Program-made: the position numbers and the translations under genes | Notes under the pieces: model-generated | What the model saw: only the letters and a program-made list of their open reading frames with translations | What the model was told of the DNA's origin: nothing | The model's database searches: none | Shown here: positions 1 through 49,477 of the stretch, piece after piece | Layout: every line of letters begins with the position of its first letter | Position numbering within the stretch: the first letter of the stretch is position 1 | DNA from: a virus | Taxonomy: Duplodnaviria > Heunggongvirae > Uroviricota > Caudoviricetes | Virus record (IMG/VR): IMGVR_UViG_2541047944_000004 | Coordinates: 1 to 49,477 of that record | DNA length: 49,477 nt | Reading direction: 5' to 3' (one strand)

Positions 1-1236
1 CTACGATAACCGCGCATTCAACATAGCTACCTGTTCGTCGTTCATGTCATCAATCCACATACCGTAAATTTCATACACCATCTGCGCAGTTTCATGCCCC
101 ATCTGGCTGGCTATAAATGCCGGGTTCGCTCCTGCCGTCAACAGCCAGCAGGCAAAAGTATGTCGCGTATGGTACGGATTACGGCGGCGAATACCAGCAC
201 GTTTTACAGCTGCATTCCATCTCGCACCCAAACTGCTTACCGAGTAATAAGGTTTCTGTTTTCCGTTACACATCCTGGGCATGAAAACAAAATGCAGTTT
301 TTGCTTTTCGGTTCTGCCGTACTCCCGATGATAAAAAGTGATTTCGCTTTTGCGATGATGCCCGGTCAGTTTGTATTGCTCTTTCAGTGCTTCAAGAGCA
401 GGCTGTAGTAGTGTTACCGTCCGGATCCCCGCATTTGTTTTTGGGGGACCGAACATATCAAGTATCGTCAGGTTTCTTCTGACATTCACAATTCCCTTCT
501 CGAAATCCACATCCTCCCACGCCAGAGCAGCCAGTTCCCCGTGACGAAGCCCGGAGTAAACGGCAAATTTCCACAAGTTCTGGCTCTGTCCTTTTTCACT
601 TTCCATTAATGCATTGAATTCTGTTTTAGATAACGGATCAGGCTTTATTCTGTTTCGCTGTAATTTTTTTACTCCTTCAAATGGTTTGGTTGATATAAAT
701 CCCGACTGATATGCAAAACGTAACAACGAACAGAGCAGGGCGATATAGTTATCAACTGTGCGCACAGTTCTTCCTTTTTTGTTGGATCTTGGATTATCCA
801 GGTAAAGCGTTTCTCCATGCAGCAGTTCATTCCGATAGTTTAAGATATCGCTATAACGAATATGTGATATTGGGGTGCTCTCAAAAATTATTATTCTGAG
901 TGTTTTTAATTGTGATTTCGTTTTCTTCATTGTGTTTGTTGTTAACTCTGTCTCTTTAATTTTTGTCCAGATATCACAAAGCTCCCCGAACGTTTTTATG
1001 ATCCTCGTTGTCACCATTTTTGCCCCAGTGCTGGACTGGGGAAAACGCCTTAAATACTCAAATTCACCGGAGTTGATTTCATGAACTATCAACGCTCTTA
1101 AATTCCCGGCCTTTTTAATGTTACTGTTAGTTACCTCCCAGCCTTTCAGTGTTTCCCGACATCGTTTTCCTCGAAACATGAACCAGATGCGAATGTATTT
1201 ACCCCGAATCTCGACACCTGTTGGTAATTTAGACAT
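1..1236 (-). CDS. int: Tyrosine recombinase / phage integrase
   Basis: 411-aa ORF; C-terminal catalytic region with HTRHT...Y motif typical of lambda-family integrases; stop codon at window position 1-3. Confidence 0.9.
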   Translation of the reverse strand: MSKLPTGVEIRGKYIRIWFMFRGKRCRETLKGWEVTNSNIKKAGNLRALIVHEINSGEFEYLRRFPQSSTGAKMVTTRIIKTFGELCDIWTKIKETELTTNTMKKTKSQLKTLRIIIFESTPISHIRYSDILNYRNELLHGETLYLDNPRSNKKGRTVRTVDNYIALLCSLLRFAYQSGFISTKPFEGVKKLQRNRIKPDPLSKTEFNALMESEKGQSQNLWKFAVYSGLRHGELAALAWEDVDFEKGIVNVRRNLTILDMFGPPKTNAGIRTVTLLQPALEALKEQYKLTGHHRKSEITFYHREYGRTEKQKLHFVFMPRMCNGKQKPYYSVSSLGARWNAAVKRAGIRRRNPYHTRHTFACWLLTAGANPAFIASQMGHETAQMVYEIYGMWIDDMNDEQVAMLNARLS

Positions 1237-1237
1237 A

Positions 1238-1453
1238 TCATGAGTCTTTGATAAACTGATTTATCTTCGGATAGTTGTACCAGATAATCCCTCGCTTGCT
1301 GTCTGGCTTACCTAAAGGAGATACTCGTTTGAAGTGAAAGCCTTCCACCCAGCAATTCTGACGGTATGCTTCAATTTGTCTGGCCCCCAGACCAGTACGA
1401 AGCATCAGACCGTATTCAACCATCCACTCTTCATTAAAAATCACTTGTGCCAT
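1238..1453 (-). CDS. xis: Excisionase-like protein
   Basis: Small ORF immediately upstream of int, stop overlaps int start; sequence ([35 protein letters not shown]...) matches my recollection of enterobacterial prophage excisionases; start chosen at ATG 1453 with AGGTG upstream. Confidence 0.6.
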
Positions 1454-1552
1454 CGCATCACCTCTGGCGGGCGACAATATTAGACTGAAATTGACGCCCG
1501 ACGTTGATTATTAATAATCAGCTATGAAGTTATAATTTGGATATAATGCAAC

Positions 1553-1741
1553 TCACGAGGGCAGAAGTTTCTCGCAATTAAAATTTATCAGCTTTACTTT
1601 CTGCTCTCTGGAAACGCCTGCTTCTTTTTTCCCCGAGAGCATTTTTTCGCATTCCGATTTGGTTAACTTTGTTTTTGAGTACCTTGTCCAGTTAGTAGGA
1701 GTGCCACCTTCCTTTTCAATAGTGGCGGTAATTTTATACAT
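1553..1741 (-). CDS. Hypothetical small protein (62 aa)
   Basis: ORF with strong GGAGG RBS 5 nt upstream of ATG at 1741; overlaps last codons of upstream gene. Confidence 0.5.
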   Translation of the reverse strand: MYKITATIEKEGGTPTNWTRYSKTKLTKSECEKMLSGKKEAGVSREQKVKLINFNCEKLLPS

Positions 1742-1964
1742 GAACACCTCCATTATTATTTCCAGTGGTTCGTTTATTCCATCGTTCGAGTGCTTCTTTT
1801 TCACTTCCACCATAGCCGGTTCGGGATTCGCATCCGTTACACTTCGCGCGGTAATATCCTGAAATGGCTTTCACCGTTACTGATGGACAACCACAAAACG
1901 GACATGGTTTGACTTTTGTGTATCGCACTGGTTTTTCTCCTGTGAGCTTTGTGGCTGCGCTCAT
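1734..1964 (-). CDS. Lar-family restriction alleviation-like zinc-ribbon protein
   Basis: Motif CPFCGC...CNGC in a 76-aa protein; start ATG overlaps exo stop (ATGA). Confidence 0.55.
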
Positions 1965-2641
1965 TTCCATTGCTCCCCAAATACAAAACCAATTTCAGCC
2001 AGTGCCTCGTCCATTTTTTCGATGAATTCTGGCACCATCTCGTCAAAACTCGCCATGTACTTTTCATCCCGCTCAACCACGACATAATGCAGGCCTTCAC
2101 GCTTCATACGCGGGTCATAGTTGGCAAAGTACCAGGCATCTTTTTGCGTCACCCACATGCTGTACTGCACCTGGGCCATGTAAGCCGACTTTATGGCCCC
2201 GAAACCACCGAGCCGGAACTTCATGAAATCCCGGGAGGTAAACGGGCATTTCAGTTCAAGGCCGTTACCGTCGTTGCATAAGCCATCGGGAGAGCAGGCG
2301 GTGCGCATAGTCTCGTCACGATAGATGATCGGGGATTCAGTAACATTCACGCCGGAAATGAACTCAAACAGGGCTCTGGCGTCGTTCTCGTACTGTTTTC
2401 CCCAGGCCAGTGCTTTAGCGTTAACTTCCGGGGTCACTCCGGTGCAGACCTCAGCCAGCAGGGTGTGGAAGTAGGACATTTTCATGTCAGGCCATTTCTT
2501 TCCTGAGCGGGGTTTTGCTATCACGTTGTGAACTTCTGAAGCTGTGATGACGCCGAGCCGTAATTTGTGCCACGCATCATCCCCTTGTTTAACAGTTCTC
2601 ACGTCGATTCCTGTACGTTGCAGGATAATGTCAGGAGTCAT
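1961..2641 (-). CDS. exo: Lambda exonuclease (Red-alpha)
   Basis: 226-aa translation near-identical to my recollection of lambda Exo ([15 protein letters not shown]...FVFGEQW). Confidence 0.95.
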
Positions 2642-3417
2642 GCTGCCACCTTCTGCTCTGCGGCTTTCCGTTTCAGGAATCCAAGAGTTTTCACTGCTTC
2701 GGTCTGCGTCAGTTCTGATGATGCGCGAATGTCGCGGCGAAGTATCTGGGAACAGAGCGGCAATAAGTCGTCATCCCATGTTTTATCCAGGGCGATCAGC
2801 AGAGCGTTAATCTCCTGCATGGTTTCATCGTTAACCGGAGTGATGTCGCGTTCCGGCTGACTTTCTGATGCGGTATTTTCGACAATGCGCTCGGCTTCAT
2901 CCTTGTCATAGATACCAGCAAATCCGAAGGCTAGACGGGCACACTGAATCATGGCTTTATGCCGTAACATCCGTTTGGGGTGCGACTGCCACGGCCCCGT
3001 AACTTCTTTGCCTTCGCGGGTTTTGAATGGTTCGCGGCGGCACTCATCCATCCACTCGGTAACGCAGATCGGATGATTGCGGTCCTTGCGGTAAATCCGG
3101 CATGTACAGGATTCATTGTCCTGCTCAAAGTCCATACCATCAAACTGCTGGTTTTCATTGATGATGCGGGACCAGCCATCAACGCCCACCACCGGAACGA
3201 TACCATTCTGCTTATCAGGGAAGGCGTAAATCTCTTTCGTCCACGGATTAAGACCGTACTGGTTGGCGACGATCAGCAGCGCGATGAATTGCGCATCGCT
3301 GGCATTGCCTTTAAATGCTGTCTGGCGAAGAGTGGCGAGCAGTTCCTGCGGGTCGACAGTATCCATGCCGACACGTTCAGCCAGCTTCCCGGCCAGCGTT
3401 GCGAGTGCTGTACTCAT
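2638..3417 (-). CDS. bet: Recombinase Bet (Red-beta, single-strand annealing protein)
   Basis: 259-aa translation near-identical to recollected lambda Bet ([18 protein letters not shown]...KAAEQKVAA); ATGA overlap with exo. Confidence 0.95.
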
Positions 3418-3422
3418 TCGTT

Positions 3423-3722
3423 TTATACCTCTGAATCAATATCAACCTGGTGACGCGCAATGGTTTCAACCATGTACCGGATGTGCTCCGCCACGCGTTC
3501 CTGAAATTCAACATCGTCATCAAATGCGCGACTGATTGCCTGTTTGCTGGCACCGTGGCGTTGCAAATGGTCGATGCAGAGCGATTCAAACAGGTGCTGG
3601 GGCAGACCTTTTTCCAGGTCGTCCGCCAGTTCCGTTTCTTTTTCTTCGCGAACGATCTTCTGGTAGTGGCGTGACCATGCCAGCTCTTCAATGCGATCAA
3701 AAATCGGGCATGTGCTCATCAT
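3423..3722 (-). CDS. gam: Gam, RecBCD inhibitor
   Basis: Translation matches C-terminal 98 aa of lambda Gam ([29 protein letters not shown]...HQVDIDSEV); start may be at internal Met because upstream gene overlaps. Confidence 0.85.
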
Positions 3723-5712
3723 CTGTTACCCCAAAATTTTCAAGTTTGTTTGCGATCATCATTGCAATACCCGGAATTAATGGCGCTGAGGCTATACCTG
3801 CAGGATTCGCACATAAACCGTAAACCGCCGCAATCACCACTTGTCTTTTCCAGTCGAGTTTTTCTAATGATGAAGCTGCTGCTTCGCCAGTTTCATCACT
3901 GCAATCGCGATGCGGATCGCTGCCAGCATTCTCCTTGTGTGGATGTTCAGCGCCTTCCATTTTCTCCGGCTCATTTTCCCGAACTTCAACCTGATTCTCG
4001 TCATCGAATGTTTCCTGATATATTGCGTCGCCCATCACCGCACCACAGTCAGGGCAGTTATCCCCGCTAGACTGACCGCAGGCATTGCAAACTTTTTCTA
4101 CTTCCTGTTGCGCCACTGGTTCAGGCTGTTTCGTTTCTGGCTCGTTTTGTAACGCATTTGGGCTGTTTTGTTCCGCTTTCTGGTCGTTCTGTTCCGATTC
4201 TTGTTGGTTCTGGTTCACTGAATCGCGGGTTTCAATCCCCTTCACCCATTTCGGATCATTCGGGTCGCTAATCCCCTCAACAAATTCACCACGTGATGCA
4301 GCAAGCAACTTATCGGCATCGACAGGATTTTTTGATGGAATGTTTTTCCGGGCTTCATGGAGTTCTGCCCGCAGTTCTTGATATTTCGCATCAACAGAAT
4401 TTACCTGTGACTGAGCATCCAGCGGCTGCGTGTCCTGATGATGTTCAGTTGCGTCCGGTTCCATTGTTTCAGCCTCTCCCTGTTCATCTGCCGTTGTTCC
4501 AGATGGTTGCGGTTTTTCTTCATCATCCTGTTTTCCTTCTTCTGTTACACGCTGCGGCATCGGGGCAGAGGAACGACCGCAGGCAATATCCACGATTTCC
4601 GGATCAGGGTTGGCATGATCAGTTTCAGTCAGTACTTTGTTCAGATATTCAGTGACGTGCGCGGGGGTGACCTCGATCCCAATTGGTGCTTCTTTCACGG
4701 ACGCAACCACGATGGCGCGGGAATAATCCAGCCCGCCAGGCATGGTGATGAATTTGTCGCGGAAAACAGAAAAGGGCGGTTTATTTTCAGCGATAATTTC
4801 CTCAATGCGTTTAGCGTGTGCCGGATGAAGGTTATAGATGTCCACGTCCATTGAACGGGCAAGTACGCCAGTGGCTACATCGCGTGCCAGTGACGTCAGA
4901 TCGTGGACGAAACCTTCGCCGCGATCGGTGAGGTTCCCGCCGCCAGCATTAGCACCGGAAGCCGTGCGAGTGATGCGTGAAACACGATTTCCTTTCATCC
5001 ACTCTTTTGTCAGCAGACCGCGATCGGTGTAGTCTGCGTCCAGGTATGCTTCGAAAAAAGCAGTCATCAGCCCCAGACTTGAATTGCCTGGATTAGGGAA
5101 AACTTTGTCAGTATCACGAACCAGTCTGTGAAGATCGCGAATCTCCAGCAGGTCGAGCAGGCTGGTTTTGTGGGAAACAGCCAGGGCAGTAACAGCTGGT
5201 AGTTCTTCAGCCCGTGCAATATGTAATGTCTGGAGTTCGTCGCGTGAAACGTGCGTTACCGGTTTTTCGCTGCCGTGTTGAGCAAGCCAGCGAATGGGCA
5301 GCTCTTGGCCAGAAATCGGGAGTAGCATATTCTCCTCAATCTCAGTCATGTCTTCGCCATTAACATTGGTATTGTCAGTGCTGGCTGGTTTGTCCTGCGC
5401 AGAGGATGAGGGCGCGATAAATACCATTGTGATGCCATCTTCCCCGCCTTTTTCGTAACGGTTGCAGAATTCCGTATCAAATACGCCTTCTGGTGGAAGG
5501 TCATCAACAACGGGCAAATTGACGCGAACAGGTTTTTTAAAGTCATCTTCATCGTAGCCAGCATCGTCAATCGCAACAGCACCACGGGAGATGGCAATGG
5601 ATAATTTTTTCGCTTCAGCCCAGTAGAAACCGCCTTTAATACCGAGACGTTTTCTTACTTTGTCATTTTTTGCTTCGTAATACAGTGGGTAAACTTGTTT
5701 ATCGGTGCTCAT
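3697..5712 (-). CDS. Large acidic hypothetical protein (671 aa) with CxxC...CxxC zinc-ribbon and C-terminal hydrophobic segment
   Basis: Long uninterrupted ORF in early-left operon upstream of gam; low-complexity Q/E/D/N-rich centre; CNACG...CPDCG motif; hydrophobic C-terminus. Confidence 0.6.
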
Positions 5713-5811
5713 TGTTTTTTAACCTCAACTCAGATTAAAATTACTGCGAGTGATGAATAAATGTCCCAGGTTCTTCACTCAGGCCTGCACAGTGTGCAGG
5801 CTTTCTTTTTT

Positions 5812-6087
5812 TCAGATTTCACCTTTTAATTTCATTGCAATCAGAGTTGCCAGAAATTCGGCTTTTTTTTCTGCTGGCAGATTCTTTCCTATGTGCACCA
5901 GACACATTTTTTTAACACCATCGTTAAGTGTTTTAACGTTGCCTGATGGACCGTCGATATCAACCACAGTGAATGGGGTTTCTTTATTTTCTGTCTTAAT
6001 CACGTAGCCAATACGCTTTCCTTCTAGGCTGACTTCGTGAACAATGTCATCAGTAGTAACAACAGTGGCTTCATAACTGGTAATCAT
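5812..6087 (-). CDS. Hypothetical early-left protein (91 aa)
   Basis: ATG at 6087 preceded by AAGGAG RBS; position corresponds to Ea10/YdfE region of lambdoid early-left operons. Confidence 0.55.
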   Translation of the reverse strand: MITSYEATVVTTDDIVHEVSLEGKRIGYVIKTENKETPFTVVDIDGPSGNVKTLNDGVKKMCLVHIGKNLPAEKKAEFLATLIAMKLKGEI

Positions 6088-6161
6088 GTTTTTCTCCTTA
6101 ATTAAGGTTGAGCGAATCCCTGCCATTGCTGGCATAAATTCAGTTTCGGATAGTCAGTTAA

Positions 6162-6338
6162 TTAAAGTTCGTGTGCCATCTGGTCTTTTTCGGCACAGAT
6201 TTCACTACAATATTTTTTCATTTCCGTCGTTGGTATAACTCCACGCATGAAATGAAGTGGTCTTGTAATGATTTTGCTTTCTTCAATTTCTTTATTGCAA
6301 AGGTGATAAGCACATTTTATTTTCTTAGTCATTACCAT
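6162..6338 (-). CDS. Small zinc-ribbon protein (58 aa), possibly YdfD-like
   Basis: ORF below the 60-aa track cutoff found by hand: [20 protein letters not shown]...[17 protein letters not shown]; Cys-x-x-His-x-Cys...Cys-x-x-x-Cys pattern; sits downstream of DicF/DicB-like genes. Confidence 0.4.
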
Positions 6339-6553
6339 GACTCCGCCTTTACAGGTAAACCATCACGACCGAGGAAGACTTTAATCATGCAGTCAGAAAT
6401 GCATGTTTTTGTAGTCAGGCTACGAATATAAAGTTTTCGCTTTTTAATATTGTTTGCCGAGGCGATATATGTCCGACCTTCATGAAGAACATAATCGCCA
6501 GGGGTCACACACTGACGTGGTATTTCATCAGTTCCGAAGTGATGAGCAATCAT
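6332..6553 (-). CDS. Putative DicB-like cell-division inhibitor (73 aa)
   Basis: First gene downstream of DicF-like sRNA (position of dicB in Qin); GGAGA RBS before ATG at 6553; weak similarity to recollected DicB around NNIKKRK. Confidence 0.4.
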
Positions 6554-6715
6554 AATTATCTCCATTTTTACAAATGAATTTTGTCGATGCGGTGCCTGGT
6601 GCCTCCAGGTGACGTTAACCAGTTAACAATTAACGCCGGATAATCCACCCATAACACTGATGCTTTTAACTGTGCCGCGTGCGCTTAGCCGCATTCACCG
6701 CATCACAAAATTCAC

Positions 6716-6779
6716 TTTAAAAAGGGGCGGCAGGGCAGCCACGGAGTAGAACTGATGCCGCTAAAGACTACACACAGCA
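6716..6779 (-). ncRNA. dicF: DicF-like small RNA (ftsZ-targeting) with intrinsic terminator
   Basis: Minus-strand sequence UUUAGCGGCAUCAGUUCUACUCCGUGGCUGCCCUGCCGCCCCUUUUU closely matches recollected E. coli DicF core and its GC hairpin plus U-run; exact 5' end uncertain. Confidence 0.6.
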
Positions 6780-6953
6780 ATGTCGTTATTTACAACCGGA
6801 GGCGCACTCCCACCATTTAAATTTAACAGACAAGACCGACTCTTTATGAATACCGGAAATGCGCCTTCGTGTTGTGCCCGGTTTTATTTCACCACCTCCG
6901 GGCTTTGGTGGTATCTTTACTGAAGTTCTCACACAACCAGTAAGGAAATGAAT

Positions 6954-7244
6954 ATGCCAACGTATCTCGCCAGAGTAGAACTATATAATGCTGAGCCAGA
7001 GGATTACGAAGGGCTTCATAAATATATGCTCTCACTAGGATTCAGGAGAACGATCCCCCATGGAGATGGTTCGTATAATCAACTCCCGGACGGAACTTAT
7101 GTTTCCGAAAAGGGCGGTGATATTTATCAAATTCGCAGCCAGATATCTGACTATGCAGACCTACTATCCAGGTATCGCGCGTCTGTTTTTGTTTGCGAAT
7201 TCAGTCAATGCGCATGGTATTTATACCCCGCCAAGACCCGGTGA
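6954..7244 (+). CDS. Hypothetical protein (96 aa) encoded antisense to the early-left operon
   Basis: ORF with AGGAAA RBS; convergent with and overlapping the 3' end of the minus-strand gene 7221..7424 by 24 nt. Confidence 0.4.
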   Translation: MPTYLARVELYNAEPEDYEGLHKYMLSLGFRRTIPHGDGSYNQLPDGTYVSEKGGDIYQIRSQISDYADLLSRYRASVFVCEFSQCAWYLYPAKTR

Positions 7245-7424
7245 ATATCCTGCACGGCCTTCTGCTTTGTAGAAGGCTTCTTCGCTATCATAATCGCCAG
7301 ATTCCAGTGCTTCTTTAGCCAGCCAGATGCGTGCCCCTGTGCCTGCATTTGGCTCCAGTTGCTGGAGGCGTTTTGCATCTTCCAGGAGTAGAGCGATAAC
7401 GTGTTTTAATTCTGTCTCGTTCAT
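7221..7424 (-). CDS. Small early-left protein (67 aa), YdfB/YdfC-like position
   Basis: ATG at 7424 two nt after stop of upstream gene, AGGTGA RBS; unknown function. Confidence 0.5.
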   Translation of the reverse strand: MNETELKHVIALLLEDAKRLQQLEPNAGTGARIWLAKEALESGDYDSEEAFYKAEGRAGYSPGLGGV

Positions 7425-7425
7425 T

Positions 7426-7581
7426 TTACTCACCTGAATGTCTTCCCAACCAACGACGTGCGCCAGCTTCGGTTTTAAACGTTTTGCTTTTGGTATACGT
7501 CATGGCGGTGAATGTGCCGTCCTGATTGGGAAACACGCCACATACCAGAGATTCGTTGTTGCCAAGATCGATAGTATCCAT
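7426..7581 (-). CDS. YdfA-like protein (DUF1391-type, 51 aa)
   Basis: MDTIDLGNNESLVCGVFPNQDGTFTAMTYTKSKTFKTE... matches recollected Qin prophage YdfA; first gene downstream of the leftward promoter. Confidence 0.6.
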   Translation of the reverse strand: MDTIDLGNNESLVCGVFPNQDGTFTAMTYTKSKTFKTEAGARRWLGRHSGE

Positions 7582-7759
7582 GTTGACCTCATTTCCCCTT
7601 AACGCCGGGTGGCGGAACGTTTTATCTACTGCGCTTTGTATCAATCAACAACTGCCGTCATGTTCGTATGCCTCAGGCTGGCTACTTAGCCCTGTTCAGT
7701 GGCTGGATAACTCGAGGTATTGTCCTGCCGTTCTCTGGTGGGGCGTTGTTTGGATATGC

Positions 7760-7790
7760 TTATTAAACACAATGCGTTTTCTTATGTCAA
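7760..7790 (-). promoter_or_regulatory. Leftward early promoter (pL-like): TTGACA, 17-nt spacer, TTTAAT
   Basis: Read on minus strand: TTGACAtaagaaaacgcattgtgTTTAAT, between repressor terminator and first early-left gene. Confidence 0.45.
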
Positions 7791-7803
7791 CACGAAATGT
7801 GTT
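7789..7803. promoter_or_regulatory. Putative operator, inverted repeat AACAC-N5-GTGTT overlapping the -35 of the leftward promoter
   Basis: aacacgaaatgtgtt; same motif recurs at 8364..8378 in the rightward promoter. Confidence 0.45.
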
Positions 7804-7844
7804 TTGCGGTGAGTGTCATATGATGATGGTACAAAAAAGCCCGC

Positions 7845-7870
7845 TGATAGCGGGCTGATTGGCATATTAC
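7845..7870 (-). terminator. Rho-independent terminator downstream of repressor gene
   Basis: Minus strand: AGCCCGCtatcaGCGGGCT followed by TTTTTTG. Confidence 0.55.
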
Positions 7871-7886
7871 TGTGATAGCAAGATCA

Positions 7887-8306
7887 TTACTCCGGTGGGG
7901 GATTATCTTTAAGCCTGCCTCTCAAATATTTTTCTACATACTCATCGATTTCTTTTAGCCGGACTTCAAATAGCTCAATCATTCGTTGTTGTTCTGAGCC
8001 CGGTAGCTGGTTAAACAACTCAAGAAGTTTTCGTTGGGATTCATTTAACCACAATTCAGAAGATTCCTGTTCTCCAAAGAGGAGCTCAGGGGGAGATATG
8101 CCAAGTGCCTTTCCCAATACGACAGCGTCATGCACTCCAACATTTCTGCTGCCCGCCTCATAGTTACCTATACGCGATTGCGTCCATCCGCAGATTTCAG
8201 CAAGTTTTCCTTGAGATAAACCAAGCTTCTGCCTGCGCTCTTTAAGACGCATTGCAATTTTGTCATTGAGCCTACTAGCGGCAATTTTTTCGTTTTCTTT
8301 TTCCAT
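7887..8306 (-). CDS. Prophage repressor, HTH XRE family (CI/DicA/RacR-like), no S24 peptidase domain
   Basis: N-terminal HTH (LGLSQGKLAEICGWTQSRIGNYEAG), 139 aa; divergent from Cro-like gene; C-terminus lacks Ser-Lys peptidase motifs. Confidence 0.85.
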   Translation of the reverse strand: MEKENEKIAASRLNDKIAMRLKERRQKLGLSQGKLAEICGWTQSRIGNYEAGSRNVGVHDAVVLGKALGISPPELLFGEQESSELWLNESQRKLLELFNQLPGSEQQRMIELFEVRLKEIDEYVEKYLRGRLKDNPPPE

Positions 8307-8317
8307 TGCATCCTTGT

Positions 8318-8332
8318 ATCACGAATCGTGAT
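8318..8332. promoter_or_regulatory. Perfect palindrome ATCACG-AAT-CGTGAT in repressor 5' region
   Basis: Seen directly 12 nt upstream of repressor start codon. Confidence 0.35.
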
Positions 8333-8353
8333 TTACATAAAACACAAAACAGC

Positions 8354-8384
8354 TTGACCATATAACACAAGGTGTGTTTAAAAT
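8354..8384 (+). promoter_or_regulatory. Rightward early promoter (pR-like) with embedded AACAC-N5-GTGTT operator (8364..8378)
   Basis: TTGACC, about 17-nt spacer containing aacacaaggtgtgtt, then TTAAAAT; 19 nt before Cro-like start. Confidence 0.45.
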
Positions 8385-8402
8385 TGTCATCGGAGGTTTT
8401 CA

Positions 8403-8645
8403 ATGAACAAAATTTCAACATATCGAAAACAGCTTGGGTTGTCTCAAAGACAACTCGCTGTTCAGTTAGGGTGGATACAAAGCCGACTGGCAAATTACGA
8501 AGCAAATTTTCGTACCCCAGGACTAGAGGAGTGCAGAAAAATTGTTTCTACCCTTAATCGGCTTGGCGCTCATTGTGGACTTGACGATGTATTCCCCCCA
8601 GACGGTAAGCATAGCGAAAACAGCATAGGAGCGGTTGATTCATGA
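8403..8645 (+). CDS. Cro/YdaS-like HTH protein
   Basis: HTH motif LGLSQRQLAVQLGWIQSRLANYE; first gene of rightward operon, divergent from repressor. Confidence 0.7.
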   Translation: MNKISTYRKQLGLSQRQLAVQLGWIQSRLANYEANFRTPGLEECRKIVSTLNRLGAHCGLDDVFPPDGKHSENSIGAVDS

Positions 8646-9064
8646 AAATCAGGCATGAGCACATCGAATCAGTGTTGTTAGCCCTGGCAGCCGAAAAAGG
8701 GCAGGCGTGGGTCGCTAACGCAATTACTGAAGAATATCTGCGCCAGGGGGGCGGCGAATTGCCCCTGGTACCAGGCAAGGACTGGAACAATCAGCAGAAT
8801 ATCTATCACCGTTGGTTGAAAGGTGAAACGAAAGCGCAAAGGGAAAAAATTCAGAAACTGATCCCTGCGGTTCTGGCAATTCTTCCGCGCGAGCTGCGTC
8901 ACCGACTCTGCATCTTCGATACCCTGGAACGCCGTGCATTACTGGCGGCGCAGGAAGCGTTGAGTACGGCAATTGATGCGCATGATGACGCAGTCCAGGC
9001 CGTTTACCGTAAAGCGCATTTCGGCGGTGGTGGAGCGTCCGACGATTCTGTTGTAGTGCATTGA
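8642..9064 (+). CDS. YdaT-like (CII-like) regulator
   Basis: 140-aa translation closely matches recollected Rac prophage YdaT (MKI.HEHIESVL.ALAAEKGQAWVANAITEEYLRQGGG...); ATGA overlap with upstream gene. Confidence 0.7.
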   Translation: MKIRHEHIESVLLALAAEKGQAWVANAITEEYLRQGGGELPLVPGKDWNNQQNIYHRWLKGETKAQREKIQKLIPAVLAILPRELRHRLCIFDTLERRALLAAQEALSTAIDAHDDAVQAVYRKAHFGGGGASDDSVVVH

Positions 9065-9083
9065 TTGAATAGGGTATCCAATA

Positions 9084-9497
9084 ATGAAAATCAAACCGTA
9101 CATAAATGCCGGAAATCTTACTCCCGGCGAACTACGAGACTGGATCCTGAAACTTGCAAAAAATGCAGAAATTGCGGGTTGGGGTACAGAAACTTCGGTT
9201 CGGAAGCTTCAGAGCGCAGAACTTAGCCTGCGCTCAGTTATGGACGATTTATCCCCAAGAATTAATTTTCTGGGGTCAGAGCAAATAATTCGTTCGGAAG
9301 ATCACTCCAGCGAAGTTGCGGAAGTTCTGAATACTCTGAGGATAACTTTTGCTGCCGTTCGCGATATTCAACGAACCATTCTCTCATTGATTTCTCAGCT
9401 TCAAGAAATTGATAGTCGCATTCCTGACGGGGGTCATAGAGAGCGTCTTCCAGAATGTGAAGAGCAAGGACAGGGGAAACAGATAAGGGATCAGTAA
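9084..9497 (+). CDS. Hypothetical protein (137 aa), conflicts with minus-strand ORF 9262..9717
   Basis: Co-directional with rightward operon but weak RBS; 236-nt overlap with opposite-strand ORF. Confidence 0.35.
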   Translation: MKIKPYINAGNLTPGELRDWILKLAKNAEIAGWGTETSVRKLQSAELSLRSVMDDLSPRINFLGSEQIIRSEDHSSEVAEVLNTLRITFAAVRDIQRTILSLISQLQEIDSRIPDGGHRERLPECEEQGQGKQIRDQ

Positions 9498-9717
9498 TAC
9501 GTTTTTCACTTGCCTGGCATAGCAATCTCGCCAGCGAATCATAGCTACTGGGGCTCAGGAGAGAATCCCGTGAGTGATTTGTAAGAATCAGGTGGAAGCG
9601 GGTGAGAACTATAGCCCTGCATGTTACCAGGTTAACCATGTCGTGGTCGTGCTGGTTAATTTTGTACACAGTGCGCATGTGATTTTTAATTTTTTGGCAA
9701 ACAGCCATTAAAGACAT
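9262..9717 (-). CDS. Hypothetical protein (151 aa)
   Basis: Strong RBS AAGGAGG 6 nt upstream of ATG at 9717; orientation opposite to neighbours. Confidence 0.45.
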   Translation of the reverse strand: MSLMAVCQKIKNHMRTVYKINQHDHDMVNLVTCRAIVLTRFHLILTNHSRDSLLSPSSYDSLARLLCQASEKRITDPLSVSPVLALHILEDALYDPRQECDYQFLEAEKSMREWFVEYRERQQKLSSEYSELPQLRWSDLPNELFALTPEN

Positions 9718-9806
9718 GTCGAACCTCCTTTGGTTCTGTTGATTGGGGAATCACAGATTATATCCGGAGGAAGGTTCGACACCAGATGAGGCAATTATGG
9801 TTAAGG

Positions 9807-10921
9807 CTAAAAACATGCCAAATCCCATGCCAAAAACTAAGGCAAACAATGAGCCTTATCGCAAGGTAAAAATAACGATATGGGATGATCCCAAATTTAG
9901 GGCGTTATCTCCTCTGCCTCCAAGTGGACAGAGTTTGTTTATTTATCTGCTGACCAGTCCATTTACCGGGATTATTCCTGGGTTGTTTAAAGCCGGGCGG
10001 GCAGCAATGGCTGAAGAGTTGGGGTGGGCTATCGAAGCCTTTGACTTAGCCTTAGGCGAAGCCATGAATCTTGGCATGGTGAAAGCAGATATCAAAGCCA
10101 GAGTTTTTTGGCTCCCGAATGCTGCGAAACACAATCCGCCAAACTCGATAAATGTCATTAAATCCTGGGCAAAGGCATTCGCTTTAATTCCTGATTGCCC
10201 TCTCAAATGGGAGGCCAGGGAATCGCTGAGAGCCGCGTCCTACGGGGTTTCTGAAGCTTTGGGGATGGCATTCGATAAGGCAATCCCTTTGCCTGAGGAT
10301 AAGCCTAAGGATAAGGCTAACGCTTTGTCATGCGGTATCCAGATAACAGATAACAGATATATAAACCCCACACATAACGCGCGCGTGCGCGAGAGTGCTC
10401 CGGCCAGTGAGGCAAATGGCGTGCCGTTGCAGACAGCGGAACCTGATTACCTGGAAGGCCTGAGCGAACCCATCGGGAAATTTCCGATGACCGATGGCTG
10501 GCATCCGTCGCCGGATTTTCGACGACGGGCTGCGCTGTGGGGCGTGGCTCTTCCTGAGCCGGAATTTACACCAGCTGAACTTGCCGCCTTCCGGGACTAC
10601 TGGGCAGCGGAGGGCAAAGTGTTCACGCAGGTTCAGTGGGAGCAGAAATTCGCCCGTCACGTAAATCACGTCAGGGCGCAGGTTAAACCAGTCAGCAAGG
10701 GGGTGAGCCATGCAGCCGCACCAGGTGGCACCGCATCACGGGCAGTTCAGGAAATTCGGGCAGCACGTGAGCAGTGGGAACGTGAAAACGGATTTATCAG
10801 CGACGGAAACGGCGTGGAAGCTGTGGGAACTCATGGGGGAGGTTTATTCGAACCGCTGGACCCAGAAGAACGGGGCCGCACCTTCGAAGCTCTGGATTGC
10901 ACAGATTGGCGCGATGACTGA
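9807..10921 (+). CDS. Replication initiation protein with DnaT-like C-terminal domain (O-like replisome organizer)
   Basis: C-terminal region [54 protein letters not shown] recalled as DnaT-type domain of phage replication proteins; start uncertain (9743/9807/9825). Confidence 0.65.
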
Positions 10922-11375
10922 GCAGCAAATCCGGCTGGTCTGCCGCCAGTGCATGGACCGCTGCCGGGCGGGTGAAACATGGCCTCCGGACCTGGCTGAG
11001 TTTGTGGCGCTGATTTCTGAAAGCGGAGCCAATCCATTCGGTCTGACGGTGGATGCCGTGATGGAGGAGTACCGTCGCTGGCGCAACGAGTCCTGGCGAT
11101 ACGACGGGAGCGATAAATACCCGTGGTCTCAGCCTGTGCTGTATCACATTTGCCTCGAGATGCGTTCAAAGGGGATTGAGCGGCAGATGACCGAAGGGGA
11201 ATTAAAACGGCTTGCAGAACGGCAGCTGACGAAATGGGCAAAGCATGTTAGTAACGGCCTGAGCGTTCCGCCAGTCCGGCGACAACTGGCGGCACCCAAA
11301 CGCCCGTCGGGGCCAACGCCAATTGAGTTACTGAAACAGGAATATGAACGCCGGAAAGCGGCTGGGTTTGTTTGA
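10710..11375 (+). CDS. Replication protein P-like (helicase loader)
   Basis: Conserved blocks shared with recollected lambda P (YPW..., TDAELRRKAADEL versus [13 protein letters not shown]); start ambiguous (10710 with GGGGGT RBS, or 10833, or 10914). Confidence 0.6.
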
Positions 11376-11407
11376 GTTGAGAAGTAATTTTTACCGGGAG
11401 GAAATTT

Positions 11408-12163
11408 ATGGAGACTGTTTTTGACGCACTGAAAGCGATGGGAAAAGCCACGTCGGTAGAGCTGGCTGCGCGACTTGATATCAGTCGTGAAGAAGTACTG
11501 AACGAGCTGTGGGAACTGAAAAAGGCTGGCTTCGTTGATAAAAGCGTATACACCTGGCGTGTGGCTGATAACAACGTTCAGCAGGAACAGCCAGCGCCAG
11601 AAGAACAGCCGGAAGAAACCACCACGGCGACAGTAGCGAAAATCTCAGAGTGCGATTTAACCGCGACGATTGAACAACGCGGACCACAAACGGCGGATGA
11701 ACTGGCTACGCTGTTCGGTACAACATCCCGCAAAGTGGCTTCAACGCTGGCAATGGCAATCAGCAAAGGTCGTCTGATTCGCGTTAATCAGAACGGTAAA
11801 TTTCGTTACTGCATGCCGGGCGGTAATTTACCAGCAGAGCCGAAAGCGGCATCGGTAGCGGAAACTGATGGTAAAGCCTTTCCTCAGCCTGCATGTGTTG
11901 CGTTACCAGTACAGGAAGCTGCAACACAGGAAGATATTAAAACAGAAACTGTGGCGGACATTGTGCAGTCGCTGCCATCGTTCACCGAAACGCGAGCGGA
12001 TGACCTGATTTTACCATCGCTGCATATGGCAAACCGCGAACTGCATCGGGCGAAAAGTCATGTCCAGAAGTGGGAGCGAGTCTGCGCCGCGCTGCGGGAG
12101 CTGAATAAATATCGCGATATTGTCGCCCAGCTTTGCCAGGAGGAAACCAGTGAGCAACATTAA
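11408..12163 (+). CDS. Hypothetical protein with N-terminal winged-helix-like region (251 aa)
   Basis: ORF with GGGAGG RBS; conserved lambdoid position after replication genes. Confidence 0.55.
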
Positions 12164-12707
12164 TTACCAGGCACTGCGAATGGCGGCAGAAAATGCAACC
12201 CCTGGCGAATGGTGTTCTGATGATTACTATGGGGTAATTGCTGATGCCGGACTGAACGCAAATTACTACATAGCATCATGCTCAGGACCAGATAATCGCG
12301 CCAATAAGCGATTCATAGCAGCAGCCAATCCGGCTACCGTGCTGGCACTGCTGGATGAACGGGAAGTCCAAAGCAAACGCATTGCAGAACTGGAGACTAA
12401 TCTTGCTGCACTTGCGGCGGAGAATGCGGGGCTGAATAAATTTATCGTACAGAGTTGCTATGTGTTTGATGGCGAGCAGGATGAACTATCTGATGCGTAT
12501 ATCTGCGCAATAGACGGAAGGATGCCGCAAATCCCAGCCACCGACGCTTTCTTGTCGGATGTGCGGGCTGGGGCGTTTAACGACCTTTGCGCGGCGTTTG
12601 TCAGGCACGCAAAAGTTGCAGGACTGGATGATGCCGATACCGTAACGCTTAAGGAAGTGACAGATGCGCTGCTGCATTGTGCAGAACAGCTTCGTATATC
12701 TGAATAA
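12152..12707 (+). CDS. Ead/Ea22-like family protein
   Basis: N-terminal [17 protein letters not shown] motif typical of Ead/Ea22-like proteins; GTG start with GGAGG RBS. Confidence 0.65.
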
Positions 12708-12777
12708 TTAAATTTAGAACTGTAAATAAAATTTAATCCTTAACCGGAGGGGGTTCTGCACCCTCAAATCATCAGGA

Positions 12778-12796
12778 GGCCGCCCAAAAGGGCGGT
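12778..12796. terminator. Hairpin GGCCGCCC-aaaa-GGGCGG in convergent intergenic region (possible terminator)
   Basis: Perfect 6-7 bp GC stem; no clear U-run on either strand. Confidence 0.3.
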
Positions 12797-12879
12797 GAGA
12801 AAATATAAATAAAATACGATGATTATTACGCCTAAAGAAATCAGGAAGTGAAATGGGGTGTTAGATGTTGCAAAATGTT

Positions 12880-13341
12880 TTATTTGTTTTGTAATGCTTT
12901 TTTTACAACCATAAGCATAGAACTAATGACTTCCAGTGTAATATTTAATGACAATGCAATGGATAATATTTCAAATGTGGTAAATAATCGCGCTCTTGAC
13001 ATAAAAAACTCCCATTTTGGATATTCTAGCAAAGGTATATCCATCTCCCTTAAATAAGGAATAAAAACGGATGCACCAAGACAAAAAATCAGGATTTTTA
13101 AATCTAATTCCAGCTTGACAAAATAATCATCAAATACATGTTTATTATTTTGAGGGCAGATGTTGATTAGCATGCTAAAAATCACTGATATACCAGCGAT
13201 GATGCCACCTAAGGTGGCACCAATAATACCAGCTGAAGACTGTTCGATTATAGAGTAAGTGTTTTTATCCTCTGAGGAAAAAATAAAGCAAATTACACCA
13301 ATAACAATTAGTCTCACCATCAAGGTTGCTAGTTTTTGCAT
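12880..13341 (-). CDS. Four-helix inner-membrane protein (153 aa), candidate RexB-like effector
   Basis: Four hydrophobic segments; GIIGATLGGIIAGISVIF resembles the G.GATL...AG segment I recall in lambda RexB; start overlaps upstream gene stop by 13 nt; AT-rich. Confidence 0.6.
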   Translation of the reverse strand: MQKLATLMVRLIVIGVICFIFSSEDKNTYSIIEQSSAGIIGATLGGIIAGISVIFSMLINICPQNNKHVFDDYFVKLELDLKILIFCLGASVFIPYLREMDIPLLEYPKWEFFMSRARLFTTFEILSIALSLNITLEVISSMLMVVKKALQNK

Positions 13342-14267
13342 TTTTCAAACCGATAATCTTTTCTTACTAGGGAAATAATGTCCTTTACGTCATTTGCAGA
13401 ATAACCACTTAATGTGCATTCTGAAAGAGAACCATCTACAAAAATTAATTTTGCTGTAGGCTCACTATTTAAAGTAATACTTTTGGCTGTAGGACTCTTT
13501 TTCCCTTTTATCTGCCAACTTCCTCCGCCATCATTAGTCCAATCAACTAAAACATTTGCCCATGTGGAATCACGAAGATTAAGATTTCCATCTTTATTTT
13601 CAAATGTTGTGGTTAGAGCAGTAGCATTGGTATCATCTTCTATTTTGTTTAAGGCGTCTGTTAGTGCTTTTTTACTATCCCCAAAAATATTTGGCATAAC
13701 AAGAGCAAATGTCACTTGCTCAATATGCCTTAACTTGTCATATTCAACCCAAAAGTTGTCCTTCTCCAGACAAGGTTCAATAAATATGCGTAATCCTTTT
13801 TCGACGAGGTAATCATTGTTAGATAATTCCTCAAACATCATTGCCGCATTGTGAGCACTTTTAAAAACAGTGGTTTTTCGTTCAATTAAAATAACTTGTT
13901 CTTGACGATCCCATAACCATACTACAGGAGGGAAACTTGGAACATTGTATTCTTGAAAGTCCTCATTGTAACCATGCAGTTTCTTTTGTTTCGAAATCAA
14001 ACCTGCCATGACCCCATCAGTCGGGGCGACAGAAAGTTTTAATCTATACTGCCAGTTTTTATGGACAGATGGTGTTTGTGACACTCGTTTTATATTTTTT
14101 GATGCGTGAACGATCGCTTGCTCAAAGTGTTCAATACATCGCTCTTCGCCACTATGCTGAAACAAATCTGGATCTCTGGGCTTTAATAGTACGCGTAAAG
14201 CAAAAAAAAATACATTGAGAATCTCCATATAAAGTTTACCGCTATTATCACTATTCCGAGGAAACAT
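13329..14267 (-). CDS. Hypothetical soluble protein (312 aa), upstream partner of membrane protein; candidate sensor of a two-gene abortive-infection cassette
   Basis: Long ORF in markedly AT-rich DNA; no recognised catalytic motif; T9 run within codons 22-25; C10 run 5 nt upstream of ATG. Confidence 0.6.
   Translation of the reverse strand: MFPRNSDNSGKLYMEILNVFFFALRVLLKPRDPDLFQHSGEERCIEHFEQAIVHASKNIKRVSQTPSVHKNWQYRLKLSVAPTDGVMAGLISKQKKLHGYNEDFQEYNVPSFPPVVWLWDRQEQVILIERKTTVFKSAHNAAMMFEELSNNDYLVEKGLRIFIEPCLEKDNFWVEYDKLRHIEQVTFALVMPNIFGDSKKALTDALNKIEDDTNATALTTTFENKDGNLNLRDSTWANVLVDWTNDGGGSWQIKGKKSPTAKSITLNSEPTAKLIFVDGSLSECTLSGYSANDVKDIISLVRKDYRFEKCKN
14202..14210. repeat. Homopolymeric A9 (T9 on coding strand) within 5' coding region of the 312-aa gene
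   Basis: Seen directly: caaaaaaaaat on plus strand, encodes VFFFA. Confidence 0.9.
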
Positions 14268-14272
14268 TCAAT

Positions 14273-14282
14273 GGGGGGGGGG
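14273..14282. repeat. Homopolymeric G10 (C10 on coding strand) 5 nt upstream of the 312-aa gene start codon
   Basis: Seen directly: atgggggggggg on plus strand. Confidence 0.9.
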
Positions 14283-14399
14283 CTTCAAACTAAAATTGTT
14301 GGCAGCAACATGTCCGATAGGTAGAATTGCTGCGGGTGCTTGAGGCTATCTGCCTCGAGCATGTCACCAAAGGCAGATAGAGAAAAGCCCCAGTTAACA

Positions 14400-14470
14400 T
14401 TCGGCGTCCGGCAAGACGCTTAACATTAATCTGAGGCCATATCTATGACTTGCACACGTAGGTTAGCCTC
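14400..14470 (-). ncRNA. Putative Sok-type antisense RNA region
   Basis: Inferred only from hok/sok family organization (antisense to hok leader); boundaries not determinable by eye. Confidence 0.3.
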
Positions 14471-14501
14471 TTACGTGCCGAAAGGCAAGGAGAAGCAGGC
14501 T

Positions 14502-14657
14502 ATGAAGCAGCAAAAGGCGATGTTAATCGCCCTGATCGTCATCTGTTTAACCGTCATAGTGACGGCACTGGTAACGAGGAAAGACCTCTGCGAGGTACGA
14601 ATCCGAACCGGCCAGACGGAGGTCGCTGTCTTCACAGCTTACGAACCTGAGGAGTAA
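14502..14657 (+). CDS. hok: Hok/Gef family type I toxin (HokD/RelF-like)
   Basis: MKQQKAMLIALIVICLTVIVTALVTRKDLCEVRIRTGQTEVAVFTAYEPEE matches Hok family; in-frame upstream extension from 14445 may be a mok-like leader. Confidence 0.85.
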   Translation: MKQQKAMLIALIVICLTVIVTALVTRKDLCEVRIRTGQTEVAVFTAYEPEE

Positions 14658-14725
14658 GAGACCTGGCGGGGGAGAAATCTCCCGCCACCTCTGATGTGTC
14701 AGGCATCCTCAATGCACCCACACTT

Positions 14726-14752
14726 AACCCGCTTCGGCGGGTTTTTGTTTTT
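14726..14752 (+). terminator. Rho-independent terminator of hok transcript
   Basis: AACCCGCttcgGCGGGTT followed by TTTTGTTTTTATTTT. Confidence 0.55.
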
Positions 14753-14877
14753 ATTTTCAACGCGTTTGAAGTTTTGGATAGTGCCGGAATAGAATCAAAA
14801 ATACTTAAGTAGCGTGCAGGGAGAAGAGGGATGGACCCCGAACAGGGGAGTGCTATTTATCTGGAAGGATTCTGTTG

Positions 14878-15051
14878 ATGAAAATCGAAGAATTACGTGA
14901 AATTTTTAGTGAAGATGGCCTCTATGCTGTGCGCGTTGAGAATGGAGAAGTTATCTACACAACGTTAATTCCTGATGATCATGTGATTTTATCTATTGAG
15001 GCATTCATTGAATACCTGGAAAGGCTCGGTTTCAAGGTGGTTCGGGAATGA
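14878..15051 (+). CDS. Hypothetical small protein (57 aa)
   Basis: ORF below track cutoff found by hand (MKIEELREIFSEDGLYAVRVENGEVIYTTLIPDDHVILSIEAFIEYLERLGFKVVRE); GGAAGGA RBS. Confidence 0.4.
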   Translation: MKIEELREIFSEDGLYAVRVENGEVIYTTLIPDDHVILSIEAFIEYLERLGFKVVRE

Positions 15052-15110
15052 GTTATAATTCGTAAGCCAGCCTGAACAACTGGCAACCTACAGCGCCATT
15101 GGAGATAGCA

Positions 15111-15710
15111 ATGGCGCATATACAACTGGTCAAACAAACCTCTTCCGGATTACTTCTCCCGGCGACGCCGGAGAGTTGCGATTTTCTGCATCAAATCAAA
15201 ATAGGTGAGTGGATACACGCAGACTTTAAGCGTGTGCGTAACTACGCATTCCACAAGCGTTTTTTCAAACTCCTGCAACTGGGATTCGATTACTGGACTC
15301 CGGTCGGTGGGGCGATCACGCCTCGCGAACGAGAACTGCTGTCTGGTTTCGTTGATTACCTGTGCGAATCAGTTGGTCGGGAACACACGCCAGCCCTGAG
15401 TGATGCCGCAGAGCAATATCTGAATACAGTTGCGACACGCAGAACCCGGGATACAGCATTGCTAAAGTCGTTTGAGGCTTTCCGCGAGTGGGTAACCATT
15501 CAGGCCGGATTTTACACCGAGCATATTTATCCGGACGGTAGCCGTGGGCGCAGGGCGAAATCCATCTCGTTTGCGAATATGGACGAAACCGAGTTTCAGC
15601 AGGTTTATAAATCTGTACTGAATGTGCTGTGGAATTGGATTCTGTTCCGTAAATTTTCCTCTCCGGAACAAGTCGAAAATGTGGCCGTGCAGCTGCTGGA
15701 GTTTGCGTAA
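15111..15710 (+). CDS. Conserved nin-region protein (DUF1367-like)
   Basis: ATG 15111 with GGAG RBS; conserved lambdoid position upstream of YbcO-like/Q genes; family assignment from recollection. Confidence 0.55.
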   Translation: MAHIQLVKQTSSGLLLPATPESCDFLHQIKIGEWIHADFKRVRNYAFHKRFFKLLQLGFDYWTPVGGAITPRERELLSGFVDYLCESVGREHTPALSDAAEQYLNTVATRRTRDTALLKSFEAFREWVTIQAGFYTEHIYPDGSRGRRAKSISFANMDETEFQQVYKSVLNVLWNWILFRKFSSPEQVENVAVQLLEFA

Positions 15711-16000
15711 TGGTGGATTTACGTAAAGCGGCGCGGGGCCAGATGTGCCAGGTCAGAATTCCTGGCTACTGCAATCACAATCCCGAAACGTCTGTGCTGG
15801 CGCATTACCGACTGGCGGGAACGTGCGGAACAGCGATAAAGCCACACGATATGCAGGCCGCGATTGCCTGTAACTCATGCCACGATTTAATCGACGGGCG
15901 GGTAAAAACCAGCGATTACACCAAAGAAGAATTACGCCTGATGCATGCAGAAGGTGTTTTTCGCACGCAAGAAATCTGGAGAAAGGAAGGTTATTTATGA
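15710..16000 (+). CDS. YbcO-like protein (DUF1364, Cys-rich putative nuclease)
   Basis: DLRKAARG..CQVRIPG.CN.NPETSVLAH.RL...CGT..KP.D...IACS.CHD matches recollected DLP12 YbcO; TAATG overlap upstream, ATGA overlap downstream. Confidence 0.6.
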   Translation: MVDLRKAARGQMCQVRIPGYCNHNPETSVLAHYRLAGTCGTAIKPHDMQAAIACNSCHDLIDGRVKTSDYTKEELRLMHAEGVFRTQEIWRKEGYL

Positions 16001-16533
16001 TTTACCCAACAAATACAGGCAAAAGCGGGGAACACCTTCGTCTCACCACGCTGGAAAGTGTCTGGATTCAGGGAAAACTGCGCATGTGGGGGCGCTGGTC
16101 GTATATTGGCGGCGGTAAGACGGGGAATATGTTTAACCAGTTGCTGGCGTCAAAAAAATTGACGAAAACAGCCATCAATGAAGCCCTGCGCAGAATGAAA
16201 AAAGCGGGAATAGAGAAAGCTGAGCTGGAAGCGTTTTTGCGAGAGATGATCAACGGCAAGCAAAAGAGCTGGTTGGCGCATTGTACTGATGCAGAGGCAC
16301 TAAAAATTGATAGTGTTATAGGTGAAGTTCTGGCGGAACATCCAGGACTACTAAATGTCCTGAGTCAGCGTTATGTGGGGCGAGGGATGAGTAAGAGAAG
16401 GATGGCCGAGTTATTAAACGAACAGTACCCAGAGTGGGCGTTGATTACATGCCGACGTCGTGTTGATCAGTGGTTGCGTGTTGCTGAGTTCATTTTGTAT
16501 TCACCTATGAGAGAAGCGTTCGATTATGCTTAA
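15997..16533 (+). CDS. Putative late-gene antiterminator Q
   Basis: 178-aa ORF immediately upstream of late promoter, tRNAs and lysis genes; no obvious Cys4 zinc finger, so Q family type uncertain. Confidence 0.55.
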   Translation: MIYPTNTGKSGEHLRLTTLESVWIQGKLRMWGRWSYIGGGKTGNMFNQLLASKKLTKTAINEALRRMKKAGIEKAELEAFLREMINGKQKSWLAHCTDAEALKIDSVIGEVLAEHPGLLNVLSQRYVGRGMSKRRMAELLNEQYPEWALITCRRRVDQWLRVAEFILYSPMREAFDYA

Positions 16534-16628
16534 AAAATCATTGCAAAATGAGCCACAAACTGCTTCAATTTCGGTACGCTTCGCATAGCTGTATCGTGAG
16601 GCAAATTAAGCGCATGAACTTTAATACA

Positions 16629-16655
16629 ACCCGCCATTGAGCGGGTTTTGTTGTT
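16629..16655 (+). terminator. Rho-independent terminator downstream of Q
   Basis: ACCCGCcattgaGCGGGT followed by TTTGTTGTTT. Confidence 0.5.
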
Positions 16656-16781
16656 TCTGTGGCGTGATATCAGAAACGACATTTAATAATCGCCTTCAAA
16701 ATAAATTTGTTTATACATTGTCATGTATATTTTAAGTGAAAGTGAATTATTCACATAAAATAAAAACATATAAATAAATTT

Positions 16782-16810
16782 ACACAACTTGACACAAAGT
16801 GTTGTTGCGA
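16782..16810 (+). promoter_or_regulatory. Putative late promoter pR' (TTGACA, 17-nt spacer, TGGAAT)
   Basis: Consensus -35 in AT-rich region between Q and tRNAs; -10 is weak. Confidence 0.35.
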
Positions 16811-16895
16811 TTGGAATATTAAATCGTATCATCGAAAACGGTTCTGAGGGGGAACTCTTCTTTGCTCGGTGATATCGCTCCCCTGAAGAACCAAT

Positions 16896-16971
<76 letters not shown>

Positions 16972-16974
16972 TAT

Positions 16975-17049
<75 letters not shown>

Positions 17050-17413
17050 GCATTTGAAACAAGCCTTATTGTATTGCGGCACTGGCGTATTTTTTTATTA
17101 CGTGGGAGCAGGTTGTTTTGAAAAAGCATTCTGTTCTCTGGCTATGATTTGAGGCCGGGTGTAGCCTCAGTGCTGATTTTTTACGGCAGCAGAATGGTGC
17201 ATTATCGGTGGAGATTTTGTATTTCCTGGCAGGGTCGGTGATGCATCATTCTGGTGTTGTAAAAGCACCGCAGAGGCGTTCCTCAGGGCGAGGGTGGTTT
17301 AAAGAGTCGGTTTAGCGGGAAACCACAGTATCCATACGGCACGGAATACTTCGGGAGGCACCCGACGCCTCGGTTTAATAACAATTAAAAAATTCATCCC
17401 TTGCATTGACCAA

Positions 17414-17438
17414 CCGCCATATCTGGCGGTTTTTTTTA
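17414..17438 (+). terminator. Rho-independent terminator in late leader (tR'-like)
   Basis: CCGCCAtatcTGGCGG followed by TTTTTTTT. Confidence 0.55.
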
Positions 17439-17763
17439 TTCCTTTCTCAGGACAAAAAAGACACGAGCATCCAGGAATACTCGAGGGACAATGTCCTATG
17501 GATAGCAATTTGCGAGAGGGTGAAAAGTAGCGCGGTCGTCGGATTAAGACCGCGGGACAAAGTCCATGAAGAATAATAAGTATTGGCCCCCTTCCGGGGA
17601 CATGTTCATACTACTAAGCTTCAGAAGTGGTTTAAATCCTCAAATTAACCTTAATTTCCGATAAGTCTTATTTCATTTCTTTGCGCCACATCTGGCGCGC
17701 ATCAAATAACGCCACGCAAAGGGCATCTGCGGATGCTGGTGCTTTTGACGGGGTGTTTTTTAC

Positions 17764-17786
17764 GGGCCGCTGGTGGCCCTTTTTTA
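17764..17786 (+). terminator. Rho-independent terminator immediately upstream of lysis genes
   Basis: GGGCCgctggtGGCCC followed by TTTTTTATTT. Confidence 0.5.
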
Positions 17787-17804
17787 TTTACAGGAGAAAA
17801 AAGT

Positions 17805-18197
17805 ATGTCTGAACCCTTATCCGGTTCCGGCACGGCTGCGGCGCTCGGTGGGGCGACGGTGTACGGGCTGTTTACCGGAACGGATTTCGGGATTGTGTTT
17901 GGTGCGTTCGCCGGGGCGTTATTTGTGGCAACGATGCCGCAGGCGCTTTCAGCCTGGCGTGTGGCGGCGCATTTTCTGGTGTCGTTCATTATCGGCGTGC
18001 TGGGCGCAGAGGTTCTGGCATCCTGGCTGGTAAAGCATACAGAGTTTGACGGTGCACCTGTCGACGCATTGTGTGCAGTACTGGTGTCAGTGGTGTCGGT
18101 GAAGATTCTCTCGTTCATCCACCAGCAGGATATTGCATCACTGGTGTCCGGCCTGTTCTCCCGCCTGCGGGGTGGAGGAGGCGGCAATGTTAAGTAA
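17805..18197 (+). CDS. Putative holin (130 aa membrane protein)
   Basis: AGGAGA RBS; Gly/Ala-rich hydrophobic segments; first gene of lysis cassette preceding endolysin. Confidence 0.55.
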   Translation: MSEPLSGSGTAAALGGATVYGLFTGTDFGIVFGAFAGALFVATMPQALSAWRVAAHFLVSFIIGVLGAEVLASWLVKHTEFDGAPVDALCAVLVSVVSVKILSFIHQQDIASLVSGLFSRLRGGGGGNVK

Positions 18198-18465
18198 CCT
18201 TCCCGGATTACTGAATGTGGCGTTATGCACGGTTATCGTGCTGACGCTCTTTTTTTATCGTCGCCGTGATTCCAGACATAAACCGCTGATGTCATGGCTG
18301 GCCTGGCTGCTGATGCTGCTGTATGCCTTTGCGCCCCTCAGCTATCTGTGTGGTCGCCCGTTAGCAACGGGCTGGCTGGAAGTGTTTTTTAACCTGCTGT
18401 TCTGCGTGCTGGTGATACGCGCACGCGGGAACGTCACAAAAATCTTTCCATTGTTGAGGCACTGA
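18187..18465 (+). CDS. Putative holin/antiholin-like membrane protein (92 aa)
   Basis: GGAGGAGG RBS; two hydrophobic helices; between holin-like gene and endolysin. Confidence 0.5.
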   Translation: MLSNLPGLLNVALCTVIVLTLFFYRRRDSRHKPLMSWLAWLLMLLYAFAPLSYLCGRPLATGWLEVFFNLLFCVLVIRARGNVTKIFPLLRH

Positions 18466-18466
18466 G

Positions 18467-19012
18467 ATGAAATCAAAGGACGTCATTTTTGATGAAATCC
18501 TCGGAAAAGAGGGTGGCTACGTCAATCATCCGGACGATAAAGGTGGGCCGACAAAATGGGGTATTACAGAAAAAGTCGCCCGCGCTCACGGATATCGCGG
18601 CGATATGCGTGACCTGACGCGCGGGCAGGCGCTGGAAATACTCGAGGCGGATTACTGGTTCGGACCACGTTTTGACCAGGTCGCCGCATTATCCCCTGAT
18701 ATTGCTGCAGAGTTGTGTGATACCGGTGTGAATATGGGGCCGTCCGTAGCATCGAAAATGCTCCAACGCTGGCTGAACGTTTTCAACCTGCAAGGCAAAT
18801 TGTTCCCGGATATGGACGCAGACGGGCGTATCGGCCCCCGCACGATTAATGCACTACGGACTTATCTGCAAAAACGCGGCAAAGACGGCGAACTGGTGAT
18901 GCTGAAGGCGCTGAATTGCACGCAGGGTGACCGCTATCTGGAGCTGGCAGAAAAACGCGAGGCCAACGAGTCGTTTGTCTACGGCTGGATGAAAGAGCGC
19001 GTAGCAGTTTAA
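18467..19012 (+). CDS. Endolysin, glycoside hydrolase family 108-like with peptidoglycan-binding domain
   Basis: N-terminal DEILGKEGGYVNHPDDKGGPTKWGIT motif typical of GH108 phage lysozymes. Confidence 0.8.
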   Translation: MKSKDVIFDEILGKEGGYVNHPDDKGGPTKWGITEKVARAHGYRGDMRDLTRGQALEILEADYWFGPRFDQVAALSPDIAAELCDTGVNMGPSVASKMLQRWLNVFNLQGKLFPDMDADGRIGPRTINALRTYLQKRGKDGELVMLKALNCTQGDRYLELAEKREANESFVYGWMKERVAV

Positions 19013-19105
19013 AAACTGACGCTGAAGTGCTGAACACCCTCAACTCATGCTGGCTCTTTTCTGGGGCTACGATGAGCGAAAGTAAGGGGCATAGCATCAG
19101 ATAGC

Positions 19106-19139
19106 AAAAACCCCGGCTGCGGTAACAGTCCGGGGTTTT
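19106..19139 (+). terminator. Rho-independent terminator after endolysin
   Basis: AAAAACCCCGGctgcggtaacagtCCGGGGTTTT; near-identical hairpin recurs at 39280..39315. Confidence 0.5.
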
Positions 19140-19172
19140 CTGTTTCTGGCCTTGGGTAAGGCAAAGGAGAAC

Positions 19173-19355
19173 ATGAGGAAGTATAAACTAATTCTGTTGA
19201 GGTTGACTATGAAAAACGGCCTTGAATTGAAAGCGCCTGTAACTGATGACATCAGCAGAGCGGTGGCTTTTGCCATTAAGTGGGTGGCGGTTGGTATCGC
19301 CGTGTCTCCGATGCTGTATGGGCTGGCAAAACTGGTCATTGCGGTGAAATCGTAA
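19173..19355 (+). CDS. Small membrane protein (61 aa), possible lysis accessory
   Basis: AAGGAGA RBS; C-terminal hydrophobic helix. Confidence 0.4.
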   Translation: MRKYKLILLRLTMKNGLELKAPVTDDISRAVAFAIKWVAVGIAVSPMLYGLAKLVIAVKS

Positions 19356-19372
19356 GTGGGGCGGGGGTAAAT

Positions 19373-19507
19373 ATGTCAGATAGCATCGTAAAGCTGGTGA
19401 GGATTCTCTGTGTGGTTGTTGGCCTTTCATTTTCAGCAATGTTGGTTGCTATTTTCATTGCCACAGCCTGGCGAGTATTGAGCTTATCCGGATTGATTGG
19501 TGGATAG
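19373..19507 (+). CDS. Small membrane protein (44 aa)
   Basis: GGGGGT RBS; single hydrophobic helix. Confidence 0.35.
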   Translation: MSDSIVKLVRILCVVVGLSFSAMLVAIFIATAWRVLSLSGLIGG

Positions 19508-19511
19508 CAAG

Positions 19512-19694
19512 ATGAAGCGGAAGCACTGGACACACAGAATGCCGCGAGCGGCGGCAAAATGGGCACTGGTAGCGATACTGGTGCCTTTTTTTCTGGTGGG
19601 ATGCGTCAGCCTGGATAAGGCGCGCCAGCTTTTCGATACGGCTTCTCAGGTCTGCGAAATTGTTGACGGTGTTCGGCAGTGTCTGCAGAACTGA
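19512..19694 (+). CDS. Putative lipoprotein (60 aa), possible o-spanin-like lysis component
   Basis: Signal peptide ending in lipobox LVGC; located after endolysin. Confidence 0.4.
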   Translation: MKRKHWTHRMPRAAAKWALVAILVPFFLVGCVSLDKARQLFDTASQVCEIVDGVRQCLQN

Positions 19695-19865
19695 TCGCCC
19701 ATAAGAGCAGAATATTTTGCTGAAAAATGAAGGGTGCGCCAGCGTCCGGAAAGCATGAAATTCTGTGTTTGTAGCTACTCAATAAAATAAATTCTTTCTG
19801 TCGCCGCGAATACTCAAATGTTGATCAGTGCCCGGTGCGGCGATGGGCTTCGATATCAGGAGACG

Positions 19866-20165
19866 ATGATGGAAAAAACAGAAAACAAACCGATTGTAAT
19901 TGGTGCTGATGCTGCTCCGTTTATGTTTGAGTTGTCTCAACTGGTGGAGATGCGCATCAGTGATGAATGGGGTGAGGTTAAAGCCCGCGCGCAGTATGCG
20001 GATGGCGAAAACCAGTACTTGATCCACTACAAAGCAACTGATGGTCGCGCCACGACGGAGTGGTTTGGTGAGTCAATGCTGGAAGCAACAGAAGATGATC
20101 GTCATCCTGGTTGTCCGGTATTTGCTGGTATGGAATTACCGGAAGGTGCGGTAGTTACTGAGTAA
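19866..20165 (+). CDS. Hypothetical protein (100 aa)
   Basis: AGGAG RBS 4 nt before ATG. Confidence 0.55.
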   Translation: MMEKTENKPIVIGADAAPFMFELSQLVEMRISDEWGEVKARAQYADGENQYLIHYKATDGRATTEWFGESMLEATEDDRHPGCPVFAGMELPEGAVVTE

Positions 20166-20288
20166 CAGGCATTACAGCAGCCCTTCAGTGTGAGGGGCTG
20201 CGATAATGTCAAAGCTCGTTATCAGCACCCGCCGCGCACCCAGCGCACTGGCCGATAGCGGGCTTTTTTATTCATAAAGCGAGGCTGT

Positions 20289-21077
20289 ATGAGCGAGAAA
20301 TTGAAGATCGTCTATCGCCCGTTACAAGAACTATCTCCGTATGCACACAATGCCAGGACACACAGCCCTGAGCAGGTGGCACAACTGATAGAAAGCATTA
20401 AGCAATTCGGCTGGACTAACCCAGTGCTGATTGATGAAAAGGGCGAAATTATTGCGGGTCATGGTCGTGTTATGGCGGCTGAAGTGCTCAAAATGGATTC
20501 GGTTCCGGTCATTGTTCTGTCTGGTCTGACGGATGACCAAAAAAAGGCGTACCGCCTGGCAGATAATCGCCTGCCGATGAATGCTGGCTGGGATGAAGAT
20601 CTGTTACGGATGGAGCTGTCGGACCTAATCAATGCTGATTTTGATGTCTCCCTGACAGGATTCAGCCCAACAGAAATTGATGAATTGTTGACGGATGTTT
20701 TGCCAGGTACAGGAATTGAGGAGGAGCCGTACACGACGAAAATTGATACGCCTGTTTATGAGCCGTCGGGCGATAAACCAGATATAAGTGAACTGTACGA
20801 CGATACGAAAACTCAGGAGTTGATCAGCCGGATAAGTTCGGCGTCCCTTGATCCTGATATTGAGAAATTCCTCCTGTGTGCGGCAGAACGTCATACGGTG
20901 TTTAATTTTAGCAGAATTGCGGACTATTACGCTCACGCCCCCGCTGAAATTCAGTGCTTTTTCGAGGAATCGGCGCTGGTGATCATTGATTATCAGCAGG
21001 CTATTGAAAATGGATTTGTCCGGATGACGCAGCGTATGGTGGAGATCATGCATGGCGGGGAGGAGGAATATGCGTGA
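20289..21077 (+). CDS. ParB-like nuclease domain protein
   Basis: N-terminal ParB/sulfiredoxin-like motif (NPVLIDEKGEIIAGHGRVMAAEVL); 262 aa. Confidence 0.7.
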   Translation: MSEKLKIVYRPLQELSPYAHNARTHSPEQVAQLIESIKQFGWTNPVLIDEKGEIIAGHGRVMAAEVLKMDSVPVIVLSGLTDDQKKAYRLADNRLPMNAGWDEDLLRMELSDLINADFDVSLTGFSPTEIDELLTDVLPGTGIEEEPYTTKIDTPVYEPSGDKPDISELYDDTKTQELISRISSASLDPDIEKFLLCAAERHTVFNFSRIADYYAHAPAEIQCFFEESALVIIDYQQAIENGFVRMTQRMVEIMHGGEEEYA

Positions 21078-22002
21078 TGATTTTTGCGCCTTTATTCTGA
21101 CTCACGGGCGACCGGACAAAGTTCTGACTTACCAGACGTTGCGACGTGCTGGCTATACCGGGAAAATTTTTATCGTTGTTGATGATGAAGATAATACACG
21201 GCATCAGTACATAGCTGAATTTAGTGAACAGGTGCTGGTGTTTTCCAAAGCCGAAATCGCCAGTCGTTTTGACGAAGCCGATAATTTCGGTGACCGCCGA
21301 TCAATTTTTTACGCCCGTAATGCCTGTTTCGACCTGGCAAAACTGGTCGGGTGTAAATACTTCATTCAGCTCGATGATGATTATCACGAGTTCCAGTTTC
21401 GGGTGGATCGTAACTATGATCAGGCCTATTTCCCGATAAGAAAACTGGATGCGATCCTTTCTGAAATGCTGGCGTACTACGAATCAATACCTGCGCTTTC
21501 CATCGCTATGTCGCAGGGCGGGGATTTTCTTGGTGACAATGGCGGCCATGCTTCGTGGGTGAAACGCAAGGCAATGAACAGCTTTATCTGTTCGGTTGAT
21601 CGACCGTTCTCATTCATGGGGCGCATTAACGAGGATGTGAATACGTACACGAATCTCGGTCGCTGTGGTGAATTGTTTATGACGATCGGTGCTGTCCAGT
21701 TAGGGCAGAAACAGACGCAGAAAAACAGCGGCGGAATGACCGAGCTGTATCTGGATTCCGGAACCTACGTTAAAAGTTTTTACTCCGTCATGTATGCGCC
21801 GTCGTGCGTAAAAATCTCACTGATGGGTGCCAGCCATAAACGCATTCACCATCAGGTCACCTGGAACAACGCTGCAGTAAAAATCCTTCACGAAAAATAC
21901 AGGAAGAAGACACCCTGCATATCAATGGGGGTGACAAATGATTCCGTATTCGAAAGTCGAGTCTCTGGCAGCGTGCCGGATGACTGCACAACAAATAGCT
22001 GA
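21070..22002 (+). CDS. Hypothetical protein with glycosyltransferase-like (GT-A, DxD) features
   Basis: IFIVVDDEDN and QLDDDYHEF acidic motifs resembling GT-A DxD; start overlaps ParB-like stop (ATGCGTGA). Confidence 0.5.
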   Translation: MRDDFCAFILTHGRPDKVLTYQTLRRAGYTGKIFIVVDDEDNTRHQYIAEFSEQVLVFSKAEIASRFDEADNFGDRRSIFYARNACFDLAKLVGCKYFIQLDDDYHEFQFRVDRNYDQAYFPIRKLDAILSEMLAYYESIPALSIAMSQGGDFLGDNGGHASWVKRKAMNSFICSVDRPFSFMGRINEDVNTYTNLGRCGELFMTIGAVQLGQKQTQKNSGGMTELYLDSGTYVKSFYSVMYAPSCVKISLMGASHKRIHHQVTWNNAAVKILHEKYRKKTPCISMGVTNDSVFESRVSGSVPDDCTTNS

Positions 22003-22189
22003 CGTTCTGGATGTTGATCTGAACCGACTGAAAGAAAATCGGGAAGCAATGACAAATTTTTATGCGTCCATCCGTAAGGGCAGAGCGAAAGGTGAAGCCG
22101 AGCTACGGGCGGCATTGTTTAAGCTTGCCAGAAAAGGGGATGCCTTTGCCCTGCGCGAACTACTCAGGGTGGATAAAAATCAGGACTAA
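21938..22189 (+). CDS. Small HTH-like protein (83 aa) upstream of terminase
   Basis: Predicted helix-turn-helix (MTAQQIADVLDVDLNRL); overlaps 3' end of upstream gene. Confidence 0.45.
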   Translation: MIPYSKVESLAACRMTAQQIADVLDVDLNRLKENREAMTNFYASIRKGRAKGEAELRAALFKLARKGDAFALRELLRVDKNQD

Positions 22190-22192
22190 CTG

Positions 22193-23284
22193 ATGAGCAG
22201 ACCGGACTGGGGGGCGTTGCAGCAGGAATATATTGCTGAATACACCCGCTCCGGTGTATCTCCGGTGGCATGGTGTGAAGCAAGGGGACTGAATTACGCA
22301 ACAGCCCGTCGTTACATCAAAAAACCTCCGAAAAATGCGCAGACAGAAATGCGCAAAACTGCGCAAAAAAGTGCGCAGAAAAAATCTGCGCAGACTGCGC
22401 AAAAGCGGAACGGAAAATCTCAGATAAAAAAGTCAGTATCCGATGCGCGCCTGAATGAGGGCGACGCAGAGGAAATTTCATTCTGTCCCGATGAATTCGG
22501 CATTTCTGACCAGCAGGCTAAGTTTGCGATGCTGGTTGCTCAGGGGAAAAAGCCGACAGAGGCATACCGACTGGCTGGTTATGAGGGGCAAGGTGCGACA
22601 GCTAACAGCAACGCCAGCCGTATGCTTAGAAATGCCAGGGTTTATCGTGCCATTAGCTACTTCCGCAATCAGTACCAGAAACGCTATACCGCAGACCTGG
22701 ATTTACTGGTGAGCCAGTTGATGGCTATTGTCCAGGCCGACCCCAATCAGTTGGCACAATTTCGCCGTGTTAACTGCCGTTATTGCTGGGGCGAGAATCA
22801 TCTCTACCAGTGGCGTGATATTGCAGAATTCGATAAGGCAGCGGCACAGGCCTCCAGAGATGGCAAACCCGAACCGGAATATGGAGGCCTCGGCTTTGTT
22901 GATAACGCCATACCTAATCCGGATTGTCCGAAGTGCTGCGGTGAGGGAACGGGACAGCTTTATATGGCTGATACCACTCTGCTTGATGGGGATGCGCGAC
23001 AATTATATGCAGGGGCAAAGCTCGGGAAATTTGGTGTTGAGATTCTGCTGGAGGATAAGGCTGCCGCCCGGCGCGAACTTATCAAGCTGATAACGGCGAC
23101 GAAAGGAAGTTCTGCTGGTGGTGCAACTGACAGTCGCAATGATCTGGAGCTTGAAGGACTGAGGCTTCGCAACGAAAAGCTGCGCACTGAGATTGAAAAC
23201 CTCAAAAAAGGCGTGGGTGGTGAGAATAACGAAATAATTATCCACAACTCTCTGCCGATGCCGGGAGTGGATAATGTCGATTGA
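22193..23284 (+). CDS. Terminase small subunit
   Basis: Motif PTEAYRLAGYEG...ANSNASRMLRNARV typical of TerS; Cys-rich insertion; directly upstream of TerL. Confidence 0.7.
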   Translation: MSRPDWGALQQEYIAEYTRSGVSPVAWCEARGLNYATARRYIKKPPKNAQTEMRKTAQKSAQKKSAQTAQKRNGKSQIKKSVSDARLNEGDAEEISFCPDEFGISDQQAKFAMLVAQGKKPTEAYRLAGYEGQGATANSNASRMLRNARVYRAISYFRNQYQKRYTADLDLLVSQLMAIVQADPNQLAQFRRVNCRYCWGENHLYQWRDIAEFDKAAAQASRDGKPEPEYGGLGFVDNAIPNPDCPKCCGEGTGQLYMADTTLLDGDARQLYAGAKLGKFGVEILLEDKAAARRELIKLITATKGSSAGGATDSRNDLELEGLRLRNEKLRTEIENLKKGVGGENNEIIIHNSLPMPGVDNVD

Positions 23285-24602
23285 AATCTACCTCCCAAAA
23301 CCTCATGAGGGGCAAATAGCTGCATGGACGGCGGCAATAGAGGAACGCTTCCACGCGGTATGCTGTGGTCGTCGCTGGGGTAAAACGGTGATGCTGGTAA
23401 ACATCGCTACCAGTTTCGCTACGCGGAAATTTGCCGTTCCTACCACCGGGCAACTTATCGCGGGTAGGGTGGGGATTTTTACCGCGCAATACCGCCAGTA
23501 CCAGGAAATCTGGGATGAAATTAGCGCCGTTCTGCAACCGCTGATCCTCAGTCAGTCAAAAAATGAAAAGCGCATCATTCTCCGTAATGGGGGGCGCATC
23601 GACTTTTGGGTAACGGACAATAACAAACTGGCCGGGCGTGGGCGTAAATATCACGCTGTGCTGATTGATGAGGCCGCATTCACTAAATCGCCGGAAATGC
23701 TCGAGGAAATCTGGCCCCGAGCGATACGCCCGACGCTTGTTGATTACCGCGGCTGTGCGTGGGTATTTTCCACACCAAACGGTATCGACGAGAGCAATTT
23801 TTTCTACGCGATATGCCACGATGAATCCCTGGGATTTGTTATGCACCATGCGCCAACTTCATCGAATCCGTATATTCCGAAAGAAGAACTGGAGGAAACG
23901 GAGAAAAAATCCGATCCGCGCGTCTGGCAGCAGGAATATCTTGCAGAGTTCGTAGACTGGTCCAAAGACGCGTTACTCGATGTCGATAAGCTGCTGGTGG
24001 ACGGTCAACCAATTGAGATGCCGCCGTACTGCGACATGATTTTCGCAGTGATGGATACGGCGCTGAAAGGCGGGACCGAAAATGATGGTACTGGCGTGGT
24101 GTATTTCTCTTATGAGTCAACGTATTCGGACGAGCCAAAACTGACGATTATTGACTGGGATGTGACGCAAATTAAAGCGTCATTGCTTCCTGAATATATT
24201 CCCGGCGTTTATGACAACCTCGAGCGCCTCGCGAAATTATGCCGTCCGCGTCTGGGCAGCCAGGGAATTTTTATGGAAGACGCCGCGATGGGGGCAATCC
24301 TCAACCAGAAGGCGGAAACCGAAGGCTGGGATATGACGCCGATTAAATCGGCACTAACCAGCAAGGGCAAAGACGAACGGGCGGTGATGGCATCCAGCTA
24401 CCACTATCAGGGGATGTGCAAAATCGTCCGGGAGGCTTACGACAAGACCGTTTCATTCAAACGCACCACCGCAAACCACCTCATAAAACAAATCGCCGGG
24501 TTCCACCTGGCAGACAAAGACGCGCATAAACGTGCTGATGACCTTTTCGATTGTTATACCTATGGATTGATCATCGCGCACGGTAATTACGCGGCGTTGT
24601 AA
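23274..24602 (+). CDS. Terminase large subunit
   Basis: Walker A GRRWGKT, Walker B-like VLIDEAAF, 442 aa. Confidence 0.9.
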   Translation: MSIEIYLPKPHEGQIAAWTAAIEERFHAVCCGRRWGKTVMLVNIATSFATRKFAVPTTGQLIAGRVGIFTAQYRQYQEIWDEISAVLQPLILSQSKNEKRIILRNGGRIDFWVTDNNKLAGRGRKYHAVLIDEAAFTKSPEMLEEIWPRAIRPTLVDYRGCAWVFSTPNGIDESNFFYAICHDESLGFVMHHAPTSSNPYIPKEELEETEKKSDPRVWQQEYLAEFVDWSKDALLDVDKLLVDGQPIEMPPYCDMIFAVMDTALKGGTENDGTGVVYFSYESTYSDEPKLTIIDWDVTQIKASLLPEYIPGVYDNLERLAKLCRPRLGSQGIFMEDAAMGAILNQKAETEGWDMTPIKSALTSKGKDERAVMASSYHYQGMCKIVREAYDKTVSFKRTTANHLIKQIAGFHLADKDAHKRADDLFDCYTYGLIIAHGNYAAL

Positions 24603-24620
24603 AAAATCAGGATATTTTTG

Positions 24621-26057
24621 ATGGCAGAGATCGAGATTACTGGCGGCCTCGGTTCAGCACTGATGCATATTCTTGAGGCTGAAGAAATTCAGCCGGGAAC
24701 CGACATTGGCTATGAATTGTGTAAGCAGCTGTGGCAATTCCATCCTCTGGGCGGAAAACTTGTCGAAAAACCCATACTGATGGCGATGTGTAAGCCGCGC
24801 CAGTATAACGTGGAGACAGACCCTGACGAGAGGGTTGTGAGGCGTTTTCAGGAGGTATGGGAACGCATGAAGGTCAACGAGAAGATTAAAAATCTGTTTT
24901 TTCTGTCTCGTTGCTACGGTGCTGCAGCGATCGGCGTGGGCACCGACAGCGTTCCATGTCGTGAACCGCTTCCGACGTTCGGACTGACAGAAGATGACGT
25001 GTATATCAACGCGTGGGACCCGTTGAACGCTTCCGGTTCGATGGTGACTGACCAGAACCCCAACAGCCCGTTTTTCCAGGAAGCCAATAAAAAACTGAAG
25101 ATTGGCGGAAAAGACTGGCATCCGTCACGCACACTGAAAATCTTCAACGGCACACCGATTTATCTGGAGTTTCAGAGTTCATCGTTCGGATTCACCGGGC
25201 GAAGCGTGTTTCAGCGAGTTCTTTATTCCCTGAAATCCTATATCAATACGATGGAGGCGAATGATCTCGTCAGCCAGAAGGCAGGCGTACTGGTGGCTAA
25301 AGTTGTGCAGAACGGTTCGAAAATTGACGGGATCATGGCTGCTGCCACGGGGCGTAAAAGGGAAAACGTGAAAGCCGCCAAAAATAAAGGCGTGTTGAGT
25401 ATTGGAAAAGACGAAGACGTAAGTTCACTGAACCTGCAAAACATCGACGGGGCGCTGAATACATCCCGCGGCAACATCATTGCTGATATTGCCGCCGGGA
25501 GTGACGTTCCGGCCATTATTATCAAGGAAGAAGCGTTCAGTAACGGATTCGGTGAAGGTAAGGAGGACTCGAAGGCCATCAGCCAGTATATCGATGGTGT
25601 ACGCCAGCAGATTGAACCTGTGATGGATTATTTCGAACGCCTGGTGCAGTACATCGCCTGGAACGAGGAATTTTATCAGTCGCTGAAAAATGATTACCCG
25701 GACATCATAACTGATGACTATAAAACCACGTTTTACCAGTGGCGACGTGAATTTACCGCGACATGGCAGGAGCTGGTGGAGGAGTCGCCGGACAAACGCC
25801 GGGAAAGCGACAGTAAAGTGATTCAACAGGCGATAGCACTTTTCTCTGCCGTGTCGCCACAGGTTGATCCTGAAAACCGTGCCGCCGTCACTGAATGGCT
25901 GGCAAGCCTTGTTAATGCCACGCAAACCTATGGCGAAGCTCCACTCATCATTGATGTGGACGCGCTGGCGAATTATGAACCACCGAAACAGGAGACGCCT
26001 GATGGCAATTTCCAGCCGGGCGGTGAGGAAGAAGAAACGGATCAGGACGCTGTATGA
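24621..26057 (+). CDS. Portal protein
   Basis: About 480-aa protein immediately after TerL with acidic C-terminus. Confidence 0.75.
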   Translation: MAEIEITGGLGSALMHILEAEEIQPGTDIGYELCKQLWQFHPLGGKLVEKPILMAMCKPRQYNVETDPDERVVRRFQEVWERMKVNEKIKNLFFLSRCYGAAAIGVGTDSVPCREPLPTFGLTEDDVYINAWDPLNASGSMVTDQNPNSPFFQEANKKLKIGGKDWHPSRTLKIFNGTPIYLEFQSSSFGFTGRSVFQRVLYSLKSYINTMEANDLVSQKAGVLVAKVVQNGSKIDGIMAAATGRKRENVKAAKNKGVLSIGKDEDVSSLNLQNIDGALNTSRGNIIADIAAGSDVPAIIIKEEAFSNGFGEGKEDSKAISQYIDGVRQQIEPVMDYFERLVQYIAWNEEFYQSLKNDYPDIITDDYKTTFYQWRREFTATWQELVEESPDKRRESDSKVIQQAIALFSAVSPQVDPENRAAVTEWLASLVNATQTYGEAPLIIDVDALANYEPPKQETPDGNFQPGGEEEETDQDAV

Positions 26058-26835
26058 GGTTCTGACGGATGCCGTTAACTACTACGTAAATCACGGGTGG
26101 GATAGCGAAAAATCATTGCTCGAATGGTGCCGGAAACTCCGTGTAGCCGCTCAGCGAGAAACCCCTGATGATACCGTAGCCAGAAAACATCTCACCGCTA
26201 TCTACAGCCGTCTTGTCATCGACGGCGGGGCATTACGGGATCAGCCTCCTGATGGCCCTAAAAAAATCACTGTTGAAAAACTGAAACCTGAGTTTCGTAA
26301 GGAACTCGACAGGCGAATTTTCGCCAGTGCCAACCTGATAAAACTCAACCGCGAACAGGCTATCGAGAAAACCATACAGCGTTTTCAGGGATGGGTTACG
26401 TCCATTCCGCCTGACGGGGTGAGCGAAATTGATCGCCGGGAAGTGAAGTCCGGTTTTCAGAAGTCCGTGAAGGATATGGATTTTATCAGTCGCCGGGTGG
26501 CAATTGATCAGGGGCATAAGCTGGCAAGCAACGTTAAGTATCTGCTGGCTGTTCAGAGTGGAGCGATTGCTCTGCGCTGGCATTCTAACTGGCGGCGTCC
26601 GGGCTACAAATACCGACAGGACCACAAAGAGCGCGACGAGAAAATTTATCTCCTCCGCAATTCGTGGGCGCTGGAGCAGGGGCTGATTAAGCCCGTATAT
26701 GGTTTTTATGACGAAATCACTGCTGCCGGGGAGGAGGTTTATTGCAGTTGCGATGCACTGCCGATCTACGCCCCTCAGAAACTACCCGACGAATTTTTAA
26801 CGGAGAAGGGCAAACGTGAGTTTAACCGAGCTTGA
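26002..26835 (+). CDS. Head morphogenesis / minor head protein
   Basis: Follows portal in overlapping frame; basic N-terminus; start uncertain. Confidence 0.55.
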   Translation: MAISSRAVRKKKRIRTLYEVLTDAVNYYVNHGWDSEKSLLEWCRKLRVAAQRETPDDTVARKHLTAIYSRLVIDGGALRDQPPDGPKKITVEKLKPEFRKELDRRIFASANLIKLNREQAIEKTIQRFQGWVTSIPPDGVSEIDRREVKSGFQKSVKDMDFISRRVAIDQGHKLASNVKYLLAVQSGAIALRWHSNWRRPGYKYRQDHKERDEKIYLLRNSWALEQGLIKPVYGFYDEITAAGEEVYCSCDALPIYAPQKLPDEFLTEKGKREFNRA

Positions 26836-28138
26836 AGTGGCAGAACGCATCAGGGACGGAACCGTACCGTCTCCAGTGAAATTCTCCAACATGTGGCTGG
26901 TGAATTTGCGAATAACCGGAACCGGGCTTGCCTATCGCGCCGGGCTGAAAGAGCACGTCTGGCGTGATCCAAAGCTCTATCTGAACGAGGAGTTTTTAAG
27001 GCGATGCAATGGCCTTCCGGTTATCGCAAACCATCCTGACGACGCAGTTCTGACGGAGGAGGATTTTAAATCGCGGATCGTCGGTAGCGTCATGCTGCCG
27101 TATATCCGGGGTGATGAGGTATGGGCGGTGTGCCGCGTTTACCTCCAGAGCATTGTTGAAGAAATCGCTGAGGGGGATGTTTCGACAAGCCCGTCGGTGG
27201 TGTTCAACAGCACATCAGGAAATGTGGAAGTACAGGAAGGTGACACCAATTTTTTAATCGAAGGCGTTCCTTTCCTTGTTGATCACATCGCCCTGGTGAC
27301 GAAAGACCACGGCTCGCTGGGCGTGTGGGATAAAGACCGGATCCCCGCAGGGGTTGAAGTGACAAACACAGGTGAAATCGAGATGGAAAAAGAAGAACTC
27401 CAGGCCCTGTTACAGGGGGTTGTGAGCGATGCCCTGCAAGGCATTAATCAGAAAATCGATGGTGTCGTTACGCGCATGGACTCACTGGAACAGCGGGACA
27501 AAGCGCGGGCGGACGCCGAAGCTCAGGCGAAAAAAGAGGCCGAAGAAAAGGCCAAAGCCGATGAAGCAGCAGAGGAACAGCGTAAAGCTGATGAAGCTGC
27601 GGCAAAGGAGGCGGAAGAAAAAGCCAAAGCTGACGAGGCGGCAGCTAAAGACGCTGAGGAGAAAGCAAAGGCTGATTCCGAAGCGGAAGAACAGCGTAAG
27701 GCTGACGAGGAGGCAGAAAAAGAACGCAATGACTCTGCCCTGGCAGAAGCACAGGCAAAAGCCGACTCCGCATTCAGTGCCTGCGGTAAAAACGCGCCAG
27801 CACCGTTTTCTGGTGAAAATGCGCTGGACTACCGCAAGCGTGCGCTAATCGCTATGCAGAAACACTCTCCGGCACATAAGGACGTCAATATTCGCGCGAT
27901 TGCGGATTCTGCAACGCTGGCTGTGCTTGAGGACGCAATTTTCAGTGCCGCCCGTCAGTCCATCGAAAAAGAAATGATGAGTACGCAGGGGCAACTGCAT
28001 AAACGTATCCGCAACGATGAAGCCGGACGTCGCATTACTGAATATCAGGGCGATCCGAACGTCTGGCTGAGTGCTTTCAAAATTCCGGGGCGTCGTCTGG
28101 CAAAAATTAACACTCAAGGGAGCCTGAACAATGGCTGA
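26816..28138 (+). CDS. Scaffolding/prohead core protein with coiled-coil repeat region
   Basis: GTG start with GGAGAAGGG RBS; central repeats AEEKAKADEAA; position before capsid genes. Confidence 0.55.
   Translation: MSLTELEVAERIRDGTVPSPVKFSNMWLVNLRITGTGLAYRAGLKEHVWRDPKLYLNEEFLRRCNGLPVIANHPDDAVLTEEDFKSRIVGSVMLPYIRGDEVWAVCRVYLQSIVEEIAEGDVSTSPSVVFNSTSGNVEVQEGDTNFLIEGVPFLVDHIALVTKDHGSLGVWDKDRIPAGVEVTNTGEIEMEKEELQALLQGVVSDALQGINQKIDGVVTRMDSLEQRDKARADAEAQAKKEAEEKAKADEAAEEQRKADEAAAKEAEEKAKADEAAAKDAEEKAKADSEAEEQRKADEEAEKERNDSALAEAQAKADSAFSACGKNAPAPFSGENALDYRKRALIAMQKHSPAHKDVNIRAIADSATLAVLEDAIFSAARQSIEKEMMSTQGQLHKRIRNDEAGRRITEYQGDPNVWLSAFKIPGRRLAKINTQGSLNNG
27520..27720. repeat. Imperfect tandem DNA repeats encoding (A/E)EEKAKADEAA units
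   Basis: Seen directly: repeated gaagaaaaagccaaagctgacgaggcggca-like units. Confidence 0.8.
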
Positions 28139-28748
28139 TATTAACTTTCATCCGTTTAAAAACCGTGGAGCATTTGGTGGCCTTTTTAACGTCGAATCCC
28201 GTGGGCTGATGCAGGGGGATGCGCAGGATGATCCGGCAATTCGTCTGCAACTTTGCTCCGGTCGACTGGACAGCAAAATCACTGAACCGGTATGGGGTGG
28301 CGTTGGAGTTATGGAGTGCATTGCTCCCGCGAAAGACAGCGTTAACGGCGCGGTAATTAAACAAGCCACGAAGGACGCTTGTAACGCCTTTACTGTCTTT
28401 AATCAGGCATTTCATGGCATTACCACGCCGGATAATCCGGTGCCGTTATATCTCGCGGGTGGCTTTGTTCACTATTACCGCGTTGGCTCAGGTGCCCGCA
28501 TTCCTCTCCCTGTCAGTGCAGAAGTTGTTGCGCTGGCTGATGGAAATAACACCGTTGCTGCCAGTGGTTTTGTGTGGGATCTGACGAAAAACATGGTTGA
28601 TGTTTATTCGGGATCACCCGGCGCTAATCCGAAAGTGGATATTAAGCTGCTGATGGTTTCAGTTGACGGAAACCTGACGGTGAAAAAAGAGGATGGCGGT
28701 AACGTTGTCTGGGAAATCGGCAAACCGTGCGGCCTGTTTTTAATTTAA
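28131..28748 (+). CDS. Head structural protein (205 aa)
   Basis: Between scaffold and major capsid genes; AGGGAG RBS. Confidence 0.5.
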   Translation: MADINFHPFKNRGAFGGLFNVESRGLMQGDAQDDPAIRLQLCSGRLDSKITEPVWGGVGVMECIAPAKDSVNGAVIKQATKDACNAFTVFNQAFHGITTPDNPVPLYLAGGFVHYYRVGSGARIPLPVSAEVVALADGNNTVAASGFVWDLTKNMVDVYSGSPGANPKVDIKLLMVSVDGNLTVKKEDGGNVVWEIGKPCGLFLI

Positions 28749-28762
28749 GGGGATATTAATTA

Positions 28763-29791
28763 ATGAGCGCATTTACTCCTGCGACTACTATTGTTTCGCC
28801 GTCAATGGTGCTGCCGGAAATGATCGTGCAACAGAGCATGGCTTCCGGGGCGTTTGAAGTCCTGGCTGGTGGTGCTCCAGCGGTAAAAATCAGTTCCAGT
28901 GATTTGATGGTCTATCAGAAATATCTGCGCATGACCTCGCAGGCGCAGGTCAGCCAGTCTCTGCCGGGTCAGTTACCGTCTTCCAGTATCTCTGGCGGCT
29001 ATGACGGAATGATGACTTACCGAATTTCTTCCCGCTCGCAATACAGCTATCTCGATACTGATGCAGCAGATCGCTGGGGCTATTCTCTGATTGAAGGCCT
29101 GCGCCTGGCTAACCGTCAGGGACACGCTCAAATGTTGCGTAATATGCTGCTGTATGGCGTGAATGCAGCTAATAACGAGGGGATCACCAACTCACCTAAC
29201 GCAGTGACGTTGAATCTGGGCAACGACAGCAAAGGCAATGATTCTTACACCACCTGGGATTCCGGTGAGATGGCTAAATTTATGCTTGGCCTGATTGCTG
29301 ACCAGAAAACCCGCATGTTGCTGCTGGGGCAGCCATTAACGACTGTTATTCTGAGCCCACAGCGATTCATGAAGGCGCTGGAGTGGACAGGAATTGTTGA
29401 GCTGACCAGTTACCAGCGTCCTGGTGGTGGTACCGGAACGGTGGGAACGATGGTTAAAGACGTCGCCGATAAGGCGACAGGCGACGACATCATTTTCTGC
29501 CAGGACGACACGCTGATCGGTAAAGGCGCTGGTGGTAATGACCTGATTATCGTTACGAACCCGACGATTGAGGTTCCGGAAGCGCGTCACACCATTAACA
29601 CCAATATTTTCTCCACGCTGGTACCTAACCAGCAGGCCGTCAACGTGATGTTCTGTGATATGGCAGCGCCGACGGAAATTCCGTCCCCTATGCCGGATGG
29701 CGGCCTGACCACGTTGTATACGATGCGCGCGACGCCGGGCTGGAACTTCCGCCCTGAGGGGATCACCCTGTTGTCTGCCAAATACGCATAA
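28763..29791 (+). CDS. Major capsid protein
   Basis: 342 aa, followed by strong intrinsic terminator; position in head module. Confidence 0.7.
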   Translation: MSAFTPATTIVSPSMVLPEMIVQQSMASGAFEVLAGGAPAVKISSSDLMVYQKYLRMTSQAQVSQSLPGQLPSSSISGGYDGMMTYRISSRSQYSYLDTDAADRWGYSLIEGLRLANRQGHAQMLRNMLLYGVNAANNEGITNSPNAVTLNLGNDSKGNDSYTTWDSGEMAKFMLGLIADQKTRMLLLGQPLTTVILSPQRFMKALEWTGIVELTSYQRPGGGTGTVGTMVKDVADKATGDDIIFCQDDTLIGKGAGGNDLIIVTNPTIEVPEARHTINTNIFSTLVPNQQAVNVMFCDMAAPTEIPSPMPDGGLTTLYTMRATPGWNFRPEGITLLSAKYA

Positions 29792-29810
29792 ACGTTCAAT
29801 CTGATAATGC

Positions 29811-29837
29811 GGGGAGCTAAATGCTCCCCTTTTTTGT
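29811..29837 (+). terminator. Rho-independent terminator after major capsid gene
   Basis: GGGGAGCtaaatGCTCCCC followed by TTTTTTG. Confidence 0.6.
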
Positions 29838-29848
29838 GGGAAAAATTT

Positions 29849-30319
29849 ATGAAACTCTACATCGCTAACTGCTCACGTCAGCCGCACACGTTCAACTACA
29901 AACTCCCCGAAAAAACGCAGTCGTTCGGTGTGACAATTCCGTCCGGACGTCAGCATATGATCGAAAATCAGTCCGATATTATCGACCACATCATCCGACA
30001 GCATGAGCCTTACGGATTCCAGCGTTGTGACAAGGTGGACAAGAATTTTTCCGGTATCTGCTATTCCATCGATAAACCTGTGAGCGTCGGTCGCATTGAG
30101 GATTGCGCGGAGCAGAAAACGGAAAATCTGGAATCCCTGTCAGAAGAAATTCTCGCAGCCAGCGCCGTATCGCTGAATAACGCAGTGGATCAGGCAGTGA
30201 TTCAGAGTGGCGAAAAACCTCAACCGGGTGGTATTGAAATGGAAATCACCGGGGAAGCGATTAACACTGAACAGGAAAATCCGCCCAGCACAAAGCGAAA
30301 TATTAAGGTTAAAAAATAA
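29849..30319 (+). CDS. Hypothetical head-tail joining region protein (156 aa)
   Basis: ORF downstream of terminator; start set after hairpin. Confidence 0.5.
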   Translation: MKLYIANCSRQPHTFNYKLPEKTQSFGVTIPSGRQHMIENQSDIIDHIIRQHEPYGFQRCDKVDKNFSGICYSIDKPVSVGRIEDCAEQKTENLESLSEEILAASAVSLNNAVDQAVIQSGEKPQPGGIEMEITGEAINTEQENPPSTKRNIKVKK

Positions 30320-30759
30320 TGACCTTGCATCCGTCACTGGAGGGATTTATTCGCTTTGTTCGTGACGACATGAAAGTACCGGTTCACGCTATTGCTGACG
30401 ATGATCCGACGCTGGAATGTTGCTTTCAGTCTGCGATGGAGCTAATCCCTCATGATCAGGGGCTGGAGCGTTTACCCATCATCTATGTGCGAACGGTTTA
30501 TAACGCTGCCGCCTCATTTCTCCTGAATTTCGCTCCCGGCTCGTGGTTTGCCGACCTGAGAAAAAAACTCAACCTTGGGAAACTGGCTACCGGGCTTGTC
30601 AGTGCGGCAGCAGACCAGGGGACATCGGGTTCGATCACCATCAGCGATGCGCTGAGTAATCTGTCTTTGCTGGATTTGCAGATGTTACAGGATCCGTATG
30701 GACGACAGGTTGTTGCGGTGCTGATGCAGATGGGCACGGTATGGGGTTACACGCCATGA
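30319..30759 (+). CDS. Hypothetical head completion/adaptor protein (146 aa)
   Basis: TAATG overlap with upstream gene. Confidence 0.5.
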   Translation: MTLHPSLEGFIRFVRDDMKVPVHAIADDDPTLECCFQSAMELIPHDQGLERLPIIYVRTVYNAAASFLLNFAPGSWFADLRKKLNLGKLATGLVSAAADQGTSGSITISDALSNLSLLDLQMLQDPYGRQVVAVLMQMGTVWGYTP

Positions 30760-31196
30760 AACTTTGTTTTGGGGTTATCGACCAGCCCTATGACTACGGC
30801 GACGAACCGGGAAAAACCACGTTTGACGTAGCCTGTGACCTCGAGGAGCGATACGAAATTTTTACGCACTTCTGGGAAATGCATAAGGACGAGATTATCC
30901 AGGAGGCAGGTACTGAACTGGCGTACCAGTTGGTCAATCACTTCAAGTATAAGGCTCCGCTACCTGGCGAGCATTTTCTGGAAGGGACTGAGAAGATTTT
31001 CCATATTTTTCTTGAAACTGAAGAAATGACCGGGATGACGATTAACGGAAACCCTGTGCCAACTCAGGCCGCGCTACTGGGCGTTAACTCCAGGCTTAAG
31101 GACAAATATACCGGAGAGCGGCGTCCGTCATTCATAGACGGCGGCCTGTTTAAGGGCAGCTTTATAGCGTGGATAGATAACAATGCCGAGTCTTGA
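30756..31196 (+). CDS. Hypothetical structural protein (146 aa)
   Basis: ATGA overlap with upstream gene. Confidence 0.5.
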   Translation: MKLCFGVIDQPYDYGDEPGKTTFDVACDLEERYEIFTHFWEMHKDEIIQEAGTELAYQLVNHFKYKAPLPGEHFLEGTEKIFHIFLETEEMTGMTINGNPVPTQAALLGVNSRLKDKYTGERRPSFIDGGLFKGSFIAWIDNNAES

Positions 31197-32127
31197 GGAA
31201 TTAGCCGAACAGCACAGTTCGCAGCTCTCGTCCGTTCTTAAATCCGCAGTTGAAACCATCTCGTCAGACCAGGAAATCACGTTCAGGCTCTATGTCCGGC
31301 AGGTTCTGCCGCTGGATGGCTTTGTCTATTGGGTTAATGCGGAAATCATCAGTTGCGATGAACTGTGTCGCCTGAATATTGAGTCACCAACTCGTCTGAA
31401 AATCAAAGGCAGCCTGCATCGTCAGGTTATTGCGATTCAGGACGAGTCTGTCTCGAAGGATGTGAACAACATTATTTTCACGCCTGTTCAGCAGGTTGAT
31501 GATTTTAATGTGGAAAATCCCGATGCGATCTATCTCGGTGAGTACGGAGGCGTCCAGTTCGCTTTTTCACGAATGGAGAGCCGTTATCAGCAGTCGGGTA
31601 TTTTTCATTATCGCGGCATGGCGATTTTACCAACCATGCGTTCTCAGATTATCGACTGCGAGGAGGATATCAGCGACGAGCAGATCATCTCCAACAGCAT
31701 CCCGATCTGGCTGCAAATGAAAGATGCCGCGACCGTGTATCCGTCTTACCTGGTACCGCAGAACCTTCGCCCTCCGTATATCGCGGTGGATGTTCGCAAC
31801 AGTATTCCTTTGCAGGTGGCTCCCGTTGTTTTCGGTGGTGAGCGATTCCAGCTCGTCCAGGATTCGGTTCGCCTGACGCTTTACGGATTCAGCAACAAAA
31901 TGGCGCTGGATCTTGTCGACTCGGTGGTGAACAGGGCGCTGGAGGAGGAAAAGTTTGGTGTAACCAATATTCCGGTGGTTCAGGACGCAAAGTCGGGACA
32001 GGTTGAAATCAACGCTCTGGCGAAGAAAAAGATTGTCGATTTTGACGTGAATTACTACCAGAGCACAGCCCGGGAAATATCCCGGCAGTTGATTGAAAAA
32101 GTTATTTGTAAATATGAGGTTAAATAA
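31183..32127 (+). CDS. Hypothetical structural protein (314 aa)
   Basis: Co-directional, overlapping ORF in structural module. Confidence 0.5.
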   Translation: MPSLEELAEQHSSQLSSVLKSAVETISSDQEITFRLYVRQVLPLDGFVYWVNAEIISCDELCRLNIESPTRLKIKGSLHRQVIAIQDESVSKDVNNIIFTPVQQVDDFNVENPDAIYLGEYGGVQFAFSRMESRYQQSGIFHYRGMAILPTMRSQIIDCEEDISDEQIISNSIPIWLQMKDAATVYPSYLVPQNLRPPYIAVDVRNSIPLQVAPVVFGGERFQLVQDSVRLTLYGFSNKMALDLVDSVVNRALEEEKFGVTNIPVVQDAKSGQVEINALAKKKIVDFDVNYYQSTAREISRQLIEKVICKYEVK

Positions 32128-33464
32128 TGGGATTTAATATCGTCACGGTGAATGTGTCCCAGACCATCGGGGCCATACCCTCGAATTTGCAGCAGATGTC
32201 TGCGGTTCTCTCGTTTGGCTCCACGACTCATGAGCCGGGGAAGCCAGTATTACTCACCAGCAATCAGGATATTAACGATCTGGTTAAGAATCCGATTGCT
32301 GCGTTGTCGGCGGCTGCCGCAGGAAAATCTGCGGCAAACGTCACCGTTACGATGACGCTTCCGGAAGGGAGCAACATCCGACGCGAAAACAATTCTGAGG
32401 TGAAAATTGTTGTTTCCGGGTGTTCGCCCGACGCGTGGAATGGCGAATATACTGCTACTGTCACGGATGAAAAAACACTGACCTGGACGATTGCTGATTC
32501 TCAGCTTTCCGGTTCTCCAGTGACGCTGGGGCAGTTTTCTATTGCTGACAGTGAAAATCTGGTGACGGCAGTAAACACGTTTTTTGCCCAGGGAAATTCA
32601 GTAGGGATTTACCTGCTGGAACTGGGAGTACAGAAAGGCGGGGTCAGTAAGGAAATCGCTGCACTGAAAACTTATATGGAAGATCCGCTCCTGCGTTTTT
32701 ATGCGTATCTGGTGCCGCAGCCGTGGGATGGTGACGCAGAGTTTATCAGTCTGGCAAAACTCCACACCGCCAACGAAGCGATGCAGTATTTCTTCGTGCT
32801 GACGAAAACGCCGGACGACACGAATTACGTTTCGCCTTATGCCGGTATTAAGTCGGTTATTGCAACGGCGGATGATACGTACCCAGCGACAAACGCGGCT
32901 GCAGCCGTAATGTGGAACTATGTTTCCGCATCACCTTCAGAAATCAACAAGGTGCCGCCGATGGCGTTTCGCTATCTACAGGCGGTAAACGCCCACAAGG
33001 GCAAAAATTCCATTCTGGCTACGATGACGAAGCAGAATATTAACTACGTCGAAACGGGGGCTGAGGGCGGAATCTCCAACACGATTCTGGTGAAAGGCGT
33101 TACCAGTGACGGTAACGATATGACGTACTGGTATTCCGTGGACTGGGTGCAGATTAATGTCGATATGCAGCTCGCCAACACGGTGATCAACGGCAGCAAT
33201 AACCCAATTAACCCGCTTTACTACAACCAGGACGGGATCGACCGTCTACAGCAGGTCGCACAGGCGGTGTTCAATACGGGCGTATCTTACGGCCTGGTCA
33301 ACGGTCAGCCTGTCGTCGATGCAGTGCCTTTCCGCCAGTATATCAACACGAATCCGAATGATTACGGTATCGGGCGTTATGCGGGCCTTTCGGCCTCCTA
33401 TACGCCGATGCGCGGATTTGTCGAAATCATTTTTAACATCAATGTGACAATGCAGCTTTCGTGA
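32127..33464 (+). CDS. Putative tail sheath-like / major tail protein (445 aa)
   Basis: Large protein immediately upstream of tube-like, chaperone and tape measure genes. Confidence 0.45.
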   Translation: MGFNIVTVNVSQTIGAIPSNLQQMSAVLSFGSTTHEPGKPVLLTSNQDINDLVKNPIAALSAAAAGKSAANVTVTMTLPEGSNIRRENNSEVKIVVSGCSPDAWNGEYTATVTDEKTLTWTIADSQLSGSPVTLGQFSIADSENLVTAVNTFFAQGNSVGIYLLELGVQKGGVSKEIAALKTYMEDPLLRFYAYLVPQPWDGDAEFISLAKLHTANEAMQYFFVLTKTPDDTNYVSPYAGIKSVIATADDTYPATNAAAAVMWNYVSASPSEINKVPPMAFRYLQAVNAHKGKNSILATMTKQNINYVETGAEGGISNTILVKGVTSDGNDMTYWYSVDWVQINVDMQLANTVINGSNNPINPLYYNQDGIDRLQQVAQAVFNTGVSYGLVNGQPVVDAVPFRQYINTNPNDYGIGRYAGLSASYTPMRGFVEIIFNINVTMQLS

Positions 33465-33475
33465 GGGACTGAACC

Positions 33476-33919
33476 GTGCCTAATCCAATGATCCCCGTTG
33501 GCACCCTTAACCGGGTTCGCGCCAGCGTTAAATTCACCTCTCATTCCGAACTGAATGTGTCCGCCTCATTTCTGGCAAAAGAAGGCGTCGAATTGTCCTT
33601 TCAGGGCAATATCACGGAGTTTTTACCCGCCATGACGGGAGCCGTGCAGTCGCCGCAGCCATACATGATTTTACAGGCGCGTGTTCATCTGCTGCGTAGC
33701 CAGGCGCTGGGAAAACAATTCAAGGCGCAATGGGAAAAAAACGCCACGATCGGCGACGCAAAAGTGTATAGCGACAGCACGGTGTTCGGTGACTTCGATA
33801 TCTATAACACAGCGATTACCAACGTGCAGGATATGACCTTCGCCGGGGGGGAGCCGGGTGTGGCCATCACCATTACCGGTACGTATTACATCAACTCTGA
33901 AATGTGGGATCTGGTATGA
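33476..33919 (+). CDS. Putative tail tube protein
   Basis: 147-aa protein between sheath-like and chaperone genes. Confidence 0.45.
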   Translation: MPNPMIPVGTLNRVRASVKFTSHSELNVSASFLAKEGVELSFQGNITEFLPAMTGAVQSPQPYMILQARVHLLRSQALGKQFKAQWEKNATIGDAKVYSDSTVFGDFDIYNTAITNVQDMTFAGGEPGVAITITGTYYINSEMWDLV

Positions 33920-34533
33920 AAATCGCGCGAAATCTGAATCTGATTATTCCTGTCCGGACAGAAAAGGGTAATGGCTGGATCCATGCCACACCGATCAGCA
34001 AAGAGGTGTTTAAAGAGCATTTCTTCATCCTGAGTAAAACCTTTTCTGCCATTTTTTCTGAAGGTCTTGGCGTCGTTGCGGGTCCGCGTATCGCCTGCCT
34101 TATGCTGGAACGGATCTCCTCAGATATGAACATCTGGGATGGCGAAAAGGGCGTTCGTAATACGCTCGTGAATGAAATCATTCGCCTTGCGAATCTGGTT
34201 TACCCAGTCGAAGGGAAAGGTTATGACACGCTCCCGCTTGATATGGCGCTGGAGCGCGGCATCGTTGAATTTGATGATGTGGCAGGTGAACTCGTTTTTT
34301 TTACATGCGTCTCGTCGATAAACACACCGGAGCAGACGGAGCAGATGATGCTGGCAGTCAGTGGAATGTGGAACAGTCGCACTTCATCCTTGAGTCTTAC
34401 GGAATGGATTGCTTCATTGCCGACATTGAAGCCTGTCGCCAGTTCTGGCGCGACGGCGAGCACGTTATCAGCGACATCCTCGACTACTCAGCCGGAGACG
34501 GATTCTGCGACATCTGGGCAAATTCCGGTCTGA
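33916..34533 (+). CDS. Tail assembly chaperone (G-like)
   Basis: ATGA overlap with tube gene; precedes tape measure; contains T8 slippery run near codon 127. Confidence 0.6.
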   Translation: MKIARNLNLIIPVRTEKGNGWIHATPISKEVFKEHFFILSKTFSAIFSEGLGVVAGPRIACLMLERISSDMNIWDGEKGVRNTLVNEIIRLANLVYPVEGKGYDTLPLDMALERGIVEFDDVAGELVFFTCVSSINTPEQTEQMMLAVSGMWNSRTSSLSLTEWIASLPTLKPVASSGATASTLSATSSTTQPETDSATSGQIPV

Positions 34534-34607
34534 ATGTAAAAACAGCAGCTCAGTTTCGTGAGCTGCGTAAATGCACGACGCCGGGAGGTGTATTGAATGT
34601 CAGGTAA
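33916..34607 (+). CDS. Tail assembly chaperone, predicted -1 frameshift fusion product (GT-like)
   Basis: Frame -1 ORF opens at 34290 and runs to 34607; slippery T TTT TTT at 34296..34302 permits -1 shift. Confidence 0.45.
34296..34302 (+). other. Candidate -1 programmed ribosomal frameshift slippery heptamer (TTTTTTT)
   Basis: Seen directly in the zero frame as GTT TTT TTT ACA; -1 frame is open from 34290. Confidence 0.5.
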
Positions 34608-36585
34608 TCAGATGCCAGTTCTGACACTGGACGTTAATGAAGAACATCTTAAGCGACTTGAGGCGATATTTGAAAAGTATCGCAACGGGCTGATGATTGG
34701 CCCTGCCGGTACGCCGCTTAAAATACCTTCAAATACAGGTCCGGCAGGTGGCGCCCGGCAGACAACCACAGGCGGAGAAGCCAATCAGGCTCCCAGGAAA
34801 CCATCTTCACCCGAGCCAGTTTCGGCTGCTTCCACTGATGGACGTTTAAGGGATGAAAAAGGGCGCTTTGTTGGAAGCGGGAAAACACCTGATTCGCTGG
34901 TGAGCAACTATAAAGGTCGCGGCGAAACGATGTTTGATAAGTATCTCAACGGGCTGGGTAAAAACGCTCAGGGGACGCTGAAAACTTACAAACAGATCAA
35001 TTCAACGCTTAAAACGACTAATTCCCGGTTAAAAAGCCTGTTTAAAACCACGGTTGCGTGGGGGGCGAAGATAGCTGCAATAGGGGTTGCGGGGCCGTTT
35101 GGCTACGGCTATATGGCAAGTAAAGTCGCGGCACAGTATAGCGTGGCTCAGGGGTTAGGGATGGAAACCGCCCAAATGCAGGCTGCACGTGCCACCTATT
35201 CTCCATATTTTTCTGGCACAGAAGAACTGGTTCAGCATCTGGCGAACGCACAGAAAAATCCAAACGATCCAAACTATGCTGGTCTGGTTAGTCTTGGAAT
35301 TGATCCGCGAGATGGTGCAGCAAAGAATCTGCCCAAACTTATGAGTGCGCTTGCATCTCTAGTTAAGCAATATAAAGGTTCAGGACTTACTCAGGGGATT
35401 CTCAACGGACAAGGACTTGGATTTGTTGATGTCGCGACAACTAACCAGGTGGAAGCGAATCTGGACAAGATCCCCCAACTGAATGAGAAATTTGCAGCAA
35501 ATACCCGGTTACTCGGCGCTTACCTCACACCAGCTATGCAGTCAGATTATCAGGATACGGTGAGTAACCTGATGGTAAATGGAAACAGAATATCAAATTC
35601 CTGGTATGCAGCTCTTGCCAGATATAACCCATTAATCAGAGGTGCATCTGATGGGCTGACATCCAATATTGAAGGTTTTCTGAATGGTGGAAATTTTAAA
35701 AAAATTCTCACTGAGGCTGGAGAAGGGCTGGAGAAATTTGGCAAGTGGCTAAATAGTGAACAGTTTAAAAATGATCTTGATGATTTTTCTCTGGCGGTGA
35801 GCCGGATTGCAAAAGCAATATGGTCAGCTATCAAATGGATCGGCGGGGAAGATAAATATCTCCCCGGAACCGGAGTTGGTGCTGAACAGGCAGATCCAGT
35901 TCTTGTGGCATTTGGGGATAAATATCTCGGCGGTGCGTTGCCGGGAGCAAACCCGATGACAAATCAGTATACGGGTGAGTTTTATAAACAGGATGATGTA
36001 TATAAAAATTACCGTATGCCTAATGATTTAAAGAGAAATATTCAGAACTTTGTAGAGCAAGCCAATAATACTTATCGACTTCCTAAAAATATGATGTCTG
36101 CAATTGCAGAAGCCGAATCATCGTGGAATCCCCTAGCGAAAGGAAGCCCCGATGAAAATGGCAATTATGCTAAGGGGTTGTGGCAATTCTGGGATAGCAC
36201 CGCAAAACAGTATGGTCTGGTGGGAGATGATGTTTATGACCCAAATAAATCCACTCTTGCGGCTGGCCGCTTTTTAAATGATCTGAATCGGCGTTATAAA
36301 GGCGATGTGGCAAAAATGCTTACGGCATATAACGGAGGTCGTATTGATAGAGATGGAAATCTAAGTTTGAGAATGGAGACTGTAAAATATTTAATTAAAT
36401 TATTGCCTCAGATACAGGGAGCCTTGGATCAACACCCTGGTATTATGAATCAGCTAAGAAATGCCAGAGATAACCTTCAGGGTGCTGGCAAAAATGCCCG
36501 CGCAATAATTGAGCTTCAGGTGCGACAATCGCCAGGTTCCGACATACTGGCACAACTCGCCGGAACGCAACAAATACCGGGGTAA
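34597..36585 (+). CDS. Tail tape measure protein with C-terminal lytic transglycosylase (SLT) domain
   Basis: 662 aa; GGAGGTG RBS; C-terminal AEAESSWNPLAKGSPDENGNYAKGLWQFWDSTAKQYGL resembles SLT catalytic region. Confidence 0.75.
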   Translation: MSGNQMPVLTLDVNEEHLKRLEAIFEKYRNGLMIGPAGTPLKIPSNTGPAGGARQTTTGGEANQAPRKPSSPEPVSAASTDGRLRDEKGRFVGSGKTPDSLVSNYKGRGETMFDKYLNGLGKNAQGTLKTYKQINSTLKTTNSRLKSLFKTTVAWGAKIAAIGVAGPFGYGYMASKVAAQYSVAQGLGMETAQMQAARATYSPYFSGTEELVQHLANAQKNPNDPNYAGLVSLGIDPRDGAAKNLPKLMSALASLVKQYKGSGLTQGILNGQGLGFVDVATTNQVEANLDKIPQLNEKFAANTRLLGAYLTPAMQSDYQDTVSNLMVNGNRISNSWYAALARYNPLIRGASDGLTSNIEGFLNGGNFKKILTEAGEGLEKFGKWLNSEQFKNDLDDFSLAVSRIAKAIWSAIKWIGGEDKYLPGTGVGAEQADPVLVAFGDKYLGGALPGANPMTNQYTGEFYKQDDVYKNYRMPNDLKRNIQNFVEQANNTYRLPKNMMSAIAEAESSWNPLAKGSPDENGNYAKGLWQFWDSTAKQYGLVGDDVYDPNKSTLAAGRFLNDLNRRYKGDVAKMLTAYNGGRIDRDGNLSLRMETVKYLIKLLPQIQGALDQHPGIMNQLRNARDNLQGAGKNARAIIELQVRQSPGSDILAQLAGTQQIPG

Positions 36586-36588
36586 AAG

Positions 36589-37257
36589 ATGTCACTTAAT
36601 TACTTTGGACAAGCTTTCAAACTGGCGTTTGAAGTATCGCCCATTCTTTTAGTTGATGGCATAGCGTCGAAAATTCCCGGCGGGGTGATGCCGATTGCTG
36701 TTTTGACCGAAGGCCTAAGCATTGCGAATGGTCTGCTGCATGGAGAGATTCATACACGCTCGATGGCGGCATTTACCCCGATGGCGGGGACAACGTTAGT
36801 CCAGCAGGATATTTGCAACCTGAATTTCTATAACCAGGTAACGGCAGCGAATGCGACCGTCAGGAAGCCTAACCGGGTAGTCATGCAGATGATCCGTCCG
36901 GCATCTACGGAGGACGGTGGCTACACCACGAAGGGAATGACGTTCACGGCGCTGAAAATGGCGCTTGATATGCATAACCAGTATGGCGGTTGCTACACCG
37001 TTCTGACTCCCTCGTTTATCTACACGCGCTGCCTGATGCGGTCGTTTGTCGATACCTCCGGCTTCTCTGAGCAGAACAAGCAAGTGCAGCACACCTGGCA
37101 GATTGAGTTTGAGCAACCATTGTCGTCTGTCGAACAAACAGTAAAGACGCTGGCGAGCGTTCTGGATAAATTTGATAAAGGGATGCCGTCAGACGGGCCG
37201 CTATCGTGGTCAGGTATTAAGAACCAGGTCGTGCAGGAGTTTGGTATTGGCTTATGA
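36589..37257 (+). CDS. Tail/baseplate protein (222 aa)
   Basis: Downstream of tape measure. Confidence 0.5.
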   Translation: MSLNYFGQAFKLAFEVSPILLVDGIASKIPGGVMPIAVLTEGLSIANGLLHGEIHTRSMAAFTPMAGTTLVQQDICNLNFYNQVTAANATVRKPNRVVMQMIRPASTEDGGYTTKGMTFTALKMALDMHNQYGGCYTVLTPSFIYTRCLMRSFVDTSGFSEQNKQVQHTWQIEFEQPLSSVEQTVKTLASVLDKFDKGMPSDGPLSWSGIKNQVVQEFGIGL

Positions 37258-37520
37258 CAACGTTAATTCCTTTTAAACCTGACGGGCGAGGCCCGTTTCA
37301 GTTCACGGCCAGAATTGGAGAATATGAAACATTCGCCCGCGTTCCGTTTAATCTGTATGCAAATCGTTACTACCTGGAACTGAAAGACAGTTCTGGCGAC
37401 GTGATTGTGTACATGCCGTTGATCGCGTCACCTGACAGTTACGACATCAATCTGGCGCTGCCTTGCTCACCGGGGAAACTTGTTTTTCGCGAAAGTACGA
37501 ATCAGTTTGAGGTTTCGTAA
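37254..37520 (+). CDS. Tail/baseplate protein (88 aa)
   Basis: ATGA overlap with upstream gene. Confidence 0.5.
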   Translation: MTTLIPFKPDGRGPFQFTARIGEYETFARVPFNLYANRYYLELKDSSGDVIVYMPLIASPDSYDINLALPCSPGKLVFRESTNQFEVS

Positions 37521-38527
37521 TGCGTTATTACCGACTGGAAATTATTAATCCTAAAACAGGAAAGCCGCCAGTGGATTGCAATGGAAAACCCATTGGGCCT
37601 TTTGATACCAGTGAAACACCAGGATGTGGGTTGCATGTTGAATTTGACTTTGAAGTAACTGGTCTGGATGTAGTCTGCTCGGGCACGATGCTGACGATCT
37701 ATGGATTACCAATTGATATGCTGAAGCAAAGCGTAAGCTTGCAGGGTTGTCTGGTCCGTATGAAAGCAGGCTTTGTTCAGGGATTACCACTGGCAAATAA
37801 GGATCAACAAGGGGAGGTAATCTATGGTGAAATTTATCTGGCCTATGCCAACTGGATCGGCACGAACCAGACCTTAAACCTGGTAATAAATCCAACCGTA
37901 CGCAAAACAGATGATGGTAAACCGTTCTCTATCGAGGGGGAGGGGCTTAAAGGGGAAAAGGTTGGTGATGTAATCTCCCGTGCGTTGCAAAAGGCATTTC
38001 CGAATAAGTTGATCGATTGTACTGTCAGCGACAACCTTGTTTTGCCAGAGCCGTGGACAGGCAAATATACGGAGATTGGTTCTCTGGCTATGGTCGTAAA
38101 AAACGCCTCTATTGCGATGATGCGTAATGAAAGGTATAGCGGAATCGCCATCAGCATTCTTTCCGACAGAATACGAATTTACGATAACGCATCGGCAAAG
38201 TGGGGTGAGCCAAAAACAATTCATGCCCATGAACTGGTCGGGCAGCCGACATGGATAGCGCCGTTTACCGTCAGCTTCAAATGCCCTATGAGGGGCGATA
38301 TCAGATGTGGTGATGTGGTTAAACTGCCGGAGGGGCTATATTCAGGCGCTGCGTCGATTGTGATGGCTAATACAACGGCATCCAGCGTTATCGCAAAAAA
38401 TTCGACCACGTTCACCGGGAAATTTCTTGTGAAATCGGTCAGACACATTGGTTCGTATCTGACAGCCGATGGCGATGCCTGGGTGACGGTATTTGAGGCA
38501 TATGCTGAGAACTGGGCGAGGGTGTAA
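37520..38527 (+). CDS. Baseplate hub-like protein (335 aa)
   Basis: TAATG overlap; position between tape measure and spike. Confidence 0.5.
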   Translation: MRYYRLEIINPKTGKPPVDCNGKPIGPFDTSETPGCGLHVEFDFEVTGLDVVCSGTMLTIYGLPIDMLKQSVSLQGCLVRMKAGFVQGLPLANKDQQGEVIYGEIYLAYANWIGTNQTLNLVINPTVRKTDDGKPFSIEGEGLKGEKVGDVISRALQKAFPNKLIDCTVSDNLVLPEPWTGKYTEIGSLAMVVKNASIAMMRNERYSGIAISILSDRIRIYDNASAKWGEPKTIHAHELVGQPTWIAPFTVSFKCPMRGDIRCGDVVKLPEGLYSGAASIVMANTTASSVIAKNSTTFTGKFLVKSVRHIGSYLTADGDAWVTVFEAYAENWARV

Positions 38528-39240
38528 TGTCAAACGCTCAAAAATTACCGTTTATCCGAACGCTGTCGGAGATGATGACCAGTTCTGGTAACCAGCAAGC
38601 CGAGCTTAAAGGTCGTGAATTGCCCTGCCATGTTGTCGGTGTCAGCGGGCAGATAGTGACAGTTCAGTTTGATATGCTGCCGGAGGGGATCAACTTTCCG
38701 CAGATAACAATCCCTGTCGCCACATTCCCGTATATTCGTTACCCGATACAGCCGGGCGATCGAGGAGTAACAATTGCCGCTGATGTATCCCTGCGCGGTG
38801 TGTCCGGATTGGGAACCGGTATGGCGACGCTCTCTTACTCGATGTCGCTCACTCCACTGTTTTTCGTGCCACTGGCAAACAAGGACTGGTCCGACGAAGA
38901 TCCGCAAAAAATCGTTTTGTACGGTCCGGATGGCGCGATCCTCAAAACAGAGGACGGCAGTAGCTCGGTAACGGTGGCACCGGAAGAAATCAGGCAAAAG
39001 TCGAAAGCTGTTTACCTCGAGGCCGAAGATATTTTCCTGAACGGTCAAATTCACCTCAACGGACCGATCGTCCAGGACAAAGCCCAGATGAAGGATACAA
39101 CCGCTTCGCTGATTGGCCCGCTTACTGTGCAAAATGACGCGGTGATAAAAGGTGTCAGTGCCAGCGGCCACAGCCACGATGTGACTGGCGTTCAAAGCGG
39201 CGGCAGCACGATCACGTCGAAGCAACCAAATCCGGGTTAA
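38527..39240 (+). CDS. Baseplate spike-like protein (gpV-like) with HxH motif
   Basis: 237 aa; C-terminal SGHSHDVTG motif reminiscent of spike apex metal-binding HxH. Confidence 0.5.
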   Translation: MSNAQKLPFIRTLSEMMTSSGNQQAELKGRELPCHVVGVSGQIVTVQFDMLPEGINFPQITIPVATFPYIRYPIQPGDRGVTIAADVSLRGVSGLGTGMATLSYSMSLTPLFFVPLANKDWSDEDPQKIVLYGPDGAILKTEDGSSSVTVAPEEIRQKSKAVYLEAEDIFLNGQIHLNGPIVQDKAQMKDTTASLIGPLTVQNDAVIKGVSASGHSHDVTGVQSGGSTITSKQPNPG

Positions 39241-39279
39241 TTCCGGTTCATTTCACTTTAAATTCTATCTCATAAAGCG

Positions 39280-39315
39280 AAAGCCCCGGCTGCTGGAACA
39301 GTTCGGGGCTTTTTG
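39280..39315 (+). terminator. Rho-independent terminator after spike gene
   Basis: AAAGCCCCGGctgctggaacagttCGGGGCTTTTT. Confidence 0.55.
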
Positions 39316-39403
39316 TATCAACAGAACAGTATTTGTAATGGCATGGAGATTACTCATGCAACCAAATTCTAGCGCACCTAAAGATAAATTTGGAGACGAT
39401 TTG

Positions 39404-39553
39404 ATGATTAAGGCTGAGACAACCCCACAAGGGGCTGATAAGGCTGCGAGAATAATCGCAGTATGTCGGGGTATTCGGCATATTCTGACTCCAGTAGCGT
39501 GGATCATTTGCACCGCTCTGGTTACCGGCACCTTAATTTACTTGAAAGGTTGA
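39404..39553 (+). CDS. Small membrane protein (49 aa)
   Basis: GGAGA RBS; C-terminal hydrophobic helix. Confidence 0.35.
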   Translation: MIKAETTPQGADKAARIIAVCRGIRHILTPVAWIICTALVTGTLIYLKG

Positions 39554-39556
39554 CGT

Positions 39557-39904
39557 ATGAGAACATGGGGCCGCGTCACCGACGCGAACGGCAACAAAAA
39601 ATGGGTTGCTGTAGAATCTGACGCCAACGGTGATTTCTCCTACGGCTGGCTGACGACGCTCATTCAGACGTTAAAGCTGGGGTTGGGGGAGTCGCCGTTT
39701 TACGCGAATTACGGTATTCCAGCGCAGCAGTGCATCGTGCAGCAAATTTACCCGGACTACTATGTGAACATGGTTCAGCAACAGTTTGCCGGGTATTTTG
39801 CATCGCTGGCAATTTCAAAGGTAGATGGGGCAGAGAACCCCACCTATAACATCGATGTTGTGTTTTTTAACGGAACCAGTTACCGGACGCAGGTTCCGGT
39901 TTGA
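39557..39904 (+). CDS. Baseplate protein (115 aa)
   Basis: ORF in baseplate cluster. Confidence 0.5.
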   Translation: MRTWGRVTDANGNKKWVAVESDANGDFSYGWLTTLIQTLKLGLGESPFYANYGIPAQQCIVQQIYPDYYVNMVQQQFAGYFASLAISKVDGAENPTYNIDVVFFNGTSYRTQVPV

Positions 39905-40377
39905 GGCAAGTTTTCGGGCATCAGTTGGGCCAGTGGCGTGTTAAGAAGTTCATCGCGTGGCATGACAATCCATCCACTTTTGCGTAGTAAGTGAATTGCC
40001 CATTCTGTGGTTATAACTGAGCCTGATTTATGGTGCTCAATGTGGGTAACCGAGCCGTTTCTGACGCGCATGATGATGTCAACATTCAGAGGGGATTGTG
40101 TGCTGGTGGTATCCTCGCGCAGCTTTTTCTCGCACTCGATGAAGTATCGGCGGATCTGGTGGCCTTTTTCGTTGCGCTCAACCATCGCCAGCTCTTTGGC
40201 GGTGTCCAGGGTTAGGTGGTAGTCTTTAGCTGGTCTGCCTCTACCGATTTTTTCCCGATTTTGGGAAATAATCAAAAAGTCCTGATTTTCTACGAATTCA
40301 TACTCGCTGATTCGCTCGGTGATCCATGTAGCAAAGCGTTTACCTACTTCGAGAAAGGCGTGCATCATAAATATCAC
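39880..40377 (-). CDS. Antirepressor, AntA/AntB-like
   Basis: N-terminal region (ISEYEFVENQDFLIIS...DYHLTLDTAKELAMVERNEKGHQIRRYFIECEKKL) matches recollected AntA antirepressor domain; opposite strand inside tail module. Confidence 0.65.
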   Translation of the reverse strand: MIFMMHAFLEVGKRFATWITERISEYEFVENQDFLIISQNREKIGRGRPAKDYHLTLDTAKELAMVERNEKGHQIRRYFIECEKKLREDTTSTQSPLNVDIIMRVRNGSVTHIEHHKSGSVITTEWAIHLLRKSGWIVMPRDELLNTPLAQLMPENLPQTGTCVR

Positions 40378-40386
40378 TGCCTGATT

Positions 40387-40935
40387 TTACATGTTTTCTT
40401 TACAGGAATTGATTGCAGCCTTATATGCTTCCGGAAGGCCATCTAATGGGAAGAATATTTTTTGTGGTTTTTCTTTACTTTCAGTTGGCGGAGTGTACCA
40501 AAAAGAAAAACTACCTTTCCCTTTAGATTTTAACAAATCACTAATCTTTAATGAGCTAATAGGACTGAACAAGTAACCTTCATTGATAGATGGGGTTGTT
40601 ATAGAGTCCTGCTTTTGTTGTCCACTGATTTTATAGCTTACAGGAAGGAACGGTGGTAAATCCATTTGTTTATATCCAATAAAATGATTGACAGTTACAT
40701 CACCGGGCTCACATTGAGTTAACGGTGATATATCAATAAATAAAGTTGATTTATCCTGCGGCAATTTGGATTCAACACCAATACGATAAGCCATAGTGGT
40801 AGGCATGGTAAACTCAGCATAATACCATTTACCAAATTGTTGAATGTCATTCATTCTCTCTGTGGCATCAATTGCATGAGAAACACCAGAAAATAGCAGT
40901 GAGCTAATCAAAATCCCTAATGAGTTAAATTTCAT
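40387..40935 (-). CDS. Secreted protein with cleavable signal peptide (182 aa), unknown function
   Basis: N-terminal MKFNSLGILISSLLFSGVSHA signal peptide; AT-rich; 9 nt upstream of ant gene on same strand. Confidence 0.6.
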   Translation of the reverse strand: MKFNSLGILISSLLFSGVSHAIDATERMNDIQQFGKWYYAEFTMPTTMAYRIGVESKLPQDKSTLFIDISPLTQCEPGDVTVNHFIGYKQMDLPPFLPVSYKISGQQKQDSITTPSINEGYLFSPISSLKISDLLKSKGKGSFSFWYTPPTESKEKPQKIFFPLDGLPEAYKAAINSCKENM

Positions 40936-40956
40936 AAAATCCTCTTGAGATTAATT

Positions 40957-42183
40957 ATGTCAGAAATACCAATTACTATGACCAGTGCGGGTGCGCAGCC
41001 TACGCCACCCAATGACTTGCTCGCGAATCTTATCACCAGAGTTGCTGAAAAAGTACCTGGATATACAGCCAACCTTCCGGCGGGACTTATTACAGACCTT
41101 GCCAGCACGGCTGTCGGGGCGCTGGCATTAATAGACCAGGCGCGGGTGGATCTTATTAACTCCGTAAGCCCATACGGCGCGAATATTCCGTTACTGATGC
41201 AACTCGGAAACATTTATGGAGCACAGAAGGGATTAAGTACAAATACGGCGGTATACGTGGTGTTTGAGGCGTTGCCGGGGTTTGGTATCCCTAAAGGATT
41301 TGTTGTCGGTGACGGCAACTACCAGTATGCAGTTTCCCGCGATACGGTGGTGCCGGAAAGCGGGCAGACTGAGCCAGTCTACTGTGTGGCCATAACGTCA
41401 GGCTCATGGGCTGTACCGGAAGGAACCGTAACTCAGGTCATTACATCGGTACCCAAAGATCAGCCTGTAAAATGCACGAACCTTACCGCAGGAATGCCAG
41501 GTCAGGAGGCGCAAACGTGGGCATCTTACCGCGCCGAAGTCATGGAGTCTGGCATGTTTGGTGTGCAGGGAACACCGGATTGCTTTAAAGCGATGCTCAA
41601 ATCAGTAAGCGGTGTGCGCGAAAACCTGATTTCTTTCCGGCAGTCGTCGCTGGGGAAATGGGTTGCGGTTGTTGGTGGCGGTGATCCGTATGACGTGGCT
41701 TATGCGATTTACAAATCTGTACCGGATATTTCGAAACTGACCAACGATGTAAGCAATCCATCCGGTGCGGCAGTGGAAAAACGCACGGTTTCAATAACCG
41801 TTTCGCCGGACGTTTATCAGGTGCCGTTCGTTATCCCGTCATCACAAAACGTCATGGTGCTAATCACCTGGAACACGGTGTCTGATGATTATGTTGACCC
41901 GGCGGGTATTGCTATGGCTGTGCAGAAAAACGTTGCTGATTACATCAATTCTATTGAAGTCGGTCACCCGATAAATCTGCTGCGAATCCAGGATATTTTT
42001 ACCAGCTCCGTAAAATTGCTGGTTGATGCGACGTTGATCTCAACAATCAGTGTGAGCATTGGTATTAACGGTCATATTGTTCTTCCGGCAAAAGACACAA
42101 GCCTGGTTTATGGCGATACCTATTCCTATTTTTCGACGGTGGCATCACAGGTTCAGGTCAATAAGTATGCAATATCTGACTGA
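40957..42183 (+). CDS. Baseplate J-like protein
   Basis: About 400-aa protein followed by overlapping I-like gene and tail fiber. Confidence 0.65.
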   Translation: MSEIPITMTSAGAQPTPPNDLLANLITRVAEKVPGYTANLPAGLITDLASTAVGALALIDQARVDLINSVSPYGANIPLLMQLGNIYGAQKGLSTNTAVYVVFEALPGFGIPKGFVVGDGNYQYAVSRDTVVPESGQTEPVYCVAITSGSWAVPEGTVTQVITSVPKDQPVKCTNLTAGMPGQEAQTWASYRAEVMESGMFGVQGTPDCFKAMLKSVSGVRENLISFRQSSLGKWVAVVGGGDPYDVAYAIYKSVPDISKLTNDVSNPSGAAVEKRTVSITVSPDVYQVPFVIPSSQNVMVLITWNTVSDDYVDPAGIAMAVQKNVADYINSIEVGHPINLLRIQDIFTSSVKLLVDATLISTISVSIGINGHIVLPAKDTSLVYGDTYSYFSTVASQVQVNKYAISD

Positions 42184-42793
42184 GAAAATACTTCCTGCTT
42201 ATCCGTTTGTGCAGTACAGAGATGATCCGAATGTTGTTGCGTTCTTTGAAGCATACAATGAAATTGCTCAGGAATACCTCGATTCGCTCAACAATCTGGC
42301 ATTGCCATGCTGGACATCGGAATCAATAACCGGGCAGTTGCTGGACTGGATAGCACTTGGTATTTACGGTGTTGAAAGACCTTTACTACAGGTTTCAGAG
42401 GAGGCTATTGCGCGCGGTGCATACGATACCATTGAATACAATACGATCCCGTATGCCGCAATGCGGAATTACGTTCCGGGGCAGGCATCGTATGTACCTG
42501 ATGATTATTTCAAACGAATATTAACGTGGAATTTTTATAAGGCTGACGGTTCGCATTTCTGCATTGACTGGTTAAAGCGACGTGTGGCGCGGTTCATTCA
42601 TGGAAAAAACGGAATAGACCCGCCGTTGCAGCACACTTTTGATGTGAGTGTGACAGTATCGGACAGCGTTTTTTCTATTCAGATACCAGAGTATGGCGAT
42701 GGTATAGGCTATTTTCTGAAAGATGCCATTGACCAGAAATATGTAAAACTCCCTTTTATTTATTCCTATGCAACAACGGTGATTCAAAAATGA
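42167..42793 (+). CDS. Tail protein I-like baseplate component
   Basis: Overlaps J-like gene; ATGA overlap with tail fiber gene. Confidence 0.5.
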   Translation: MQYLTEKILPAYPFVQYRDDPNVVAFFEAYNEIAQEYLDSLNNLALPCWTSESITGQLLDWIALGIYGVERPLLQVSEEAIARGAYDTIEYNTIPYAAMRNYVPGQASYVPDDYFKRILTWNFYKADGSHFCIDWLKRRVARFIHGKNGIDPPLQHTFDVSVTVSDSVFSIQIPEYGDGIGYFLKDAIDQKYVKLPFIYSYATTVIQK

Positions 42794-44343
42794 TTCTTGG
42801 ATTCGGCAATAACGTTGTTTCAGCACTGGCTGGTGATATTACGACGATTCAGACTGATATTCCGGTGATGCCGGGCACGGGAGCTAAATTTGCAAAATTG
42901 CTTTCTGCCGATTTTGAAAATAAATCGAACGGGCAACGCGTCTATGCGAAAATTACGCTTACCGATAATAAAGAGTCTGCATTTGAGATTTGTCACCTGG
43001 TATCGGTAAGCGGTGATGTGCTGAAAGTCATTCGTGGGCAGGAAGGAACGACCGCGAAAGGTTGGTCCCTTAATGACGTTGTGGCTAACTTTGCCACGCG
43101 TGGATCTGAAAACTATTTCGTACAGATAGCGCAGCTTCAGAGCGGTCATTATATTGCGGGTGTTGCTGGCGGCACTGCAAATGCACTGACGCTGGAGCTT
43201 CCCGCGACGTTTTTTGTTAATGGGGGCTCAGATTGGACGCTACGAACCCCGATTATCGTTTTCCCCGTTCAGAACAATACCAACGCCGCAACGCTTCAAT
43301 TGACACTGGGCGGAAAGGTTCTTGGTACGTTCCCACTTTATAAGGGGAACAAGTCCGAGCTGGTAGCGAATGATATCATTAAGGGTATTCCTTTGATTTG
43401 CCTTCTTGATAGCGAGAAAAGCTATTTCAGCGTGATAAACCCCGGCAATATCTATTCAGATTTTGATCTGCGATATGTAAAAAAAGCTGGTGATTTGATG
43501 ACCGGGGAACTGAAAATCCGTGGTGTTAATGCACTGAGGATTTTCAACGACGCTTTTGGTCTGATTTTTCGTCGTTCGGAAGAGTGCCTGCACCTTATCC
43601 CTACCAGTGAAGGTCAGGGCGAGAATGGCGATATTGGTCCACTTCGACCGTTCACTATTAATCTGCGGACGGGTGAAATATCCATGTCGCATAAAGTGTC
43701 TGTTGGCGGCGGCTCTCAGGTCAATGGTGCGTTGGGTATCGGCGTTCAGAACGCGCTGGGCGGAAACTCAATTGCTTTCGGGGATAACGATACAGGTATA
43801 AAACAAAACGGCGACGGCATTCTGGATGTTTATGCGAATGGACAGCATGTATTTCGTTTCCAGAATGGTGTGGCGATAGCGTTAAAAAATATTCAGGCCG
43901 GAGATGCTAAAAAATTCACGTTATCCAGCGCCAACAACTCCACGAAAAACGCAACGTTTAATTTATGGGGCAATTCATCCCGACCTGTAGTTGCAGAGCT
44001 TGGTGATGATTCCGGCTGGCATTTTTACAGCCAGAGAAATACCGATGGCAGTATCACATTCGCTGTAAACGGACAGATGACCCCATCAAACTATGGAAAT
44101 TTCGATGCCCGTTATCAGCAGCGAAATGGTGGCGTGCAGGATGTGCGTTATGGTTCCGAAATGTATTACAACCCGGGAGGTAACCAGGTATCCTGGACAT
44201 TTCGCTCACCTTCAGGCCACGGGTTATCCGGTATTAATGTGCAGGAAACCGGAAGTAATTCGGCAGATAACATCGGCGGCGTGTATTACCGTCCGCTTCA
44301 GAAACTGATTAATGGCACCTGGTATAACGTGGCGAGTGTTTAA
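42790..44343 (+). CDS. Tail fiber protein
   Basis: Conserved motif DLRYVKKAGDLMTGEL typical of caudoviral tail fibers; Gly/Asn-rich C-terminus. Confidence 0.8.
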   Translation: MILGFGNNVVSALAGDITTIQTDIPVMPGTGAKFAKLLSADFENKSNGQRVYAKITLTDNKESAFEICHLVSVSGDVLKVIRGQEGTTAKGWSLNDVVANFATRGSENYFVQIAQLQSGHYIAGVAGGTANALTLELPATFFVNGGSDWTLRTPIIVFPVQNNTNAATLQLTLGGKVLGTFPLYKGNKSELVANDIIKGIPLICLLDSEKSYFSVINPGNIYSDFDLRYVKKAGDLMTGELKIRGVNALRIFNDAFGLIFRRSEECLHLIPTSEGQGENGDIGPLRPFTINLRTGEISMSHKVSVGGGSQVNGALGIGVQNALGGNSIAFGDNDTGIKQNGDGILDVYANGQHVFRFQNGVAIALKNIQAGDAKKFTLSSANNSTKNATFNLWGNSSRPVVAELGDDSGWHFYSQRNTDGSITFAVNGQMTPSNYGNFDARYQQRNGGVQDVRYGSEMYYNPGGNQVSWTFRSPSGHGLSGINVQETGSNSADNIGGVYYRPLQKLINGTWYNVASV

Positions 44344-44345
44344 CA

Positions 44346-44891
44346 ATGTTGCATTTAAAAAATATTACTGCGGGTAACCCGAAAACCGCGGAACAATATC
44401 AGCTGACAAAACAATATGGTATCACCTGGCTTTTTTCGGAAGACGGCAAAAACTGGTATGAAGAACAGAAGAACTTTGCCAGTGACACCATAAAAATGGT
44501 TTACACCGGAGACGGGCGCGTGGTGTGGGTCGGTAAGGATGTGACAGGCATTGAACCCCGTAACGCCAGTGTTATTGAAGTTCCTGATATTACTGCTAAC
44601 CGCCGTATTACCGTGCCTGGTTACTGGTTTTACCGCGACGATAAATTTGTCTTCGACTACAAACTTAAAGCGGAAGATGAGCGCGATGCCCTGTTAAAAC
44701 AGGTCAGCATCATGACCAGCGAATGGGAAAAAGACCTGCTGCTGGGATTAATCAGTGACGAATACAGGGAGAAGCTGAAAGCGTACCGCATTTACGCGAA
44801 ATCGCTGCAGGCGATGGATTTCAACACCATCACTGATAAAACCTCATATAACGCTATTGAATGGCCCGCCTCTCCGGAAACCTCTTACTGA
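44346..44891 (+). CDS. Tail fiber assembly protein
   Basis: 181 aa immediately after tail fiber gene. Confidence 0.65.
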   Translation: MLHLKNITAGNPKTAEQYQLTKQYGITWLFSEDGKNWYEEQKNFASDTIKMVYTGDGRVVWVGKDVTGIEPRNASVIEVPDITANRRITVPGYWFYRDDKFVFDYKLKAEDERDALLKQVSIMTSEWEKDLLLGLISDEYREKLKAYRIYAKSLQAMDFNTITDKTSYNAIEWPASPETSY

Positions 44892-44914
44892 TTTAATTTA
44901 TTGCGAGAAAAACT

Positions 44915-46879
44915 ATGTCTGTAGTGATATCAGGTGCGCTGATTGATGGCGCAGGCATCCCCATGTCCGGATGCCACATAATTCTGAAATCCCGGGTAAA
45001 CACCTCAGAGGTGGTGATGCGCACAGTTGCCGACGTGGTGACAGGAAACTGTGGCGAGTACTGTTTTAAGGCGCAGACCGGAAAATATTGCGTATATCTG
45101 AAACAGGACTGGCGCGACGAGTACTGTGTTGGCGACATTTCGGTTTACGACGACTCTAGGCCCGGCACACTGAACGACTTTCTGACCGCCCTCGATGAAG
45201 GCGATTTAAAACCGGATGTAGTGAAACGCTTTGAGGAAATGGTGGCGCAGGCGCAGCAGAGCGCGGAAGCGGCAGCGGAAAGCGAGCGACAGGCCGGGCA
45301 ACATGTCGCTGATGCGCAACAAATTAAGAGCGACTGCCAGACGCTGGCGGATAACGTACAGCAGAATGCGGAATCCGTTGCCGAAGATAAAAAGCAGGTG
45401 GCACAACTGGCATCATCTGCCACACAGGATGCGGCCCGCGCAGAGCAGGCTGTCAAGGATGCTGACGCGATAGTCCAGAAAGCGGTCGATAAACTTGCTG
45501 ATGCCGCAACGCTGACTGGCGAGGCAAAAGCCAGCGCCGAAGCGGCAGCAAAAAGCGAACAGAACGCGAAACAGCACAGGGACGAGGCGCAACGGATAGT
45601 CGATGACCTGAAAGGAACCAGCGCCAGCACGACGCAAAAAGGCCTGGTGCAACTCTGTAGTGACACGGACAACGACAGCGAGGAACTGGCAGCCACACCA
45701 AAGGCTGTCAAAACCGTCATGGACGAGACGAAAACAAAAGCGCCACTGGACAGCCCGGCATTCACCGGCACGCCCACCACACCAACCCCACCGGACGATG
45801 CTGCCGGTCTGGAAACAGCGAACGCGGCATTTGTCCGCAAACTGCTCGCTGCACTGGTTGACTCGTCACCGGAAGCCCTGGACACACTGAACGAGCTGGC
45901 AGCGGCGCTGGGTAATGACCCGAACTTTGCGACGACAATCACAAACGCGCTGGCAGGCAAACAGCCGCTTAATGACGTGTTAACGGCTGTCAGCCAGATA
46001 ACACCGGAAGAAAACACACTGCTTTATTTCAGTGCAGAGGGCCGGATTTTACTGGCGCAGCTGTCAGAAAAAGCCCGCGCATTACTGGCGCTGGACACGT
46101 CTGAGGCCATGCGCACGGAGCTTGAACTGAAAGCGGCTGCGACAATGGAACCCCAGAGCGATATCCGCGACCGCACACCGGGCAGGCTGGCACTGTCCGG
46201 CATGTACGGATTCGGTCAGGCATTCACCAGTGCTGACGCTCAGGCATTTAACGGACAGGCCGATTTTGCTGAATGGCTGAAAGAGGCCACCCCGGGGCGT
46301 TATGCGGTCAGTATTGCGGACTCTTCCACACTACTGGTGGGTACCACGAAATTTAACGGCATCATTGATGTGATGTGGTCCCCCTTTGATAACGACGAAT
46401 CAGACGCAATACGCAAATTCAAAACGCTGCTGTGTTTTAACCAGTATTACGAAGGTGAGCACAGTATTCATCGCCTGACTTATCGCTGGAGTGGAAACAA
46501 CTGGAATGCAACAGTAAGCCCTGTCATTTACGACGGCGATTCGCTGGCCTTCCTGCTGTCCCGGACGGCGGGCAACGGCTCGTCCTCATATTACAAATAT
46601 CCGGCAGTTGGCTCTCTTATTCTCGCGGTCTATCAGGGAACAGCGGCAGGAGATAAGGAAATAAAAATTGGCCTTGGGGATGTAGTGGCGGGGTCGCGAC
46701 TTGGTCCTGTGGCTATCGACTGTGCAATTAATAATTCCGGGACATATGTTTCCACACCTTCAGTAAAGGCGGGTGGTGCTGGGGCATTCAGTTTTCCCGG
46801 TCGTTATCAGGCCCTGTCAGGTTATCGTGGAACGTATGGCGACAGAGGCTTTATCTGTTTGTTCGTGCGCATTGAGTAA
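44915..46879 (+). CDS. Side tail fiber protein (Stf-like) with prophage tail-fibre N-terminal domain
   Basis: N-terminus MSVVISGALIDGAGIPMSGC...; repeats TQKGLVQL/AATPKAVK/PLDSPAFTG/ANAAFVRK typical of lambda-like Stf. Confidence 0.8.
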   Translation: MSVVISGALIDGAGIPMSGCHIILKSRVNTSEVVMRTVADVVTGNCGEYCFKAQTGKYCVYLKQDWRDEYCVGDISVYDDSRPGTLNDFLTALDEGDLKPDVVKRFEEMVAQAQQSAEAAAESERQAGQHVADAQQIKSDCQTLADNVQQNAESVAEDKKQVAQLASSATQDAARAEQAVKDADAIVQKAVDKLADAATLTGEAKASAEAAAKSEQNAKQHRDEAQRIVDDLKGTSASTTQKGLVQLCSDTDNDSEELAATPKAVKTVMDETKTKAPLDSPAFTGTPTTPTPPDDAAGLETANAAFVRKLLAALVDSSPEALDTLNELAAALGNDPNFATTITNALAGKQPLNDVLTAVSQITPEENTLLYFSAEGRILLAQLSEKARALLALDTSEAMRTELELKAAATMEPQSDIRDRTPGRLALSGMYGFGQAFTSADAQAFNGQADFAEWLKEATPGRYAVSIADSSTLLVGTTKFNGIIDVMWSPFDNDESDAIRKFKTLLCFNQYYEGEHSIHRLTYRWSGNNWNATVSPVIYDGDSLAFLLSRTAGNGSSSYYKYPAVGSLILAVYQGTAAGDKEIKIGLGDVVAGSRLGPVAIDCAINNSGTYVSTPSVKAGGAGAFSFPGRYQALSGYRGTYGDRGFICLFVRIE

Positions 46880-46893
46880 CAAGGAGATAGAAC

Positions 46894-47466
46894 ATGAAAA
46901 TCAGAGCGGTAAAGGGCATCAGAAACGCGCATTATCTCGAAAATGGTGCGGTTGACTGCGAGGTGTTATTTGAAGGTGAAACGGAATTCGTCCCGTATAC
47001 CGCCATGCAGGACGATACCGCACCGACAGGCCAGCGCATCTGGGAAGAGTTACAGAGCGGCAAATGGGGCGAAATTGCCCCGTTCACCGTCACGCCGGAA
47101 CTTATCGCAGTGGCAAAGGATGCCAGAAAGCGGGAAATCGAGGCATGGCGTACAGAACAGGAAGCACAGCCGTTCACGTTTGAATGGAACGGTCGCACCT
47201 GGAACGCTGGCCCCGATTCAATAGCCAGGCTGTCTCCGGTGGTAATGGCTGCAAAATCTGACACAGCGCGAAAAACCATGGTATGGGGCGATGCGGAAAA
47301 CCAGCAGGTGAAACTGTCAATGCCGGAACTGGAAGAACTGGCAGCAGCAATGGCGCAGGCTGTTGTTGAACGCAATGACGAGATTTATCGCCGTCAGCGA
47401 GAGAAGAAAGAAGCGTTAGACACTCTGGAGGATTTAGATGCGATACGAGCATTTAATGTTGAGTAA
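46894..47466 (+). CDS. Putative tail fiber assembly/chaperone protein (190 aa)
   Basis: AAGGAG RBS; immediately downstream of Stf-like gene. Confidence 0.5.
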   Translation: MKIRAVKGIRNAHYLENGAVDCEVLFEGETEFVPYTAMQDDTAPTGQRIWEELQSGKWGEIAPFTVTPELIAVAKDARKREIEAWRTEQEAQPFTFEWNGRTWNAGPDSIARLSPVVMAAKSDTARKTMVWGDAENQQVKLSMPELEELAAAMAQAVVERNDEIYRRQREKKEALDTLEDLDAIRAFNVE

Positions 47467-47642
47467 CGAATAGGTCGCAGTGAGTTGTTCTGGTATCTGA
47501 AGAATGAGGCTCCGGTTGCTGGCTGCAGTCGGAGGTTTATGATGTGTACTCTCACATTGTTGAAGAAATCAATTGCGCAATTGGAGAGCAGGAACGTAAG
47601 AAAACAAGAGAAAGTCTACAATCGCTTGTAGGGTGTCACTTC

Positions 47643-47672
47643 TTGATTTTTGCATAAATTTTATGATAAAAT
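47643..47672 (+). promoter_or_regulatory. Sigma70-like promoter (TTGATT, 18-nt spacer, TAAAAT) for terminal two-gene unit
   Basis: Seen directly about 30 nt upstream of the ATG at 47703. Confidence 0.45.
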
Positions 47673-47702
47673 CATGAAGTAAAAGTGATGGGAGAAACTT
47701 TC

Positions 47703-48374
47703 ATGAATATGCCTCATTGTGTTCTGCATACAGGAATTGATTCGGATTTTGTACTTAGTAAACTGGGCTTTACAGAAAATGATATTCGCGATGCGTTAAT
47801 GTCTGCTTTATACGAGCGACGCAAATCCAGTAAGCTCCACCCTAAAGTGGATGCTGGATTCCGCTTTTGGAGTGAGATGGTTGCCGCGCTTCGCCGTATT
47901 CTGATTGGTAAGGGTAACGGCTGGTCTTCTGAAGTAGTCAATCGCATGGAAATGGTCGTTAATTCAAGCAAAGGGGTTAATCTGATTATTACCTCAGGTG
48001 ACGGACATACCGGGCGTCCTGATGGATTGCCTAAAACCAAAAATGCAAAGGGAGAGGCAACTCGCTCGATTGTTCACAACAATCCGGGTACATTCGATAT
48101 GTTCCAAGCAGATACCTTACATTCAGGCAAAGCTGAGATCACGCCGATAGATAGCACCCGAACTTATATCGTTCTGTATTATTATGATGCGGCAAATAAA
48201 GAAATTCGCTGTGAGGTGTCGTATCCGGTAGGGATGGTGAATCAGGACGGATTTGCCAGAGTAAGCGCGTGGAGTGAGCGAATTATTTTAGCTCCTCTGC
48301 AATTTGAAGGTGCGGATATTTTCCCTGAACAGGATTTTGATGATGACATATCAATTTCAGTTGAAAGCAAATGA
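47703..48374 (+). CDS. Hypothetical protein (223 aa), partner of HTH-ImmA/IrrE gene (candidate toxin/effector)
   Basis: GGGAGA RBS; no recognised motif; stop overlaps downstream start (ATGA). Confidence 0.6.
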   Translation: MNMPHCVLHTGIDSDFVLSKLGFTENDIRDALMSALYERRKSSKLHPKVDAGFRFWSEMVAALRRILIGKGNGWSSEVVNRMEMVVNSSKGVNLIITSGDGHTGRPDGLPKTKNAKGEATRSIVHNNPGTFDMFQADTLHSGKAEITPIDSTRTYIVLYYYDAANKEIRCEVSYPVGMVNQDGFARVSAWSERIILAPLQFEGADIFPEQDFDDDISISVESK

Positions 48375-49477
48375 GTAACACTGTTGATGATGTCAAACGT
48401 CTTTTTAATCCGTCTCGACTAAAGCTAGCGCGGATCAGACGCAAACTGACCTTGGCAGAACTGGCGAGGCGAACCGGGTTATCTAGTCGTATCGTAATTG
48501 AATACGAAAAAGATTATTGTCTTTATGCACCCACGGCAGAGACGGTACGCGCATACGCTAGTGCTTTAAATTATCCAGAGGCTTTTTTCTTTGGCGATGA
48601 TGTTGAAACAATTGATCCATTGACTGTTTCATTTCGTTCATTACGCACAACAAAAGCTGCTGACCAGCATGCGGCAATTGGTGCAGGTGCTTTAGGGGTT
48701 ATGCTTAGCGATTATTTTAATGCTCGCTTTACTCTTCCTTCGCCTCAATTGCCGAATCTCCGTGGAAGTGAGCCTGAGGTCGCTGCCCAAGCGATACGCG
48801 AGGCTTGGGGGATTGGTAAGAAGAGTATCACCAATGTTGTTCATCTACTTGAGAAATTTGGAGTTAAGGTGTTCTGGCTTTCAGAGGAAACAGCGAGTAT
48901 TGATGCTTTTTCGTTCTGGAAAGATGATGTCCCTTATATCTTTCTTAACACACGCAAGTCAGGTGAACGCAGCCGTTTTGATGCCGCACATGAATTGGCT
49001 CACCTAGTACTTCATCGTCAAGGGGAAGTCAAAGGGCAGGATGCTGAGCGTGAAGCGGATGCTTTTGCTTCTGCATTTCTAATGCCTCAGGAAAACGTGA
49101 TGGCCGTTAAGATGGTGGTCCCGACGTTTGATAAAATTGTGCAATTGAAATCACTCTGGAAAGTTTCGGCTATGGCCCTGATTGTCAGAATGCGCAATCT
49201 AAATATGCTGACGGAATGGCAGTATAATAGTTTGATGCGTGATGCGACGGCAAAGGGGTATCGAACCGGCGAGCCGGGGGGAATTGAGCGCGAAAGATCA
49301 CTCGTTATAGAAAAAATGATGACTGCTCTGGCTGGAGACGGCATTTATCTGGCTCAGTTGAGTGATGAGCTTAACGTACCTCTCGATGAATTGAGTAGTT
49401 TGCTTTATGGAGTTGCGGCAATTAGTGGCGGAAATAGCAAAAGAACACTATCAAGGGCTTCGCTCCGACTAGTATGA
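48371..49477 (+). CDS. HTH (XRE) - ImmA/IrrE family zinc metallopeptidase fusion protein
   Basis: N-terminal HTH (LTLAELARRTGLSSRIVIEYE) and HEXXH motif HELAHLVLH with downstream E (EREADAFASAFLMP); ends exactly at window end with TGA. Confidence 0.8.
   Translation: MSNTVDDVKRLFNPSRLKLARIRRKLTLAELARRTGLSSRIVIEYEKDYCLYAPTAETVRAYASALNYPEAFFFGDDVETIDPLTVSFRSLRTTKAADQHAAIGAGALGVMLSDYFNARFTLPSPQLPNLRGSEPEVAAQAIREAWGIGKKSITNVVHLLEKFGVKVFWLSEETASIDAFSFWKDDVPYIFLNTRKSGERSRFDAAHELAHLVLHRQGEVKGQDAEREADAFASAFLMPQENVMAVKMVVPTFDKIVQLKSLWKVSAMALIVRMRNLNMLTEWQYNSLMRDATAKGYRTGEPGGIERERSLVIEKMMTALAGDGIYLAQLSDELNVPLDELSSLLYGVAAISGGNSKRTLSRASLRLV

What the first reader, a model, noticed from the sequence alone, without database searches (positions are those of the whole stretch)
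3697..5712. Large acidic 671-aa protein of unknown function embedded in the Red recombination operon
In lambda the position immediately upstream of gam holds the small kil gene; here a 2-kb ORF occupies it and overlaps the gam start. The protein has a very acidic low-complexity central region (Q/E/D/N-rich), a CxxC...CxxC zinc-ribbon-like motif (CNACG...CPDCG) and a hydrophobic C-terminal stretch. It is too long and well-placed to be spurious, yet I do not recognise the family. An early host-takeover or anti-defence role is plausible.
Basis: partly seen in the sequence, partly recalled or inferred. Interest (0 to 1): 0.5.

Follow-up and report, generated by a model that had tools for sequence, protein, structure and literature searches.

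The report
Nuclease-less RecE protein beside lambda Red
The 671-residue protein belongs to a known family: it is the N-terminal part of the Rac prophage RecE protein (a part whose function is still unknown), it lacks the exonuclease domain, it ends in a short conserved helical tail, and it sits directly in front of lambda-type gam-bet-exo.

Summary
The family is recognisable, however. Residues 1-610 are the N-terminal region of Rac RecE (exonuclease VIII): Pfam PF06630, 82% identity to K-12 RecE residues 40-587, and 97.5% DNA identity to full-length recE alleles. Homology stops at K-12 residue 585/586, just before the nuclease domain. The nuclease is replaced by a 61-residue tail that overlaps the gam start.

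The tail is not a scar. Its 42-residue core (DWKRQ...QGLCANPA-type motif...ENFG) has dN/dS of 0.05-0.12 at near-saturated dS. The same motif closes many distant nuclease-less relatives (21-45% identity) and also occurs in tiny stand-alone phage proteins.

The same N-terminal module is elsewhere fused to a PD-(D/E)XK nuclease or to a DEDD 3'-5' exonuclease.

The window is a Rac-like prophage in which recE(586-866)+recT was replaced by tail+gam+bet+exo. The exact protein is already in GenBank as "exodeoxyribonuclease 8", a misnomer. NCBI's automatic annotation pipeline (PGAP) marks a 99% identical DNA copy as a pseudogene, which is probably also wrong.

The function is unknown, as it is in the literature for the RecE N-terminus. 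My best guess is a non-catalytic adaptor. Interest is modest.

The parts
3697..5712 (-). Whole ORF, 671 aa: a nuclease-less RecE-family protein. It is identical to GenBank EQZ27309.1.
3883..5712 (-). Residues 1-610, homologous to the N-terminal region of Rac RecE (K-12 RecE residues ~40-585). DNA is 97.5% identical over nt 1-1839 to full-length recE alleles. Homology ends after ...SDETGE.
4543..5712 (-). Residues 1-390: confidently folded domain(s) in the AF2 model (pLDDT mostly above 90). No solved or viral-model structural relative was found.
5149..5559 (-). Residues 52-188: match to Pfam PF06630 (Exonuc_VIII, the N-terminal RecE family domain; this is not the nuclease).
4543..5037 (-). Residues 226-390: the core that is conserved in even the most distant relatives (GLLTKEW...[13 protein letters not shown]...PGGLDYSRA...LTETDH...IACGRSS). 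dN/dS is about 0.1. It matches phrog_26058.
4228..4392 (-). Residues 441-495: conserved helical segment (KYQELRAEL...[21 protein letters not shown]). dN/dS is 0.02-0.04.
4045..4089 (-). Residues 542-556: CNACG-x7-CPDCG, a candidate zinc ribbon inside the acidic disordered region.
   Evidence: the first CxxC is lost in the L004 variant
3700..3882 (-). Residues 611-671: the replacement C-terminus that stands where the RecE nuclease domain would be.
3730..3855 (-). Residues 620-661: conserved tail mini-domain [42 protein letters not shown], predicted as a helix-turn-helix hairpin. dN/dS is 0.05-0.12. The motif is shared with distant nuclease-less relatives and with small stand-alone phage proteins.
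3423..3722 (-). gam (host-nuclease inhibitor). Its start overlaps the end of the ORF by 23-26 nt. The same overlap, or an ATGA overlap, is present in all 69 E. coli-type loci that carry gam directly after the tail ORF.
2638..3417 (-). bet (RecT-family annealase).
1961..2641 (-). exo (YqaJ/lambda exonuclease family), the only recognisable recombination nuclease in this operon.
5812..6565 (-). Rac-type upstream neighbours: racC (5812-6135, 95.6% to K-12 RacC), ydaE (6162-6338, 73%) and kilR (6332-6565, 94.5%). They place the ORF at the recE position of a Rac-like prophage.

Best explanation
SHOWN. The gene is a natural nuclease-less allele of recE. A Rac-like prophage has kept the first 610 codons of recE; its int, xis, rcbA, ralR, racC and kilR products are about 95-100% identical to those of K-12 Rac. 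The segment recE(586-866)+recT has been exchanged for a cassette made of a 61-codon tail plus gam-bet-exo. The tail is a conserved 42-residue helical mini-domain (consensus L-T-Y-x-Q-Q-L-T-I-A-A-L-Q-G-L-C-A-N-P-A...D-D-I-P-x-M-A). It is under strong purifying selection. It also closes a whole subfamily of nuclease-less RecE-like proteins. The ORF is therefore a functional gene, not a pseudogene, and it is not an exonuclease.

INFERRED (about 0.35 on its own). The protein works as a non-catalytic adaptor or scaffold. The acidic folded N-terminal module (residues 1-390), plus the helical and zinc-ribbon segments on disordered acidic linkers, would bind protein partners rather than DNA. It would do in trans for the Red/Gam end-processing machinery what the same region does in cis in full-length RecE, which reviews report to enhance linear-linear recombination. 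The tail would replace the tetramer-forming nuclease domain as the oligomerisation or docking element. Overlap with the gam start would couple its translation to that of Gam.
For: Identity: PF06630 E=7e-37. NCBIfam exodeoxyribonuclease VIII model aligned over residues 1-614 to model positions 1-600 of 877. PHROG 607. 82% identity to K-12 RecE residues 40-587. 97.5% DNA identity to full-length recE over nt 1-1839. The first 225 codons are nucleotide-identical to a 1048-aa recE allele.

No nuclease: there is no PF12684 or PF16473 hit, whereas relatives carry one of them after the same ...SDETGE junction.

Tail is functional: dN/dS is 0.05-0.12 at dS 0.5-1.9 between four lineages. The motif sits at the extreme C-terminus of about 20 distant nuclease-less clusters, and A628, A629, G632, C634, N636 and P637 are invariant. 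ORFs are intact in most of 80 viral contigs.

Context: Rac-like flanks. gam overlaps the ORF end in all 69 E. coli-type loci with gam directly downstream.

Non-catalytic: no invariant polar residue is found in the core across 21 or 60 relatives. Every segment is acidic.

[quoted passage not shown] Nuclease-less 'RecE-2' proteins have been noted in lambdoid Rec modules (PMC12315714).

Against: Distant tail-bearing relatives (L068-L086) and the DEDD-fused form (L090) sit next to xis-int with no gam, annealase or exonuclease nearby. The module therefore does not need Red or RecT partners, which weakens the reading as a recombination accessory acting in trans.

From memory, not checked here: Fu et al. 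2012 concluded that the RecE N-terminal region acts as part of the same polypeptide.

About 6 of about 77 loci not cut by a contig end carry frameshifted copies, so the gene is dispensable in some prophages.

PGAP treats a 99% identical DNA copy as a pseudogene.

Tail pLDDT is only 59-73.
Confidence: 0.55

Rival explanations
1. Anti-defence or host-takeover effector unrelated to recombination. The RecE N-terminal module plus tail would bind and neutralise or redirect a host factor, such as a nuclease, a defence sensor or a replisome or repair component. Phages would simply couple it to whatever end-processing nuclease they carry.
For: The gene lies in the early-left operon among known host-interaction genes (kilR, racC, gam, ralR/Lar). 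RacC is reported to block a retron toxin (bioRxiv 10.1101/2020.06.22.160242).

The protein is strongly acidic with long disordered acidic linkers, as are many protein- or DNA-mimicking inhibitors; that comparison rests on general knowledge.

Distant relatives and the DEDD fusion occur without any annealase or Gam.

The tail motif recurs in tiny stand-alone early phage proteins of unknown function (phrog_2201).
Against: No homology or structural similarity to any known anti-defence protein was found. PADLOC gave no hit, but it holds only defence-system models. No supporting literature was found. Full-length RecE has a documented recombination phenotype that depends on this region.
Confidence: 0.3
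2. Non-functional remnant. The ORF would be the leftover 5' part of recE after a module swap, reading through by chance into unrelated sequence. This is the sense of the PGAP annotation 'incomplete; missing C-terminus'.
For: PGAP flags a 99% identical DNA copy and the L004 and L006 copies as pseudogenes. The NCBIfam score of 1178.5 is below the 1269 cut-off. A few related loci are frameshifted or interrupted by an IS element.
Against: Tail dN/dS is 0.05-0.12 with dS up to 1.9. The tail motif is conserved at 21-45% overall identity in many genera-level relatives. ORFs are intact in most loci, including copies that PGAP calls pseudogenes. The 690-aa Stx-phage form is found on more than 1000 contigs and is annotated as a normal CDS. 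The overlap with the gam start is conserved.
Confidence: 0.08
3. A bona fide exodeoxyribonuclease VIII, as GenBank names it: a second 5'-3' exonuclease working beside lambda Exo.
For: Database names only.
Against: Homology to RecE ends at K-12 residue 585. The nuclease domain (K-12 564/606-866 according to PMC11611040; PF12684; PDB 3H4R) is absent. The only PDB sequence match of the family profile comes from nuclease-bearing members.
Confidence: 0.02
4. A membrane-anchored protein, with the hydrophobic C-terminus acting as a tail anchor.
For: The best 19-residue Kyte-Doolittle mean is 1.62 at residues 625-643, about the usual threshold.
Against: The homologous tails carry Q, D and E within the stretch and score only 0.4-1.1. 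The stretch contains N and P and is modelled as a helix-turn-helix. The rest of the protein is a 70-kDa acidic soluble-type polypeptide.
Confidence: 0.05

Closest known systems
RecE (exonuclease VIII) of the E. coli Rac prophage, 866 aa
   Same: Residues 48-612 are 82% identical to K-12 RecE residues 40-587. The upstream neighbours kilR-ydaE-racC are the same. The acidic linkers and the CxxC...CxxC motif are the same. The function of this region is unknown in RecE too (PMC11611040).
   Different: It lacks the C-terminal PD-(D/E)XK exonuclease domain and is not followed by recT. It carries a 61-residue tail instead and is followed by gam-bet-exo.
Nuclease-less RecE-like proteins of lambdoid early-left operons ('RecE-2' in PMC12315714; phrog_26058, unknown function)
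   Same: No nuclease domain. The core at residues 226-390 is homologous (phrog_26058 E=2.3e-32). The C-terminal QGLCANPA motif is the same. The location in the early-left operon is the same.
   Different: The distant members have a different middle domain (REIEIA...WSD) in place of the zinc-ribbon and acidic region. They are not adjacent to gam. I could not verify that the authors' RecE-2 set is the same family, because no supplement is held.
The 682-690-aa 'RecE family exodeoxyribonuclease' of Stx phages (Shigella phage 75/02 Stx gp06, POCJ13, and the E. coli O104:H4 Stx2a prophage protein WP_001271588.1)
   Same: Same architecture and same tail, with gam overlapping the stop and bet-exo downstream.
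   Different: Only 58-63% identical. The tail ends GGDKS with an ATGA overlap rather than [10 protein letters not shown] with a 25-nt overlap. The N-terminal part is not a recent copy of Rac recE.
RecE N-terminal module fused to a DEDD (Rv2179c-like, PF16473) 3'-5' exonuclease, 814 aa (PPompW-type prophages)
   Same: The N-terminal ~610 residues are 93-94% identical, up to the same junction.
   Different: The C-terminus is a 3'-5' exonuclease. The gene is followed directly by xis-int, with no annealase or gam.
Lambda Kil
   Same: It lies upstream of gam in the early-left operon.
   Different: No homology. The Rac-type kilR is present elsewhere in the window (6332-6565).

Membership tests
RecE / exodeoxyribonuclease VIII | N-terminal RecE region (Pfam PF06630 Exonuc_VIII) | tested here: met
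   E=6.9e-37, 127.7 bits against a cut-off of 25; 82% identity to K-12 RecE residues 40-587
RecE / exodeoxyribonuclease VIII | C-terminal PD-(D/E)XK exonuclease domain (PF12684; PDB 3H4R) | tested here: not met
   No hit in the ORF, whereas P0016, L003 and 16 of 60 relatives have one. The alignment to K-12 RecE stops at residue 587 and DNA homology stops after codon 610.
RecE / exodeoxyribonuclease VIII | Score at or above the curated cut-off of the NCBIfam equivalog NF007259 | tested here: not met
   1178.5 bits against a cut-off of 1269; only model positions 1-600 of 877 are matched
RecE / exodeoxyribonuclease VIII | Operon partner recT immediately downstream | tested here: not met
   gam, bet and exo follow instead; compare K-12 and L003
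RecE / exodeoxyribonuclease VIII | 5'-3' dsDNA exonuclease activity | not testable with these tools
   Needs biochemistry; predicted to be absent
Nuclease-less RecE-like proteins (phrog_26058; possibly 'RecE-2') | Homologous conserved core without any nuclease domain | tested here: met
   phrog_26058 E=2.3e-32 over residues 246-407; core aligned in A3; no nuclease Pfam hit
Nuclease-less RecE-like proteins (phrog_26058; possibly 'RecE-2') | C-terminal QQL-x-x-AA-x-QGLCANPA ... P-x-MA motif within about 35-45 residues of the stop | tested here: met
   The window variant reads [17 protein letters not shown]...IPGIAMMIA.
Nuclease-less RecE-like proteins (phrog_26058; possibly 'RecE-2') | Middle domain REIEIA..LNDLLSGRT...EIH..A..ILD.WSD seen in the distant members | tested here: not met
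   It is absent here. The window protein has the Rac-RecE type helical segment, acidic linkers and CxxC pair instead.
Nuclease-less RecE-like proteins (phrog_26058; possibly 'RecE-2') | Identity with the protein set named RecE-2 by the authors of PMC12315714 | not testable with these tools
   No supplementary tables are held
Zinc-ribbon proteins | Two CxxC pairs forming a zinc knuckle or ribbon | tested here: inconclusive
   CNAC-x7-CPDC is present and highly conserved: non-synonymous divergence is low (dN 0.14-0.20) where synonymous sites are saturated. Pfam DZR (E=0.026) and Zn_ribbon_3 (E=0.36) are below their cut-offs. Model pLDDT is about 55-64. The first CxxC is lost in the L004 variant.
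Tail-anchored / membrane proteins | A conserved hydrophobic transmembrane helix of about 20 residues | tested here: not met
   The best 19-residue Kyte-Doolittle mean is 1.62 here but 0.4-1.1 in homologous tails, which contain D, E and Q
Known anti-phage defence proteins (PADLOC) | Match to any model | tested here: not met
   No family at E<=0.01

The most novel reading that the evidence does not exclude
[quoted passage not shown] Phages would combine it at one fixed junction with interchangeable output domains: a 5'-3' nuclease, a 3'-5' nuclease, or the QGLCANPA hairpin. In its nuclease-less form it would act on a host factor, as an anti-nuclease, an anti-defence protein or a device that captures the host repair machinery, rather than on recombination itself. 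The QGLCANPA hairpin, shared with many 60-100-residue early phage proteins, would be a portable docking or oligomerisation peptide for that same host target.
Probability: 0.2. Interest if true: 0.65.

Novelty: new member of a known kind. Interest (0 to 1): 0.33.

Why it matters
RecE/RecT is a standard tool of recombineering, yet two thirds of RecE (residues 1-587) has no known function. Reviews say only that the full-length protein enhances linear-linear recombination.

This locus, and the commoner Stx-phage version found in the O104:H4 outbreak lineage, are natural separation-of-function alleles. They carry the N-terminal module alone, kept under selection, capped by a conserved mini-domain and co-expressed with Gam/Bet/Exo. 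That makes the question directly testable: add the ORF to Red recombineering strains, or delete it or its tail in the prophage.

The result also corrects two annotations. 'Exodeoxyribonuclease VIII' is wrong because there is no nuclease domain. 'Pseudogene' is probably wrong because the ORF is intact and selected.

It is not a new kind of system, and nothing here reveals the mechanism.

Tried and rejected

2. Profile search of PDB sequences. It found only the RecE nuclease domain 3H4R, through the nuclease-bearing members of the alignment.

3. Searching for the tail in other protein contexts. tblastn against phages found it only in the same gene. A profile search returned fragments of RecE-like proteins and weak hits to small stand-alone proteins (phrog_2201 and phrog_37111, unknown function). 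The neighbourhoods of two of these are runs of small unannotated early genes and told me nothing.

4. The tail as a Gam-specific partner. I rejected this as a general rule, because distant tail-bearing relatives have no gam.

5. Transmembrane anchor. Rejected.

6. Enzyme in the conserved core. No invariant polar or catalytic residues are found across relatives.

7. Defence-system membership. There are no PADLOC hits.

8. Literature. The first search was swamped by the word 'receptor'. Later searches found no functional study of the RecE N-terminus and nothing linking it to anti-defence. Fu et al. 2012 is not held.

9. Supplementary tables of the RecE-2 paper are not held.
Full report
**Observation**

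The window has a 671-codon ORF at 3697..5712 on the minus strand. A GAGG lies about 10 nt upstream of its ATG. Its stop lies 23-26 nt inside gam. Downstream on the same strand are Gam (Pfam E=5.5e-56), a RecT-family Bet and a YqaJ-family Exo. After these come Lar/RalR, a DUF1187 protein, xis and int.

The protein has pI 4.6 and net charge -55. Residues 391-618 have net charge -36 and are rich in E, D and Q. There are four cysteines arranged CNAC-x7-CPDC at 542-556, and a hydrophobic stretch at 625-655.

**Identity**

The family is recognisable.
- Pfam PF06630 (Exonuc_VIII) matches residues 52-188 at E=7e-37.
- The NCBIfam equivalog for exodeoxyribonuclease VIII aligns residues 1-614 to model positions 1-600 of 877. 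It scores 1178.5 bits, just under its 1269 cut-off.
- PHROG 607 matches at E=2e-248.
- BLASTP against K-12 RecE gives 82% identity over residues 48-612 against 40-587.
- At the DNA level, nt 1-1839 are up to 97.5% identical to full-length recE alleles. The first 225 codons are nucleotide-identical to a 1048-aa allele (L003).
- The exact protein is GenBank EQZ27309.1, 'exodeoxyribonuclease 8', from E. coli UMEA 3585-1.

**What is missing**

Homology to RecE ends after ...SDETGE, at window residue 610 (K-12 residue 585). This is a few residues before position 588, where the truncated 'E588' nuclease used in recombineering starts, going by its name. The review PMC11611040 places the nuclease domain at residues 564-866.

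No PD-(D/E)XK domain (PF12684) is present. The same N-terminal module, up to the same junction, is found with four alternative C-termini:
- the K-12-type PD-(D/E)XK nuclease (891 aa, P0016);
- a longer PD-(D/E)XK variant (1048 aa, L003);
- a DEDD Rv2179c-like 3'-5' exonuclease (814 aa, P0092);
- the short tail seen here (657-671 aa).

**Genomic history**

The flanking genes are Rac genes. Identities to K-12 Rac are intR 98%, xisR 100%, rcbA 95%, ralR 95%, racC 96%, kilR 94.5% and ydaE 73%. The window is therefore a Rac-like prophage in which recE(586-866)+recT has been replaced by tail+gam+bet+exo. The ORF sits at the recE position, not at a vacated kil position.

**The tail is a real domain, not a scar**

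- The 42-residue core ([42 protein letters not shown]) is conserved in Stx phages 75/02 and POCJ13, in the O104:H4 Stx2a prophage and in a third lineage (L004). Their N-terminal parts are only 58-63% identical to the window protein or are mosaic.
- Pairwise Nei-Gojobori estimates give dN/dS of 0.05-0.12 at dS 0.5-1.9.
- In a segment-wise analysis the folded parts (1-100, 226-390, 441-495) and the tail have dN/dS of 0.02-0.1. In the zinc-ribbon segment dN is low (0.14-0.20), but dS is saturated, so no reliable ratio can be given. The linkers have dN/dS of 0.3-1.0.
- In an exhaustive search of 1.84 billion cluster representatives, only 238 clusters matched at E<=0.001.
- About 20 distant nuclease-less members (21-45% identity, 490-735 aa) end in the same motif, with consensus LTYxQQLTIAALQGLCANPA.....DDIPxMA. 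A628, A629, G632, C634, N636 and P637 are invariant. This is the most conserved element of the subfamily. These proteins correspond to phrog_26058, of unknown function.
- A profile of the tail also finds 59-102-residue stand-alone phage proteins carrying ...AAMQGLCANPA... (phrog_2201 and phrog_37111, unknown function). They are encoded in runs of small early genes.
- The homologous tails contain acidic and polar residues and have low hydropathy. The hydrophobicity of the window's tail therefore does not indicate a conserved membrane anchor.
- AF2 models the tail as helix-turn-helix with pLDDT 59-73.

**Is the gene disrupted in relatives?**

- Among 80 IMG/VR loci plus the annotated E. coli loci, most carry intact ORFs of 620-730 aa. 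The motif lies 34-43 residues from the stop.
- About six loci are frameshifted and about five are N-terminally shortened. Many loci are near-duplicates of one another.
- The copies that PGAP flags as 'incomplete; missing C-terminus' (L002, L004) are intact ORFs.
- The tail sequence is present in 106 of 5426 complete E. coli genomes. DNA similar to the N-terminal part is present in 4733 of them.
- The Stx-type 690-aa protein occurs on more than 1000 contigs.

**Context across relatives**

- In 69 of the 70 E. coli-type loci that carry gam (54% identity or more), gam follows directly with a 4-nt (ATGA) or a roughly 25-nt overlap. The one exception is L006, where an IS element separates the two.
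- In 56 of the 70, bet and exo follow gam. In 14 they were not detected. Some of these carry an AAA-family ATPase instead (L004 and L006); in others the contig ends soon after gam.
- In the distant loci (L068-L086) there is no gam, bet or exo. The gene is followed by small ORFs, xis and int, and only small ORFs lie upstream.
- The DEDD-fused form is also followed directly by xis-int.

The module is thus not obligatorily tied to an annealase or to Gam.

**Structure and function**

The AF2 model (60-sequence alignment) is confident for residues 1-390. It is disordered over 399-437 and 493-612. The helical segment at 439-473 is modelled moderately well, and the zinc-ribbon region is only weakly confident.

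On the literature side, reviews call the RecE N-terminus a 'domain of unknown function' or 'unclear'. [quoted passage not shown] A 2025 survey of lambdoid Rec modules notes 'RecE-2' proteins that lack a nuclease domain and have unknown roles (PMC12315714). No study links this region to anti-defence.

**Best explanation and rivals**

Shown: this is a functional, nuclease-less RecE-family gene created by a module swap at the domain boundary of recE. It is capped by a conserved mini-domain that defines an older nuclease-less subfamily.

Inferred: it acts as a non-catalytic adaptor for the phage's DNA-end machinery. The tail would replace the tetramer-forming nuclease domain as an oligomerisation or docking element, and translation would be coupled to gam.

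The main rival is a host-directed or anti-defence effector (0.3). The acidic disordered make-up, the early-left neighbourhood and the occurrence without recombination partners favour it. The absence of any supporting homology, and the known recombination phenotype of full-length RecE, count against it.

The pseudogene, true exonuclease and membrane-anchor readings are largely excluded by the data above.

**Verdict**

The interpretation 'unrecognised family' is refuted, but 'function unknown' stands. This is a new member of a known kind and is already in the databases under a misleading name. It has modest interest, mainly as a natural separation-of-function allele for the long-unexplained RecE N-terminus.

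Noticed in passing
window 1-6565: The left arm of the window is a Rac-type prophage. Identities to K-12 Rac are intR 98%, xisR 100%, rcbA 95%, ralR 95%, racC 96%, ydaE 73% and kilR 94.5%. A lambda-type gam-bet-exo cassette has been swapped in for recE(586-866)+recT.
   Followed up: yes
window 5783-5801 (minus strand), between racC and the ORF: A perfect 8-bp stem with a 3-nt loop (GCCTGCAC ACT GTGCAGGC) lies just after the racC stop. No T-run follows. It could be a processing or attenuation element or a weak terminator within the early-left transcript.
   Followed up: no
P0092; L090 4001-6445: The same RecE N-terminal module is fused to a DEDD (Rv2179c-like) 3'-5' exonuclease in PPompW-type prophages. 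No annealase or gam is nearby. The polarity of this nuclease is opposite to that of RecE.
   Followed up: partly
L004 4142-5541; L006 5698-7061: In some E. coli prophages, tail-type RecE plus gam is followed by a 365-aa 'AAA family ATPase' instead of bet-exo. In L006 an ISSso6 element is inserted between the tail ORF and gam.
   Followed up: no
L004 2206-4164: This tail-type variant has lost the first CxxC of the zinc-ribbon motif (PCNQTGEDNCPDCG). The ribbon may therefore be dispensable in some lineages.
   Followed up: no
L002 5001-6836; L004 2206-3880: PGAP annotates intact, selected ORFs as pseudogenes ('missing C-terminus') because they fall short of the full-length RecE model. Other records name the same proteins 'exodeoxyribonuclease VIII' although they lack the nuclease domain.
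   Followed up: yes
P0290-P0298; L087 4241-4453; L088 2893-3102: There is a family of 59-102-residue stand-alone phage proteins (phrog_2201 and phrog_37111, unknown function) that share the AA(L/M)QG(L/M)CANPA helical motif with the tail. They are encoded in runs of small early genes.
   Followed up: partly
window 6162-6338: The YdaE-like 58-aa protein gives a near-threshold match to the Rtr1/RPAP2 zinc-finger family (31.7 bits against a cut-off of 33).
   Followed up: no
window 16896-17049: Two adjacent tRNA genes (Thr-TGT and Gly-TCC) lie inside the prophage.
   Followed up: no
A3 alignment; window residues C378 and C634: Two cysteines are invariant or nearly invariant across the nuclease-less subfamily. 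C378 lies at the end of the core (IACG) and C634 lies in the tail (GLCANP). Whether they approach each other in the folded protein was not examined.
   Followed up: no

Follow-up and report, generated by a model that had tools for sequence, protein, structure and literature searches.

A Rac-type prophage cassette in which a DicF-family small RNA and a structured leader precede kilR and ydaE

On the minus strand of the window (the whole 49,477-nucleotide stretch of viral DNA that was analysed), positions 6162 to 6828 are probably occupied by a Rac-type early left division-inhibition cassette in which a DicF-family small RNA and a structured leader are followed by kilR and ydaE, and that acts in the manner proposed below. 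All of its components come from known families, and it is an ordinary, previously unremarked variant of a known division-blocking prophage module. DicF is a textbook prophage small RNA that is usually treated as a feature of Qin and dicB; the locus described here shows that the DicF scaffold serves Rac-type prophages too, and that the same combination of RNA and leader is linked to either of two unrelated FtsZ inhibitor proteins. The main practical outcome is a correction of the annotation of the two downstream genes to kilR and ydaE, together with the addition of a DicF-family ncRNA that is absent from the RefSeq annotation.

The small RNA and its relation to DicF and KilS

A covariance scan of the whole window with the Rfam DicF model (RF00039) found a match at 6776 to 6725 on the minus strand that covers the full model (model positions 1–52) and scores 53.8 bits against a gathering score of 48 (E 4.3e-9), and this match was repeated in a local permissive scan (E 6.1e-11). 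The preliminary description of this DNA, made from the sequence alone, had recognized a DicF core with a terminator hairpin and U-run at 6716 to 6779 on the same strand and had named such a covariance search as one way to check it; the significant match, and the C plus UUUUU (6724 to 6719) that directly follows it after a G+C-rich hairpin, confirm that observation. To judge by its sequence, the window RNA is a genuine member of the DicF family. With the same model K-12 DicF scores 76.7 bits and K-12 KilS scores 39.1 bits, the latter under the threshold yet with an E value of 1.4e-5.

KilS (b4833) is the ncRNA that is annotated between sieB and kilR in the K-12 Rac prophage, at the position of the small RNA in the window. 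Hfq RIL-seq data first pointed to it and a northern blot confirmed it (Bar et al. 2021, PMC8175672), and it reportedly has a transcription start site of its own and a promoter from which it can be expressed; the same paper lists yncL as its RIL-seq partner, the sole reported target, and contains no occurrence of the word DicF (PMC8175672). By positional orthology to kilS, the predicted primary transcript in the window is about 94 nt long (6719 to 6813, minus strand) and has the U-run at its end, and the K-12 KilS 5' end (1418502) corresponds to window position 6813, since both transcripts start with GUGGGAGUGCGCC. The K-12 KilS 5' end also places a predicted extended -10 promoter of the window RNA, TGTTAAATT, at 6820 to 6828 on the minus strand, with TAAATT at -12 to -7 and TG at -15/-14 relative to the predicted start. 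This putative promoter is unflagged by a generic sigma-70 scan, and in the alignment its flank is nearly identical to that of K-12 Rac.

The DicF-homologous core of the transcript (6725 to 6776, minus strand) corresponds to RF00039 positions 1–52. The 5' side of the RNA carries a Rac/KilS-type arm, CAUUGCUGUGUGUAGUC (6766 to 6782, minus strand), that is identical to that of K-12 KilS and is a candidate first seed, and the loop carries the motif ACUCCGUG (6740 to 6747, minus strand), including the anti-Shine-Dalgarno sequence CUCCG, that is identical in K-12 DicF, absent from K-12 KilS, and a candidate second, anti-ftsZ seed. An intrinsic terminator, a hairpin (AGCGG...CCGCC) followed by C and UUUUU, lies at 6719 to 6762 on the minus strand and is supported by the Rfam alignment and by folding; a simple terminator scan flags 6742 to 6727.

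In a three-way alignment of the window with K-12 Rac and K-12 Qin, the window resembles Rac on the 5' side of the RNA and DicF in the loop, and it has the leader that is common to all. Its identity to DicF is 6/14 in the 5' arm, 33/38 in the hairpin part of the core and 28/31 in the loop and 3' side, and the loops read UUCUACUCCGUGGCUGCCCUG in the window, UUUUACUCCGUGACUGCUCUG in DicF and an unrelated UUUUUUUCUUGAAGUUCGGCUGAUG in K-12 KilS. With KilS the window RNA shares its genomic position in the kilR 5' region, the 5' end and 5' arm, the upstream flank, the base of the terminator, the U-tail, the leader and the downstream kilR and ydaE genes, but the loop is wholly different and the mature sequence is thus not the same. 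With DicF (Qin; K-12 b1574) it shares the full-length model match, the terminator hairpin and U-tail, ACUCCGUG, the predicted register on the ftsZ ribosome-binding site, and the same leader followed by a division inhibitor. The DicF 5'-end seed UUUCUGGUGAC, which is used at xylR, is missing, and the Rac-type GUGUGUAGUC stands in its place; because this 5' arm is unrelated to that of DicF, one would not expect xylR or other targets of the DicF 5' end to be shared. DicF is also flanked by the genes of the dicBF operon (ydfABC upstream, dicB downstream) and is processed from the dicBp transcript, whereas the window RNA has Rac-type sequence upstream and kilR downstream and may have its own promoter. 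On these sequence relationships, K-12 KilS is a diverged DicF paralog that has lost the anti-ftsZ motif ACUCCGUG, and the window RNA is a Rac-lineage copy that still carries the DicF loop and is intermediate between DicF and KilS.

Among 21 diverse variants of the small RNA, an 11-bp terminator helix specified by hand in the KilS register pairs in 89% of the cells, against 26–71% when the register is slid, and it contains two compensatory pairs. The base of the stem is kept in these variants, with GGCGG/CCGCC changed once to GGUGG/CCACC. RNAalifold on the variants recovered no more than the 5 bp at the base of the stem, as the inner helices differ from class to class. We note as caveats, not as findings, that the outermost pair of the stem base, which is G-C in 20 of the 21 variants, is an A.C mismatch in the window copy, that its hairpin, at -13.9 kcal/mol, is weaker than those of DicF (-15.9) and KilS (-19.5), and that the minimum free energy fold of the 94-nt transcript favours an alternative pairing over the terminator hairpin.

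The leader, the downstream genes and the gene order

Between the small RNA and kilR lies a structured, STnc100-like leader of about 146 nt (6573 to 6718, minus strand) that begins after the U-run and stops some 20 nt short of the kilR ATG. It consists of two highly conserved blocks that flank a variable centre, is common to KilR and DicB cassettes, with homology that ends just before each toxin's own ribosome-binding site, and shares about 90% identity with the sequence between dicF and dicB. The Rfam STnc100 model (RF02076) matches at 6546 to 6735 with 44.3 bits (E 2.9e-8), just below its gathering score of 47; the full model aligns to the kilR leader, including the closing helix and the CCUGGAGGCACCAGG hairpin, and the match here is clearly the kilR 5' leader and no free-standing small RNA gene. 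RNAalifold gives the leader 42 pairs, arranged in a 21-bp closing helix that joins both ends and three conserved hairpins, and 99.4% of the cells pair in this structure, against 32–43% when it is slid. Helix 3 contains two compensatory pairs, and the closing helix has only wobble-preserving one-sided changes. Like the terminator hairpin, the fold of the leader is conserved among many prophages. The single-sequence fold of the window leader has a z value of -2.95, and in the window's own fold the closing helix covers the U-tail and ends right before the kilR Shine-Dalgarno sequence. A conserved small ORF in the leader (MRLSARGTVK...) was considered and rejected, as the centre is non-homologous between cassettes and the indels are not multiples of three.

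The first gene after the leader, a 73-aa ORF at 6332 to 6553 on the minus strand, matches NF008465 ("FtsZ inhibitor protein", KilR) over residues 1–73 of 73 with 160.9 bits (cutoff 92), matches phrog_294 ("Kil protein for bacterial septation inhibition"), encodes a protein that is 95% identical to K-12 KilR, the FtsZ/cell-division inhibitor of Rac, and has GGAG 7 nt 5' of its ATG. It is followed on the same strand by ydaE, which encodes a small zinc-binding protein of 58 aa when started at 6338 (6162 to 6338); RefSeq starts the gene 6 nt later (6162 to 6332, 56 aa), which creates a TAATG stop/start overlap with kilR. The ydaE ORF scores 87.5 bits with NF041288 (YdaE; cutoff 35), is 73% identical to K-12 YdaE, which is annotated as "zinc-binding protein", and has a C-x4-C ... 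C-x3-C pattern with a match of 31.7 bits to the Pfam Rtr1/RPAP2 zinc finger (gathering score 33). In RefSeq genomes that are 99.5–99.9% identical to the window over 5800 to 7300, kilR and "YdaE family protein" genes are annotated.

By these matches the downstream genes are kilR and ydaE, not dicB and ydfD. They had been described before as a DicB-like gene and a small zinc-ribbon gene in the dicB and ydfD positions, and they do stand in those positions and do encode a division inhibitor and a zinc-binding protein, but BLASTP gave no alignment of the 73-aa product with K-12 DicB, or of the 58-aa product with K-12 YdfD, even at E ≤ 100. Alignment with K-12 dicF-dicB-ydfD, which had also been suggested, finds matches in the small RNA loop and 3' side and in the leader, but the proteins remain unmatched. 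KilR is annotated in K-12 as an inhibitor of FtsZ, and it is reported to inhibit both the cell division and the elongation machineries (PMC12482147).

The gene order of the region, recE'-racC-ydaE-kilR-sRNA-(plus strand gene)-ydaG-ydaF(DUF1391)-repressor and then cro-like-ydaT, is the K-12 Rac order, so that, judged by this collinearity, the module is of the Rac type and not of the Qin type. The Qin-type label of the preliminary description is therefore not upheld, and its DicB and YdfD names hold as positional analogies only. The racC-like gene (91 aa, 5812 to 6087, minus strand) occupies the racC position of K-12 and scores 202.4 bits with NF007306 (cutoff 171); PHROGs matches agree with the three NCBIfam assignments (KilR, YdaE and the racC-like family). 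Beyond it a 671-aa ORF (3697 to 5712, minus strand) encodes the N-terminal region of RecE without the nuclease domain (Pfam Exonuc_VIII, N-terminal part only); it is 82% identical to residues 40–587 of K-12 RecE, of which residues 588–866 are unmatched. The lambda genes gam (3423 to 3722; Pfam Gam, 187.3 bits), bet (2638 to 3417; Pfam RecT, 115.8 bits) and exo (1961 to 2641; Pfam YqaJ, 104.9 bits), all on the minus strand and named as lambda Red genes by RefSeq in related genomes, replace the RecE nuclease domain and RecT. Since RecE is cut before its nuclease domain and gam-bet-exo are found there instead, the Rac/lambda junction lies inside recE, about 2.4 kb from the small RNA. A mosaic join to lambda Red had been noticed earlier; the Red genes are indeed present, but the join is not at the cassette itself, and the adjacency of kilR and the RecE N-terminal region is the native Rac organisation. 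About 13 complete E. coli genomes share this layout over at least 80% of 1500 to 7300. On the other side of the cassette, a cI-type repressor with a DicA-like HTH (7887 to 8306, minus strand; Pfam HTH_3; NCBIfam DicA 57.2 bits, under the cutoff of 101) presumably controls leftward early transcription through the module, by analogy with DicA and dicBp of Qin, and a terminator-like site is present at 7856 to 7838.

Proposed action and alternative readings

In the mechanism that we propose, the small RNA would arise as the transcript of about 94 nt from a KilS-type extended -10 promoter of its own, or else by processing of the repressor-controlled leftward transcript, and its 3' end would be formed at the intrinsic terminator. 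Its loop and 3' side would pair with the ftsZ ribosome-binding site and so reduce FtsZ synthesis, as DicF does, and its KilS-type 5' arm may also form a duplex in the yncL 5' UTR. Readthrough transcripts would fold into the leader, whose closing helix (about 21–27 bp, with its end just before the kilR Shine-Dalgarno) is probably cut by RNase III; cleavage there is plausible and would separate the small RNA from the kilR-ydaE mRNA, and the KilR protein would then block FtsZ directly. The net effect would be an attack on FtsZ by both an RNA and a protein that parallels DicF and DicB of Qin, with a non-homologous protein. [quoted passage not shown]

We infer ftsZ repression by the window RNA from its homology to DicF, whose 3' region base-pairs at the ribosome-binding site of ftsZ and represses translation, a pairing proven by compensatory mutants, and whose 5' end serves xylR (PMC5069750). 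The best local duplex of the window RNA covers ftsZ -28 to -7 at -22.7 kcal/mol, with the register and energy of K-12 DicF, and local duplex prediction did not find this register for KilS and the other loop classes; the loop substitution U28C relative to DicF costs one A-U pair of the ftsZ duplex. With the loops only, the duplex energies are -22.0 kcal/mol for the window and -18.8 kcal/mol for DicF. For the whole RNA the window energy is reached by 15 of 100 shuffles and that of K-12 DicF by 16 of 100, so that neither is distinguishable from shuffles, and for the loop only the counts are 33 of 300 and 43 of 300, respectively. As the validated DicF is itself no better than shuffles (11–16% reach the energies), this thermodynamic test is powerless, and energy is not used as evidence. 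Full-length RNAduplex predictions against the ftsZ leader were set aside as uninformative, since the duplexes were long and full of gaps and their energies were much alike for DicF, for KilS and for the window RNA. The predicted duplex of the 5' arm with the yncL 5' UTR (-37 to -15) has an energy of -18.7 kcal/mol that 3 of 300 shuffles reach, and the DicF arm attains only -11.0 kcal/mol on the yncL 5' UTR. This predicted site of the Rac-type arm agrees with the report of yncL as the KilS partner in RIL-seq; two seeds of different ancestry may therefore be present in the window RNA, the arm for yncL and the loop for ftsZ.

The idea that the block is a Qin-type dicF-dicB-ydfD module can practically be dismissed. 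The Qin dicBF operon (ydfABC-dicF-dicB-ydfD) does have the same layout, being repressor-controlled and containing a DUF1391 gene, an anti-ftsZ-type small RNA, a leader, a division inhibitor and a small ORF, and the close similarity of the leaders and the below-cutoff DicA match of the repressor, its best in NCBIfam, point in the same direction; for the proteins, however, a Qin origin is refuted, since the effectors DicB and YdfD are non-homologous to KilR and YdaE of the window, whose ORFs have no detectable similarity to them, and the matches above cutoff are to KilR, YdaE and RacC in a block that is collinear with K-12 Rac. The modes of action differ as well, in that DicB acts via MinC and ZipA and KilR is a reported FtsZ inhibitor. 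The homologs on both sides of the window RNA are bona fide trans-acting or Hfq-associated small RNAs (DicF, PMC5069750; KilS, PMC8175672), its single-stranded loop retains the DicF seed exactly, and a pure terminator needs no 5' arm, yet the arm is 100% conserved with KilS; these points make it quite improbable that the element is only a cis-acting terminator or attenuator and processing signal that silences the toxic kilR, with no function in trans and a Rfam match that reflects terminator ancestry. Such a role would agree with a DicF model that is largely terminator hairpin, with conservation of the hairpin and leader beside a variable arm and loop, with a closing helix that stops just before the kilR Shine-Dalgarno, and with a toxic kilR that is known to stay silent in K-12.

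It is also unlikely, though less so, that the window RNA acts in the manner of KilS, with the Rac-type 5' arm as the relevant seed and with a loop that is simply an inherited terminator loop and has no role at ftsZ. What speaks for this is the identity of the 5' flank, promoter region and 5' arm to those of K-12 KilS, the arm-yncL site, whose energy shuffles seldom reach and whose mRNA is the KilS RIL-seq partner, and the ftsZ pairing energies, which are no better than those of shuffles. The eight nucleotides of ACUCCGUG and 28 of the 31 positions of the experimentally defined ftsZ-pairing part are nevertheless kept in the window, and other cassettes carry wholly different loops, so that the loop is free to change when unconstrained. 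The two seeds are, moreover, not mutually exclusive, and the reading that we prefer, a Rac-type cassette whose RNA would act on ftsZ beside KilR, includes both. On the more tentative view given below, that the parts of one DicF/KilS family are exchanged among prophages, the window RNA would be a natural bifunctional chimera that joins a KilS-type 5' seed for yncL to a DicF-type loop seed for ftsZ, and it would link KilS to DicF and show KilS to be the paralog minus the anti-ftsZ loop.

Diversity and distribution of the cassettes

The 23 nt that follow the small RNA terminator are invariant in the window, K-12 Rac and K-12 Qin and are present in one copy in the window, where 0 are expected by chance. 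Used as an anchor, they retrieved at least 120 phage-contig loci and 17 loci from species-representative genomes, a sample that is biased by the exact anchor and whose counts are not population frequencies. In these at least ~140 cassettes the small RNA and leader precede either KilR-YdaE or DicB-YdfD, further loop types occur before either toxin, and at least 44 distinct small RNA sequences are found. The DicF arm with the DicF loop precedes DicB and YdfD at at least 73 loci and KilR at at least 3 loci of the anchor sample, and KilR and YdaE are preceded by the Rac arm with the KilS loop at at least 23 loci and by the Rac arm with the DicF loop at at least 4 (the window, a near-identical genome, L003, and also L095 and L117). 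We put forward tentatively the view that DicF and KilS might be one family with a constant scaffold (terminator stem, U-tail and RNase III-type leader), in which the arm, loop and toxin have been exchanged independently among prophages. In the literature searched, the arm/loop combination, the relationship of DicF and KilS, and a common leader before alternative toxins appear to be undiscussed. DicF was surveyed only at >99% identity (PMC5069750), and if the loop is functional, near-identity counts of dicF in pathogenic lineages (O55:H7/O157) would miss the type found in the window.

Full-length matches were counted in 5,426 complete E. coli genomes, of which 3,971 carry canonical DicF, 1,450 the K-12 KilS type and 91 the window type (8 of them at 100% identity). 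Among the matches listed, no annotated feature is present at the genome positions of any of the three types. Should the tentative view of one family with exchanged parts hold, Rac prophages that strike at FtsZ through an RNA as well as a protein would be present in about 1.7% of E. coli genomes. The locus also offers a clean set of naturally occurring alleles with which the two DicF seeds can be taken apart. Carriers of the window type include O55:H7 CB9615, DEC5A and O157:H7 493/89, and the CB9615 copy has a DUF1391 gene on one side and kil on the other, inside racR…recE.

KilS, DicF and their common leader

The KilS RNA of E. coli K-12 (b4833), which lies at 7406..7503 in the K-12 Rac locus L002, matches the DicF covariance model with a score of 39.1 bits (E 1.4e-5), and the two RNAs have in common their terminator base and the leader that follows it; because of this, KilS is a DicF paralog. 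DicF is mentioned nowhere in the paper that named KilS. The pairing predicted between the U-rich loop of KilS and ftsZ GAGAGAAACU has an energy of -17.7 kcal/mol, which is not significant relative to shuffled sequences; by this prediction ftsZ GAGAGAAACU could still be a partner of that loop.

The leader is a conserved structured segment between DicF/KilS and dicB/kilR, and it corresponds to the Rfam family STnc100, which matches it in the window (6573..6718, minus strand), in cassette locus L001 (2933..3142) and in L002 (7223..7409) with scores of 34-44 bits, always slightly below the gathering score of 47. This correspondence suggests that what Rfam lists as STnc100 is no sRNA in its own right but the leader that precedes division-inhibitor genes in prophages. 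The closing helix of the leader is at least 21 bp long and looks like an RNase III site.

Other loops and other taxon labels

Three further loop classes retain the DicF/KilS scaffold, upstream of DicB, KilR or other ORFs: those with loop AUUGCUGGCUG (loci L127, L019, L054 and L085), those with loop GUUUUCCC (L107, L113, L114 and L063) and those with a short hairpin (L125 and L024). None of the three finds the DicF register on ftsZ. Four metagenome-assembled (MAG) contigs (L132, L136, L138 and L139) also contain a perfect copy of the 23-nt anchor from E. coli prophages, although their labels read Veillonella parvula, Candidatus Nanosynbacter, Collinsella and "Proteobacteria bacterium"; most probably they derive from Escherichia prophages and were binned wrongly.

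Immunity, recombination and the sieB position

The immunity repressor gene of the window (7887..8306, minus strand) is not racR; the top NCBIfam match of its product is DicA, at 57 bits and under the cutoff of 101. In O55:H7 CB9615, by contrast, racR lies beside the same sRNA type, and the immunity region is therefore exchanged independently of the kilR cassette.

The recombination module is a hybrid, in which a 671-aa ORF with a RecE N-terminal region (3697..5712, minus strand; 82% identical to residues 40-587 of K-12 RecE) is directly followed by lambda gam-bet-exo (1961..3722, minus strand). The RecE-type ORF has no nuclease domain, its final ~60 residues are unrelated to RecE, and the module has no RecT.

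The slot that is the sieB position in K-12 Rac is occupied by a 98-aa ORF (6948..7244, plus strand), which matches phrog_8894 with 128.9 bits and the NCBIfam "YmfI family phage protein" with 52 bits, under the cutoff of 140; a Pfam search gave no match, and the ORF is unannotated in the 99.9% identical RefSeq genome PEC148 (L003). The junction near 6950 is common to only ~12 complete genomes; this may be a variable slot in which the ORF serves as cargo or as an exclusion gene.

Other RNA genes

Other RNA genes that exceed their Rfam gathering scores lie on the plus strand of the window. The RalA antitoxin sRNA (1557..1735; 216.7 bits) overlaps the Lar/RalR-DUF1187 region, two adjacent tRNA genes lie at 16896..17046, and a sok antitoxin RNA (14334..14507; 114.1 bits) implies a hok-type toxin nearby.

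What the first reader, a model, noticed from the sequence alone, without database searches (positions are those of the whole stretch)
20289..22002. ParB-like nuclease domain protein coupled to a glycosyltransferase-like protein immediately upstream of the terminase genes
The two genes overlap (ATGCGTGA) and precede the small HTH protein, TerS and TerL. ParB/sulfiredoxin-like domains recur in phage DNA modification and anti-restriction loci, and the second protein has acidic IVVDDED and QLDDDY motifs reminiscent of GT-A DxD transferases. Together they could specify a DNA or protein glycosylation or other modification step linked to packaging. The function is not established.
Basis: inference. 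Interest (0 to 1): 0.5.

Follow-up and report, generated by a model that had tools for sequence, protein, structure and literature searches.

The report
Phage glycosyltransferase with ParB-like partner
Just upstream of its DNA-packaging genes, this E. coli prophage carries a widespread, strongly conserved two-gene cassette: a sugar-transferring enzyme of a DNA-glycosylating family, always preceded by a partner protein that usually carries a ParB-type domain. The molecule it glycosylates is still unknown.

Summary
Genes 20289-21077 and 21070-22002 overlap by 8 nt (ATGCGTGA) and sit directly upstream of the HTH/TerS/TerL/portal genes of a lambdoid (Rac-like) prophage.

Gene 2 belongs to Pfam TAGT (TET-associated glycosyltransferase, E 7e-34). 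It has a predicted GT-A fold and an invariant DDD motif.

Gene 1 has two parts:
- A ParB/Srx N-terminal module, the same one that heads many phage DNA methyltransferases.
- An acidic ~120-aa C-terminal domain with no Pfam match and no match to a solved fold.

The pairing is not chance:
- In 61 of 65 loci from many bacterial phyla, and in a haloarchaeal virus, a C-domain gene immediately precedes the TAGT gene. The other four loci could not be assessed.
- The two genes overlap in 57 of those 61 loci, mostly by 8 or 11 nt.
- Stand-alone C-domain genes also pair with TAGT, so the core unit is C-domain plus TAGT.
- Both genes are under purifying selection, and about 16% of complete E. coli genomes carry the cassette.

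No enzyme that makes hydroxymethyl-pyrimidines was found in this prophage, and none is annotated in two complete phage genomes that carry the pair.

Best reading: a late-expressed, two-subunit DNA glycosyltransferase whose partner acts as adaptor or activator, with an unknown acceptor. Protein glycosylation is the main rival.

The parts
20289..21077 (+). Partner gene (262 aa, net charge about -26). It has a ParB/Srx N-module and a novel C-terminal domain. PGAP names it 'ynaK: ParB/Srx family N-terminal domain-containing protein'.
20289..20708 (+). N-module (residues 1-140): ParB/Srx nucleotide-binding-type domain plus a short helical segment. N21, G56, R59, D92 and N93 are conserved across 52 partner proteins. 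The same module forms the N-terminus of many phage DNA methyltransferases.
   Evidence: Pfam ParB_N and PDB Spo0J/ParB matches. phrog_498 DNA MTase E 5e-51 and PADLOC MTase_II E 3e-38, both over residues 1-141. tblastn gave 500 phage records, of which more than half of the 60 sampled rows lie under annotated DNA methyltransferase genes. Conservation.
20730..20768 (+). Conserved linear motif Y-T-x-K-I-x-x-P-x-Y-E-P (residues 148-160). It is predicted disordered. Y148, P155 and Y157 are invariant. It is kept in stand-alone C-domain proteins.
20781..21008 (+). Helical core of the C-terminal domain (residues ~165-240, pLDDT >90). Invariant residues are R201, F205, A211, Y214, E226, D234 and A238; H202 and S228 are nearly invariant. 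It has no Pfam family and no PDB fold match. It is the obligate TAGT-linked part.
21070..21077 (+). ATGCGTGA: the TAGT start codon overlaps the partner's stop codon, implying translational coupling.
   Evidence: The overlap is conserved in 57 of 61 loci, mostly 8 or 11 nt.
21070..22002 (+). TAGT-family GT-A glycosyltransferase (310 aa). PGAP names it 'GREB1-related protein'. The last ~22 aa are an E. coli-specific tail that overlaps the next ORF.
   Evidence: Pfam PF20691 117.9 bits (cut-off 27.5), phrog_842. AF2 pLDDT 77 with GT-A hits. Alignment.
21181..21192 (+). First acidic motif D38-D39-E40-D41 (IVVDDED), at the end of beta-strand 2, the usual nucleotide-binding position in GT-A enzymes.
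   Evidence: D38 and D41 are invariant. Secondary structure.
21373..21381 (+). DxD motif D102-D103-D104 (QLDDDY), the presumed metal/NDP-sugar site.
   Evidence: Invariant in 34 homologues. Sequence.
21938..22189 (+). Context: 83-aa HTH/TerS-like protein that overlaps the TAGT tail by 65 nt.
   Evidence: phrog_309 E 2.5e-22
22193..24602 (+). Context: terminase small subunit (22193-23284) and large subunit (23274-24602). The portal gene follows at 24618.

Best explanation
The two genes encode the two subunits of a late-expressed phage glycosyltransferase that most likely acts on DNA.

The TAGT protein is the catalytic GT-A subunit. It uses an NDP-sugar, with the DDD motif and a C-terminal HH as the likely metal site. 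The upstream protein is its obligate partner. Its novel acidic C-terminal domain, with the YTxKIxxPxYEP peptide, binds and activates or regulates the enzyme. Its ParB/Srx N-module does for this enzyme what it does for the many phage ParB-methyltransferase fusions and for ParB-dependent thymine dioxygenases: NTP-gated engagement or retention of the enzyme on double-stranded DNA.

The cassette has no promoter-like site immediately upstream and is contiguous with the HTH/TerS/TerL genes downstream. It would therefore be transcribed with the late operon, silent in the lysogen, and would mark replicated phage DNA just before headful packaging. The probable benefit is protection from restriction or other nucleic-acid-targeting defences in the next host.

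**Shown:** the families, the fold, the motifs, the obligate pairing, the operon position, the conservation, and the absence of a hydroxymethyl-pyrimidine pathway in this prophage.

**Inferred:** physical complex formation, DNA as the acceptor, the sugar donor, the timing, and the anti-restriction benefit.
For: - **Enzyme family.** Gene 2 is in Pfam TAGT (E 7e-34), the family of the T2/T6 beta-glucosyl-HMC-alpha-glucosyltransferase that acts on DNA (PMC13216743). GT-A fold and DxD motif are confirmed.
- **Obligate partner.** 61 of 65 loci across phyla have the C-domain gene directly upstream, and 57 of 61 overlap. The pair also occurs in phage c5, phi jlb1, haloarchaeal virus HHTV-2, Vibrio phage pv27 and a Porphyromonas phage with only 27% TAGT identity.
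- **N-module shared with DNA methyltransferases**. NTP-pocket residues are conserved.
- **Experimental precedent.** Phage ParB-like proteins lacking a DNA-binding domain activate their cognate DNA thymine dioxygenase on dsDNA (PMC13229309).
- **Genomic setting.** The cassette sits among replication and packaging genes.
- **Charge.** The TAGT subfamily is basic (median pI 8.8).
- **Selection.** dN/dS is 0.06-0.19. The pair is intact in 75 of 80 IMG/VR loci and present in 863 of 5426 complete E. coli genomes.
Against: - **No known acceptor.** No TET/5mYOX, hydroxymethylase or methyltransferase Pfam domain was found in the 55 ORFs scanned, which include every ORF of 190 aa or more outside the cassette that is not largely nested inside a longer one. 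About a third of these, including the 312-aa ORF at 13329-14267 and several late-region ORFs, had no Pfam match at all. None is annotated in the complete genomes of c5 and phi jlb1. No known hydroxyl acceptor exists in canonical DNA.
- **Acidic partner.** The C-domain has charge about -16 and a family median pI of 4.6. It is unlikely to bind DNA itself and could be a substrate or inhibitor instead.
- **ParB module dispensable.** Stand-alone C-domain partners exist.
- **Window enzyme is near neutral** (pI 6.7).
- **No reported modification.** No papers were searched for DNA modification in the cultured phages that carry the pair, and I recall none.
- **Incomplete census.** The Pfam scan of neighbours showed only the 25 commonest families, so rare co-occurrence with 5mYOX is not excluded.
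Confidence: 0.5

Rival explanations
1. Protein glycosylation. The glycosyltransferase modifies a protein rather than DNA. The most economical candidate is its own partner, on the invariant Tyr or Thr residues of the disordered YTxKIxxPxYEP motif, as in glycogenin-type or toxin-type Tyr/Thr O-glycosylation. The glycosylated ParB-like protein would then act in DNA handling or against a host factor.
For: - The invariant Y148 and Y157 and the conserved T149 lie in a predicted disordered segment that is retained even in stand-alone partners.
- No DNA acceptor pathway is present.
- The partner is strongly acidic.
- A distant relative, GREB1, O-GlcNAcylates a protein (PMC7968844).
- PDB fold neighbours include protein-modifying GT-A enzymes such as GalNAc-T2, ColGalT1/LH3, glycogenin and SunS/ThuS.
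Against: - The N-module is the one used by DNA methyltransferases.
- The characterised phage members of TAGT act on DNA.
- The cassette sits in DNA replication and packaging contexts.
- Conserved hydroxyl residues in a binding peptide are equally expected for a docking motif.
Confidence: 0.2
2. Packaging accessory. The pair assists the terminase, for example in pac-site or concatemer recognition or as a nuclease or cleavage cofactor. It would fill the slot that an HNH endonuclease occupies in cos phages.
For: - The position directly upstream of HTH/TerS/TerL/portal genes recurs across phyla.
- phiP27 carries an HNH endonuclease in the same slot after the same upstream gene.
- Aravind and co-workers proposed that ParB directs modification machinery during packaging (quoted in PMC8256090).
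Against: - The pair occurs with unrelated terminase families.
- Stand-alone C-domain/TAGT pairs lie in replication modules with no terminase gene among the called neighbours.
- A strictly conserved NDP-sugar transferase active site has no role in known packaging mechanisms.
- There is no evidence of nuclease motifs.
Confidence: 0.1
3. Prophage-encoded defence or superinfection exclusion. The enzyme glycosylates hydroxymethylated DNA of invading phages (T-even-like, hmU phages), or otherwise interferes with them, rather than modifying the phage's own DNA.
For: - This explanation supplies a real acceptor (5hmC, 5hmU or glucosyl-hmC) that the prophage itself lacks.
- The idea is raised in bioRxiv 10.1101/2023.12.21.572611.
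- The cassette is very common in E. coli prophages.
Against: - The cassette lies inside the late operon with no promoter-like site just upstream, and it overlaps the downstream packaging genes.
- It is also present in phages that have no annotated integrase (L. delbrueckii phage c5) or are large with their own replication genes (the 191-kb Vibrio phage pv27).
- It has no PADLOC defence-model hit apart from the shared MTase N-module.
Confidence: 0.07
4. Vestigial remnant of a TET/5mYOX-glycosyltransferase pathway that no longer has a substrate.
For: No precursor enzyme is present. Decayed copies exist, such as the K-12 Rac ynaK fragment and fusion or truncation products in the homologue lists.
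Against: - dN/dS is 0.06-0.19.
- TAGT is 43-58% identical across phyla, with tens of invariant residues.
- The pair is intact in 75 of 80 viral loci.
Confidence: 0.03

Closest known systems
T2/T6 beta-glucosyl-HMC-alpha-glucosyltransferase (Pfam PF20691 TAGT; PHROG 842)
   Same: Same Pfam and PHROG family. GT-A fold with a DxD motif. Phage-encoded. The characterised enzyme glycosylates DNA.
   Different: - Only distantly related. T2 and T6 were not hit by tblastn, and T4-like Aeromonas homologues are 22-26% identical.
- The T-even enzymes need alpha-glucosyl-5hmC as acceptor and have no ParB or C-domain partner.
- This prophage has no hmC pathway.
ParB-dependent phage thymine dioxygenases (5mYOX176/ParB176; PNAS 2026, PMC13229309)
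   Same: A phage ParB-like protein with an N-terminal nucleotide-binding domain and a C-terminal domain but no HTH DNA-binding domain. It is encoded next to a DNA base-modifying enzyme, is specific for that enzyme, and is often near terminase genes.
   Different: The partner enzyme here is a glycosyltransferase, not an Fe/2OG dioxygenase. No dioxygenase is present.
Phage ParB_N-DNA methyltransferase fusions (PHROG 498; PADLOC MTase_II)
   Same: The N-terminal 140 aa are homologous, at 30-55% identity over the full length. They are found in prophages, often in front of the packaging genes (PMC12704722).
   Different: The catalytic methyltransferase domain is replaced by a non-catalytic-looking adaptor domain, and the enzyme is supplied in trans by the next gene.
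DpdA/DpdB 7-deazaguanine DNA modification (from my own knowledge; not checked here)
   Same: A ParB-like NTPase (DpdB) is required for a DNA base-modifying enzyme (DpdA) to act on DNA.
   Different: Different chemistry (transglycosylation of preQ0) and a bacterial defence island rather than a phage late operon. There is no sequence link beyond the ParB fold.
Base J glucosyltransferase (JGT) and GREB1
   Same: PGAP names the E. coli protein 'GREB1-related'. Iyer et al. 2013 group these GT-A enzymes with TAGT (my recollection; the paper is not held). JGT glucosylates 5hmU in DNA.
   Different: These are eukaryotic, depend on JBP-made 5hmU (JGT) or act on a protein (GREB1), and have no C-domain partner.

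Membership tests
Pfam PF20691 TAGT / GT-A glycosyltransferases | Profile score above the curated cut-off | tested here: met
   117.9 bits against a cut-off of 27.5, residues 8-222. phrog_842 E 6e-102.
Pfam PF20691 TAGT / GT-A glycosyltransferases | GT-A (single Rossmann-like) fold | tested here: met
   AF2 model with pLDDT 77 and pTM 0.77. All 44 PDB matches at E <= 0.001 are GT-A-type nucleotide-sugar enzymes; the top 31 are glycosyltransferases (WrtF, LH3, ColGalT1, GalNAc-T2, SpsA, GnT-I) and the rest include ADP-glucose pyrophosphorylase and a CDP-ME synthase. TM-scores are modest at 0.25-0.46.
Pfam PF20691 TAGT / GT-A glycosyltransferases | DxD metal/NDP-sugar motif | tested here: met
   D102-D103-D104 are invariant in 34 homologues, as are D38, D41, H260 and H261.
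TET/5mYOX-associated or T-even DNA glycosylation pathway | A co-encoded enzyme that makes the hydroxymethyl-pyrimidine acceptor (TET/JBP 5mYOX with or without a C5-MTase, or a dCMP/dUMP hydroxymethylase) | tested here: not met
   None was found among the 55 ORFs scanned, which include every ORF of 190 aa or more outside the cassette that is not largely nested inside a longer one; about a third of them had no Pfam match at all. None is annotated in phages c5 and phi jlb1. None is among the 25 commonest Pfam families of 150 neighbour clusters (list truncated).
TET/5mYOX-associated or T-even DNA glycosylation pathway | Sugar transfer to DNA demonstrated | not testable with these tools
   This needs nucleoside mass spectrometry or an in vitro assay.
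ParB/Srx N-terminal (CTPase-fold) domain, PF02195 | Profile match and conserved NTP-pocket motifs (Box I N-x-R, Box II GxxR, Box III D/E-N) | tested here: met
   Pfam 27.3 bits against a cut-off of 26.3 (borderline). phrog_620 E 7e-89. PDB Spo0J/ParB N-domains E 2e-4. N21, G56, R59, D92 and N93 are at least 60-90% conserved in 52 partners. Nucleotide binding itself was not tested.
Canonical partition ParB (TIGR00180) | HTH DNA-binding domain, C-terminal dimerisation domain, ParA partner and parS | tested here: not met
   TIGR00180 scored 37.4 bits against a cut-off of 58.45, matching only residues 11-94. No HTH Pfam domain was found in the protein. No ParA-type gene appeared among the window proteins scanned. 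parS was not searched for.
ParB-like nuclease | Nuclease active site or activity | not tested
   The 'nuclease' label comes from legacy annotation of the domain. Nothing examined here speaks for or against nuclease activity.
ParB-assisted DNA-modification modules (ParB-MTase fusions, ParB/5mYOX) | A ParB_N module without a DNA-binding domain, covalently or genetically coupled to a DNA-modifying enzyme and conserved as a unit | tested here: met
   The N-module is homologous to MTase N-termini. Adjacency holds in 61 of 65 loci and overlap in 57 of 61.
ParB-assisted DNA-modification modules (ParB-MTase fusions, ParB/5mYOX) | The enzyme depends on the ParB-like partner for activity on dsDNA | not testable with these tools
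   This needs co-expression or reconstitution.
Known anti-phage defence systems (PADLOC) | Match to a defence-system protein model | tested here: not met
   The only hit is the shared N-module to MTase_II. The TAGT has no hit.

The most novel reading that the evidence does not exclude
The cassette is a self-sufficient, two-subunit enzyme that glycosylates canonical DNA, meaning DNA that has not first been hydroxymethylated. The attachment would be, for example, to an exocyclic amine or another native position. That would be a new kind of natural DNA modification, made by temperate and virulent phages of Enterobacteria, Bacteroidota, Firmicutes and haloarchaea, and latent in about one in six sequenced E. 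coli genomes.
Probability: 0.2. Interest if true: 0.9.

Novelty: new variant of a known kind. Interest (0 to 1): 0.55.

Why it matters
**Known and open.** Glycosylated phage DNA is so far known only on hydroxymethylated or hydroxylated pyrimidines. A 2026 survey noted that 288 of 753 TAGT-encoding phage genomes carry a 'solitary' TAGT whose function is undefined (PMC13216743).

**What this locus adds.** One large solitary lineage is never truly alone. It always comes with a small unannotated partner domain, usually fused to the ParB module that phages also attach to DNA methyltransferases.

**What becomes testable.** This gives a concrete two-gene unit, present in ordinary E. coli prophages and in easily grown Lactobacillus phages, with which to ask three questions:
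- What do solitary TAGTs glycosylate?
- How general are ParB-fold proteins as cofactors of DNA-modifying enzymes?
- Does the product affect restriction, type IV systems such as GmrSD/BrxU, CRISPR, or sequencing and cloning of such phage DNA?

If the acceptor is canonical DNA or the partner protein, the chemistry would be new.

Tried and rejected
- **Hidden hydroxymethyl-pyrimidine pathway.** I scanned 55 window ORFs against Pfam, PHROGs, NCBIfam or PADLOC, including every ORF of 190 aa or more outside the cassette that is not largely nested inside a longer one. None matched a TET/JBP, thymidylate-synthase-like or methyltransferase family; about a third had no Pfam match. The unannotated 312-aa minus-strand ORF has no PDB relative either.
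- **Natural C-domain-TAGT fusions.** None appeared among the best 150 of 1393 representatives; the C-domain is always C-terminal. The longer E. coli 'fusion' proteins look like prophage-decay or assembly products (my inference from fusions to Lom, tail-fibre and NlpC domains).
- **Canonical partition ParB.** Rejected.
- **Defence system.** No PADLOC support.
- **Own promoter.** The consensus scan found no promoter-like site upstream. The only plus-strand hit lies inside the TAGT gene, and the total count was no higher than in shuffled sequence.
- **Iyer et al. 2013,** which defined TAGT, is not in the library, so I know its statements only through citing papers.
- **Supplementary sequences of ParB176/5mYOX176** are not held.
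- **The IMG/VR scan** returned mostly near-identical E. coli prophages, so it added counts but little diversity.
- **A complex model** of the two proteins could not be made. Both structure-prediction jobs went on the single chains.
Full report
**1. What is in the sequence**

The window is a lambdoid, Rac-like prophage.
- Early region: integrase, YqaJ exonuclease, RecT, RecE-like exonuclease VIII, a cI-type repressor, YdaT, DnaT-like and P-like replication proteins, DUF1367, YbcO and a Q-type antiterminator.
- Lysis genes: two holins and a GH108 endolysin.
- Late region: terminase, portal, head and tail genes through baseplate and tail fibres.

The finding covers two plus-strand genes: 20289-21077 (262 aa) and 21070-22002 (310 aa). 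The ATG at 21070 lies inside ATGCGTGA, so the second gene's start overlaps the first gene's stop by 8 nt, exactly as reported. Homologues start at the same MRDDF, which favours 21070 over the in-frame ATG at 21052.

The second gene overlaps by 65 nt an 83-aa HTH/TerS-like ORF. TerS, TerL and the portal gene follow. A consensus scan finds no promoter-like site just upstream. The only plus-strand site lies inside the second gene, and the total count did not exceed that in shuffled sequence. The pair therefore looks like the first genes of the packaging part of the late operon.

**2. The second gene is a GT-A glycosyltransferase of the TAGT family**

- It scores 117.9 bits (cut-off 27.5) on Pfam PF20691, 'TET-associated glycosyltransferase', and E 6e-102 on PHROG 842, 'beta-glucosyl-HMC-alpha-glucosyltransferase'.
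- PGAP annotates the E. coli orthologues as 'GREB1-related protein' or hypothetical.
- An AlphaFold2 model (pLDDT 77, pTM 0.77) has the alternating beta/alpha pattern of GT-A.
- All 44 PDB matches at E <= 0.001 are GT-A-type nucleotide-sugar enzymes. The top 31 are glycosyltransferases such as WrtF, LH3, ColGalT1, GalNAc-T2, SpsA and GnT-I, although TM-scores are only 0.25-0.46.
D38 and D41 are invariant in IVVDDED, D102-D104 in QLDDDY, and H260-H261 are also invariant among 34 homologues.
- No solved structure is related by sequence.

PF20691 contains the biochemically characterised T2/T6 enzyme that adds a second glucose to glucosyl-5hmC in DNA (PMC13216743; PMC13390438). The window protein is only a distant relative. 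T2 and T6 are not found by tblastn, and T4-like Aeromonas phage homologues are 22-26% identical.

**3. The first gene has two parts, and the C-terminal part is the one tied to the glycosyltransferase**

*N-module (residues 1-140).* This is a ParB/Srx N-domain plus a short helical segment.
- It matches Pfam ParB_N (borderline, 27.3 against 26.3 bits), phrog_620 (E 7e-89) and Spo0J/ParB N-domains in the PDB.
- It is not a partition ParB. TIGR00180 scores below its cut-off and matches only residues 11-94. The protein has no HTH Pfam domain, and no ParA-type gene appeared among the window proteins scanned.
- The same 140 residues match the N-terminus of phage DNA methyltransferases: phrog_498 E 5e-51 and PADLOC MTase_II E 3e-38.
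- tblastn finds 500 phage records at 30-55% identity over the full module. More than half of the 60 sampled rows lie under annotated DNA methyltransferase genes.
- Residues at the nucleotide-pocket positions (N21, G56, R59, D92, N93) are conserved across 52 partner proteins.

*C-terminal part (residues 141-262).* This part has no significant Pfam match.
- It is very acidic, with net charge about -16.
- It begins with a conserved, predicted-disordered peptide, Y-T-x-K-I-x-x-P-x-Y-E-P.
- A confidently predicted helical bundle follows, with invariant R201, E226 and D234 and a nearly invariant H202.

**4. The pairing is conserved far beyond chance**

A pattern and tblastn scan of one genome per GTDB species returned 65 loci. 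They span Proteobacteria, Bacteroidota, Firmicutes, Planctomycetota, Acidobacteriota, CPR bacteria and others, with TAGT at 43-98% identity.
- In 61 loci the TAGT gene is directly preceded by a gene carrying the C-domain. The other four are cut at a contig edge or truncated.
- In 57 of the 61 the stop and start overlap, mostly by 8 or 11 nt.
- With an HMM, nearly all complete partners also have the ParB N-module. Four have only the C-domain.

A profile search with the C-domain gave further detail.
- The best 120 hits of the word-indexed search are stand-alone proteins of about 130 aa with no Pfam domain.
- In an exhaustive library of 1.84 billion representatives it finds 1393 proteins, 838 of them at E <= 1e-30. 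Among the best 150 the domain is always C-terminal, either alone (130-190 aa) or behind a ParB N-module (240-310 aa).
- Two stand-alone examples sit directly upstream of a TAGT gene inside phage replication modules with SSB, helicases and DNA methyltransferases.

The same pair occurs in cultured viruses:
- L. delbrueckii phage c5, as ORF1 and ORF2 right after cos and before the terminase
- L. gasseri phi jlb1
- Haloarcula virus HHTV-2, gp21 and gp22
- 191-kb Vibrio phage pv27, with the stand-alone form beside a helicase
- a Porphyromonas phage whose TAGT is only 27% identical

In contrast, the T4-like Aeh1 TAGT has no such partner.

Across the 65 loci the commonest downstream neighbours are an HTH/TerS-like gene, TerL and the portal gene. 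Upstream neighbours include SSB, VRR-NUC, PcfJ and helicases.

In E. coli the 2.2-kb cassette is present at 80% coverage or more in 863 of 5426 complete genomes. IMG/VR holds at least 593 loci, and 75 of the best 80 are intact. dN/dS against diverged alleles is 0.06-0.19 for both genes.

The core unit is therefore C-domain plus TAGT. The ParB N-module is a frequent add-on, and it is present here.

**5. What is missing**

Known DNA glycosyltransferases need a hydroxylated base.
- I scanned 55 ORFs of the window, including every ORF of 190 aa or more outside the cassette that is not largely nested inside a longer one. None matched a TET/JBP, thymidylate-synthase-like or methyltransferase family.
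- About a third of them had no Pfam match at all. These include the 312-aa ORF at 13329-14267 and several late-region ORFs, so a very divergent enzyme is not strictly excluded.
- No such enzyme is annotated in the complete 32-kb and 38-kb genomes of c5 and phi jlb1.
- None appears among the 25 commonest Pfam families of 150 neighbour clusters. That list was truncated, so rare co-occurrence is not excluded.

This lineage thus belongs to the 'solitary TAGT' group whose function the 2026 NAR paper calls undefined.

**6. How it most likely works**

I favour, at about 0.5, a two-subunit DNA glycosyltransferase.
- TAGT is the catalytic subunit.
- The partner's C-domain and motif bind and activate or regulate it.
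- The ParB N-module does what it does for the methyltransferase fusions and for ParB-dependent phage thymine dioxygenases.

In those dioxygenase systems, a ParB-like protein lacking a DNA-binding domain is needed for its cognate enzyme to act on dsDNA. Models place the enzyme between the N- and C-terminal domains of ParB (PMC13229309). The idea that ParB directs modification machinery during packaging goes back to Aravind and co-workers (quoted in PMC8256090). A 2025 survey shows that phage ParB-fold fusions to methyltransferases bind NTPs (PMC12704722). Late-operon placement would restrict the activity to replicated phage DNA just before packaging.

Three things weigh against this reading: the lack of any known acceptor in canonical DNA, the acidity of the partner, and the dispensability of the ParB module.

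The main rival, at about 0.2, is protein glycosylation. The partner's invariant Tyr/Thr motif is the obvious candidate acceptor. Weaker rivals are a packaging-accessory role, a defence role against hydroxymethylated phages, and a vestigial remnant. Each conflicts with some of the evidence above.

**7. Novelty**

The individual families are known and annotated, and the association of ParB with phage DNA-modification genes has been noted before. I did not find three things described in the papers I could read:
- the obligate, unannotated C-terminal partner domain
- its stand-alone form
- the systematic independence of this TAGT lineage from hydroxymethyl-pyrimidine pathways

I could not read Iyer et al. 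2013, which may describe part of this. I therefore rate the finding as a new variant of a known kind, of moderate to good interest. The upside is larger if the acceptor turns out to be canonical DNA or the partner protein.

Noticed in passing
window 12880-14267 (minus strand): Two overlapping minus-strand ORFs (153 aa and 312 aa) lie between the Ea22-like gene and the DUF1367/YbcO/Q genes. Neither has a Pfam, PHROG or PADLOC match, and the 312-aa ORF has no PDB sequence match. They are oriented against the surrounding early and late genes. This looks like a moron, possibly a defence or accessory cassette.
   Followed up: partly
window 47685-49477 (+): After the tail-fibre genes come a 229-aa ORF with no family match and a 368-aa HTH_3 plus Peptidase_M78 (ImmA/IrrE-like) protein. 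This is a regulator/protease pair at the prophage end or in the next element.
   Followed up: partly
window 39880-41213 (minus strand): Three minus-strand genes are embedded in the tail/baseplate region: an Ant-type anti-repressor (165 aa), a phrog_31333 protein (182 aa) and a 93-aa ORF.
   Followed up: partly
window 21937-22002: The E. coli/Shigella TAGT alleles carry a ~22-aa C-terminal tail that is absent from homologues in other genera, which end near residue 288. The tail is predicted disordered (pLDDT <50) and is encoded by the stretch that overlaps the start of the next (HTH) gene.
   Followed up: partly
L029:2970-5117 and L051:2614-6161: Two loci carry a second TAGT paralogue next to the C-domain/TAGT pair. 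One other locus has an NAD-dependent epimerase/GDP-mannose dehydratase-type gene nearby. These hint at di-saccharide or unusual-sugar products in some relatives.
   Followed up: no
window 20289-20550 (homologue of E. coli K-12 ynaK): PGAP gives the gene symbol ynaK to this partner gene in E. coli genomes. From memory, the K-12 Rac ynaK is a truncated remnant of it. A 2026 screen reports that ynaK raised the MIC of six antibiotics 3- to 6-fold (PMC12924614). That effect is unexplained and possibly unrelated to the native function.
   Followed up: partly
window 20100-20269 versus phiP27 (L072:5001-5107): The upstream gene (phrog_1935) and part of the intergenic hairpin region are about 94% identical to phiP27. 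There the next gene is an HNH endonuclease, followed by cos and the terminase genes. The slot in front of the terminase is therefore a swap point for different DNA-handling cassettes.
   Followed up: partly
L012:6875-7447, L008:3513-4046: Some loci carry an additional, separate ParB_N-domain gene near the pair.
   Followed up: no

Follow-up and report, generated by a model that had tools for sequence, protein, structure and literature searches.

A secreted-protein gene and an antirepressor-like gene interrupt the baseplate module

We analysed a stretch of tailed-phage DNA of 49,477 nucleotides in full (hereafter, the window). Two minus-strand open reading frames, forming an insert of 1.06 kb, lie between two plus-strand genes of the baseplate module, as the preliminary description had it when it spoke of opposite-strand cargo:

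39557–39904, plus strand: baseplate-module gene (phrog_7986), its 3′ end overlapping the 3′ end of ant by 25 nt
39880–40368, minus strand: ant, 5′-truncated, 162 aa beginning MMHAFLEV, with its real start at the ATG at 40368
40387–40935, minus strand: sec, an intact AT-rich moron of 182 aa with a predicted signal peptide
40957–42183, plus strand: baseplate J (Pfam PF04865, phrog_6), start taken from the PGAP equivalent, divergent from sec across a 21-bp spacer

The convergent 25-nt overlap between the phrog_7986 gene and ant recurs in the related loci L001–L008. We infer that the insert is the leftover of an accessory cassette occupying a variable slot in Rac/Qin-like E. coli prophages with DicA-type repressors.

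The 5′ end of ant was lost in a single deletion

The frame first listed for ant (39880–40377) matches the Pfam AntA domain (PF08346; E 6.4e-25, 88 bits versus a cut-off of 27), together with several PHROG anti-repressor families. An AntA-type antirepressor gene had been proposed here; the domain assignment stands, and the gene itself is without its first 25 codons. The GTG heading the listed frame is an artefact, because the match to Pfam begins only at position 6 of the profile and those to PHROG at positions 26–32 or later. The domain is reduced to the following:

40171–40365, minus strand: remainder of the AntA domain (PF08346), residues 5–69 of the listed frame, profile positions 6–68 of 68

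Full-length alleles in relatives run to 185–189 aa, cover AntA profile positions 2–68 (residues 22–90 in the 186-aa allele) and all share the N-terminus MT.QLIPVFNG...NARDL. Truncated ant corresponds to residues 27–186 of that 186-aa allele, its start codon coming from a gene that was deleted. AntA profile positions 1–5 and a 21-residue N-terminal extension are missing, so that the domain is incomplete, and the product would have lost the N-terminal strands of the domain. The closest full-length allele, in L049, encodes 186 aa and is 99.5% identical over window positions 39557–40364; in TUM1881, PGAP calls the equivalent 489-nt coding sequence. The central and C-terminal part of ant is shuffled as a module: Rha heads (pairwise E 2e-4) and ORF6N heads (2e-6) precede it too. 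We found no solved structure for Ant or a homologue, and no similarity of the product to P1 Ant1 by BLASTP.

Alignment with L002 locates the loss. Window positions 39402–40364 and 40365–41400 map to L002 positions 1995–2960 and 3777–4812, placing two further features at the head of ant:

40364–40365, no strand: deletion junction (BLAST break-points), with 816 bp lost relative to L002 positions 2961–3776
40366–40382, minus strand: inherited translation-initiation region, SD-like AGGCAG followed by ATG, from the deleted second secreted-protein gene and now serving ant

In L002, AGGCGGTGATATTTATG begins a signal-peptide gene of 154 aa. The junction, ...TTTATGA/TGCACGCC... (ATGA/TGCAC, the slash marking the join), is common to the window, L001, L006, L007 and L008; among 5426 complete E. 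coli genomes, 9 contain it. As judged from this comparison, one 816-bp deletion took a predicted sigma-70 promoter, a c4-like antisense-RNA cassette, the first 25 codons of ant and a second secreted-protein gene, and the remainder of ant is fused in frame with the SD/ATG of the latter. The converse history, with an insertion in the relatives and the window form as the ancestor, was rejected on two counts: the additional N-terminal residues make the AntA profile complete, and L049 has a full-length allele that is 99.5% identical.

Relatives carry an RNA control cassette upstream of ant

In L002–L004, Rfam places an sRNA-Xcc1 element upstream of ant (70–78 bits). The relatives' promoter is followed by a1/b1-like sites within a short RNA, an 87-nt element and a2/b2-like sites at the ribosome-binding site (RBS). 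The short RNA is promoter-proximal and ends at an intrinsic terminator; in the 87-nt element, a stem closes off two hairpins and a single-stranded junction. Striking three-way covariation is seen between the short upstream RNA, the Xcc1 loop or junction, and the RBS, one set of covarying sites being the linker, the loop of hairpin 2 and the RBS-proximal copy; the two pairing sites come in at least 10 and 5 specificity types, respectively. Genes behind Xcc1 cassettes carry AntA, KilA-N, ORF6N, Bro-N or Rha heads. An Rfam scan of the window returned no sRNA-Xcc1, C4 or isrK match, and a search allowing up to 3 mismatches did not find the core of the short RNA there either.

The arrangement in the relatives resembles immI of P1/P7 (c4–icd–ant1/ant2), where the antirepressor gene also lies outside the main immunity region, adjoining tail genes and simC (annotated as superimmunity). 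The order of sites in the cassette is that annotated in P1, and the topology of the 87-nt element is that of Rfam C4. Unlike P1, the relatives' element is sRNA-Xcc1 (RF02221) rather than C4 (RF01695) and sits outside the C4 clan, there is no icd-like leader ORF, and in the window the whole RNA cassette is deleted. The C4, c4-a1b1 and isrK models gave no match to the relatives' ant leader even at E ≤ 10. A second parallel is the IsrK–orf45–AnrP locus of Gifsy-1, in which a terminated short RNA is accompanied by a read-through mRNA for an antirepressor-like protein, whose translation needs RNA–RNA pairing with the short form (PMC4825925). The relatives' cassette has the same layout, and the isrK model weakly matches the P1 a1b1 region (35 bits); the relatives differ in having neither an isrK match nor an orf45-like upstream ORF, and the window retains nothing of the system.

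The preliminary description reported no LexA box near ant and left its control unexplained. The first point is borne out by a consensus-weighted scan and a search for CTGT-N8-ACAG: there is no perfect CTGT-N8-ACAG anywhere in the window, and sites with one mismatch are absent upstream of ant, upstream of the Rem-like ORF described below and from the relatives' ant upstream regions. We rejected LexA control of ant on these grounds. The second point now has an answer: the native control region has been deleted from the window, and LexA control is missing because ant-type genes in the relatives sit behind a c4-like antisense cassette.

These comparisons suggest that the sRNA-Xcc1 of enterobacterial prophages should be reinterpreted: it would serve as the c4-like antisense element in a control cassette for antirepressor-like genes that is modular and hypervariable. 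On balance, we lean towards a broader proposal, in which the locus is what survives of a wrecked second immunity module, based on RNA and of a kind that has yet to be described as one. Xcc1 would be a c4-like antisense core gating the translation of mosaic antirepressor-like genes and not a free-standing trans-acting sRNA; the window would be a natural knockout, ant having slipped free of this control and been captured by the secreted-protein moron; and sec would represent a new family of periplasmic exclusion or conversion proteins. If the reading of the Xcc1 cassette is true, the cassette would also bear on the ways in which prophages sharing a host affect one another's induction.

A Rem-like ORF offers a second antirepressor candidate

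Two early-region features bear on how the prophage may be induced:

7887–8306, minus strand: DicA-type repressor, HTH_3 only (residues 21–75), no S24 peptidase
14878–15051, plus strand: Rem-like ORF, candidate antirepressor, 57 aa (phrog_340, E 4.3e-18)

That the repressor lacks a peptidase was confirmed, since the domain search gave HTH_3 alone and no S24. The protein is DicA-like over its full length, matching NCBIfam NF007257 (DicA) across profile positions 4–131 of 135 (E 1.4e-15) and aligning end to end with K-12 DicA (29% identity, E 2e-15). Induction through an antirepressor is a known mode for DicA/Gifsy-type repressors (PMC3121763, PMC10448788), and Rem of Qin has been shown experimentally to be a DicA antirepressor, derepressing dicBp 165-fold (PMC10448788); mitomycin C gave no induction of Qin dicBp (PMC10448788).

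Over its first 26 residues, the window's Rem-like ORF has 73% identity to Qin Rem (E 2e-12). It is syntenic with Qin rem, following hok/sok (hokD), and has a closely similar upstream region. The earlier view of ant as the only candidate therefore falls, the Rem-like ORF occupying the syntenic position of Qin rem. It emerged by comparison with Qin; PHROG scans of early-region ORFs and of ORFs between 11.4 and 22 kb gave no further annotated anti-repressor. The window thus resembles the GfoA/GfhA–GfoR/GfhR and Rem–DicA systems in its short, HTH-only, DicA-like repressor and in the Rem-like ORF after hok/sok. It differs from Qin in that Rem there has 83 aa versus 57 aa here, with the N-terminal 26 residues alone shared; the AntA gene differs from GfoA and Rem in kind of protein, by both size and domain. 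Gifsy, 186 Tum and N15 AntC are under LexA/SOS control, unlike the window, where no LexA box was found. The C-terminal variant of the Rem-like protein occurs in 55 genomes and the repressor allele in 153, and their co-occurrence is not strict; the two lie ~7.3 kb apart in at least two entries among the matches listed, which represent 60 of the 153 repressor records. Induction would more plausibly proceed via another factor than ant, for example this small Rem-like protein.

The deletion allele is eroding in sister genomes

Eight of the nine complete genomes that bear the junction carry a further deletion of 21 bp inside the AntA domain, and the window-like form, with no further deletion in ant, is present in 1 of 5426 complete E. 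coli genomes. ETEC1747 combines the junction with the 21-bp deletion within the AntA domain. U90 has the junction, the 21-bp deletion and one of 66 bp, and PGAP annotates its ant as a pseudogene with a missing N-terminus; by match pattern, 6 of the 8 genomes with the 21-bp deletion appear to be of U90 type, U90 being the one inspected. What these secondary deletions take out is conserved core: FLEVGKR from the AntA domain, and a stretch of 22 residues from the central region. Both are multiples of three (21 and 66 nt), and the truncated ant frame is open in all five deletion-bearing sequences examined.

Among truncated alleles, pN/pS for ant is 0.05–0.22. Such low values could reflect continued selection; mosaic recombination with full-length alleles explains them as well, the window being 99.5% identical to L049 and ~5% different from L006. 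We judged dN/dS uninformative as a test of ant function because of this mosaic recombination. Counting against decay, the Pfam-defined AntA domain in the window is short of only 5 of its 68 positions.

The sequence comparisons nonetheless indicate that ant of the window is probably a decaying remnant and not the prophage induction switch for which it had been taken: it is without 25 codons, its promoter and its leader, sister copies are further eroded in eight of nine cases, and PGAP marks the U90 copy as a pseudogene. The opposing reading, in which the encoded AntA protein still functions as an antirepressor, binding the peptidase-less repressor and inducing the prophage under some form of control, draws on the strength of the AntA match, the missing S24 domain, the precedent of antirepressor induction for DicA/Gifsy-type repressors (PMC3121763, PMC10448788) and an ant frame that is open with low pN/pS. 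We regard it as quite improbable. Besides the losses just listed and the erosion of sister copies of the allele, ant lies directly behind a moron gene, so that its expression would track sec and not an inducing signal, and constitutive expression of an active antirepressor would be incompatible with stable lysogeny. GfoA and Rem, the antirepressors shown to act on such repressors, are small proteins of a different kind; a tblastn search with Rem found no similarity to the ant region of the window, where a Rem-like gene is present elsewhere, and BLASTP found none between ant and P1 Ant1.

Truncated ant might instead have gained a new role as part of a sec–ant operon, the shortened protein being co-expressed in the lysogen, for example as a decoy that blocks the trans-acting antirepressors of other prophages. 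The in-frame fusion to a bona fide SD/ATG, the frame kept open in all deletion carriers examined through secondary deletions that are themselves in frame, the low pN/pS, and the retention of a central and C-terminal module that is also shuffled behind Rha and ORF6N heads all speak for it. We nevertheless think it unlikely, as the secondary deletions strike conserved core residues (FLEVGKR and the 22 central ones), only two events are concerned (both would be in frame by chance once in nine), the low pN/pS is accounted for by recombination, the U90 copy, the most eroded of those examined, is a pseudogene according to PGAP, and the window-like form survives in a single complete genome of the 5426. 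A remnant accessory cassette is the reading that we favour and hold with some confidence: sec is intact and predicted to be exported, ant is beheaded, would be decaying and could now be expressed only by read-through from sec, and induction would pass through another factor such as the Rem-like protein. The annotation-level inference first drawn for the window, attractive but wrong, is corrected accordingly; naming an ORF 'antirepressor' is not enough to establish it as the induction switch, and in the window the gene so named is beheaded and unregulated and another candidate, the Rem-like one, exists.

sec encodes a predicted periplasmic protein in a slot for exported cargo

The description of sec as an AT-rich gene for a secreted protein agrees with its GC content (35.3% versus 48.5% for the window) and with an N-terminal signal peptide conserved across the family. 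Two sequence features were read at its 5′ end:

40873–40935, minus strand: predicted signal-peptide coding part of sec, MKFNSLGILISSLLFSGVSHA / IDATE
40954–40962, minus strand: possible extended −10 promoter of sec, TGACATAAT, weak, overlapping the baseplate J start codon

The product matches phrog_31333 end to end (E 4.5e-129). Its signal peptide has K2, a hydrophobic core and S-H-A at −3 to −1, and homologues keep the pattern of N-terminal K/R, hydrophobic segment and A-x-A; A21 is invariant in 13 close homologues and present in at least 90% of a 40-member alignment. C75 and C178 are invariant, which suggests a likely disulfide. Searches with the sec sequence against Pfam, NCBIfam, PADLOC and PDB sequences gave no match, nor did a family-profile search of PDB sequences; 40 family members had no Pfam match at E ≤ 0.1, and the IalB family model (PF06776) went unmatched. 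Homology to P1 SimC was considered and rejected (hhalign probability 0.2%).

Structure prediction from a 13-sequence alignment gave a pLDDT of 54 and was discarded; an alignment of 40 sequences raised this to 88.7, and the resulting model has the fold of IalB. On this model, sec is predicted to be a Sec-exported periplasmic protein formed by an IalB-like β-sandwich and a C-terminal helix. It departs from Bartonella IalB (invasion-associated locus B protein; PDB 3DTD; PF06776) in sequence (11–14% identity) and in the extra C-terminal helix, tied by the invariant cysteine pair. To our knowledge the molecular function of IalB is not established, and the fold gives no mechanism.

All deletion-allele sequences examined keep the 549 nt of sec intact, with pN/pS of 0.05–0.23: sec is under purifying selection. 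A consensus scan for sigma-70-type promoters and terminators between 39300 and 41500 found no site, and L009–L011, homologues with 50% identity, do not conserve the TGACATAAT motif. We infer that sec is made in the lysogen from its own weak promoter and would serve in lysogenic conversion or exclusion from within the periplasm, a role that fits the contexts of its homologues.

Homologues with 50% identity occupy the same slot adjoining baseplate J in Salmonella and Buttiauxella prophages, in one case with no ant, and the position beside baseplate J is kept down to 32–50% identity. That constancy is the one argument for sec as a structural or assembly component of the baseplate, a reading that we find barely credible. 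Transcription from the strand opposite the late operon, AT-richness and a predicted cleavable signal peptide oppose it, and the slot holds unrelated secreted proteins, or none, in many relatives. So do more distant relatives of sec that stand among toxin–antitoxin morons in a siphovirus tail operon and in a satellite-like integrase–primase element with no tail genes. Another distant member borders a putative prophage-like element.

As exported cargo, sec is like other prophage morons in being small, low in GC, on the opposite strand within a late operon and in a slot of variable content. It is unlike them in having no clear bracketing pair of promoter and terminator, and it is older than a typical recent moron because the same slot is kept across genera. 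PADLOC gave no defence-system match for sec, ant or the alternative slot cargo. The variable baseplate slot gathers exported proteins, among them the IalB-fold family and LprI-type lysozyme inhibitors, which makes it a good hunting ground for periplasmic exclusion or conversion factors; the other cargo found there also carries signal peptides, including a protein of the LprI lysozyme-inhibitor family.

Two minus-strand genes in the baseplate module

Two adjacent minus-strand genes, sec (secreted protein) and ant (AntA domain), interrupt the plus-strand tail-baseplate module, both present as ORFs where the preliminary description had placed them:

39557..39904, plus strand: upstream neighbour of the pair, a 115-aa gene (phrog_7986)
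39880..40377, minus strand: ant as the ORF finder lists it, with a GTG start and 165 aa
40387..40935, minus strand: sec, an ORF of 182 aa
from 40957, plus strand: downstream neighbour, baseplate J (PF04865, phrog_6; start by PGAP comparison)

The GC content of sec is 35.3%; the window as a whole has 48.5% and the neighbours about 50%. Its product begins MKFNSLGILISSLLFSGVSHA/IDATE (basic residue, hydrophobic core and small-x-small cleavage motif), a signal-peptide pattern kept in all relatives, bearing out the earlier view of an AT-rich gene for an exported protein. The ant product scores 88 bits against Pfam AntA (PF08346, cut-off 27), and a number of PHROG anti-repressor families match it too; the HMM scores place both genes far beyond chance ORFs. 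The assignment of ant as an antirepressor stands at the level of the domain; the allele is 5′-truncated. The pair is an ordinary combination, a conserved moron with a decaying gene fragment fused to it, and the earlier interpretation is half right, on sec and repressor type, and wrong on ant.

The ant allele is truncated and probably decaying

Most related prophages carry at this position an AntA gene of 558–570 nt (185–189 aa), preceded by 260–330 bp of non-coding DNA. Mapped onto E. coli P13-6 (L002), window 39402–40364 corresponds to L002 1995–2960 and window 40365–41400 to L002 3777–4812, so that 816 bp are missing from the window. The absent stretch includes the first 76 nt of ant, its entire 279-bp upstream region and, save its first four bases, a 465-nt signal-peptide gene (MKLKFLSLLLFVSFSSHS...). 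At the junction (...TAAAATCAGGCAGTGATATTTATGA/TGCACGCCTTTCTC...) the Shine–Dalgarno sequence and ATG (40368) of the lost gene are now in frame with ant codon 26, making the GTG start fortuitous; the product begins MMHAFLEV, compared with MTTQLIPVFNGT.SNET.LLCNARDLHAFLEV in the full-length form. The equivalent CDS in E. coli TUM1881 is called by PGAP at 489 nt. An ancestral window form, with insertions in the relatives, is ruled out by the full-length allele (186 aa) of viral contig L049, which is 99.5% identical to window 39557–40364, encodes a protein identical from H27 onward and matches the AntA profile from position 2.

The identical junction recurs in TUM1881, phage vB_Apl-pPE4, ETEC1747 and U90, indicating that the deletion arose once. 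ETEC1747 ant has an extra 21-bp deletion, taking FLEVGKR out of the AntA domain; U90 has this deletion and a further one of 66 bp, and its copy is labelled a pseudogene, 'missing N-terminus', by PGAP. Nine of 5426 complete E. coli genomes span the junction, one window-like and eight with the 21-bp deletion; six of these eight appear U90-type by match pattern, U90 itself being the copy inspected. Throughout those genomes sec is intact at 549 nt (pN/pS 0.05–0.23).

The stop codon of sec lies 19 nt from the ant start, and a consensus scan of 39300–41500 returned no promoter or terminator. Having no promoter of its own, truncated ant could be made only by read-through from sec. Morons are usually expressed in the lysogen; were sec so expressed, a co-made active antirepressor would destabilise lysogeny, and the erosion of ant in sister copies fits this. 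Beheaded, promoterless and eroding in sister copies, ant is unlikely to be the induction factor it had been taken for. Some residual function of the truncated protein is improbable; mild arguments for it are that the frame is still open and that both secondary deletions preserve it. Pairwise pN/pS among truncated alleles is likewise low (0.05–0.22), and we do not ascribe this to selection acting on them in truncated form. These alleles are mosaic, that of the window being nearly identical to a full-length allele and about 5% off another deletion carrier, so most substitutions probably arose in full-length genes and were then spread by recombination.

A proposed RNA control cassette of ant-type genes in relatives

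The window has no perfect LexA-box core and no near-match upstream of ant; the preliminary description, seeing no LexA box upstream, had called ant control unexplained. In relatives, the Rfam element sRNA-Xcc1 (RF02221) lies directly upstream of ant (70–78 bits, gathering score 53). An Rfam search of the window did not find it, and the short-RNA core is absent there with three mismatches allowed. The missing control is thus accounted for: control in this family is by RNA instead of LexA, and the window retains none of it. A LexA-box-like CTGAATGTAAAAACAG (one mismatch, AT-rich spacer) at 34530..34545 on the plus strand, apparently within the tail gene region, is probably fortuitous.

Searching viral contigs with the Xcc1 core gave 41 loci; the elements, in enterobacterial prophages, are at L002:3013-3277 (minus strand) and in loci L003, L004, L010 and L019–L059. 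In nearly all 41, Xcc1 sits 64–89 nt ahead of the start codon of an ORF, most of which begin MT(T/N/S)Q.... Five N-terminal domains occur behind it: AntA, KilA-N (with P22_AR_C), ORF6N, Bro-N and Phage_pRha. A Salmonella prophage with a sec homologue in the same slot, the place between gene 39557..39904 and baseplate J, has Xcc1 ahead of a Bro-N gene. From its centre to its C-terminus, Ant (window 39880..40240) resembles the C-terminal parts of ORF6N-headed (E 2e-6) and Rha-headed (E 2e-4) proteins encoded behind this RNA cassette (ORFs of loci L043 and L058), weakly but significantly, which points to heads being shuffled onto a common tail.

Alignment of 26 distinct cassettes defines a conserved unit of ~230 nt. 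In order, it has a sigma-70 promoter (TTGACT-17-TACAAT in L002, for example) and a short RNA in which a GAGG-loop-CCUC hairpin and a linker precede an intrinsic terminator with a U7 tail. Next come a small hairpin and Xcc1 itself, and last a segment abutting the Shine–Dalgarno sequence. Two Xcc1 sites each covary with two other places. The hairpin-2 loop, of 10 sequence types, forms 5–9 Watson–Crick pairs with the short-RNA linker and with bases abutting or including the Shine–Dalgarno sequence (for example, CCUCACUGA/UCAGUGAGG). Partners of the single-stranded junction (GUUUCGA and four variants) are the short-RNA hairpin-1 loop and a copy that precedes the Shine–Dalgarno sequence by about 12 nt.

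Longest helix between cassette sites in cognate and non-cognate combinations
Short-RNA linker with Xcc1 hairpin-2 loop: cognate 6.6, non-cognate 3.75
Short-RNA hairpin-1 loop with Xcc1 junction: cognate 7.2, non-cognate 4.6
Xcc1 hairpin-2 loop with RBS-proximal segment: cognate 7.0, non-cognate 4.2
Xcc1 junction with RBS-proximal segment: cognate 6.6, non-cognate 3.9

The cassette follows the logic of phage P1 immI, annotated in the P1 record in the order promoter, a1, b1, c4 RNA, a2, b2, icd and ant; the Rfam C4 and Xcc1 models share a topology of closing stem, two hairpins and junction. A further resemblance is to the Gifsy-1 IsrK/AnrP locus, whose short terminated RNA acts on its own read-through mRNA (PMC4825925). 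The C4, c4-a1b1 and isrK models have no match in the relatives' leader even at E<=10, making the cassette a different sequence family of the same design. Separately, the isrK model scores 35 bits, below its gathering score, against the P1 a1/b1 region upstream of c4 (48230-48311 of the P1 locus, L060), which suggests a relationship between Gifsy-1 IsrK and the a1b1 part of c4-type systems. This c4-like cassette, with hypervariable, three-way matched pairing sites before mosaic antirepressor-like genes, is one main by-product of the analysis; it lies outside the window, yet accounts for what the window lost.

A DicA-like repressor and a second candidate inducer

HTH_3 is the sole domain found in the repressor (7887..8306); HMM searches found no peptidase domain, in agreement with its earlier description as lacking an S24 autopeptidase. 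The alignment to DicA (NF007257, E 1.4e-15) spans the entire protein, with 29% identity to K-12 DicA (E 2e-15). Experimentally shown antirepressors of DicA/Gifsy-type repressors are GfoA and GfhA of Salmonella (PMC3121763) and Rem of Qin, which gives 165-fold derepression of dicBp (PMC10448788). All three are small proteins of a different kind from the ant product. The window has an ORF of this type, so ant is not its only candidate:

14878..15051, plus strand: Rem-like 57-aa ORF, directly after hok/sok

Over the N-terminal 26 residues its product shares 73% identity with Qin Rem (E 2e-12). The DNA upstream closely resembles that of Qin rem, and the position agrees with the Qin order hokD-rem-ydfU. 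The C-terminal half differs from Rem, and co-occurrence of this variant with the repressor allele is not strict (the variant in 55 genomes, the allele in 153; in two genomes among the matches listed the two are ~7.3 kb apart, the spacing of the window). On such grounds the Rem-like protein is a candidate cognate inducer, not a proven one.

The sec family

The sec family is small (13 clusters when grouped at 90% identity, 51 representatives at 50%), and sec has no match in Pfam, NCBIfam, PADLOC or PDB sequences. W37, C75 and C178 are invariant in 40/40 aligned members. The AlphaFold model (pLDDT 88.7, 40-sequence alignment) is a β-sandwich followed by a C-terminal helix, for which Bartonella IalB is the one strong structural neighbour (Foldseek E 2e-4, TM 0.58/0.70); a viral structure library adds uncharacterised proteins of phages RB16, KP15 and VH7D and a phage 'IalB' protein. 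We know of no established molecular mechanism for IalB, so the fold gives no function for sec. This uncharacterised, exported IalB-fold family, recurrent as prophage cargo, is the other main by-product. The 21-bp spacer between sec and baseplate J has room only for an extended −10-like TGACATAAT, which overlaps the baseplate J start codon; this motif is not conserved in distant sec homologues, and a sec promoter here is uncertain.

Homologues of 50% identity lie divergent from baseplate J at the same place in Salmonella and Buttiauxella prophages, the latter with no ant gene at all, and a 32%-identical member fills the slot of another phage. Other members occur among toxin–antitoxin morons inside a siphovirus tail operon, in an integrase–primase satellite-like element and, in one case, at the edge of a putative prophage-like element of a Geobacterales genome. 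In E. coli relatives the slot can hold other cargo instead, and every such gene seen (L002:3316-3780, L003:3301-3840 and L004:3375-4121) encodes a protein with an N-terminal signal peptide, one of them annotated as an LprI-family lysozyme inhibitor. A functional link is conceivable here, as an SLT transglycosylase domain is present in the tape-measure protein of the phage. Given these contexts, which tell more than the fold, a virion or tail component is very unlikely. Our best guess, in line with the preliminary description, is that sec may act in the periplasm to the benefit of the lysogen, through exclusion, envelope protection or host interaction.

The prophage and its relatives

The window is a Rac/Qin-like E. 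coli prophage with the following order:

1..1236: integrase
then the RalA/RalR region, recT and recE, a kil-like gene and DicF
then the DicA-like repressor, a Cro-like gene, a YdaT-like gene, replication genes and hok/sok
then a Q-like gene, two tRNA genes, lysis, head and tail genes

Matches above Rfam gathering scores are the RalA antitoxin RNA, DicF, the sok antisense RNA of hok/sok and the two tRNA genes (1557..1735, 6725..6776, 14334..14507 and 16896..17046). From about 20 kb onward the window is collinear with the TUM1881 prophage at 96.7% identity; other close relatives are Escherichia phage Rac-SA53 and the record 'Actinobacillus phage vB_Apl-pPE4' (PP818812.1). The latter is 97% identical over the region, with sec identical at the DNA level, and its stated host therefore looks doubtful. 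A second opposite-strand two-gene cassette (12880..14267, minus strand, AT-rich at 34.9% GC) lies in the early/replication region and is a candidate moron or defence cassette. Neither of its products, a 153-aa protein that by eye looks hydrophobic and one of 312 aa, has a match in PHROG or PADLOC.

Follow-up and report, generated by a model that had tools for sequence, protein, structure and literature searches.

Two adjoining, co-oriented genes occupy the right end of the prophage sequence analyzed here (the window; 49,477 nt). The first, ORF1 (rmrT; 47703–48374, + strand), encodes a protein of 223 aa from an ATG start, and the second, ORF2 (rmrA; 48371–49477, + strand), encodes one of 368 aa. 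The reading frames share a 4-nt ATGA overlap (junction gcaaATGAgt), and the last bases of the window are the TGA of ORF2. An initial annotation of this DNA had described an ATGA-overlapping pair, the first protein of 223 aa, and a window that ends on the stop codon, and both descriptions held. ORF1 could also be read from farther upstream, i.e., a longer frame opens at a GTG at 47685, and the RefSeq version of the protein (228 aa) starts at an ATG at 47688. Since a Shine-Dalgarno sequence, GGGAG (47690–47694, + strand), is located 8 nt 5' of the ATG of the 223-aa frame and homologs from other genera start at the position of this ATG in the alignment, the 223-aa start appears to be the best supported. 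A purine-rich block occurs at the site equivalent to GGGAG in homologous loci.

Upstream of ORF1 is a sigma-70-type promoter (47643–47672, + strand) composed of TTGATT (47643–47648), an 18-nt spacer and TAAAAT (47667–47672), with a TG extended -10. This promoter had been proposed in the initial annotation and the hexamers are indeed present, although as a bare consensus match they are no better than chance (4 matches found vs. 3.8 expected from shuffles). Both hexamers fall inside blocks that are conserved across genera, and the promoter is enclosed by a 43-bp palindrome (47638–47680, no strand assigned; half-sites ACTTCWTGATTTT) with 21-nt arms, of which 18 positions are complementary, and a single nucleotide between the arms. 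Complementarity of 18/21 was reached in 0 of 2000 Markov simulations, placing it far above chance. When the loci of E. coli, Serratia fonticola, S. marcescens, and Rouxiella were compared, 34 of the 43 positions were invariant, as opposed to 8 of 78 in the upstream flank, and exact copies of the half-sites occurred nowhere else in the window. The palindrome covers both the -35 and the -10 element, as would an antitoxin operator of a type II toxin-antitoxin (TA) system. Judging by its shape and conservation, the element is likely to be the operator of RmrA, and a conserved 43-bp palindrome spanning the promoter appears to be new.

The gene preceding the module encodes a DUF4376 protein (46894–47466) and itself follows a tail-fiber gene. 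The pair had been placed after the last tail-fiber assembly gene; its immediate neighbor is the DUF4376 gene, and the gene annotated as a tail fiber assembly protein (44346–44891; annotation taken from an equivalent gene) lies earlier. As had been suspected, the module is richer in AT than the tail genes, with a GC content of 0.446 vs. 0.549 for the adjoining fiber gene and 0.524 for the DUF4376 gene. Against 0.485 for the whole window, this places the module at the 10th percentile among windows of 2 kb. Located 3' of the DUF4376 (tail-fiber-assembly-like) gene is a weak terminator-like hairpin (47510–47534, + strand) whose 10-pair stem includes 6 GC pairs and whose T tail is weak. No second site of this kind occurs in the region, a count not above shuffle expectation, and the hairpin may serve to shield the module against read-through from the late operon.

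The initial annotation had also raised the question of partner genes beyond the end of the window. No third gene is found 3' of rmrA, as the genes annotated next by RefSeq at the identical locus are uspF and ompN, which run on the opposite strand. Eight E. coli genomes carry the same pair, and in these rmrA is followed by a strong hairpin, then attR, and then the host's ttcA/uspF. The hairpin is a perfect 15-bp stem located ~54–88 nt past the rmrA stop codon (dG -24.3, z -4.6 by RNA folding), and it was missed by a simple terminator scan because its T-run lies partly within the stem. The host ttcA-uspF junction starts ~328 nt past the rmrA stop. We take this integration site to be the Rac attachment site. 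By its sequence anatomy, with a promoter and Shine-Dalgarno of its own, the ATGA overlap, and a strong hairpin beyond the window end, the pair constitutes a self-contained two-gene operon.

Pfam searches of RmrA detected HTH_3 at residues 17–72 and Peptidase_M78 at residues 161–274, the latter followed by an uncharacterized C-terminal region, in agreement with the fusion of an XRE-type HTH to an ImmA/IrrE zinc-peptidase domain that the initial annotation had recognized. The HEXXH motif, also recognized there, is intact. It is represented by HELAH at residues 207–211 within HELAHLVLH and is succeeded by an ExEAD...FLMP segment; HELAH and the ensuing AEREADAFASAFLMP align with HELGH...AEQDADRFASAFLMP of an experimentally verified RmrA. 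Among PHROGs, RmrA matched phrog_2439 (E = 1.3e-86). On the NCBIfam model spr1629 it scored 127 bits against a model cut-off of 335 bits, and phmmer returned nothing from the PDB at E ≤ 0.01. For RmrT, HMM scans of Pfam, NCBIfam, and PHROGs gave no significant match (best E 0.12–0.27), in keeping with the earlier remark that the 223-aa protein contains no recognizable motif.

To PADLOC profiles, however, both proteins matched at full length. RmrT matched PDLC03935 (RmrT; E = 1.4e-59) over profile positions 10–206 of 207, and RmrA matched PDLC03949 (RmrA; E = 1.3e-142) over positions 2–362 of 363. We compared the pair with RosmerTA of E. coli OLC-716 (RmrT, 239 aa; RmrA, 370 aa), a verified anti-phage system (Millman et al., 2022), whose protein sequences we took from Table S2 of that study. 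The OLC-716 proteins gave the same top PADLOC profiles as the window pair, with the verified RmrT matching PDLC03935 at 1.1e-52, and by profile both window proteins belong to the same HMM-defined subtypes as that system. In pairwise comparison, the two RmrA proteins align from end to end with 44% identity (E = 2e-106) and HExxH in both, and the two RmrT proteins are more divergent, with 29% identity (E = 4e-19) over residues 7–200 only. Gene order (toxin first) and protein sizes are also alike. The systems differ in setting, as the window pair belongs to the right end of a ttcA-integrated prophage, and in their upstream DNA, as the window palindrome is not visible by eye in the OLC-716 upstream sequence as published.

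By these profile matches, the two genes at the prophage end represent RosmerTA, a TA-type anti-phage system described before, which consists of two adjoining, co-oriented genes for a toxin and an M78 antitoxin that usually bears an N-terminal HTH. Very probably, the pair is best explained as a RosmerTA (RmrT/RmrA) module that a prophage inserted at ttcA/uspF bears as accessory cargo at its right end. The initial annotation had proposed a self-contained, promoter-equipped, TA-like or defense pair, a proposal that the full-length profile matches and the homology to a verified system support; it saw the nature of the pair and missed its membership in a named, catalogued system. Toxicity and phage protection by the window allele would be carried over from its relatives, with a toxin that shares only 29% identity with the verified one.

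The association of the two genes extends well beyond E. coli. In 8/8 loci examined outside the window, drawn from prophages, defense islands, and integrase islands of hosts ranging from Enterobacterales to Chloroflexota, an HTH-M78 gene lies directly 3' of the toxin gene. The pair occurs in an integrase island beside DO-GTPase/GASH genes in Serratia fonticola, in lambdoid prophages of S. marcescens, flanked by the dnaB region and the antiterminator region, and between Gabija-like genes (OLD-TOPRIM ATPase and UvrD helicase) and a type I restriction-modification (R-M) system in Rouxiella. In Alloalcanivorax, Parendozoicomonas, and a Chloroflexota contig, it adjoins integrases or recombinases. 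Thus, toxin gene and HTH-M78 gene remain neighbors in distant phyla and in mobile elements of different kinds.

Several other characterized systems resemble the window pair in architecture. In Vmi480/Vmi470 of Vibrio mimicus and E101_02645/02644 of E. coli E101, as described, a gene for a toxin of unknown fold comes first and is followed by one for an HTH-Zn-peptidase antidote of ~360 aa that cannot be deleted alone. Vmi480, at 198 aa, is shorter than the window RmrT; the E101 module, like ours, is prophage-borne, and a T46S suppressor has been reported in its toxin, WP_001179380.1 (10.1101/2020.05.25.114553). RipAB (Spr1630/Spr1629) and RmrTA of Gordonia phage Kita likewise have an antitoxin composed of an XRE HTH and an ImmA-like peptidase, and both were assigned to the Rosmer family by their authors (10.1101/2025.09.02.673660; PMC10440598). 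RipA targets and binds DnaN (10.1101/2025.09.02.673660). Kita RmrTA protects against phage, and Kita RmrT, whose C-terminal region is predicted to be membrane-localized, depolarizes membranes (PMC10440598). Both toxins appear unrelated to the window RmrT, which has neither a hydrophobic segment nor a significant NCBIfam match. Since the name RmrT covers several unrelated toxins, the activities of other RmrTs are not transferable to this one. A combination of Xre HTH and ImmA/IrrE peptidase is also found in PD-lambda-2 (Vassallo et al., 2022) and in CapH/CapP of CBASS, and window RmrA showed domain-level PADLOC matches to capP (1.3e-19), capH (1e-5), and PD-Lambda-2_B (0.0078). However, PD-lambda-2 is a three-gene system in which the Xre-peptidase is joined by a HigB-like toxin and a P4-type third component, and CapH and CapP are encoded separately beside CBASS genes, whereas HTH and peptidase are fused in the window protein and its locus contains no HigB, CBASS, or third gene.

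From the anatomy of the locus and from published systems that are homologous or of the same architecture, a working scheme can be suggested. A dimer of RmrA would bind the conserved palindrome over the -35 and -10 elements via its XRE HTH and thereby repress its own operon, and the gene overlap suggests that RmrA is made together with RmrT. RmrT is predicted to be toxic alone and neutralized by RmrA. In the verified system, a delta-rmrA construct could not be transformed (10.1101/2022.05.11.491447), and Vmi480 is lethal and rescued by Vmi470, making these a classical toxin/antidote pair (PMC4671572). Neutralization probably also needs the host's ClpXP, a requirement that would be extended to the window pair from other alleles likened to it by architecture. 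In E. coli E101, clpP becomes essential through a TA module of this type that resides in a prophage (10.1101/2020.05.25.114553); rmrA and clpX are essential only in those Pectobacteriaceae that carry Rosmer (10.64898/2025.12.09.693261); and RipAB of S. pneumoniae requires ClpX (10.1101/2025.09.02.673660). By analogy with these systems, phage infection would upset the balance, and freed RmrT would arrest or kill the cell before the phage cycle is completed.

The same type II TA architecture, together with the essentiality of the antitoxin gene in carriers, would also suit an addiction module that stabilizes the prophage by post-segregational killing and has no meaningful anti-phage role. Its position at the edge of an integrated element, and the frequent adjacency to integrases in other genomes, are what such a module would show. 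However, the closest tested relative protects from phages when expressed from its native promoter (10.1101/2022.05.11.491447), and the Rouxiella pair resides in a typical defense island; we therefore regard a purely addictive function as improbable, while noting that addiction and defense are not mutually exclusive.

Considerably less probable is that ORF2 is an ImmA/IrrE-type anti-repressor protease that cleaves a CI-like repressor of the prophage, with ORF1 an accessory protein and not a toxin. The M78 domain is shared with ImmA and IrrE, proteases that cleave HTH repressors (PMC10440598), and the prophage does encode a CI-like HTH repressor (7887–8306). The pair, however, lies ~40 kb from the immunity region, and the palindrome half-site, absent from that region, is present only at the module's own promoter. 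The same two-gene unit also occurs in non-phage islands and, differently placed, in an unrelated lambdoid prophage. These observations, and the fusion of HTH and peptidase in one protein, do not fit an induction switch of the ImmR/ImmA type. Moreover, homologous antitoxin genes could not be deleted unless the toxin gene was removed (10.1101/2022.05.11.491447; PMC4671572).

Hardly any credence is left for ORF1 being a structural or tail-associated phage protein, e.g., a fiber accessory, and a chance neighbor of the regulator: it does come directly after two cassettes of a tail-fiber gene and a smaller accessory gene (tail-fiber-assembly-type, then DUF4376), but it showed no significant match to a tail or structural family in Pfam, NCBIfam, or PHROGs, where such a match had been named at the outset as counting against a TA-like or defense pair, has its own promoter within the conserved palindrome and a composition unlike that of the fiber genes, and has homologs outside prophages in loci with no tail genes nearby, with 138/138 diverse family members matching the RmrT profile PDLC03935.

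With the pair read as RosmerTA, we considered what kind of protein its toxin might be. The RmrT family comprises at least 1469 clusters (50% identity) at E ≤ 1e-3 and is not represented by a Pfam model. A Pfam scan of the 138 diverse members gave scattered chance matches only, and the sole match of the RmrT profile among PDB sequences was BfiI (2c1l), at an E of 0.15 that we took as not significant. An AF2 model of RmrT was confident (pLDDT 89.6, pTM 0.84) and predicts a soluble protein of one domain, built on an alpha-beta-beta-beta-alpha-beta core; its acidic C-terminal tail (residues 200–223) is modeled with low confidence. Foldseek searches with this model returned nothing from the PDB at E ≤ 1e-3. 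No transmembrane or hydrophobic segment was present (maximum Kyte-Doolittle 19-residue mean, 0.76). Because this segment is lacking and the toxin families are unrelated, a membrane-depolarizing toxin like Kita RmrT was rejected for the window protein.

Among polar residues, E171 and R193 are invariant in the family, and R64, D100, T103, K113, K116, N127, D162, E167, R169, and S173 are also conserved, as is a Thr/Ser at position 43; D100 is replaced by Asn in 25/138 members. Resemblance of the model to a nuclease fold is weak. RmrT has no sequence-level relation to enzymes of the PD-(D/E)xK fold (NaeI, ThaI, BglI, SfiI, SwaI, EcoRV, Hjc, RecU), and Foldseek provided no support for one. Across the family, neither canonical catalytic site of that fold is conserved, be it the Asp that opens beta-2 or the (D/E)xK of beta-3: positions 81–83 are N/G, L/Y, and E/P/S, and positions 93–97 are A, I, A/V, V, and S/A. 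Conserved charges are found elsewhere: D100 follows beta-3, a loop carries K113 and K116, and later strands contribute D162, E167, and E171. Our best guess, which we would put at somewhat short of even, is that RmrT is a non-canonical nuclease of restriction-endonuclease-like fold. A fuller and more tentative proposal is that the family represents an unrecognized class of enzyme, in which a restriction-endonuclease-like alpha-beta-beta-beta-alpha-beta core would bear a relocated active site at the invariant E171/R193, helped by D100, K113, K116, D162, and E167. In this proposal, restraint of the enzyme would come from RmrA-dependent proteolysis in concert with ClpXP and not from simple stoichiometric binding, and RmrA would repress its own synthesis through the 43-bp palindrome. 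In the literature, we came across neither an effector chemistry for this family of toxins nor a trigger of Rosmer. If the enzyme-class and ClpXP/RmrA-proteolysis proposal is true, the locus would offer a compact and tractable model for phage sensing by Rosmer and for its target.

Rosmer is widespread, and the operator-like palindrome, the invariant residues of RmrT, and the confident structural model may provide experimental handles. The locus would add to the examples of prophages that equip their hosts against other phages with cargo genes placed at one end of the element. For annotation, the gain is that the name of a RosmerTA system, borne by a prophage at ttcA, can replace the RefSeq labels 'hypothetical protein' and 'helix-turn-helix domain-containing protein' of the two genes. 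Within E. coli, the allele is rare, being present in 8 of 5426 complete genomes.

Two co-oriented, plus-strand genes close the window, ORF1 (47703-48374; 223 aa counted from its ATG) and ORF2 (48371-49477; 368 aa), overlapping by ATGA, with the TGA of ORF2 forming the last bases. The initial annotation of the second gene as an HTH-M78 fusion was confirmed, with HTH_3 at residues 17-72, Peptidase_M78 at 161-274 and an intact HELAH at 207-211. Because a GGGAG lies 8 nt 5' of the ORF1 ATG and this ATG aligns in register with homologue start codons from three other genera, the 223-aa start is better backed than the 228-aa RefSeq call. The module's GC content, 0.446, is below that of the window (0.485) and of its two immediate 5' neighbors (0.52-0.55), so the pair is more AT-rich than its upstream neighbors, as initially noted.

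PADLOC profile searches matched ORF1 to RmrT (PDLC03935, E 1.4e-59, profile positions 10-206 of 207) and ORF2 to RmrA (PDLC03949, E 1.3e-142, positions 2-362 of 363), identifying the pair by profile as a predicted RosmerTA defence system. Since both proteins match RosmerTA profiles, the earlier reading of a toxin/antitoxin-like or defence pair was essentially right. Compared with the verified proteins of E. coli OLC-716 (sequences from Table S2 of the preprint by Millman et al., 2022; 10.1101/2022.05.11.491447), ORF1 is 29% identical to RmrT (E 4e-19, residues 7-200) and ORF2 is 44% identical to RmrA end to end (E 2e-106), and the verified proteins share the same top profiles (PDLC03935, 1.1e-52; PDLC03949, 1.3e-149). 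The window pair is therefore a putative allele of a known system: both proteins share their HMM subtypes with the OLC-716 pair and would be flagged by standard defence-finder tools. Going beyond those published descriptions that we could find are a conserved palindrome, family-wide invariant toxin residues and a confident toxin model with weak nuclease-fold resemblance, which are unproven and useful for follow-up.

The proposed promoter, TTGATT-18-TAAAAT (47643-47672, plus strand), is present and carries a TG extended -10, although a bare consensus match is no better than chance (4 found versus 3.8 expected). It is enclosed by a 43-bp palindrome (47638-47680; ACTTCTTGATTTTTGCATAAA/TTTATGATAAAATCATGAAGT) with 21-nt arms complementary at 18 of 21 positions, a match that 2000 simulations of the region under a first-order Markov model never reached. 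When E. coli, S. fonticola, S. marcescens and Rouxiella are compared, 34 of the 43 palindrome positions are invariant versus 8 of 78 in the upstream flank, and the toxins of the latter three are only 54-58% identical to that of the window. The exact half-site ACTTCWTGATTTT has no other copy within the 49-kb window. [quoted passage not shown]

Beyond the observed anatomy, homology and conserved pairing, we infer a working model, partly from relatives in the literature. RmrA would autorepress the rmrTA operon, the ORF overlap would ensure that RmrA is produced together with RmrT, and RmrT would be held inactive by RmrA, probably with ClpXP, until a phage infection undoes this control, whereupon RmrT would halt the cell. 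An rmrA deletion of the verified RosmerTA was not transformable (10.1101/2022.05.11.491447), and the lethal Vmi480 is rescued by the HTH-Zn-peptidase Vmi470 (PMC4671572). In E. coli E101, clpP becomes essential through a prophage module of the same architecture, and this essentiality is suppressed by a point mutation in the toxin, T46S according to Rousset et al. (10.1101/2020.05.25.114553). Among Pectobacteriaceae, rmrA is an essential gene and so is clpX, the latter solely in strains with Rosmer (10.64898/2025.12.09.693261), and in S. pneumoniae RipB requires ClpX to counter RipA (10.1101/2025.09.02.673660). Of other proteins called RmrT, one depolarises membranes (PMC10440598) and one binds DnaN (10.1101/2025.09.02.673660); since these toxins appear unrelated to that of the window, their activities are not transferable to it. 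A less probable rival, a pure addiction role, would also suit the rmrTA anatomy and does not exclude defence.

In every further locus examined, an RmrT-family gene was followed directly by an HTH_3 and Peptidase_M78 gene of 343-377 aa, although the HTH is missing from the 343-aa calls of two S. marcescens strains. In these two (L004 and L006, 8678-8750), the called gene starts 72 nt past the rmrT stop and gave no HTH_3 match, which may reflect a start-codon variant or a frameshift that removes the HTH; a third strain (L005) has a 368-aa gene that overlaps rmrT by the usual 4 nt. In three S. marcescens lambdoid prophages, the pair lies between the replication and antiterminator regions. The S. 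fonticola pair adjoins integrase and DO-GTPase/GASH genes, and that of Rouxiella badensis has a Gabija-like pair (OLD-TOPRIM ATPase and UvrD helicase) on one side and a type I R-M system on the other; both are in defence islands. In the S. fonticola region (L002, 27-7715), the neighbors comprise Metallophos/GAAD, GASH, two DO-GTPase genes and an HNH protein, and in the Rouxiella region (L007, 4145-16681), the R-M system has an extra FRG-domain gene. Pairs in Alloalcanivorax, Parendozoicomonas and a Chloroflexota contig, whose toxins are only 27-34% identical to the window RmrT, adjoin integrases or recombinases. Judged from gene order, the pattern is what a mobile and self-contained module for defence or TA would show, and unlike that of a phage structural gene or a prophage-specific regulator. 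ORF2 is unlikely to be an ImmA-like prophage induction switch, because the unit moves among unrelated elements and its candidate operator is confined to the unit's own promoter.

That ORF1 has a structural role can be dismissed in practice: the match to a tail or structural family that the initial annotation considered decisive against its reading was absent from Pfam, NCBIfam and PHROGs (no significant match; best E 0.12-0.27), and 138/138 diverse family members match PDLC03935, with no real Pfam match among them. In an exhaustive profile search, 1469 clusters (50% identity) passed E<=1e-3, of which 667 also passed E<=1e-10; among the 150 matches listed, almost every one was 190-250 aa. G99, G117, E171 and R193 are invariant; L18, G52, R64, W74, T103, G104, P110, N127, L158, R169, S173, P175 and W190 are kept in at least 90% of members, and strong conservation extends to D100 (D/N), K113 and K116 (K/R), D162 and E167. 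At residue 43 (codon 47829-47831), which may correspond to the T46S site of the E101 toxin, 106 of 138 members carry Thr and 20 carry Ser, the window protein among the latter. No hydrophobic segment was found in RmrT. The AlphaFold2 model built with a deep alignment is confident (pLDDT 89.6, pTM 0.84), with alpha 50-69, beta 74-79, 82-87 and 92-99, alpha 118-126, beta 153-162 and then a long hairpin (167-195). A restriction-endonuclease-like fold with a relocated active site is a somewhat doubtful lead and not a classification, because Foldseek with the model returned nothing significant, the sole match in a PDB sequence search was BfiI (E 0.15), and the family does not preserve the canonical catalytic positions of beta-2 and beta-3, all of which count against it.

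The same 2-kb segment occurs in 8 of 5426 complete E. coli genomes at >=99.6% identity, chromosomal every time. In E. coli OkiPb01675, host uspF follows rmrA on the opposite strand, then ompN and nifJ. A perfect 15-bp hairpin followed by U residues lies within 54-88 nt past the rmrA stop (dG -24.3 kcal/mol, z -4.6). Searches with the 562 nt 3' of rmrA defined three zones: the first ~150 nt are restricted to the same eight genomes, some other genomes share the following ~180 nt at this locus, and from ~328 nt the universal ttcA-uspF junction begins. Hence rmrTA is the last cargo of a prophage integrated at ttcA and no third gene follows, which answers the initial question of further partner genes. 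We take this to be the Rac attachment site, consistent with the 411-aa tyrosine integrase at the window start (1-1236; Arm-DNA-bind_2 and Phage_integrase) and a 671-aa RecE-like exonuclease VIII (3697-5712). Together with a CI-like HTH repressor (7887-8306, minus strand) and the ttcA/uspF junction, these left-end genes mark a complete prophage.

An AT-rich minus-strand block amid plus-strand baseplate genes (39880-41213; GC about 0.35-0.36) contains three ORFs, the first (165 aa) with an AntA/AntB antirepressor domain and the other two (182 and 93 aa) matching no family. It looks like a second variable cargo slot, which may coincide with a slot among the baseplate genes of the related OkiPb01675 prophage (L001, 6343-7503) that instead holds a gene annotated as a type I restriction endonuclease. 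Where other prophages have a related DUF4376 gene, the slot behind it carries other cargo, namely a Rha-family regulator and an ash-family gene. The window DUF4376 gene reaches at most ~94% identity in any complete E. coli genome, whereas the adjoining rmrTA is 99.9% identical in eight, a sequence contrast that points to probable mosaic exchange at this prophage end. Upstream, 42790-47466 holds two cassettes in succession, in each of which a smaller accessory gene follows a tail-fibre gene (517 and 181 aa, then 654 and 190 aa, the last being DUF4376). The second fibre gene is GC-rich (0.55-0.59), with a strong AT skew that reaches 0.51 around 45250-46000.
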